The position numbers were made by a program, and so were the translations under genes. Shown here piece after piece: positions 1-33,234 of a stretch of 33,234 nt of DNA. The notes under the pieces are model-generated. The model ran no database searches. It was not told the DNA's origin and saw only the letters and a list, made by a program, of their open reading frames with translations. Numbering within the stretch: the first letter of the stretch is position 1; each line of letters opens with the position of its first letter. Origin of the DNA: a virus; IMG/VR virus record IMGVR_UViG_3300037673_000034. One strand, written 5' to 3'.

Positions 1-49
1 AAAGATTATAAATCGTATAATTAGGAAAAACCTAAGATTCAAAGTTTAG

Positions 50-127
<78 letters not shown>

Positions 128-171
128 GTTTTTCTTGGGATTTTAACACGATTGAGAACATCATCATAAAA

Positions 172-993
172 ATGGATCTCGCAGGTGTTTCAGAAGAACA
201 TATAAAGAAGACTAAGAGCAGATTGATTCGCATTTCTGAGGATTTGTGTTACTCCTGTAATCTTAATGACATAATAATTTATATAAACAAATTAAAAAGA
301 GAATTTGCACCCGCTACATACCGCAAATACATTCTCGATCTCAGGAGGATCCTTAGCGAGATTAATGCCCCATTTGTGGATGACTTAAAACTTCCATCTA
401 CACCAAAACGCCGGAAGATTGTAATCCGAACCAATCATATCAGAGAATTACTTAATCAGGCTGAACAGTTAAAATTCAGGTCGGAGACATTGAGGCTAAA
501 AGCCGGGATTCTTGTAGCTGCAACTTCAGGCTTACGTTCTGAGGAGCTTTATAAACTCACTTTAAACGATATAGATCTCCCAGAGAGGACTATACACATC
601 AGAGCAGAGATCGCCAAAGATTATGAAGATCGAGTCTCTTTCTTCTCTAAGGAAGCACAAGGGGCTTTGAATGAATATTTAGAGGAAGTCAAGCTTAAGA
701 CTAAATTTTTGTTCTCGAAAAATACGGTAATCAAGGATTTCAGGAAACTAAAGCTTAAGATTGGTAGAGAACTCTTCAGAATGAAGCACTGCCGAAAGTT
801 CTTTTCTCAGCAATCTGATCGATTGGGGTTGCCCACATCTGTGAAAAAGATGCTGATGGGTCATGTTGTCAGCAGTGAGGAATATGTTGCTTTGAGAGGT
901 GTAGATGTTGATTTAGAACATTACGACTTCCAGGATGAAGAAGATTTGAAGAAGATTTACGACAAGTACTGGAGTTCTTTCCGAATAATGTAA
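172..993 (+). CDS. int: Tyrosine recombinase, C-terminal part of a split (SSV1/pTN3-type) integrase, IntC
   Basis: Motifs GLRSEEL (Arg), IAK (Lys), KHCRKFF (KxxR in place of HxxR), LMGH, and HY (Tyr). The frame is open upstream through att to position 25 with no earlier ATG. Confidence 0.93.
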   Translation: MDLAGVSEEHIKKTKSRLIRISEDLCYSCNLNDIIIYINKLKREFAPATYRKYILDLRRILSEINAPFVDDLKLPSTPKRRKIVIRTNHIRELLNQAEQLKFRSETLRLKAGILVAATSGLRSEELYKLTLNDIDLPERTIHIRAEIAKDYEDRVSFFSKEAQGALNEYLEEVKLKTKFLFSKNTVIKDFRKLKLKIGRELFRMKHCRKFFSQQSDRLGLPTSVKKMLMGHVVSSEEYVALRGVDVDLEHYDFQDEEDLKKIYDKYWSSFRIM

Positions 994-994
994 G

Positions 995-1492
995 TTATTT
1001 TATTGTTTGAGTAAGTCCATTAATGTCTGCATAAATCCGAAAATTTCTGACATATCCATCCCATAGTAGGTTAGACCAAACATATAGCTGTACTGTGTCT
1101 CCTGCATTCCAGCCGGCAATCTCTTCGGTTACACTTTGATAACTACTACTATCTACTGAATGTACTGCTCCAACAGCATTACCATTTCTGTAGATCTGAG
1201 CATAAACGATGTTTACATCACTAACAACTAAAGTACCATGCATCTCCCACTCGAATCTCAGACTACCCGATCCTGTAAGTAATTTTATCTCCTTTGCTTT
1301 TATTGGCTCCATTGACTGAAAAGTAAATTCTGAGTTTGAAAATCCTATCAATCCATCTCCTGCGCTTAAAGTAATCTCTAATCCAATTTTTACCCATTCA
1401 TTCCCATTATCAAAATAAAGTTTGTTGTCTATTGTTGAAAATGCCAGCCTTCCTGCGTGTCTGGCAAGGGCAGTTAGCAGAAAGCAACCCAC
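995..1492 (-). CDS. Tail fibre distal / putative receptor-binding module (possibly a -1 frame continuation of the upstream fibre)
   Basis: Begins with a copy of the fibre motif GRLAFST-D---Y-DNG-EWV, followed by a beta-rich domain. GTG start is weak and overlaps the end of the upstream ORF. Confidence 0.65.
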   Translation of the reverse strand: MGCFLLTALARHAGRLAFSTIDNKLYFDNGNEWVKIGLEITLSAGDGLIGFSNSEFTFQSMEPIKAKEIKLLTGSGSLRFEWEMHGTLVVSDVNIVYAQIYRNGNAVGAVHSVDSSSYQSVTEEIAGWNAGDTVQLYVWSNLLWDGYVRNFRIYADINGLTQTIK

Positions 1493-2448
1493 TCTGTTCC
1501 ATTATCGTAATACATCATACCGTCTGCTGTGCTGAAAGCGATTCTGCCCTTGTTTCCAGCAGCAGGAAGGCTCGAAACATTCTTAACAATCAGATCCACA
1601 TTGCTTATTTGATAACCATTCCAGTTCTTGTTTGCGTTTACATTTAGATCGGCGATCGGATGCGTATGCGAGTTCGGCGGGAATGTGCTTGGTTTATCAG
1701 GTATATTATCCCAGAATGGAGATGCGAAGAGATCCGTGATCTTACTTCTAGACATATCTGGGATTCTACCGACCGAGAAAACGCCACTCGTTATCTTGCT
1801 TGCATCCAGCGGAGGAATATCGTCTGCATTAAGTACTGTCCACTGCGGGTCTGAGTCTGCAGATCTTACTATAAGAATTGTGTTTGCTGTTGCAGAAGTA
1901 GGCATCCTGCTTAGTCCCATCCTCCCGCTGACGATCTCACTTGCATCATGTGTATGCGAGCTTGGAGGATAAGTTGATGGTTTATCAGGTATATTATCCC
2001 AGAATGGAGATGCGAAGAAGTCGCTTATCTTGCTCCTTGGCAGGGATGGAATTGCTGCCTGATCGAAGATTCCGTCGATATCTGAGTCATAGGCTTTGTT
2101 CTTGCTTCCCACACTTTCCAGCTGCGACACAACTCCATCCCAGGTTATACAGACTTCCTGCCAGCCGGTTCCAGTACCTCTAAAAAGCTTGTTTGTGTCC
2201 GTAGTGACATAGAGTTCATCTGTATTTCCGCTTGCAGGCATCTCAGCCTCAGTCCCAATTGTGATCTTCTTGTAGCCAGCATTTTCCAGATTGCTTATTC
2301 TGCCCTCGTGGTTTGGCAGATCGACATTTGCAATACTGTAAAGAATCCAGTTTATCATTGAAGAGCTTATTGTTGTGTTCGGTACAGCCTTCCTGTTTCC
2401 GTCTCCTGGATCAACTCCTGCATCATCCCAATCACTCTGCAATGTCAT
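1474..2448 (-). CDS. Tail fibre protein
   Basis: Follows the baseplate genes. Contains fibre-type repeats WDNIPDKPST(Y/F)PP-SHTH (x2) and DASKITSG/DASEIVSG..R(I/M)P. RBS GGAGGTGA. Confidence 0.85.
   Translation of the reverse strand: MTLQSDWDDAGVDPGDGNRKAVPNTTISSSMINWILYSIANVDLPNHEGRISNLENAGYKKITIGTEAEMPASGNTDELYVTTDTNKLFRGTGTGWQEVCITWDGVVSQLESVGSKNKAYDSDIDGIFDQAAIPSLPRSKISDFFASPFWDNIPDKPSTYPPSSHTHDASEIVSGRMGLSRMPTSATANTILIVRSADSDPQWTVLNADDIPPLDASKITSGVFSVGRIPDMSRSKITDLFASPFWDNIPDKPSTFPPNSHTHPIADLNVNANKNWNGYQISNVDLIVKNVSSLPAAGNKGRIAFSTADGMMYYDNGTEWVAFC
1690..2018 (+). repeat. 41-bp perfect direct repeat (1690-1730 and 1978-2018) within the fibre gene
   Basis: TGGTTTATCAGGTATATTATCCCAGAATGGAGATGCGAAGA occurs twice, offset by 288 nt (96 codons). 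Confidence 0.9.
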
Positions 2449-2459
2449 GCTTCACCTCC

Positions 2460-2645
2460 TTATTTCTGTAGTTTCAGTATGATGTGTTCCTTAAGTGAGG
2501 GTACTCGCTCCATCAGCTCGCCTATCTTCCTTAAAGCTTCAATTTCAACTTGCAATTTCTGAATCTGCTCATCTATCGTTGCTTTCTGCTTCTTCAGTTC
2601 ATCAAGATCTTTCTTCTTCTGCTCAAGAAGCTCTTTAACATCCAT
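2460..2645 (-). CDS. Small coiled-coil protein
   Basis: Heptad-rich L/K/E sequence, preceded by a late-type promoter. Confidence 0.7.
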   Translation of the reverse strand: MDVKELLEQKKKDLDELKKQKATIDEQIQKLQVEIEALRKIGELMERVPSLKEHIILKLQK

Positions 2646-2666
2646 ATAGATCAGCTATCCTGCAAC

Positions 2667-2684
2667 TTTAAAAAGAAAAGTCAA
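2667..2684 (-). promoter_or_regulatory. Late-type promoter (TTGAC variant + TATA)
   Basis: Minus strand TTGACTTTTCTTTTTAAA; box 35 nt upstream of ATG 2645. Confidence 0.65.
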
Positions 2685-2696
2685 GTTCAAGCTAAT

Positions 2697-3215
2697 TTAA
2701 CTACCCCACACTCCTTCATCCCATTTACCTTCATCCCATTTGCTTCCAAGCCACCAAATTTGCCATGAAATCCCAGCCCCCTTTGTGCGATCAACTATCT
2801 CTACAATGAGGAGTTCTTTATCTCCGTAGTCTGTCGGAACTCTTAATGTGAAGTGGGCTGGCTGATTAGGAAATTCTTCAATAAACTCTATTCTGTTTGG
2901 ATCTATGCCGAGTGTACTAAGTGCAAATCTTATTGCTGATTTTGTCCCATCTGCAATCAATCGAGAATACTTTGTTTTTATTCTTGCTCTGTAATCCTCA
3001 TCGTTATCATACTCTCTTTTCTCTCCAACAAGTGCCCCTATTCTGTCTAAGTTGATACCTGTTGCAGTATCAACAAAATGTGAATTTTTGATATCTTCGA
3101 GCAATTGTTCTATTTCTGCAAGCTCATCTGCAAAAACCTTCAGAAATTTGTAGTTATTGCTAGTCTCTGCTTTGTTATAAGCTGTTGAAAGCCTGTTGAT
3201 TATATTTTTTATCAT
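2697..3215 (-). CDS. Baseplate wedge protein (DUF2612 / P2 gpI-like)
   Basis: LDRIGALVGEKR..DEDYRARIK motif; directly downstream of baseplate J. Confidence 0.8.
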   Translation of the reverse strand: MIKNIINRLSTAYNKAETSNNYKFLKVFADELAEIEQLLEDIKNSHFVDTATGINLDRIGALVGEKREYDNDEDYRARIKTKYSRLIADGTKSAIRFALSTLGIDPNRIEFIEEFPNQPAHFTLRVPTDYGDKELLIVEIVDRTKGAGISWQIWWLGSKWDEGKWDEGVWGS

Positions 3216-3223
3216 TCAACCAC

Positions 3224-4318
3224 CTAGCTAACTGTAACGGATTTTGTTCCCACTTTGGCTTTCGTACTGCTCTGTATTGCTATTGACTCTCCAAGAGAAG
3301 ATATTGTTGTCGTTCCATCTGTTGCTGATAAGCTGTTAACATCATTAACCCCTTCTGCATTAATGACTGCTTTGAGCAAATCAGAATAGACTACATCATC
3401 CCCAATATTGAGTTGGGAGAAATATGCATCTATGGCAGATTCAATGTTTGAATTAACAACAGATGTTGAATGATAATCATCTGCTGTAGCTTCTACCGTC
3501 ACATCGATGTAAACATAGCTCGGTCTCTGCCATGTAACCTGTATGCCTGCAGGTCTTGCCTCTTCAATAGCGGAATCAATATCTAAGTCGTTTCCACCCT
3601 CAACAGTAGCTGAAACTGTGTGGTTTACTGTATCTTCAGTAACCAAAACAGCTGTAACTCTATCAACAGCTGCGATTGCCGACTCTATTGCAGAAACCGT
3701 TCCCTTGCCGAACCTCGTCCCTCGTTTTGCTCGATATCTCAAAGCCTCATCCGACTCAGTATTCGAACCACCTGATGTTGCGTTTGCGTTGTTTACACTC
3801 TCTATTCCACTTATCGGGTCGACGATCTTCGTTATCGTGTTGGCTGCAACGTTTCCTGCTGAACCTGCTTCCTGGGCCTCGATCGCCACATCGACGGAAG
3901 TGTTGCCCGACTCCAAGTATTTTCCTTCCGTGGTTACGAAAACTATGCTGCCATCAGCCGTTGCAACTCTCGTGCCGAGCGGAATCCAGATGTCGTTGGT
4001 TGCAGGAGTAGAGCGCGAAAAAGTTACGATTCCAGTTGCTTTCGTTGCCTGCTTTCTTGTTAATCCAAGCAATGCAACAACCTTATCCAGATCGCTGCCG
4101 GTGGCAAAATCGATGAAAGCTGAATAATAGACATCCTCTGCCACATTCCAGAGAATCGCCGCTTCTATCAGGATTGAATTAGCGAATTCCATGATGGGCG
4201 AGGTATCTGTTAAGTCGACATCATCACCGAAGTACAGCTTGGCTCTCTCTTTTACCGCCTCGATTATAGCATCATAGTTCTTCAAAACGAATCCGTTTTC
4301 CGTTACACCATAACTCAT
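3224..4318 (-). CDS. Baseplate J-like protein
   Basis: ATG.DLDK...LGLTR..AT.A.G.V.F, G..GNV.AN.I, GG..ESDE.LR.R motifs typical of gpJ/gp47. Confidence 0.92.
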   Translation of the reverse strand: MSYGVTENGFVLKNYDAIIEAVKERAKLYFGDDVDLTDTSPIMEFANSILIEAAILWNVAEDVYYSAFIDFATGSDLDKVVALLGLTRKQATKATGIVTFSRSTPATNDIWIPLGTRVATADGSIVFVTTEGKYLESGNTSVDVAIEAQEAGSAGNVAANTITKIVDPISGIESVNNANATSGGSNTESDEALRYRAKRGTRFGKGTVSAIESAIAAVDRVTAVLVTEDTVNHTVSATVEGGNDLDIDSAIEEARPAGIQVTWQRPSYVYIDVTVEATADDYHSTSVVNSNIESAIDAYFSQLNIGDDVVYSDLLKAVINAEGVNDVNSLSATDGTTTISSLGESIAIQSSTKAKVGTKSVTVS

Positions 4319-4350
4319 GCTCTTTCCTCCTCAATTCTCATCAATTCTCC

Positions 4351-4713
4351 TCAGATAGTTACCTCCACACTAACCGATTCTCCAGAAACAATCGTCAGGC
4401 GAATGCTGATCGTGACTCTCCGATTTGAATCCGGCTCTGATACTTCTATTGAGTCAATTGATCTCAAATAAGGATAATTTCTCAAAGCCCGTCTTATCTC
4501 GTACTCGATTATCTTTCTGTTGTAGCCTGATTCTACTATCTTGAAATAATCAACACCCAGCTCAGGGTTGAAGATGTCGGAACCCTTAATTGTGTGCAGG
4601 ATAACCCAGATGTCTTGGGCTACTTTCTCGGCTCCGCTAATGAGTTCAACACGATTCAGCTCGCTGTAGATAACATCCCCTGAGCTGTCCAGCTTGAAGG
4701 TTTTTGCATACAT
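4351..4713 (-). CDS. Baseplate gp25-like / sheath initiator (DUF2634-like)
   Basis: Size, position, and motifs KGSDIFNPELGVDY and IRRAL...RSIDSIEV. Confidence 0.8.
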   Translation of the reverse strand: MYAKTFKLDSSGDVIYSELNRVELISGAEKVAQDIWVILHTIKGSDIFNPELGVDYFKIVESGYNRKIIEYEIRRALRNYPYLRSIDSIEVSEPDSNRRVTISIRLTIVSGESVSVEVTI

Positions 4714-4736
4714 TAGTGAATGGTTTTTCTCCTAAA

Positions 4737-4753
4737 ATTTAAAGAAAAGTCAG
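4737..4753 (-). promoter_or_regulatory. Late-type promoter (CTGAC + TATA)
   Basis: CTGACTTTTCTTTAAAT; box 36 nt upstream of ATG 4713. Confidence 0.75.
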
Positions 4754-4764
4754 CTTAGCCATCG

Positions 4765-5091
4765 TTAACCATTATCGTAAACGAAATCTTGACTGGTTAC
4801 GGTTATCCCGCTGAAGGTGTGGCAGCTTGAGCTTCTGCTTATGTCTCCCTCCCTGCAGACAGGAATTCCAGCGATGAAAATCAGCTGTGAACAGGTTGAA
4901 TTATCTCCTGCATAGGCCGTTTCGTGGGCGGAGAAATCTTCGCCCTTGCATACTATGAGCTTACCAGCTATGAAAACGAAATCCTGTAGATCAATGGGTG
5001 TTATGTCATAGCTCCCTCCTCCTGCTGGAGGGTCATGGCAGTCGTCCTGAGTGTCGTAATCCCCTTCAACGGCTATTAATGGCATAGTCAC
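4765..5091 (-). CDS. PAAR-like spike tip protein
   Basis: Repeated V(F/I)IAG(K/I)..(V)C.(K/E)G(E/D) units with Cys/His residues; follows the spike gene. Confidence 0.8.
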   Translation of the reverse strand: MTMPLIAVEGDYDTQDDCHDPPAGGGSYDITPIDLQDFVFIAGKLIVCKGEDFSAHETAYAGDNSTCSQLIFIAGIPVCREGDISRSSSCHTFSGITVTSQDFVYDNG

Positions 5092-5102
5092 ACCTTAAAA
5101 CC

Positions 5103-5579
5103 TTAAAGCTTGTTGAAGTCTACTCGCTTGGCTTTTATCTCGAGACTTCCATCTTGTTTGAATTTTATGTAGGCCCCGCTTTTGTGCCATATCAGGATCT
5201 CGTCCTCGTTCATGGAGGGTAATGAGTCTACAGCCGTAAAGATGCCAGCGATTACGCATGCATGGTTTAAGTTGAATTTCAAGAGTTCGTTGACATCCAC
5301 AATTTCCCTGTTTTTTATCTGCTCCTCGAGTTCGTACTTCGAAAAAAGAACGAGTACGATGTCTCCTTCTTTGGGAGCTATTATCAATGCCGAGTCGCTG
5401 AATTTCTGCACCGCTAATGGAACATCGAAAAGCTCTATCTCGTTGCCATGGATCCTGTGCTTTAGCTTTACATTGCACCTCATCTTGCTTAGATCGACTT
5501 GGGTTACGATACCAAAAGAAACTGTGTTTATCTCTTCGAGCTTGGAATCTATCAGGCGGATCAGCTTTTCAACTGTCAT
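5103..5579 (-). CDS. Baseplate central spike (gpV / Gp138-like OB fold)
   Basis: FGIVTQVD....CNVK..., PKEGDIVLVLF, and C-terminal HKSGAYIKFKQDG beta-helix motifs. Confidence 0.85.
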   Translation of the reverse strand: MTVEKLIRLIDSKLEEINTVSFGIVTQVDLSKMRCNVKLKHRIHGNEIELFDVPLAVQKFSDSALIIAPKEGDIVLVLFSKYELEEQIKNREIVDVNELLKFNLNHACVIAGIFTAVDSLPSMNEDEILIWHKSGAYIKFKQDGSLEIKAKRVDFNKL

Positions 5580-6484
5580 ACAGCCTTCACTCCCAATTCA
5601 GAGTAGAATTCCTCACCCTTACACACATGCGAAAAATCGACGACCTTGAATACTCCAGAAGCTTTTATTGAATCGAGCCTGATCAAAGAATCCGCAGAGG
5701 CTTTCCACTGAAGCAAGCATCTGATCTTGTAGTCTATTTCAGCTTCTTCTTCATGCTCGGTAACTTCCATCAGTCCTGTTTCAGAGGATAAAACGATTAC
5801 TTCTTGGCCCTGATATTGTTTCCGTACGAAGTAACCCATGTTGTTCTTTGTGTAGAATGTGAAGTAATTCTGACTCTCAACGGCCCTTCTCAGCAGCGGG
5901 TCCATGTAGCCATACTGATTTTTCGCCTGCCTTAACACATCCCCGTTCACAATATCCAGACAGATCTTGAGATTGTTATACGGTGTGCCATGGAAGGTCA
6001 TCGTCTTTTGCAGGGTTACACTTGGATCCTCGATCTTGGCAACCGGAATTGCAGCTGCATTGAACATGTCTTTGACTATCGTGGCAATCGGGGTTCCCTG
6101 AGGGTAGGTTCTCGTGATGTATGCGGATTCAAAGAGGGATTTCGTCTCATCCAAAGCTTTGATGATCGTTTTAACATCTGCTCCATCCTTCTCCTCGCTT
6201 ACTCTATCGATCTTCCCATAGAAAATGATACCGTAATCGTTTCTATAACCTGCTTTCAGCTGTATTGCCGTATCTTTCTTTATCTTAGCCTTAGATGCAT
6301 CACTGAGGTTGTAGATCGTGATCTCTGCTTTGTTCGCATTCTCCTTGTTTCCTCCTTCGATGTGGAACTCGATATCTAAGTCGTCGATCGTGATAAGCAT
6401 GGAACCGAGCTGGAGTTCGTAATAGCGGTTGAACATCTCGTTGCTCAGGCTGCCTTCGTTGATGATCATGTCCAGAACACCCAT
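5576..6484 (-). CDS. Baseplate hub protein (Mu gp44 / gpD-like)
   Basis: N.AEITIYNLS, LKAGY....GIIF.G.I, and LSSETGL motifs. Confidence 0.85.
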   Translation of the reverse strand: MGVLDMIINEGSLSNEMFNRYYELQLGSMLITIDDLDIEFHIEGGNKENANKAEITIYNLSDASKAKIKKDTAIQLKAGYRNDYGIIFYGKIDRVSEEKDGADVKTIIKALDETKSLFESAYITRTYPQGTPIATIVKDMFNAAAIPVAKIEDPSVTLQKTMTFHGTPYNNLKICLDIVNGDVLRQAKNQYGYMDPLLRRAVESQNYFTFYTKNNMGYFVRKQYQGQEVIVLSSETGLMEVTEHEEEAEIDYKIRCLLQWKASADSLIRLDSIKASGVFKVVDFSHVCKGEEFYSELGVKAV

Positions 6485-6753
6485 ACTTCACAATTTTGTG
6501 AGTCAATGTTCCAGGGCAGGATCGTAAAGAGCACCTCATAGGTTTGTGGGTCTCTGGCTTCGTAGGGATTCTTCACAGCAAGCTTGCCATTGAAAACTAT
6601 TGCTGAATCCTCTATCCTGACGATTTTCAGAACACAGAAGCCCTGGGAGTTCCAGCGGTAGTATGCGTTGTAAGCTTCGTCGTTGATCTTGAATTTCTGC
6701 CTCTGCGGATATCCTAAATTCTTGTCGAATGGTAGAACATTCACCGTTGGCAT
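6466..6753 (-). CDS. Baseplate plug-like protein
   Basis: About 95 aa beta-rich protein (Y.AYYRWN) lying between the Dit-like and hub genes. Confidence 0.65.
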   Translation of the reverse strand: MPTVNVLPFDKNLGYPQRQKFKINDEAYNAYYRWNSQGFCVLKIVRIEDSAIVFNGKLAVKNPYEARDPQTYEVLFTILPWNIDSQNCEVWVFWT

Positions 6754-7278
6754 TTAACCACCTCCGAAAGTTGCACCAAACCAGTCCATAATAGAGTCAA
6801 GCCAGCTCTTGTTCTCCTGCTTTTCAGGACCATCAGCCTTGTTTTCAGATGATGGGGTTACGGCAGCATCTCCCCCTTGGTAGTCTTCTTCCGCCTGAGT
6901 AACCACATCCGGGAGCGTTACAACAGCGGTTCTTGCTGCAGCGGTTCTTATCTGTTTGATGCGTAGTGTTGCGTAAACTATGTTCTGGCTGTCCGAGATG
7001 CGGAATCTGTGGGATTTCACGAGCATGTTCTCGTATGATCCAAGCTCTAGGCTTAGTTCGAAGGGTGTGTTTGATTCGAGTATCTGCTTAAGAAGATCGA
7101 CTTCTCCCTCATCCTTGAAGAGCTGCAGCTCGAGTTCGAACTCTGCAGGCTCATCGATCACATGGTCCGCGATGCTGAATTGCTCTTCGGTACGATGCTC
7201 AGGAATTGTTTTGTCCTGGTCCAGATTTATCACGCTAATAGCTCTGAACTTTCTGCCGGCTATGAAAACATCTTCCAT
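6754..7278 (-). CDS. Tail tube initiator / Dit-like protein
   Basis: IPEHRTEEQFSIADHV..EP motif, Y.NML, and LRIKQIR; downstream of the tape measure gene. Confidence 0.75.
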   Translation of the reverse strand: MEDVFIAGRKFRAISVINLDQDKTIPEHRTEEQFSIADHVIDEPAEFELELQLFKDEGEVDLLKQILESNTPFELSLELGSYENMLVKSHRFRISDSQNIVYATLRIKQIRTAAARTAVVTLPDVVTQAEEDYQGGDAAVTPSSENKADGPEKQENKSWLDSIMDWFGATFGGG

Positions 7279-7300
7279 GTATGCTGGATTTATAGGAAAA

Positions 7301-7318
7301 GATAAAAAGAAAAGTCAG
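7301..7318 (-). promoter_or_regulatory. Late-type promoter (CTGAC + TATA)
   Basis: CTGACTTTTCTTTTTATC; box 36 nt upstream of ATG 7278. Confidence 0.72.
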
Positions 7319-7327
7319 GTTAGGATA

Positions 7328-7867
7328 TCACTCAGATAGCCACTTTTTTAGAATTTCCATAGCATAAGGAATTAATCTTGTAGCGAGTTCAGGTGCTTTT
7401 TCTTTAATTTGTTGAATGATTTCTTTAATTTTATTTCCATCCGGTTTATCTTTTTCTGATTCATGTATCAATTGGCTAATTAGCTCTTTGAGCTCTTCAT
7501 CTTCTACTGCATTGTAGATCTTATTAAGGCTATCTCGGATACGAATAGATTCTGCCTGGAGAATCGCTGAGTCTATAACATTTCCATAAATTATAATCTG
7601 CTGCAAAAATGGAGCTTCATTTATGAACATCTCTGGAGATTCAACTGCATCTATACCATATGCGGCAATCCTAACAAATCCACCTCCACCTAGGACTCGA
7701 TCGTAGCGGATGAAACCCTTCTCATCAAGATAATCTAATTCTAATTCTATTTGATCCAAAGTCAAATTAAGTTTTTCAGCCAGCTCGCTTGCATCAATGA
7801 AAGAATATGGGTTTTCTTTAGCTTGATTGTATAAGATTTCCAATATTTTAGCCCTAGTTTCTTGCAT
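7328..7867 (-). CDS. AT-rich moron: winged-helix protein with helical C-terminal domain
   Basis: ELAEKLNL...IELELDYLDEKGFI wHTH signature. ATG 7867 preferred over TTG 7882. Visibly lower GC than its neighbours. Confidence 0.75.
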   Translation of the reverse strand: MQETRAKILEILYNQAKENPYSFIDASELAEKLNLTLDQIELELDYLDEKGFIRYDRVLGGGGFVRIAAYGIDAVESPEMFINEAPFLQQIIIYGNVIDSAILQAESIRIRDSLNKIYNAVEDEELKELISQLIHESEKDKPDGNKIKEIIQQIKEKAPELATRLIPYAMEILKKWLSE

Positions 7868-7906
7868 GCAGGTAGTTGACAAAAATAATTCAAAAATGTT
7901 TCGTAT

Positions 7907-9568
7907 TTAGACCCCATAAGCCAAAAGATCTTCAGTAAAGACCTCTCTTACAGCCTTCTTAATTGTGTACTTGTCTCCTTCTTTCACATGAATTTCGATT
8001 CTGGGGACATTGATTACTTTATGTTCCACTCTGCTTACAGTGCTCACATTCGAGATCGCTGCAGAGCTTATGGTTGGGATTGGAGTTCCTGTGATGATCT
8101 TTGCAGTGCTCAGCCCCATGCCCACGGGAGTGAATGATAAGGCTGTCTGTGCTGCCATAAAGAGCGGGTTCTCCGTTATAACCTTGCTAGCCTCCTGGAT
8201 CCAAGACACGAATTCTTTAATGACTGAAATTACTGTGTTCAGATTATCTTTCAGAAACAGTATTGCTCCGACAGGTCCAAAGAGGGCATACTTGAACGGC
8301 CCTAATGCATCAATCCCTTGTTGGATCCAAGAGATGAGTCCTTGAATAGAGCTTGTAGCCCATTCGAATCCTTCTCTCATCCAGTTTACTGCCTCGCTTA
8401 CTCCTTCAGCAACCGGTTTTAAGAAGGGAAGCTTTTCGATCAACCAAGCAACAAACTGGCCAAGGTAGCTCTTCTCCCAGCCCTTGACAAGGACATCCTG
8501 CAGGAGTAAGATCGCTGCAACAACAGCCCCAATGACCGCAATCCATGGAAGTAGTGGTGCAAGGGCACCCCAAACCGATGCTGCGAAGCCCTTGATAGAG
8601 GCTGCTGCACCTGAAAGGATCGCCTTTAATCCTGCAAACCCACCGATTTCTTTATACAACCAAGCAAAAGCTGCAGCCTGTAACATCATAGGACCTACCG
8701 TTCCAGCGATGGCAGTGGCAAAAACTCCTAATGTGCCGACCACAACTTTAACTGGCTTGGGCAAATCTTTCAGCCATTGAGTTGTGGATTTGATTCCATC
8801 TACAATTTTATCGATAACGGGCAACGCTCCTTCAGCAAGCTCCTTCTTGAACTCCTTCCAAGCAACTGTTGCCCTCTGCATCTCTTCGTTCAAAGACTCC
8901 TGTGACAGATCAGTCTTTCTTACAATATCTTCTCCAGCCTCCATCACAGCCATCAAAAAAGCCTGTCTCTTTTCAGCCTCGGTCAGCTGGGAGGCTGTTT
9001 TCCCCAATGTCTTCGCATATTTCTCATAAGCTTCGTCTGCTTTGACAATGATTCCGAGGTTATCCAGAATAAGTTTAGATTGTCTAGCTGTACCAATCGC
9101 AATGGACTCAAACATGTATTTAACATCGGTTCCCATTGCTCTCGCAGCGGCTCTGGCTATTTTCATCATCTTGGGCAGATACTGGGGATCGATTCCCATC
9201 ACCATCGCTCTGTTGGCGTTCAAGATCATCTGAGTATTATCAATCGTTCCTGCTGCGGCTTCCTCCATCGCTGCCAAAATGGCATCTGCATTCTCGCCTG
9301 CTCTTATTATGAAGGCTCGCATTGCATCCTGAAAATCTGCCAAATCTTTCGTTGCATCCTTCCAGAATCTGAATCCACCATACCCAATAGCTGATAAGGC
9401 CCCACCGACCAGAAGTAAACTCTCTCTAGCTTTATTGATTCTTTCAGTGAGACCACCAACACTCTTTTTTACCTCGTCCATCGCTTGATTTACCTGCTTT
9501 AATGGCTTGGTTGCCTGATCGATGAATTGGATCACAGCATAGAGGCTCCGTATCTCTCCAGCTGGCAT
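7907..9568 (-). CDS. Tape measure protein
   Basis: 553 aa, Ala/Gly-rich helical; AIGTARQSKLILDNLGI core and W-spaced repeats; located after the tail tube and chaperone. Confidence 0.92.
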   Translation of the reverse strand: MPAGEIRSLYAVIQFIDQATKPLKQVNQAMDEVKKSVGGLTERINKARESLLLVGGALSAIGYGGFRFWKDATKDLADFQDAMRAFIIRAGENADAILAAMEEAAAGTIDNTQMILNANRAMVMGIDPQYLPKMMKIARAAARAMGTDVKYMFESIAIGTARQSKLILDNLGIIVKADEAYEKYAKTLGKTASQLTEAEKRQAFLMAVMEAGEDIVRKTDLSQESLNEEMQRATVAWKEFKKELAEGALPVIDKIVDGIKSTTQWLKDLPKPVKVVVGTLGVFATAIAGTVGPMMLQAAAFAWLYKEIGGFAGLKAILSGAAASIKGFAASVWGALAPLLPWIAVIGAVVAAILLLQDVLVKGWEKSYLGQFVAWLIEKLPFLKPVAEGVSEAVNWMREGFEWATSSIQGLISWIQQGIDALGPFKYALFGPVGAILFLKDNLNTVISVIKEFVSWIQEASKVITENPLFMAAQTALSFTPVGMGLSTAKIITGTPIPTISSAAISNVSTVSRVEHKVINVPRIEIHVKEGDKYTIKKAVREVFTEDLLAYGV

Positions 9569-9590
9569 AGATAATTTTTTATTAGAATGG

Positions 9591-9608
9591 TTTAAAAATA
9601 AATGTCAG
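9591..9608 (-). promoter_or_regulatory. Late-type promoter (CTGAC + TATA) for tape measure gene
   Basis: CTGACATTTATTTTTAAA; box 36 nt upstream of ATG 9568. Confidence 0.75.
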
Positions 9609-9616
9609 GTGAAATT

Positions 9617-9829
9617 ATGTTTGGAAAAAAGAGAGAGGCTGAGAATACTAAAGTATGTCCATTCTATTTCGGGTGGAGGGGATCCTTAAACAAGCAGGCA
9701 GCAATAGATCAGGCGAGATGTCTGGAGGAAAAATGTATGCTCTGGAATGTCGAAGAGCAGGACTGCAACATCAATGTAATCGCCAAAAGATTAACCATCC
9801 CTGCACCGATAGCTAAGCACTCACTCTAA
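9617..9829 (+). CDS. Small Cys-rich protein on the opposite strand
   Basis: CP..C.EEKCMLW......C pattern; GGTGA RBS before ATG 9617. Confidence 0.6.
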   Translation: MFGKKREAENTKVCPFYFGWRGSLNKQAAIDQARCLEEKCMLWNVEEQDCNINVIAKRLTIPAPIAKHSL

Positions 9830-10471
9830 TTTTTCGACTGCTATCCGGATAAGAGTTGCCCATTTTAATGGATTCTCAACTGTAAAGTACTCTGCTTTTT
9901 GTTTGCCTTCTCTACCAATCTTTATGGCATCAGCAAATGGTTCGACAGCAAATATTTTCTTCAGTGGAATGTTGATTGTCTTTTTTTCACCAATAAACGC
10001 TAGACGCTTAGATGTTAGGTACAATTCTCCAGCATCTAATCTTTCTATTTTTGTTTCTGTCTGTTTTATTGATCCGCCACCTACACGTGGTGTTAGGTAT
10101 ACTCCCTTGGCGACTTTAATCCTAAAACCCATACTTTTTGACCTGTATGTGTAAGTTCGTGTTCGTTCTTCCAATAAAGCCACAGAAGACTCATGGAGGT
10201 GTAACTGTTCATTTTTCTTCAAGACAAGGCTGGATCCAACGAGATGCAATACTGGTAATTCCCCAGATTTTTCAATCATTTCCAGTTCCTCTAATTCTTT
10301 AGCAAGCTTAACGTCTTTGTTATATTCTTTTTCGTCATTCCATGTTTTACCACATTCTGGACACTCTAACCAAGTTTTAGAAGATAAAAACCCCTTCTTT
10401 GTTTTTAAAACAATTTTCGATCCACAATTTGGGCAGGCACCATCCAATTCTACAATTTGGATTTTTGCCAT
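9821..10471 (-). CDS. Moron: Zn-ribbon plus PH-like domain protein
   Basis: CPNCG...CPECG ribbon; GELYLTSKRLAFIG..KTINIPLKKI PH-like motif; AT-rich. Confidence 0.8.
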   Translation of the reverse strand: MAKIQIVELDGACPNCGSKIVLKTKKGFLSSKTWLECPECGKTWNDEKEYNKDVKLAKELEELEMIEKSGELPVLHLVGSSLVLKKNEQLHLHESSVALLEERTRTYTYRSKSMGFRIKVAKGVYLTPRVGGGSIKQTETKIERLDAGELYLTSKRLAFIGEKKTINIPLKKIFAVEPFADAIKIGREGKQKAEYFTVENPLKWATLIRIAVEKLE

Positions 10472-10501
10472 GAGAAATAAAATAATCTGAAAAATAAAAC
10501 T

Positions 10502-11025
10502 TTAACGATCGCTGAGCATGACTATTTTGTTACCTCTCCTAACAAAAGCCCTCCCCTTCCTCTGTCCGATTTTCGGGAACTTGGGGATCTCTGGAACCTC
10601 GGGAGTTTCTGCTTTAACTTTTTCACCAATCAAGTTCAATGCTATAATCCACCTCAACTGCTTCTCCAAGGGCCATTTCTTTACTTCATCGACGTCGATA
10701 TGGAGCTCTTTGGCGATTATGTACAGCTCGAGCTCTCCTTCTACATCTCTTTGAAGCCTATCAAATTTCGAAAATCCGCCAGATCACCTCGATGTAAGTT
10801 TAGCAGTTCAACCCCAAGTTTGAGGAATAGCACCGGATCCATTTCCTCAACATCTTCCTTGGTGAGTTCTGGCTCAGCGATGCATGCAAGAATCAGATCT
10901 CTGTACATATCTGCTGCATCCTTGTTTGGGTCGCCAATCTCCTTGAGCAATCGATAACCGCTCAGCTTCCGAGCTTTGTATGTCTCTTCACCGATTTTTA
11001 TCTCAAAAAGCTCCTTAGAATCCAT
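10502..11025 (-). CDS. Tail assembly chaperone long form (gpGT-like, about 174 aa) via -1 frameshift at G GAT TTT (10777-10771)
   Basis: The -1 frame is open 10771..10502 with no useful ATG and encodes LYIIAKELHIDVDEVKKWPLEKQLRWI, a gpT-like motif. Confidence 0.8.
10741..11025 (-). CDS. Tail assembly chaperone short form (gpG-like)
   Basis: 94 aa, directly after the tail tube gene. Confidence 0.85.
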   Translation of the reverse strand: MDSKELFEIKIGEETYKARKLSGYRLLKEIGDPNKDAADMYRDLILACIAEPELTKEDVEEMDPVLFLKLGVELLNLHRGDLADFRNLIGFKEM

Positions 11026-11046
11026 GGCCTAACTTCTCGAGAAGAG

Positions 11047-11064
11047 TATAAAAAGAGAAGTCAG
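11047..11064 (-). promoter_or_regulatory. Late-type promoter (CTGAC + TATA)
   Basis: CTGACTTCTCTTTTTATA; box 35 nt upstream of ATG 11025. Confidence 0.75.
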
Positions 11065-11074
11065 ATCAAAAAGA

Positions 11075-11452
11075 TTAACCCCACTTCTCCTCAATCTTCA
11101 AAGCCAGTCCATCAATCGAGACCTCTGTCGCCTCACCACCAACTTCTCCAGGATCTATCTTCTTTATGATTGCATCGTAGCAATTAACCACCAGTCCGGG
11201 AGCCTTGAAGGTTACGGTAATCTCTTCCTTATTTTCCTTGAACTGAACAAGCTGATTCAAAGCTTCCGAGGTGGCCCTGCATTTCAAGGTCCATGTTGGC
11301 TTTGCAAATTTCTTGTTGTAGCCCACAACTCCATTGACCGTTTCTATGTGGGTTATCTCATCCTCGTTGTCGTAGCTGAAACTCAGTAGATCGTCAATCT
11401 CCACTCCTCCAACGCTGCATGAAATTTCGCTAACATCCCACTCTTTAGCCAT
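11075..11452 (-). CDS. Tail tube protein
   Basis: 125 aa beta-rich protein immediately after the sheath; WD..EISCSVGG.. start. Confidence 0.85.
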   Translation of the reverse strand: MAKEWDVSEISCSVGGVEIDDLLSFSYDNEDEITHIETVNGVVGYNKKFAKPTWTLKCRATSEALNQLVQFKENKEEITVTFKAPGLVVNCYDAIIKKIDPGEVGGEATEVSIDGLALKIEEKWG

Positions 11453-11462
11453 TCAAACCACC

Positions 11463-12500
11463 TCACACTTGTATTGTCAGATTGAGCTCGAATGTGTGAA
11501 TATCTCCTGCCAAAGTCGCTGAAACGTAGACATTTCTAAGAATGCGATTTGCTTTGTCTGATTCAGAGATTGAGCCGAAATCGGGCATTACAATGGAGTA
11601 GCTGCTCAGGGCCCCATCTCTCACCATTGTTTCAAGGGCCGCAGCGATAGCAGCTCTAACGAACTCCAGTCCAGCAGGCGAGTACGGGATTTTTGTCATT
11701 CTCAGTCTCAAGCTTGCTATCGAATCTTGGATTGCCGCGATTGTATAGTACTTCGTCCTCGTTACATCGATGAACTTCGGGTCACCGCCTGTCGTTAGAG
11801 CATTGCTGATTCTGTTTGCATTTGCCAAATCCAGTATCACATTCGCCTTCCCGTTCTCGAGCGTAGGAACATCTCCTAGGGCGAAGTATTCGTTCACATC
11901 GATGTTTATGCTCCTCCAGAAAGTCGTGTTCCAGGGCTTCAATGCCATTATGACTCCCAGAGCTGCCGCAGCGACATCTCCATCAAAGTCTGAGTCGTTG
12001 TGTGCTAGGAAGAATCCGTTTGCAGAGGCTAAATTGGACACGGTAGTGGTTATATCGCTGACAGTAGCCCCGTTGGCATTCGTCGCGGTGAAGATCACAT
12101 TGTTCGCATCCGCAAAGTCTTTGAGCTTAGCGAGCAGGGTTGTGTCGGTGATCATAGCAAGGCAAACTCCGTGAATCTGGTTGTTCTCAGCATAGGGGGC
12201 GAGGGTGTTCAAAGCATTCTCAACTTCTGTTGCAGTGGGGCTTCCTGGATTTGAGACATCCATTGAAACCGCATAGAGCTTTCTCACTCCCTGGGCGAAA
12301 ATAGCCTGGGCAGCTTTTGCTACATTTGATGTGCTGCCGTGATCGCTCTGGACATCTGCGAGCGAGTAGTAAAGCTTCGGAGAATTCTTTGAAGCGTAAT
12401 CTGACTCTCCAACAACCGCTGGTGTTCCCCATTCCCTTGCTGGCATCGCTGCTGTTTCGAGAACTGTATTAATTACGATTGCATCTCCTACATCTGGCAT
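11463..12500 (-). CDS. Tail sheath protein (DUF3383-like)
   Basis: C-terminal KIPYSPAG....., D(K/R).NRILRNV.V.ATLAGDIH sheath motif. Confidence 0.9.
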   Translation of the reverse strand: MPDVGDAIVINTVLETAAMPAREWGTPAVVGESDYASKNSPKLYYSLADVQSDHGSTSNVAKAAQAIFAQGVRKLYAVSMDVSNPGSPTATEVENALNTLAPYAENNQIHGVCLAMITDTTLLAKLKDFADANNVIFTATNANGATVSDITTTVSNLASANGFFLAHNDSDFDGDVAAAALGVIMALKPWNTTFWRSINIDVNEYFALGDVPTLENGKANVILDLANANRISNALTTGGDPKFIDVTRTKYYTIAAIQDSIASLRLRMTKIPYSPAGLEFVRAAIAAALETMVRDGALSSYSIVMPDFGSISESDKANRILRNVYVSATLAGDIHTFELNLTIQV

Positions 12501-12522
12501 AATCTATTTGCAGAAAAGAGAA

Positions 12523-12540
12523 TATAAAAACAAAAGTCAG
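12523..12540 (-). promoter_or_regulatory. Late-type promoter (CTGAC + TATA) for sheath/tube
   Basis: CTGACTTTTGTTTTTATA; box 36 nt upstream of ATG 12500. Confidence 0.78.
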
Positions 12541-12620
12541 AAATCTCTGCTATTTTGCCGATTGAATTGGCTTCCTTCTTATCCCATCTTCTGAACATCT
12601 CAACGGAGCACATCAGTACA

Positions 12621-12844
12621 TCAGTAAGTCCCCACGACAAGCCTCATCTCGCCTCTGAGCTCTTTGACCTCGATCAGCTCCCCCCAAAGATTTCCTTAAC
12701 TTCCTCCAAATTTCCGGCCTTACACCACACATAAATTCTTTTCTTCGCAGGGACTATCTGGTAATGCGTGGCTACATCGTGTAACTGCACGACAGTCTTC
12801 GCAATATCCATCAGATCCTCTGCCTTGCCAAGGAACTCAAACAT
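12621..12844 (-). CDS. Small protein missed by the ORF track (56 aa to stop at 12674; 74 aa if the G6 run is read as G7)
   Basis: MFEFLGKAEDLMDIAKTVV...EEVKEIFGG(S*). The -1 frame continues ELIEVKELRGEMRLVVGTY*. It has its own CTGAC promoter. Confidence 0.65.
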
Positions 12845-12866
12845 GAATTAAATTCTTGAGAAAAAT

Positions 12867-12884
12867 TATAAAAATGGAAGTCAG
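12867..12884 (-). promoter_or_regulatory. Late-type promoter (CTGAC + TATA)
   Basis: CTGACTTCCATTTTTATA; box 36 nt upstream of ATG 12844. Confidence 0.75.
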
Positions 12885-12897
12885 GATCAGGTTCTGA

Positions 12898-13440
12898 TCA
12901 GGTCTCGACCGTGTACTCGACGGTTTCGATCGTGGTGATTGTTTCTTTGTAGCTTAGTTCGTAGCGGATGAAGACGTCAAGCTGCCTTCTTGGAGTTTTG
13001 CTATCGGCCAGATAGGTCAGATCGTTTATCTCCGACCGGCCAGCAACCTCAATTCCCTCTATCAGTGGAAGATCTCTCAGATACCACACGAGCAGCTGAT
13101 CCAAATAGGCATCCACAATGTCTGCTGCAGGAATGCCAACATCTCCCTTCGCATGAACATTGATGCTCAGAGTTACGACTGCCCTCTCGCCCTTGGTGTA
13201 TTGAATGTCTGGATCCAGGACCTCCTTGCTGAACAGCTGGTTTGCTGGGGAATGTCTCTCATCCCTTCTGTCTGCAAAATAGCGTAGTGTTACAACTATA
13301 TGGTAATTTGGATCTTTCAATTTCTCAGAAACATTTATGCGGTCTGCGTAATCTACCCAAGCCTGGAACTCCGTTGAATCAATAACAACAGATTTTGGTA
13401 GACTTTGAAAAATCTGCTTTTTTATATCTGTAGGAAGCAT
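12898..13440 (-). CDS. Tail terminator / neck protein
   Basis: 180 aa just upstream of the sheath gene; LSINVH and RRQLDVFIRYE beta motifs. Confidence 0.7.
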   Translation of the reverse strand: MLPTDIKKQIFQSLPKSVVIDSTEFQAWVDYADRINVSEKLKDPNYHIVVTLRYFADRRDERHSPANQLFSKEVLDPDIQYTKGERAVVTLSINVHAKGDVGIPAADIVDAYLDQLLVWYLRDLPLIEGIEVAGRSEINDLTYLADSKTPRRQLDVFIRYELSYKETITTIETVEYTVET

Positions 13441-13665
13441 TTAACCCCTCCACGACGAAACAATAATTGAAATTATAAAAGCTACTGCTGCCGAAAATCC
13501 AAGGATGTATGCTCGCCATTGTTCGAGCTTGCTTATTCTTGTGTCGTGCCCTCCTACAGTCTCTTTCACCTCATCGATTGCTTCACGAATATACCTCACA
13601 TCTGTAGCGAGTTTGATCAGCAGATCTCTATCTGATTCTATTGGGATGCCATTGTCTTTCTGCAT
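13441..13665 (-). CDS. Coiled-coil plus C-terminal TM protein (XhlA / holin-like)
   Basis: RISKLEQWR followed by a hydrophobic helix. Confidence 0.65.
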   Translation of the reverse strand: MQKDNGIPIESDRDLLIKLATDVRYIREAIDEVKETVGGHDTRISKLEQWRAYILGFSAAVAFIISIIVSSWRG

Positions 13666-13686
13666 GACTACTAACCAATTTTGGAA

Positions 13687-13704
13687 TTTTTAAAGCTAAA
13701 TCAG
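13687..13704 (-). promoter_or_regulatory. Late-type promoter (CTGAT variant + TATA)
   Basis: CTGATTTAGCTTTAAAAA; box 35 nt upstream of ATG 13665. Confidence 0.55.
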
Positions 13705-14133
13705 ATATCGCTCCAGTTCTTTGTTTATTTCATCAATAATGAATCGCTCAACTTTCTCTCTCTCGAGATCAAAAACTAATCGGAAAAGAGGACGTTCAGG
13801 AATATGCTTTGTCCCAAATTCAAGAAAATGAGCGATGAGCCCCTTCTCATGGCTGAAGATTCCGACCTTAACAGTCTTGGGTATTCTACCCTCAACCACA
13901 TGGGTTATCAGGCTTCTCAGCTCTCCTGTATCAACCCACACTTTTGTGGACTTTTTCTTACTAATCGTTTTTGGATCCAAAGATTGCCAGCCAGCCCATT
14001 GCTTGTCAATCATCTCGACCAGCTTGCCTTCCAAATAAGCTCCAACTCTCCCTGCTACTTTATCCAAAATAGCATCTACATCATTGAGCAATTTAGGGAT
14101 GTTATTGACATCTTTGATATTAGTCATCCGCAT
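13696..14133 (-). CDS. Virion morphogenesis / tail completion protein (HK97 gp10 / Mu gpG-like)
   Basis: W.SL.P.TI.KK.S..VWVDTGELR and AHFLEFGTKHIPERPLFR motifs. Confidence 0.85.
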   Translation of the reverse strand: MRMTNIKDVNNIPKLLNDVDAILDKVAGRVGAYLEGKLVEMIDKQWAGWQSLDPKTISKKKSTKVWVDTGELRSLITHVVEGRIPKTVKVGIFSHEKGLIAHFLEFGTKHIPERPLFRLVFDLEREKVERFIIDEINKELERYLI

Positions 14134-14348
14134 AACACCTTGACTATGAGCGTTATAGCCCCCAAACCAAATAGATACTCAACTACATCGCCGAGAAAAT
14201 TTGCTGGTTTCTCTTTCCCTGCAAGGTAGATGTGCTCAATGATTTCATAGAATATGAAGACTATGAAGACCACTGGGGCGAAGAAACTCACTGCTCCTGC
14301 AATTGTATGTCCAAAGCTTTTCTTATCGTCGAAGACATTCAGTATCAT
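14124..14348 (-). CDS. Small membrane protein
   Basis: Two to three hydrophobic segments; overlaps both neighbours (coupled). Confidence 0.65.
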   Translation of the reverse strand: MILNVFDDKKSFGHTIAGAVSFFAPVVFIVFIFYEIIEHIYLAGKEKPANFLGDVVEYLFGLGAITLIVKVLCG

Positions 14349-14563
14349 CTGCTCTCACGCTCCCTGAAAAGCCAGCCTCCAACCGATACGGACAGTAAGG
14401 TCAGTAGAGTTTGCAGAATCAGCTTGAATGTGTCTGTATCTACAATAACTGCATAGTCAGCAGCCTTCAACATTACAGCATAACTTCCAAGAAAGAAAAG
14501 CAGGATTATCAGTGTGACTACTGCTCTTAGTGATGCTTTTTCCAGCAATGTTTCTGAGCCCAT
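14345..14563 (-). CDS. Small two-TM membrane protein (holin-like)
   Basis: Two TM helices and a charged C-terminus; preceded by a CTGAC promoter. Confidence 0.65.
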   Translation of the reverse strand: MGSETLLEKASLRAVVTLIILLFFLGSYAVMLKAADYAVIVDTDTFKLILQTLLTLLSVSVGGWLFRERESR

Positions 14564-14584
14564 GTTTAGTGGTTAGGTTGTACA

Positions 14585-14602
14585 AATAAAACAGAAAGTC
14601 AG
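14585..14602 (-). promoter_or_regulatory. Late-type promoter (CTGAC + TATA)
   Basis: CTGACTTTCTGTTTTATT; box 35 nt upstream of ATG 14563. Confidence 0.7.
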
Positions 14603-14922
14603 TTTTCGAGGATATCTAAAACCTTCTGCTGACATTCCTTAGAACAACAGACCAAAACAAGCTTATCGTATTTCTTTTTAAACGATATTAACAAATCCTG
14701 TTTCTGCTGTGGTGTCATCAAAATAGTGTTTGAACAATATGGGTTCATACAGGGCACTTCTACAGTCTGCTTTTCTATCTCCTCTTTGATTTTCAGGGCT
14801 TTGTAGAGGTTTTCGAGATCAATGTCTTTAAGGGCTTCCCATTTCTCTCTTCTCCTTGAACCTTCATAGTATCTCGTGACCAGATAATATTTTCCATTCT
14901 TTTCTCTGATAAAAACTGTCAT
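14599..14922 (-). CDS. Hypothetical Zn-binding, possibly nucleic-acid-binding protein
   Basis: Basic/aromatic N-terminal hairpin (REKNGKYYLVTRYY); CMNPYC...CCSKEC metal motif; GGAGGAG RBS. Confidence 0.75.
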   Translation of the reverse strand: MTVFIREKNGKYYLVTRYYEGSRRREKWEALKDIDLENLYKALKIKEEIEKQTVEVPCMNPYCSNTILMTPQQKQDLLISFKKKYDKLVLVCCSKECQQKVLDILEN

Positions 14923-14945
14923 CTCCTCCCACCACGGTGGAAAAC

Positions 14946-15200
14946 CTATACTGTTGTTAATTCAATTTTAGTATTGTCCAATACATTTATTTGCCTGCCA
15001 CTCATGTGGCGTGCCTGGTCAACGAGCTGTTGTTTTAAGAGGGCAATTTCATTCAGGTATTCATCCGAGTAAATTTCATTTTCTTGGTAGTCAACAACAA
15101 CAGCATGGATCAATAGTGGAATGCGTTGCTTCCTGCATGTTGGTTTGAAAGTACAATCAGCTGTACAGAAACCTTCATTCCTGCATAGGTGTATCAACAT
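14946..15200 (-). CDS. Hypothetical Cys-rich protein
   Basis: HLC....CTADC..K.TC motif; canonical BRE-TATA (CGAAAACATAATATAT) about 22 nt upstream. Confidence 0.6.
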   Translation of the reverse strand: MLIHLCRNEGFCTADCTFKPTCRKQRIPLLIHAVVVDYQENEIYSDEYLNEIALLKQQLVDQARHMSGRQINVLDNTKIELTTV

Positions 15201-15255
15201 TGGTTTATTTTTTTGTTTTGATATATATTATGTTTTCGGAGGTCGTGAAAGTGGA

Positions 15256-15612
15256 TTAAACCTTCTGCTTGAGCAAAAGAGATTTTCTTGAGATTCCAAG
15301 CTTCGAAAGCTGATGATAATTTTTTTCTATTGCTTTCACAATCCACTCCGTCGTGGATCCATCAGGTTCGGTTATTCGTACAGCATCTCCAATTTCAGCA
15401 TTTGCATCAGTGTAGAGTCTTCTGTCTCCAATCGAGTACTCACCCTCTGGTAAGCGTTGAAGCTCTTTGGCTGTTATCTCCTGCAGATGTCCCTTGATCT
15501 CTTGAGTAGTTGTTGATCCCTCAACCCATTCTCCAGTTGATTGATCTGTATAACCTTCTGTAACTTTAATGAGTTCAATCTTGTATGGATAATCAAAGTC
15601 AGAAATCGTCAT
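15256..15612 (-). CDS. Head closure protein (SPP1 gp16-like)
   Basis: TEGY.DQ.TGEWVEG; ELQRLPEG...GDRRLYT; position in neck module. Confidence 0.8.
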   Translation of the reverse strand: MTISDFDYPYKIELIKVTEGYTDQSTGEWVEGSTTTQEIKGHLQEITAKELQRLPEGEYSIGDRRLYTDANAEIGDAVRITEPDGSTTEWIVKAIEKNYHQLSKLGISRKSLLLKQKV

Positions 15613-15955
15613 AACTTAGCTCAATCGGATCCTGAAACTTCATTATGATGTTCCTCAGTTCTTCCTTCCAACTCTCAAGCTGGTTCTGCAGGTCCATGTA
15701 GTCTATGCTTACCTCACCCTCTCGGATTGACTTGACAGCTCTGTTCCTAATTCTACCGAGAAAAGTCGAAACGAGAAAAATAGAAGCTTGGAGCTTGTGA
15801 GCCCTCTTGCCCAGCACTGTTTCTACGTTCACACCTTCAACTTGCAGATATTCTGCACCTTCATCGAGGGCCGATTGAATTGCAGGATCGTCGAATAAGT
15901 ATGGCTCTTCTATGTCTCCAATCTGCAACCTGACATCGCTAATAGTTGCCGCCAT
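15599..15955 (-). CDS. Head-tail adaptor (SPP1 gp15-like)
   Basis: ATISDVRLQIGD....LFDD..I and KSIREGEVSIDY motifs. Confidence 0.8.
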   Translation of the reverse strand: MAATISDVRLQIGDIEEPYLFDDPAIQSALDEGAEYLQVEGVNVETVLGKRAHKLQASIFLVSTFLGRIRNRAVKSIREGEVSIDYMDLQNQLESWKEELRNIIMKFQDPIELSYDDF

Positions 15956-15983
15956 GCGCCCCCTCAGCCTTATGGAGGATCAG

Positions 15984-16193
15984 TTACTCCCTGACTTCTT
16001 CAGAGGTTACAGGTTTAAGGTCGATGATGACGAGATTGCCAGACTTCAACGCATGTTTTACGGCTGGGCTTTGCTCCTTCTCATCTACTGGAATCTCCAC
16101 TGTATCTCCTCTTTTAGCCTTGAAATTTCTCGTTTCGAGAGTTGTAGCTCTGACTTCAGCCTTCACAGTCTTTTTCTTAGCCATAAGCATCAC
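15984..16193 (-). CDS. Small protein following the major capsid gene
   Basis: GGTGA RBS; position typical of small post-capsid genes. Confidence 0.6.
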   Translation of the reverse strand: MMLMAKKKTVKAEVRATTLETRNFKAKRGDTVEIPVDEKEQSPAVKHALKSGNLVIIDLKPVTSEEVRE

Positions 16194-16207
16194 CTAAAAA
16201 ATTAAGG

Positions 16208-25049: not shown

Positions 25050-25243
25050 TTTTATCTCTCCTTATAAGTAAATTCAGTCAGATAATTATCTTAGCTGATT
25101 TTAATAAAATAAACAAAGAAATTCTTAAATTTTTTATCTCTACTTGGGATAATTTAATTTGCTTGCTCAGGGGGATACCTTCGCAGATTTTGTTAACATC
25201 CTTGCTAATCTGTATCATAGTTTTTGTTAACAAATTGTTAACA
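24921..25243. repeat. Cluster of six perfect TGTTAACA palindromes
   Basis: At 24921, 24932, 24950, 25191, 25225 and 25236; most are preceded by TTT; two pairs are 11 bp apart. Confidence 0.85.
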
Positions 25244-25272
25244 TCCTTGTTATTGTTTAGCATAGTCATCAA
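25078..25272 (-). CDS. Possible small hypothetical protein (contains three of the repeats)
   Basis: Fills the gap in the operon, but the composition may be driven by the DNA repeats. Confidence 0.35.
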   Translation of the reverse strand: MMTMLNNNKDVNNLLTKTMIQISKDVNKICEGIPLSKQIKLSQVEIKNLRISLFILLKSAKIII

Positions 25273-25672
25273 TCCTCCTGAATCTTATAACGATAAATGG
25301 TTCTGGTGCCAACTCTAACAACTGATACTTAGAGAAAAACCATTCATCCATCTCATCTGAATTCTTGAACCCATCTCGCCTTGATAGTTCCTCCTCTTCT
25401 TCAATCGTCAGAAAGTGTCTGTAATCACTATCTGGCTCAGGAGCGGTAAGCTTATCCGGCACGAACCATAATAAAAATAAATCCGTGATCTCCGCATCAA
25501 AGAGCTTTTCACACTCTTTCGTTCTCTGTTTCCAGTAGATCTGGAGTTTCCGTCCTTCTTCTTTCGCTTTGAGAAGTTGTTTCCACCTGTACTCTGAAAA
25601 TGGACGGATTGTTTGATCCTTCTCCCCCGACAGCAGTTTGTCCTTGAAAATTGAGAATGAAATTGCGACCAT
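25250..25672 (-). CDS. ASCH-domain protein
   Basis: F..F.DKLLSGEKDQTIR and RRDGFKNSDEMDEWF ASCH signatures. Confidence 0.85.
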   Translation of the reverse strand: MVAISFSIFKDKLLSGEKDQTIRPFSEYRWKQLLKAKEEGRKLQIYWKQRTKECEKLFDAEITDLFLLWFVPDKLTAPEPDSDYRHFLTIEEEEELSRRDGFKNSDEMDEWFFSKYQLLELAPEPFIVIRFRRIDDYAKQ

Positions 25673-26217
25673 TATTGATCTACCCTGTACCTCTCGTTCA
25701 ATCTTTCAATTTCATCGAGGACGGCAACAACATCTCTGTATCTGACATCTCCCATCGTTGCAATGAACTTCCTGAGAGCATGCTTTTCATTCGCCTTCCT
25801 TGCTTTATCGATTGCATCCAGAACAGCCCTGATGTCTCTCTTTCTCAGGTTAGTTTTTCCATAGATCAGGGCCTCCAGATCCTCCCTCTTGAAGGCGTAG
25901 TTTATCTTCGTTAGCTCATCGCTTATTTTCCGCAAGATCTGGACAGCCTCCTCTACCATTGAGCCGTATCTCGTTATCTCTTCATATGTTGTCTCTTTCT
26001 GTAATGGTTCCTCTTTGAGCGGGCAGCCTTCTAAAAACTCGATCAGGATTATCTCCCCAGTAGCGAGACAAACCTCTTTGTCTCCATTCATATTAGCGAT
26101 GCCGAAATATTTGCAGTTGTTACATCCAAAGATCTCTACCTTAACTCTCCCATCAACTTCTTCCACTTCTTCCCCTATCTCCTCAAACTCCCCATTCTCA
26201 ACAACTAAATCCTCCAT
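25672..26217 (-). CDS. Hypothetical protein with CxxC..C..C motif and helical C-terminus
   Basis: Start ATG 26217 after GGAGGTG; GCNNCKYF...C...GCP. Confidence 0.75.
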   Translation of the reverse strand: MEDLVVENGEFEEIGEEVEEVDGRVKVEIFGCNNCKYFGIANMNGDKEVCLATGEIILIEFLEGCPLKEEPLQKETTYEEITRYGSMVEEAVQILRKISDELTKINYAFKREDLEALIYGKTNLRKRDIRAVLDAIDKARKANEKHALRKFIATMGDVRYRDVVAVLDEIERLNERYRVDQ

Positions 26218-26221
26218 AACC

Positions 26222-26458
26222 TTACACCTCCTCCTCAAAAAATTCATCAAGAGATTCGTTGAGGTGTCCCACTGGATCCAAGTTAATCTCGAAAACAGAT
26301 CCCTTCTTCAGAGTTTTCAGGACCTCTTTTAAGGCATCCTTGCTCTTTGCTGTGATGGTAAGCGTGAATTTTGCCGAGCCGTTTCCTTCCAGTTTAGCTT
26401 TGAGCTTTCTTCCCTTCAAAGAATCTTCTGCTGACAGAGATTTCAAGGTTAGATACAT
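26222..26458 (-). CDS. Small protein with C-terminal PIP-like motif (NESLDEFF)
   Basis: Directly downstream of PCNA; GGAGGGG RBS. Confidence 0.75.
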   Translation of the reverse strand: MYLTLKSLSAEDSLKGRKLKAKLEGNGSAKFTLTITAKSKDALKEVLKTLKKGSVFEINLDPVGHLNESLDEFFEEEV

Positions 26459-26469
26459 GTTACCCCTCC

Positions 26470-27213
26470 TTATCCCTCCGCTTCAATCCTCGGAGCTAGG
26501 ATGTATGTAACATAGGCATCGCCGGAGCCATCATCCTCGTCGAGGAAGAAGGTAAACTTCCCAGGATAGTTCGTGCCCAGATCTATCGTTACAATATCTC
26601 CACCAACCTTGACGAATTCTGCTACATACTCTAAGGAGAAGAGACTCCTCGCCTTGGATCCAACCTCTATCCCTGAGTCGTAAACAAGCTTTTCCAGGTC
26701 ACCCTCTGCAATGGCAAGAAACTTCTTGTTCGTCTCGAGAGAGATGTGTTCTGTTAGTTTGTTCGCAGCTTTTATGAAGTTGCTGAACTCTTTGAGGTTA
26801 AGCTCAACTTCAACTGGTAAATTCAGGTTGGGCTCCTTGGGTTCCTTCCTGATTGCGTTAAGGTCGATTAAAGAGAGGGCATACTCTAATTTCCCTGATT
26901 CAAGAATGAATTCACCATCTCTCGAATCGATGCTTACCGTATCATCGTTCTTCAGCATTTTAGAGAAGTCGAACAGCCTTGGAACATCGATACCATACAC
27001 ATTTTCTGCTCCTGGACCGGTTGCTCCCAGCGGCAAATCATAACTCTCGAAGCTTGAGGATGGAATTTCAATTATGCACATGCAAATGTTCGCCTGATCT
27101 ACAACCCTAACACTCAAACCATCTTCTCCAAACCTGAACCTCGCTTCGTTAACGAAGGGGTTCAGGGCTTTTAATATCGATTTGAGAAGCTTAGCCTTGA
27201 TTACAACCTCCAT
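26470..27213 (-). CDS. pcn: DNA polymerase sliding clamp (PCNA)
   Basis: EARF.F...GL.VR.VD.AN..M, LID..AIRKEP..P.L.LP (interdomain loop), ARS.FS..Y..EF, LGTNYP, YILAPRIE; full length 247 aa. Confidence 0.96.
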   Translation of the reverse strand: MEVVIKAKLLKSILKALNPFVNEARFRFGEDGLSVRVVDQANICMCIIEIPSSSFESYDLPLGATGPGAENVYGIDVPRLFDFSKMLKNDDTVSIDSRDGEFILESGKLEYALSLIDLNAIRKEPKEPNLNLPVEVELNLKEFSNFIKAANKLTEHISLETNKKFLAIAEGDLEKLVYDSGIEVGSKARSLFSLEYVAEFVKVGGDIVTIDLGTNYPGKFTFFLDEDDGSGDAYVTYILAPRIEAEG

Positions 27214-27225
27214 AACATCACCTCC

Positions 27226-27777
27226 TTAAAATTTTAAAAAATCAGACATCGGCTTCAGATCCTTAACAGGAATCACATAAGCAGGACTTTTGATGTCCCT
27301 CCTCACAGTGTAATTTGCAATCTTCTTCGCATGAATCCATCCGATTAAAACAACCTGAGTGAGCTCGAAGTTGGTAGCAGCGAAAACAACAATATAATTG
27401 TAATCCTCTTTCTGATCGTACTGATTCTTGTTGTAAAATAGATTCGGTGTTTTCATGCTTATAGGATCCTTGAGGGTGGCAGTTTTAACCTCTACGGGAA
27501 TCTGCCTCGATTTTAGGATTATTATGAAATCATCCTGCTCATCGAGAGTTGAATAGTCATCCCGGAAGGGTACATGCTTAACCGGGATTCCGTTGTCGAG
27601 GCAGAAGCGGAAGAAAGCGAGTTCACCCATCTTCCCCTGCATGTGCTTTACAAGCCCACCGTTGCCGAATCTTGACTTCATTCCATTGCTGAACGATGCA
27701 AAAACAGTCTTGCCAGCGTAGTAAGCTGCATCCTGGATGAACTTGTCGGTTACAGGGATGCTTACTGGTTCAGGCAT
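27226..27777 (-). CDS. PD-(D/E)xK restriction-endonuclease-like nuclease
   Basis: GKMGELAF ... DD(F) ... VEVKT catalytic pattern and the later VLIGW motif. Confidence 0.75.
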   Translation of the reverse strand: MPEPVSIPVTDKFIQDAAYYAGKTVFASFSNGMKSRFGNGGLVKHMQGKMGELAFFRFCLDNGIPVKHVPFRDDYSTLDEQDDFIIILKSRQIPVEVKTATLKDPISMKTPNLFYNKNQYDQKEDYNYIVVFAATNFELTQVVLIGWIHAKKIANYTVRRDIKSPAYVIPVKDLKPMSDFLKF

Positions 27778-27782
27778 CGGAA

Positions 27783-27908
27783 TCAGCCCTCATGATCCTC
27801 AACAGCAATACCCATCTTTTCCAGAAACTCATCTATCTCTCTGAGCAGCTCTTCTATCTGCTTCAATTCGAGTTCGATGTCTTCAACTGAAATCTCATCG
27901 ATCTCCAT
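27783..27908 (-). CDS. 41-aa acidic coiled-coil microprotein
   Basis: MEIDEISVEDIELELKQIEELLREIDEFLEK; GGAGTGA RBS. Confidence 0.65.
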   Translation of the reverse strand: MEIDEISVEDIELELKQIEELLREIDEFLEKMGIAVEDHEG

Positions 27909-27912
27909 GCTA

Positions 27913-28002
27913 TCACTCCGGATCCAGAATCTCACCGCAATTACAGCAAACTTTGAAATCCTGCATGTGTTCAAAACAGACAGAACCGCATCTTGGGCAC
28001 AT
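27913..28002 (-). CDS. 29-aa Zn-ribbon microprotein (not in ORF track)
   Basis: MCPRCGSVCFEHMQDFKVCCNCGEILDPE; AGGTGA RBS. Confidence 0.7.
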   Translation of the reverse strand: MCPRCGSVCFEHMQDFKVCCNCGEILDPE

Positions 28003-28010
28003 GATGTCAC

Positions 28011-28313
28011 CTATCTCCCTTCAACCCAGCAAGCTGGTTTCGGGTGGGGTGAGTGAGCGGTGACGGCAGACGGAAAGGGGGGTGATTGAGCAGAAATTTG
28101 AGCAGAACTCCCGCCAGCTGCCGGGTGCATCAAGTTCTCTCCATGAGTCCATGGGTGTTCAGCTTCTCCATAGATCCATGCTCGTGCAAACCTCTGAAAT
28201 CGCCTTCTACTTCTCCATTGATGCCTGACATCGCAGATCTTCATCTCGTCTCTTCTGAGGTGATTGAGGATCCAGAATTTTCTCTGCCCAGAAAAGAATC
28301 TCAGGCAGTACAT
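28011..28313 (-). CDS. Hypothetical protein (100 aa)
   Basis: ATG overlaps the upstream stop (TGATG); no recognisable motif. Confidence 0.45.
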   Translation of the reverse strand: MYCLRFFSGQRKFWILNHLRRDEMKICDVRHQWRSRRRFQRFARAWIYGEAEHPWTHGENLMHPAAGGSSAQISAQSPPFPSAVTAHSPHPKPACWVEGR

Positions 28314-28939
28314 CAGCCCTCCACCTTCCATGGTTTGCCGATTGTTTCAGCTTCAATTCTGAGCTTGTTTCTGTTCTCTTCCCTCAGATAACCGTCTGAC
28401 ATCTTCACAGCTATGAGCTGTCTTCCTATTCTACGAATCTCTGCATCGAATTCAACATGAGCGAAAACCCTGATAAGACCTGCAGCTTGATTAGATGTAA
28501 GCTGTAAACCAAACTCTTCAGCCTTCTCAACCAAGTCTTTTGTCGTGAACTCTTCTGGTAAAGCATCGTATAGTTCCTTGACTTTGGAGAATGGGAAGTG
28601 GAAAGTGGAGCTATTGAGTTTGTATTTTACTATAATCTGGTCGTTCTTTTTGTCCACGATGTATTCGTAATTATTATGAGTGTCTACTACAGGCTCAAGG
28701 TCAGTTTTCTTTATGTGTTTCTTTCGCTCCCGTCTGGTTTCTTTTACTTCTGTTTCTGTTGTCTCCTGGATCTCAGTTTTGTTTTCCTCTATGTTTTCTT
28801 TAATCTTTTCCGTTCGTTCTGATGGCTCATTTTTCCGCTGCAGATGATCGATGAACTGTTTTGCTATGTCGTAAGCCTTCTCGTCAATCATAACAGCAAT
28901 AACATAGGTATATTTCATCGTTTCAGCCGAAAGTTCCAT
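28313..28939 (-). CDS. Hypothetical protein, possible C-terminal winged helix
   Basis: Charged linker then FTTKDLVEKAEEFGL..TSNQAAGLIRVF. Confidence 0.75.
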   Translation of the reverse strand: MELSAETMKYTYVIAVMIDEKAYDIAKQFIDHLQRKNEPSERTEKIKENIEENKTEIQETTETEVKETRRERKKHIKKTDLEPVVDTHNNYEYIVDKKNDQIIVKYKLNSSTFHFPFSKVKELYDALPEEFTTKDLVEKAEEFGLQLTSNQAAGLIRVFAHVEFDAEIRRIGRQLIAVKMSDGYLREENRNKLRIEAETIGKPWKVEG

Positions 28940-29047
28940 TTAAAACACCCCATGCTGTAATCGCCATAGAAATCACTTTGGCAGTCACATACCAGCTTCT
29001 CACCCATACCACTATGTCAAACGATCCTGATCCTCTACGCAACTCCC

Positions 29048-29173
29048 TCACCTCGTATAATCGTCGCAGTACATCACGGCGGTTGTAGGATAGCTGTGTT
29101 TCAGGCAGAAAGAGCCCTTGAAGAACTGGCAGGATCCACAGCAATTGGCAGGCTTGAAGTTAGGCGGAATCAC
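29048..29173 (-). CDS. 41-aa Cys/His microprotein (not in ORF track)
   Basis: (M)IPPNFKPANCCGSCQFFKGSFCLKHSYPTTAVMYCDDYTR; GTGA overlap with the upstream stop. Confidence 0.65.
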   Translation of the reverse strand: MIPPNFKPANCCGSCQFFKGSFCLKHSYPTTAVMYCDDYTR

Positions 29174-29349
29174 AGCTCCTCCCTCCTCAAATAATTGTCT
29201 AAAAAATTCTTGATCGCTGGAACATTGCTGAAGTTACTCTCAAGGAAGTTTCTTATCTCTGCCAGGCACAAAGATCCAGCAGGAAATTCGCTGCTCTCTA
29301 TCCTCATGGACTCGTAGTTGCCGAGGTTGATCGTAAAACCGATCTTCAT
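29170..29349 (-). CDS. 59-aa microprotein (not in ORF track)
   Basis: MKIGFTINLGNYESMRIE..., a motif seen in phage small proteins; ATGA overlap and GGAGGTG RBS. Confidence 0.75.
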   Translation of the reverse strand: MKIGFTINLGNYESMRIESSEFPAGSLCLAEIRNFLESNFSNVPAIKNFLDNYLRREEL

Positions 29350-29516
29350 TCTCCACCTCCGTTACTGATCCTGCAGATCTCCTTCATGATGGAATCCTTG
29401 ATAGCCTCAATGACCTCTCGTTCATGGTCCATTTCCAGAGCAGCGAGCTTTGTCTGGGCATCGACGAGGAGCTTTAATGCCTCAGCAGCTACTATCATCT
29501 TTCGAGAGTCGATCAT
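29346..29516 (-). CDS. 56-aa helical microprotein (not in ORF track)
   Basis: MIDSRKMIVAAEALKLL...; ATGA overlap with the upstream stop. Confidence 0.7.
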   Translation of the reverse strand: MIDSRKMIVAAEALKLLVDAQTKLAALEMDHEREVIEAIKDSIMKEICRISNGGGE

Positions 29517-29902
29517 GGAAACACCTCCAGAGTTGCCTGCTTGCTCGCTGTAGCTAACGCATCGACAAGAGAACCCATCTTCTGCTCTCTAGGGCAAGGC
29601 GAGATCGTTGCATAAGGACAGCAAGGAGAACAGCAGTAAGCATCAGGGCAACCATCGTCTGAATGATAGAAAACAGGTCTACCACAGTTCTTACAGCGGA
29701 CCTCTCCTTCTCGCAGCGTTGGATACTTCTTCAGGTTCTTGTTGTATTCTCTGTGGGCTTTAAGCCTGAGTTTTTCTATCCGTGAGTTCAGCTTTTCCCT
29801 GAAATCAAGGTTTGTAACATACTTGCGGTAGCATACGGGCCCGATGCCCTTGCGGACGCTGTCGGGGTTGCTAAGCGGTTTGCCACAGATGCCGCACCTC
29901 AT
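29513..29902 (-). CDS. DUF6011-like Zn-finger protein with C-terminal PIP box
   Basis: CGICGKPL...S...GIGPVC; a second Cys cluster; ends KQATLEVFP. Confidence 0.82.
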   Translation of the reverse strand: MRCGICGKPLSNPDSVRKGIGPVCYRKYVTNLDFREKLNSRIEKLRLKAHREYNKNLKKYPTLREGEVRCKNCGRPVFYHSDDGCPDAYCCSPCCPYATISPCPREQKMGSLVDALATASKQATLEVFP

Positions 29903-29903
29903 T

Positions 29904-30197
29904 TTAACCCTCCGTCAAGAAAAACTCCCTCAGCTTTGTGTCAGCTTCCCTGATCTTCTCGATGATAGCATCGAGGTCTGTGCCGTTGTAGGTTATGGTC
30001 CAGCCGTAGCTTCCCTTCTGGCCTCTCGATACCTCGATCTTGAGCTCCGGCTGCTTTGGGTGGGTGTAGTGATCGTGGCGGATTGTTTGGCTGGGGATAA
30101 GGTTTGAAGAGATGTTGATCTGCGGGAGTTGAGGAGGTATATCTGAATCCGTTGTATCCGTTATGTTGAGTTTAGGATGGAGTTCGCTCTCAGGCAT
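29904..30197 (-). CDS. Hypothetical protein
   Basis: KIEVSRGQKGSYGWTITY beta-hairpin plus helix; GGAGG RBS. Confidence 0.7.
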   Translation of the reverse strand: MPESELHPKLNITDTTDSDIPPQLPQINISSNLIPSQTIRHDHYTHPKQPELKIEVSRGQKGSYGWTITYNGTDLDAIIEKIREADTKLREFFLTEG

Positions 30198-30371
30198 GTG
30201 CCTCGACCTCCTGCTGAAACTTCTCTACTTCCTTGCTCAGGTTGACCAGCTCTTCCCACTCTGCATCGATCGGCCCTACGGGCATTGAGTTGGGTTGTCA
30301 ATCGTCCTGACGATCAGGAAGCATGGCTCGTCTGGGTTGCAGACCTCGCAGGAGAAGACTTTCCGGTCCAT
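30190..30371 (-). pseudogene. Frame-broken Cys-rich microprotein (31 aa to TAG 30276; 60 aa if C3 is read as C4)
   Basis: MDRKVFSCEVCNPDEPCFLIVRTIDNPTQCP*. The -1 frame continues VGPIDAEWEELVNLSKEVEKFQQEVEAHA* and overlaps the next ATG. Confidence 0.55.
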
Positions 30372-30373
30372 GA

Positions 30374-30580
30374 TTAGACCTCCTTGGTGACGGTTTCTTT
30401 TTTATCTCCCCCGTGGGGGTGTTCGACAACCAAAACAGATTTATATTCCTCAATGAGCTTTCTAATCGCTGTTCTAACTGCGTCACTAACATTCATAAAA
30501 TAACCCTCTTTGGTTAGCCTCTGAAGAGCCTTAAGATCGCCCTCGGAGATCCTCACATTCACATACTTGTCATCAACCAC
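30374..30580 (-). CDS. RHH transcriptional regulator (Cro-like position, first gene of leftward operon)
   Basis: YVNVRISEGDL..L..L.KEGYFMNVSDAVRTAIRKL; GAGGTGA RBS. Confidence 0.9.
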   Translation of the reverse strand: MVDDKYVNVRISEGDLKALQRLTKEGYFMNVSDAVRTAIRKLIEEYKSVLVVEHPHGGDKKETVTKEV

Positions 30581-30798
30581 TGTTTTATCACCTCGTTATT
30601 TCTTTGTTATTGTGATGTAATAGCTCATTATATTTAAATTTTGCTATTGTGCTGTTATTGTTACATTATTACTGGAATAGTGATACAATCATGAAGCTAT
30701 CGTGAGGTTATTCTAAAAAATATAGGAATAAAAAGCCCAAAAATACTCCTTGAAAAACCGCAGTAATTTTAAATACTACACTATCGTTTTACTATTGC
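30581..30798. promoter_or_regulatory. Divergent promoter / operator region (lysis-lysogeny switch)
   Basis: Leftward TTTAAATA at about 30638-30631 and rightward TTTAAATA at 30768-30775 (24 nt before ATG 30799). TATT(G) sites at 11-bp spacing. Confidence 0.75.
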
Positions 30799-31068
30799 AT
30801 GACAAAACCATTACAAAAAACAGAATACGAACGAAAATCAGTCTACATCAATGTCTCTCTTTCACCTATATTGAAAAGCGAACTCGAACAATTAGTTAAT
30901 CAAGGATATTTCTCTAATGTATCAGATGCGGTGAGATATGCAATCCACGACATGCTCGCTAAATTCAGGGCAGAAGGAAAACTCAAACCCAAAAAACCAC
31001 CAGAGACCGCAGAGGAACGAGTGAAAAATGCAACTTATGCAGGAAGTAAGGAAGTTGAGGTTGATTAG
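30799..31068 (+). CDS. RHH transcriptional regulator (repressor-like position)
   Basis: VYINVSLSPILKSELEQLVNQGYFSNVSDAVRYAIHDML. Confidence 0.9.
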   Translation: MTKPLQKTEYERKSVYINVSLSPILKSELEQLVNQGYFSNVSDAVRYAIHDMLAKFRAEGKLKPKKPPETAEERVKNATYAGSKEVEVD

Positions 31069-31086
31069 GTCTTGGAGGTGGTTTGT

Positions 31087-31665
31087 TTGGAAGTCCCCCC
31101 AGAAATATCTGAGAATTTGTATCCTGAGGAGAAAGTCCTCTATTGTATAAAAAAGAAATTGAGAACAGATCTAAAGCCAAAATTTCTAGCAGTAACGGAT
31201 AGGAGAGTTCTGTACTTAGATCAAAAATTACTGGGCAGATACGATCTCGAAGATATTCCTTATGAGAAATTGGAATTTGTCCACTACAAGAAGGGTAAGA
31301 TAGGAGCTGAATTTGATATAAAGAGAGAAGACGGCTCGAAATTAAAATTGAGTTGGATGGATAGAAAAGAGGCAACCGAAGCTATAGAAGCAATTAAAGA
31401 CGCCCTAAATGCTATTGCTGTTGAACCGGTGAGTATAAAGAAAAAGAAGGGTCTGATCGGAGAGAAAATGAGCATAGCTAAGCCAAAAGAGATTGTAACT
31501 AGAACTCTACCCATGACCACTGTGGTAGAGAAAACAATTAGTGGATCTATGGAATCTGAAGATCCCCTCGATAAATTAAAGAAACTTAAGGAGCTACATG
31601 AGGCTAGAATTCTGACAGATGAAGAATTTGAGGAAAAGAAGAGAGCTTTGTTGGATAAAATTTGA
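31087..31665 (+). CDS. Bacterial-type PH-domain protein with C-terminal SHOCT domain
   Basis: LAVTDRRVLY......EDIPYEKLE.V PH motif; DPLDKLKKLKELHEARILTDEEFEEKKRALL SHOCT. TTG 31087 follows GGAGGTG. Confidence 0.85.
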   Translation: MEVPPEISENLYPEEKVLYCIKKKLRTDLKPKFLAVTDRRVLYLDQKLLGRYDLEDIPYEKLEFVHYKKGKIGAEFDIKREDGSKLKLSWMDRKEATEAIEAIKDALNAIAVEPVSIKKKKGLIGEKMSIAKPKEIVTRTLPMTTVVEKTISGSMESEDPLDKLKKLKELHEARILTDEEFEEKKRALLDKI

Positions 31666-31672
31666 ATCAAAA

Positions 31673-32014
31673 ATGGTGCTTCTCCCAATTATCGGATCCA
31701 ACCCTCGAAAGTGGATGCGTATTGTGATAAGGGCAGTCGAGAATAGATGGTTTGATGAGTTCGGGGAGTTCTACACTTATGTTATCAAGAACGCTGAGAT
31801 CGTTGAAGTAGTTGATGAGGAAAAACTTGTTGATGACATCAGAAGGAGCGTTATAACATGGCTGGATGAAGGGCACTCGATTGATGAGTTGAAGGAGCAA
31901 ATTGCAATCAGTTATGGGATCCCTGAGAAGTTCATTGACTTAATTTTGGATAGGGTCAAATACGAATTAGGGCTTGTTGAGATGAACGATATGTTGATTG
32001 AGCCTGATTTTTGA
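31673..32014 (+). CDS. Hypothetical protein
   Basis: Operonic spacing; start ATG 31673 or the downstream Met is more likely than 31619. Confidence 0.65.
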   Translation: MVLLPIIGSNPRKWMRIVIRAVENRWFDEFGEFYTYVIKNAEIVEVVDEEKLVDDIRRSVITWLDEGHSIDELKEQIAISYGIPEKFIDLILDRVKYELGLVEMNDMLIEPDF

Positions 32015-32020
32015 GGTGGT

Positions 32021-32851
32021 TTGATGAGATCAAAATTGATATTGTTGATCCTATTTTCATTAATTCTTATCGGATGCTCGAGTCAGGAAGTGCAAACTCC
32101 ACAGCAGACTCCTACTCCAACTTCAACCATTACTCCCACATCAACTCCAGTCTCAATGTCAACTTCAACACCGACTGCAGCGGCTACTCCAACACCTATA
32201 CCGTTTGAGCTTCAATACAGTGTGAAATACAAGGTCGAGGTTGTAGATGTGGTTGATGGAGACACCATAGATATTATACTGCCTGATGGATCCAAAGAGC
32301 GAGTTAGGATGCTTGGAGTTGATACTCCCGAAACAACTGCAGAGAAAAACAAACCAAATGAGTACGATGGAATAACTGACCTTGAATGTCTCGCATACTG
32401 GGGCATCCAAGCAAAAAACTTTGCAAAATCGATGCTTGAGGGAAAATACGCTTACATCGAATTTGATTCGACTGCAGGTTTCAGGGGTTACTATGGGCGA
32501 TTGCTCGCCTATGTTTACACTGAAAACGGACAGGATTTTACAGCTGAACTCATCAAACAAGGTTATGCACGAGTTTATGAGGAAGGAGAATGCCAGAAGG
32601 AATCCGAGTACTTGAGTTATCAGAACTCAGCTATGAATGGTAATTTAGGGTTATGGATCTGTAGAGTTTTGGCAACACCAACTCCTACACAAACATTACA
32701 GAACTGCGACGATGCTTATCCTACTGTATGTATTCCGCCACCACCACCAGATCTAGATTGCGGAGATATTCCTTATAGGAATTTTCAAGTTCTTCCACCA
32801 GACCCCCATAAATTTGATAGGGATAAAGATGGAATTGGTTGTGAGTCATAA
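32021..32851 (+). CDS. Lipoprotein thermonuclease (SNase-like) with Thr/Pro linker and Excalibur-like Ca-binding tail
   Basis: Lipobox LILIGC; VVDGDT, RVRMLGVDTPE, YGRLLAYV; C-terminal DLDC....DRDKDGIGCE. Confidence 0.92.
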   Translation: MMRSKLILLILFSLILIGCSSQEVQTPQQTPTPTSTITPTSTPVSMSTSTPTAAATPTPIPFELQYSVKYKVEVVDVVDGDTIDIILPDGSKERVRMLGVDTPETTAEKNKPNEYDGITDLECLAYWGIQAKNFAKSMLEGKYAYIEFDSTAGFRGYYGRLLAYVYTENGQDFTAELIKQGYARVYEEGECQKESEYLSYQNSAMNGNLGLWICRVLATPTPTQTLQNCDDAYPTVCIPPPPPDLDCGDIPYRNFQVLPPDPHKFDRDKDGIGCES

Positions 32852-32887
32852 ATATAACTTTATATAAATTTTTTAGAGTGGATAAAA

Positions 32888-33205
<318 letters not shown>

Positions 33206-33234
33206 GATGTTCGGGATGTACTGACTGTCCACAC

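What the first reader, a model, noticed from the sequence alone, without database searches (positions are those of the whole stretch)
26222..29902. Viral PCNA with its own PIP-box clientele but no recognisable replicase
I found no polymerase, MCM/helicase, primase or Orc1/Cdc6, yet a full-length PCNA is encoded. C-terminal PIP-like motifs occur in the same early operon: KQATLEVF (29519-29539; canonical QxxLxxF, similar to archaeal FEN1 PIP boxes) in the DUF6011-like protein, and NESLDEFF (26237-26260) in the 78-aa protein right after PCNA. A weaker one, LKPMSDFL (27235-27258), is in the nuclease. Inference: the virus remodels the host replisome through a private clamp and adaptors, or jams the host clamp.
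Basis: partly seen in the sequence, partly recalled or inferred. Interest (0 to 1): 0.75.

Follow-up and report, generated by a model that had tools for sequence, protein, structure and literature searches.

The report
Stand-alone viral PCNA with conserved partners
A complete tailed virus integrated in an Archaeoglobus-type archaeon has no DNA polymerase or helicase but carries its own sliding clamp (PCNA), always beside a small nuclease and a tiny protein whose floppy tail resembles a clamp-binding peptide; only that one of the three proposed clamp-binding motifs survives testing.

Summary
The sequence facts are correct. The window is one complete 33-kb provirus, bounded by an exact 72-nt att repeat in tRNA-Glu. 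It encodes a full-length PCNA and no recognisable polymerase, helicase, primase or Orc1/Cdc6. The three C-terminal motifs lie at the stated coordinates.

Stand-alone PCNA in archaeal tailed viruses is already described in the literature. None of the three motifs is a canonical PIP box.
not supported. Three of four homologues lack the aromatic residue.
- **Nuclease tail:** not supported. It is the confidently modelled last helix of an Hjc-like PD-(D/E)xK fold, and distant relatives without a nearby PCNA keep it.
- **78-aa protein:** holds up. Its tail is disordered. L70 is nearly invariant and F73 invariant in 15 family members ([ND]x[ST]L[DS][DE]F, like the Archaeoglobus PIP QSTLDSFF). The gene sits beside a viral PCNA in all ten loci with context, in either gene order. 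A complex prediction gave weak support.

Nuclease, PCNA and small protein recur together in related Archaeoglobi proviruses, including cultured A. sulfaticallidus PM70-1 and a Geoglobus acetivorans genome. A conserved TGTTAACA site cluster with an RHH-like protein is the best unconventional origin/initiator lead. Other notes of this scan cover this same provirus; none reports the module on other DNA.

The parts
26470..27213 (-). Viral PCNA (247 aa), full length and stand-alone
   Evidence: Pfam PCNA_N E 1.1e-7. PHROG processivity factor. 42-46% identity to Archaeoglobus PCNAs. A. fulgidus PCNA 1RWZ/1RXM E 3e-46 over the whole length. IDCL (K123 E124 P128) and C-terminal LAPRxE are invariant. 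Long branch in the tree.
26222..26458 (-). 78-aa small beta-rich protein with a disordered acidic tail; best candidate PCNA partner
   Evidence: AF2 gives b-b-b-a-b, then tail 61-78 at pLDDT 60 falling to 49, with a short helix at residues 71-74. The family has 15 members with L70 nearly invariant and F73 invariant. The gene lies next to PCNA in the window, L001, L009, L011, L014, L018, L021, L022, L027 and L028. Complex prediction gave weak support.
26237..26260 (-). NESLDEFF, the PIP-like motif in the tail of the 78-aa protein
   Evidence: Family consensus is [ND]x[ST]L[DS][DE]F followed by acidic residues. It resembles the A. fulgidus PIP consensus QSTLDSFF (PMC4929162) and a host NreA tail QLTLGSFFS.
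27226..27777 (-). 183-aa Hjc-like PD-(D/E)xK nuclease directly upstream of PCNA
   Evidence: D82 D83 E96 K98 are invariant in 28 homologues. AF2 pLDDT 88.7. VIA Z 8.0-8.7 to SSV D212, I-Ssp6803I, P. furiosus Hjc and A. fulgidus Hjc. It lies immediately upstream of PCNA, or within about 1.2 kb upstream in the same operon, in every related locus examined.
27235..27258 (-). LKPMSDFL: terminal helix of the nuclease fold, probably not a PIP
   Evidence: Helix 177-182, pLDDT about 93 for residues 171-180. Structural alignments to Hjc-type folds run to residue 183. Distant homologues in L016 and L017 have no PCNA in the locus yet keep LKDVNVIV.
29513..29902 (-). 129-aa DUF6011 zinc-ribbon / Cys-rich protein
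   Evidence: Pfam DUF6011 E 3.5e-13. Present in the window, L009, L011 and L019 only; absent from L001.
29519..29539 (-). QATLEVF: Q and L conserved, aromatic not conserved; not a PIP by conservation
   Evidence: The four homologues end QATLEVFP, QATLEV, QAVLEV and QMTLKPEG.
28313..28939 (-). 208-aa protein with a C-terminal winged-helix domain (DNA binder, not a helicase)
   Evidence: The Atlas structure search places residues about 90-185 on DUF7528, ArsR and other wHTH models at TM 0.26-0.36 by query length, which is below the 0.5 usually taken for the same fold, so this is a lead. Conserved in L001, L009, L013 and L014. No PDB relative by profile.
24534..25049 (-). 171-aa RHH-like protein overlapped by the TGTTAACA cluster; candidate origin- or operator-binding protein
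   Evidence: Conserved in L009, L011, L013 and L015. Six of the seven TGTTAACA copies in the window lie at 24921-25243, against 0.44 expected for the whole window. The same two-group cluster lies at the homologous gene where that gene was mapped (L009, L011, L013, L015) and recurs in every other provirus lineage whose locus covers that part of the operon.
56..127 (+). attL (72-nt repeat inside tRNA-Glu); sets the provirus boundary
   Evidence: Exact direct repeat with 33108-33179. tRNA-Glu(CTC) at 50-125.
33108..33179 (+). attR

Best explanation
The window is a complete temperate contractile-tailed provirus of an Archaeoglobi-type archaeon that encodes no replicase of its own.

Its early operon carries a conserved three-gene module: an Hjc-like PD-(D/E)xK nuclease, a diverged but full-length PCNA, and a 78-aa beta-rich protein.

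Proposed mechanism:
- The virus is copied by the host replisome. This is inferred from the absence of viral replisome genes.
- The viral clamp is loaded by host RFC, because no viral loader exists and the PIP-binding elements of the clamp are conserved. This is inferred.
- The small protein docks on the clamp through its disordered acidic tail, whose conserved [ND]x[ST]L[DS][DE]F peptide imitates the host PIP box (QSTLDSFF). Conservation and gene linkage are shown; binding is inferred.
- The nuclease probably works with the clamp as a junction- or flap-processing enzyme, as cellular Hjc and NucS do. If it touches PCNA, it is not through the proposed C-terminal 'PIP', which is part of its fold.
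- The DUF6011 protein is an accessory zinc-finger protein. Its QxxL tail is not a PIP box.
For: Complete provirus and gene content.

No replicase family in any ORF, and nothing larger than 208 aa unassigned outside the virion, packaging and integration modules. Profile searches of the 208-, 171- and 192-aa proteins and the DUF6011 protein against PDB found nothing replicative.

PCNA is genuine, with IDCL and LAPRIE conserved.

The module recurs in at least ten related loci, including A. sulfaticallidus PM70-1 and Geoglobus acetivorans proviruses.

Small protein:
- The tail is disordered with a short helix over DEFF.
- L70 and F73 are two of only nine invariant or nearly invariant positions across 15 members reaching down to 35% identity.
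- The gene is adjacent to PCNA downstream in eight loci and upstream, overlapping the PCNA start, in L021 and L022. Linkage is therefore kept although the order is not.
- Complex prediction of PCNA with the small protein: ipSAE 0.33 (runs 0.32, 0.33, 0.36), best of 3 controls 0.00, tool verdict 'weak support'. That mark was reached by 58 of 80 solved complexes and 2 of 110 mismatched pairs, but at 0.60 or under by only 7 of those 80 and by both mismatches that passed. Runs agree in at least 91% of contacts and partner pLDDT is at least 65. PCNA-PIP peptide complexes are solved, so part of this score may be memory of the likeness.

Host-type PIPs for comparison: QSTLDSFF (PMC4929162) and QLTLGSFFS in the NreA beside L001.

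Nuclease fold and catalytic residues.
Against: - Binding of the small protein to either clamp is not shown. The complex score is in the weak band.
- The motif lacks the PIP glutamine (N, D or G instead). Position 8 is aromatic only in some members (F, L, Q, P, S, V, G or I). Many members have a 2-residue insertion before a second F.
- An acidic tail with aromatics after a small beta-barrel is also the classic design of single-stranded-DNA-binding proteins, so the tail may have another target.
- L019 and L020 have PCNA and the nuclease, but an unrelated small gene follows PCNA.
- Use of the host replisome rests on absence of evidence. Small unconventional initiators, such as the 171-aa RHH-like protein with its TGTTAACA sites, cannot be excluded.
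Confidence: 0.55

Rival explanations
1. One reading: the viral clamp has three private PIP-box clients (DUF6011 protein, 78-aa protein, nuclease) that together remodel or jam the host replisome.
For: All three genes are in the PCNA operon and end in peptides with hydrophobic or aromatic residues at PIP-like spacing. Q122 and L125 of the DUF6011 tail are invariant in four homologues. The nuclease tail L[KR]xMxx[FL][LVA] is conserved in 28 homologues.
Against: The DUF6011 aromatic is present in 1 of 4 homologues and the gene is missing from most related proviruses. The nuclease tail is a confidently modelled helix that superposes on the terminal helix of Hjc-type folds, and PCNA-less relatives keep it. 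The relaxed motif is found at 10 of 57 C-termini in this provirus.
Confidence: 0.08
2. The 78-aa protein is a small DNA-binding (SSB-like or chromatin-like) protein. Its acidic aromatic tail regulates its own DNA binding or recruits a partner other than PCNA. It sits next to PCNA only because replication genes cluster.
For: The body is lysine-rich and the tail acidic. The model is a small beta-barrel with weak matches to OB folds and SSBs: Foldseek E 0.045-0.4; VIA Z 5.3 to Bartonella SSB, Z 5.5 to a nucleic-acid-binding OB protein. The motif lacks the PIP glutamine and position 8 varies.
Against: Fold matches are in the range the tool calls a common arrangement (Z under 8). Adjacency to PCNA is kept even where gene order is inverted. 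The conserved tail residues sit at PIP positions 4 and 7, with S/T-L-D as in the host FEN1-type PIP. The complex prediction was above all controls.
Confidence: 0.25
3. The small protein binds PCNA as an inhibitor, in the manner of Thermococcales TIP. It blocks host clients on the host or viral clamp instead of acting as an adaptor.
For: The size and design are similar: a small beta-rich domain plus a terminal PIP-like peptide, as proposed for TIP in PMC4929162. It has no enzymatic domain.
Against: No sequence or structural relation to TIP was seen. It is always paired with a virus-encoded clamp, which is not needed merely to inhibit the host clamp. Nothing here measures inhibition.
Confidence: 0.12

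Closest known systems
Archaeal tailed viruses that encode only a PCNA (haloarchaeal DHTV-3, -5, -8; PCNA of HHTV-1 and HSTV-1; 'stand-alone PCNA' cases in Kazlauskas et al. 2016)
   Same: A Caudoviricetes genome with a PCNA homologue and no polymerase; presumed use of the host replisome (bioRxiv 10.1101/2025.02.15.638363; PMC3950731; PMC4889955).
   Different: The host lineage is Archaeoglobi. Here the PCNA is locked into a conserved module with an Hjc-like nuclease and a small PIP-tailed protein, which those papers do not describe.
Archaeal PIP-box clients with C-terminal motifs (FEN1, NreA, NucS; A. fulgidus consensus QSTLDSFF, PDB 1RXM)
   Same: A short peptide at the extreme, disordered C-terminus with S/T-L-D-x-F, followed or flanked by charged residues. 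NucS is also a PD-(D/E)xK nuclease working on PCNA (PMC4929162).
   Different: The small protein has N, D or G in place of the defining Q, and its position 8 is variable. The viral nuclease's terminal peptide is part of its fold.
TIP, the Thermococcales inhibitor of PCNA (64 aa)
   Same: A very small, lineage-restricted protein with a beta-rich domain and a terminal putative PIP that binds PCNA (PMC4929162).
   Different: No detectable homology. The motif is at the C- instead of the N-terminus. It is virus-encoded and paired with a viral clamp. Its function is untested.
Hjc / SSV D212-type PD-(D/E)xK nucleases
   Same: The fold (VIA Z 8.0-8.7) and the D...E-x-K catalytic motif.
   Different: About 45 extra N-terminal helical residues. 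No Pfam, PHROG-function or NCBIfam assignment. Fixed position upstream of a viral PCNA.

Membership tests
PCNA sliding clamp | Full-length two-domain PCNA sequence | tested here: met
   Residues 2-246 align to A. fulgidus PCNA 3-245, E 3e-46. NCBIfam sliding-clamp subfamily scores 181.8 bits, below its curated cut-off of 207, so the protein is diverged.
PCNA sliding clamp | Interdomain connector loop and C-terminal LAPRIE that form the PIP-binding site | tested here: met
   K123, E124, P128, L239, A240, P241, R242 and E244 are invariant in 12 viral and cellular PCNAs.
PCNA sliding clamp | Forms a trimeric ring and is loaded by RFC | not tested
No RFC gene is present in the provirus.
Canonical PIP box (QxxhxxAA): 78-aa protein tail | Glutamine at position 1 | tested here: not met
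   N in the window; N, D or G across 15 members.
Canonical PIP box (QxxhxxAA): 78-aa protein tail | Hydrophobic residue at position 4 and aromatic at position 7, conserved, in a disordered terminus | tested here: met
   L70 is nearly invariant and F73 invariant. Tail pLDDT falls from 60 to 49.
Canonical PIP box (QxxhxxAA): 78-aa protein tail | Aromatic residue at position 8 | tested here: inconclusive
   F in the window clade; L, Q, P, S, V, G or I elsewhere, often with another F two residues later.
Canonical PIP box (QxxhxxAA): 78-aa protein tail | Binds PCNA | tested here: inconclusive
   Prediction only: ipSAE 0.33 against a best control of 0.00, tool verdict 'weak support'.
Canonical PIP box: DUF6011 protein tail | Aromatic residues at positions 7-8, conserved in homologues | tested here: not met
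   Position 8 is P in the window. Homologues end QATLEV, QAVLEV or QMTLKPEG.
Canonical PIP box: nuclease tail | Flexible peptide outside the folded domain, with Q at position 1 | tested here: not met
   L at position 1. Helix 177-182 with pLDDT about 93 for residues 171-180. It superposes on the terminal helix of Hjc-type folds.
Hjc-type PD-(D/E)xK nuclease | Restriction-endonuclease-like fold with the D...(D/E)xK motif | tested here: met
   D82, D83, E96 and K98 are invariant. Z 8.0-8.7 to D212, I-Ssp6803I, P. furiosus Hjc and A. fulgidus Hjc.
Hjc-type PD-(D/E)xK nuclease | Cleaves Holliday junctions | not testable with these tools
   Needs a biochemical assay.
TIP (Thermococcales inhibitor of PCNA) | Sequence or structural homology to TIP | tested here: inconclusive
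   The fold and profile searches of the small protein gave only weak, generic matches.
Virus-encoded replicase or initiator (PolB, MCM, primase, Orc1/Cdc6, Rep) | Any ORF matching these families | tested here: not met
   Pfam, PHROGs and NCBIfam on all ORFs of 100 aa or more and on the early ORFs. Profile searches against PDB for the three largest unknown early proteins.

The most novel reading that the evidence does not exclude
The 78-aa family is a previously undescribed virus-encoded PCNA-binding factor that co-evolves with virus-encoded clamps. The pair, together with the Hjc-like nuclease, would be what gives a 'stand-alone' viral PCNA its purpose: a private clamp-client system that marks viral replication or recombination intermediates. 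This would address the question raised by Kazlauskas et al. 2016 of why viruses carry a clamp without a polymerase. In the same reading, the 171-aa RHH-like protein with its conserved TGTTAACA array would be a lambda-O-like unconventional initiator.
Probability: 0.3. Interest if true: 0.65.

Novelty: new member of a known kind. Interest (0 to 1): 0.45.

Why it matters
Why some viruses carry a sliding clamp but no polymerase is an openly stated puzzle (PMC4889955). This module gives a concrete, testable answer. Across a whole family of Archaeoglobi proviruses the clamp always travels with a junction-type nuclease, and in most of them also with a tiny protein bearing a PIP-like tail. A related provirus sits in a cultured strain, A. 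sulfaticallidus PM70-1, whose host PCNA is 62% identical to the proviral one. Binding specificity for the viral versus the host clamp can therefore be measured directly. If the small protein proves to be a clamp binder or inhibitor, it would add a viral entry to the short list of non-core archaeal PCNA partners.

Tried and rejected
- **Locus searches that found nothing.** Single-sequence PCNA searches of viral contigs and genome contigs. The scan with the A. sulfaticallidus small protein found nothing, so no genome handle was obtained.
I therefore could not collect the host's own PIP-box set beyond one NreA tail.
The contexts of P0060-P0062 and P0068 are unknown.
- **Extra scans with the small-protein alignment.** The viral-contig scan re-found L013 and L014. 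The metagenome scan added only two short loci, both with PCNA upstream.
- **Fold of the small protein.** Foldseek against PDB and BFVD and VIA-wide gave only generic small-barrel matches (E at least 0.04; best Z 5.7). I do not call it an SSB. TIP did not appear in any list.
- **P0066.** This 1027-aa hit of the small-protein profile is an Ig-repeat protein, a compositional match.
- **Other early proteins.** The Atlas search of the 192-aa protein and profile-PDB searches of the 208-, 171- and 192-aa proteins, the DUF6011 protein and the small protein gave nothing significant.
- **DUF6011 literature.** No paper mentions the family.
- **RNA evidence.** No RNA holder was listed for the region, and read laying was not used.
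- **Mu-like transposition as the replication mode.** Considered because the portal and MuF proteins are Mu-type; rejected because integration is by a tyrosine integrase at tRNA-Glu with a 72-nt att repeat.

Full report
**What the window is.** An exact 72-nt direct repeat at 56-127 and 33108-33179 covers most of a tRNA-Glu(CTC) gene. Between the two copies lie:
- a tyrosine integrase at 172-993;
- a minus-strand structural and packaging block at 995-23434, with baseplate J, gp25, sheath, tape measure, capsid, MuF, Mu-type portal and large terminase;
- a minus-strand early operon at 24025-30580, behind a divergent pair of RHH genes.

The window therefore holds a whole provirus of about 33 kb, so the claim 'no replicase' can be tested on the full gene set.

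**Observation.**
- The PCNA is real and full length. It is 42-46% identical to Archaeoglobus PCNAs and aligns end to end with A. fulgidus PCNA (E 3e-46). The interdomain connector loop and the C-terminal LAPRIE are invariant.
- No ORF matches a polymerase, MCM, primase, Orc1/Cdc6 or Rep family in Pfam, PHROGs or NCBIfam.
- The unassigned early proteins are all 208 aa or shorter. Profile searches of the three largest against PDB found nothing replicative.
- The 208-aa protein may have a C-terminal winged helix; the Atlas structural matches are weak, TM 0.26-0.36.

**Are the motifs more than chance?** No provirus protein ends in a canonical PIP. The relaxed pattern h-x-x-a-a occurs in the last 15 residues of 10 of 57 proteins, five of them tail or head proteins. 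Composition shuffles give 2.5. The pattern mostly marks terminal amphipathic helices and is not specific by itself. Each motif therefore had to be tested by conservation and structure.

**Relatives.** The PCNA, the nuclease and the small protein led to a family of related proviruses and viral contigs:
- L001 (86% PCNA identity);
- L009, in the chromosome of cultured Archaeoglobus sulfaticallidus PM70-1;
- L011, L013 and L014;
- L015 and L020, which carry identical PCNAs;
- L018, in Geoglobus acetivorans;
- L019, L021 and L022 (with L023, a second contig of the same sequence), L027 and L028.

All have the same layout: an RHH switch, small early genes, nuclease, PCNA, more small genes, then terminase. 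None shows a polymerase or helicase in the stretch fetched.

Viral PCNAs are interleaved with cellular Archaeoglobi PCNAs in a poorly resolved tree. The window/L001 clade sits on a long branch of 1.08 substitutions per site. In A. sulfaticallidus the proviral clamp is 62% identical to the host clamp.

**DUF6011 protein.**
- The N-terminal zinc ribbon is a solid Pfam hit.
- The gene is present in only four lineages and is replaced by other small zinc-finger genes in the closest relative, L001.
- The four homologues end QATLEVFP, QATLEV, QAVLEV and QMTLKPEG. Q and L are invariant, but the aromatic that a PIP box needs exists only in the window copy, and position 8 there is proline.
The conserved QxxL end remains unexplained.

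**Nuclease.**
- Twenty-eight homologues share D82, D83, E96 and K98.
- The AF2 model (pLDDT 88.7) is a PD-(D/E)xK fold. Its best matches are the fusellovirus nuclease D212, I-Ssp6803I and the Hjc resolvases of P. furiosus and A. fulgidus (Z 8.0-8.7). Foldseek gives the same families at E 1e-3 to 1e-2.
- The tail L[KR]xMxx[FL][LVA] is conserved. However, it is modelled as a confident helix, at pLDDT about 93 for residues 171-180, and it lies inside the structural alignments, which run to residue 183.
- Distant homologues in L016 and L017 have no PCNA within the fetched locus (about 3.8 kb upstream, 7 kb downstream) yet keep the equivalent hydrophobic helix.

I read it as the last helix of the fold. 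The nuclease may still cooperate with the clamp, since cellular Hjc and NucS are reported to (PMC4929162 for NucS; the Hjc-PCNA interaction is from my own recollection). It would not do so through this peptide as a classical PIP.

**The 78-aa protein.**
- The family is small. A search of 1.84 billion cluster representatives found nine credible relatives at E up to 0.001.
- In an alignment of 15 members reaching down to 35% identity, only nine positions are invariant or nearly so. Two of them, L70 and F73, lie in the otherwise variable tail, giving [ND]x[ST]L[DS][DE]F followed by acidic residues.
- AF2 (pLDDT 70) gives three strands, a helix and a fourth strand, then a low-confidence tail with one helical turn over DEFF. 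That is how a short linear motif usually looks in such models.
- The peptide resembles the A. fulgidus PIP consensus QSTLDSFF (PMC4929162) and the canonical QLTLGSFFS at the end of the host NreA beside L001. It has N, D or G for Q, and position 8 is not fixed.
- The gene lies within about 300 nt of a viral PCNA gene in all ten loci with context. It is downstream in eight. In L021 and L022 it is upstream and overlaps the PCNA start. In L013 it lies about 2 kb away in the same operon.
- L019 and L020 carry an unrelated small gene after PCNA.
- The one complex prediction allowed (PCNA plus small protein, both as alignments) gave ipSAE 0.33 with a best control of 0.00, which the tool grades 'weak support'. 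That mark was reached by 58 of 80 solved complexes and 2 of 110 mismatches, but at 0.60 or under by only 7 of the 80 and by both mismatches that passed. Runs agree in at least 91% of contacts and partner pLDDT is at least 65. Because PCNA-PIP peptide complexes are solved, some of this may be memory.
- Fold searches give only generic small-barrel or OB-like matches. An SSB-like role with an acidic tail remains a live rival.

**How it most likely works.**
- Shown: a complete provirus without replicase genes; a conserved nuclease-PCNA-small-protein module; a conserved, disordered PIP-like tail.
- Inferred: replication by the host replisome; loading of the viral clamp by host RFC; docking of the small protein on the clamp through its tail; clamp-assisted processing of junctions or flaps by the nuclease.
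- Unresolved: whether the small protein is an adaptor, a DNA binder or a TIP-like inhibitor.

**A lead on the missing initiator.** Six of the window's seven TGTTAACA palindromes lie at 24921-25243, against 0.44 expected for the whole window. They sit in and just upstream of the 171-aa RHH-like gene. The same two-group array sits at the homologous gene in L009, L011, L013 and L015, where that gene was mapped, and recurs in every other provirus lineage whose locus covers that part of the operon. It could be an origin with its binding protein or an operator, and I did not resolve which.

**Comparison and novelty.**
- Stand-alone PCNA in archaeal tailed viruses is documented (PMC3950731; bioRxiv 10.1101/2025.02.15.638363). 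Its purpose is an explicitly open question (PMC4889955).
- PIP-tailed nucleases and a small PCNA inhibitor are known in cells (PMC4929162).
- New here is a lineage-specific viral module, in particular a small protein family with no Pfam, PHROG or NCBIfam model that is tightly linked to viral clamps.
- I rate it a new member of a known kind, of moderate interest. It is testable in a cultured strain that carries a related provirus.

Noticed in passing
window 24921-25243 (and 3334); L009 10474-10796; L011, L013, L015, L018, L020, L022: Six TGTTAACA palindromes in two groups about 240 bp apart lie at the 5' end of, and upstream of, the 171-aa RHH-like gene (0.44 copies expected in the whole window). 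The same array is conserved in every related provirus lineage whose locus covers that part of the operon. It is a candidate origin or operator with its binding protein.
   Followed up: partly
window 28011-28331 (-): A 106-aa ORF of odd, Arg/Trp-rich composition overlaps the end of the 208-aa gene. It is conserved (51% identity) in L001:8606-8893, so it is probably a real gene of unknown function.
   Followed up: partly
window 26470-27213 (-): The window/L001/P0003 PCNA clade sits on a long branch (1.08 substitutions per site) among Archaeoglobi PCNAs. It has lineage-specific insertions, including an acidic loop LDEDDGSGDA near the C-terminus.
   Followed up: partly
L001 2137-3324 (-): The host NreA gene flanking the related provirus ends in a canonical PIP box, QLTLGSFFS. 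It is a useful positive control for the host lineage's motif.
   Followed up: no
L009 (A. sulfaticallidus PM70-1, CP005290.1 1339036-1359284): A cultured strain carries a related provirus with DUF6011 protein, nuclease, PCNA and small protein. Its proviral PCNA is 62% identical to the host PCNA.
   Followed up: partly
window 32021-32851 (+) and 31072-31665 (+): A lipoprotein-type SNase with an Excalibur domain and a bPH_3-SHOCT protein lie between the RHH switch and attR. SNase and bPH_3-type genes recur at the same end of relatives (L011, L018).
   Followed up: no
window 29904-30197 (-) and 29170-29349 (-): Two more early proteins end in h-x-x-a-a peptides (KLREFFLTEG; IKNFLDNYL). In homologues the first becomes KLREAFL or RLRRLFL, a helix end. 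This illustrates how unspecific the relaxed PIP pattern is.
   Followed up: partly
window 25672-26250 (-): A 192-aa protein with a conserved Cys cluster (C43, C46, C61, C76) and two repeated helices (DIRAVLDAIDKA / DVVAVLDEIERL) is conserved at 54-85% identity in L011, L013 and L028. It has no family assignment.
   Followed up: partly
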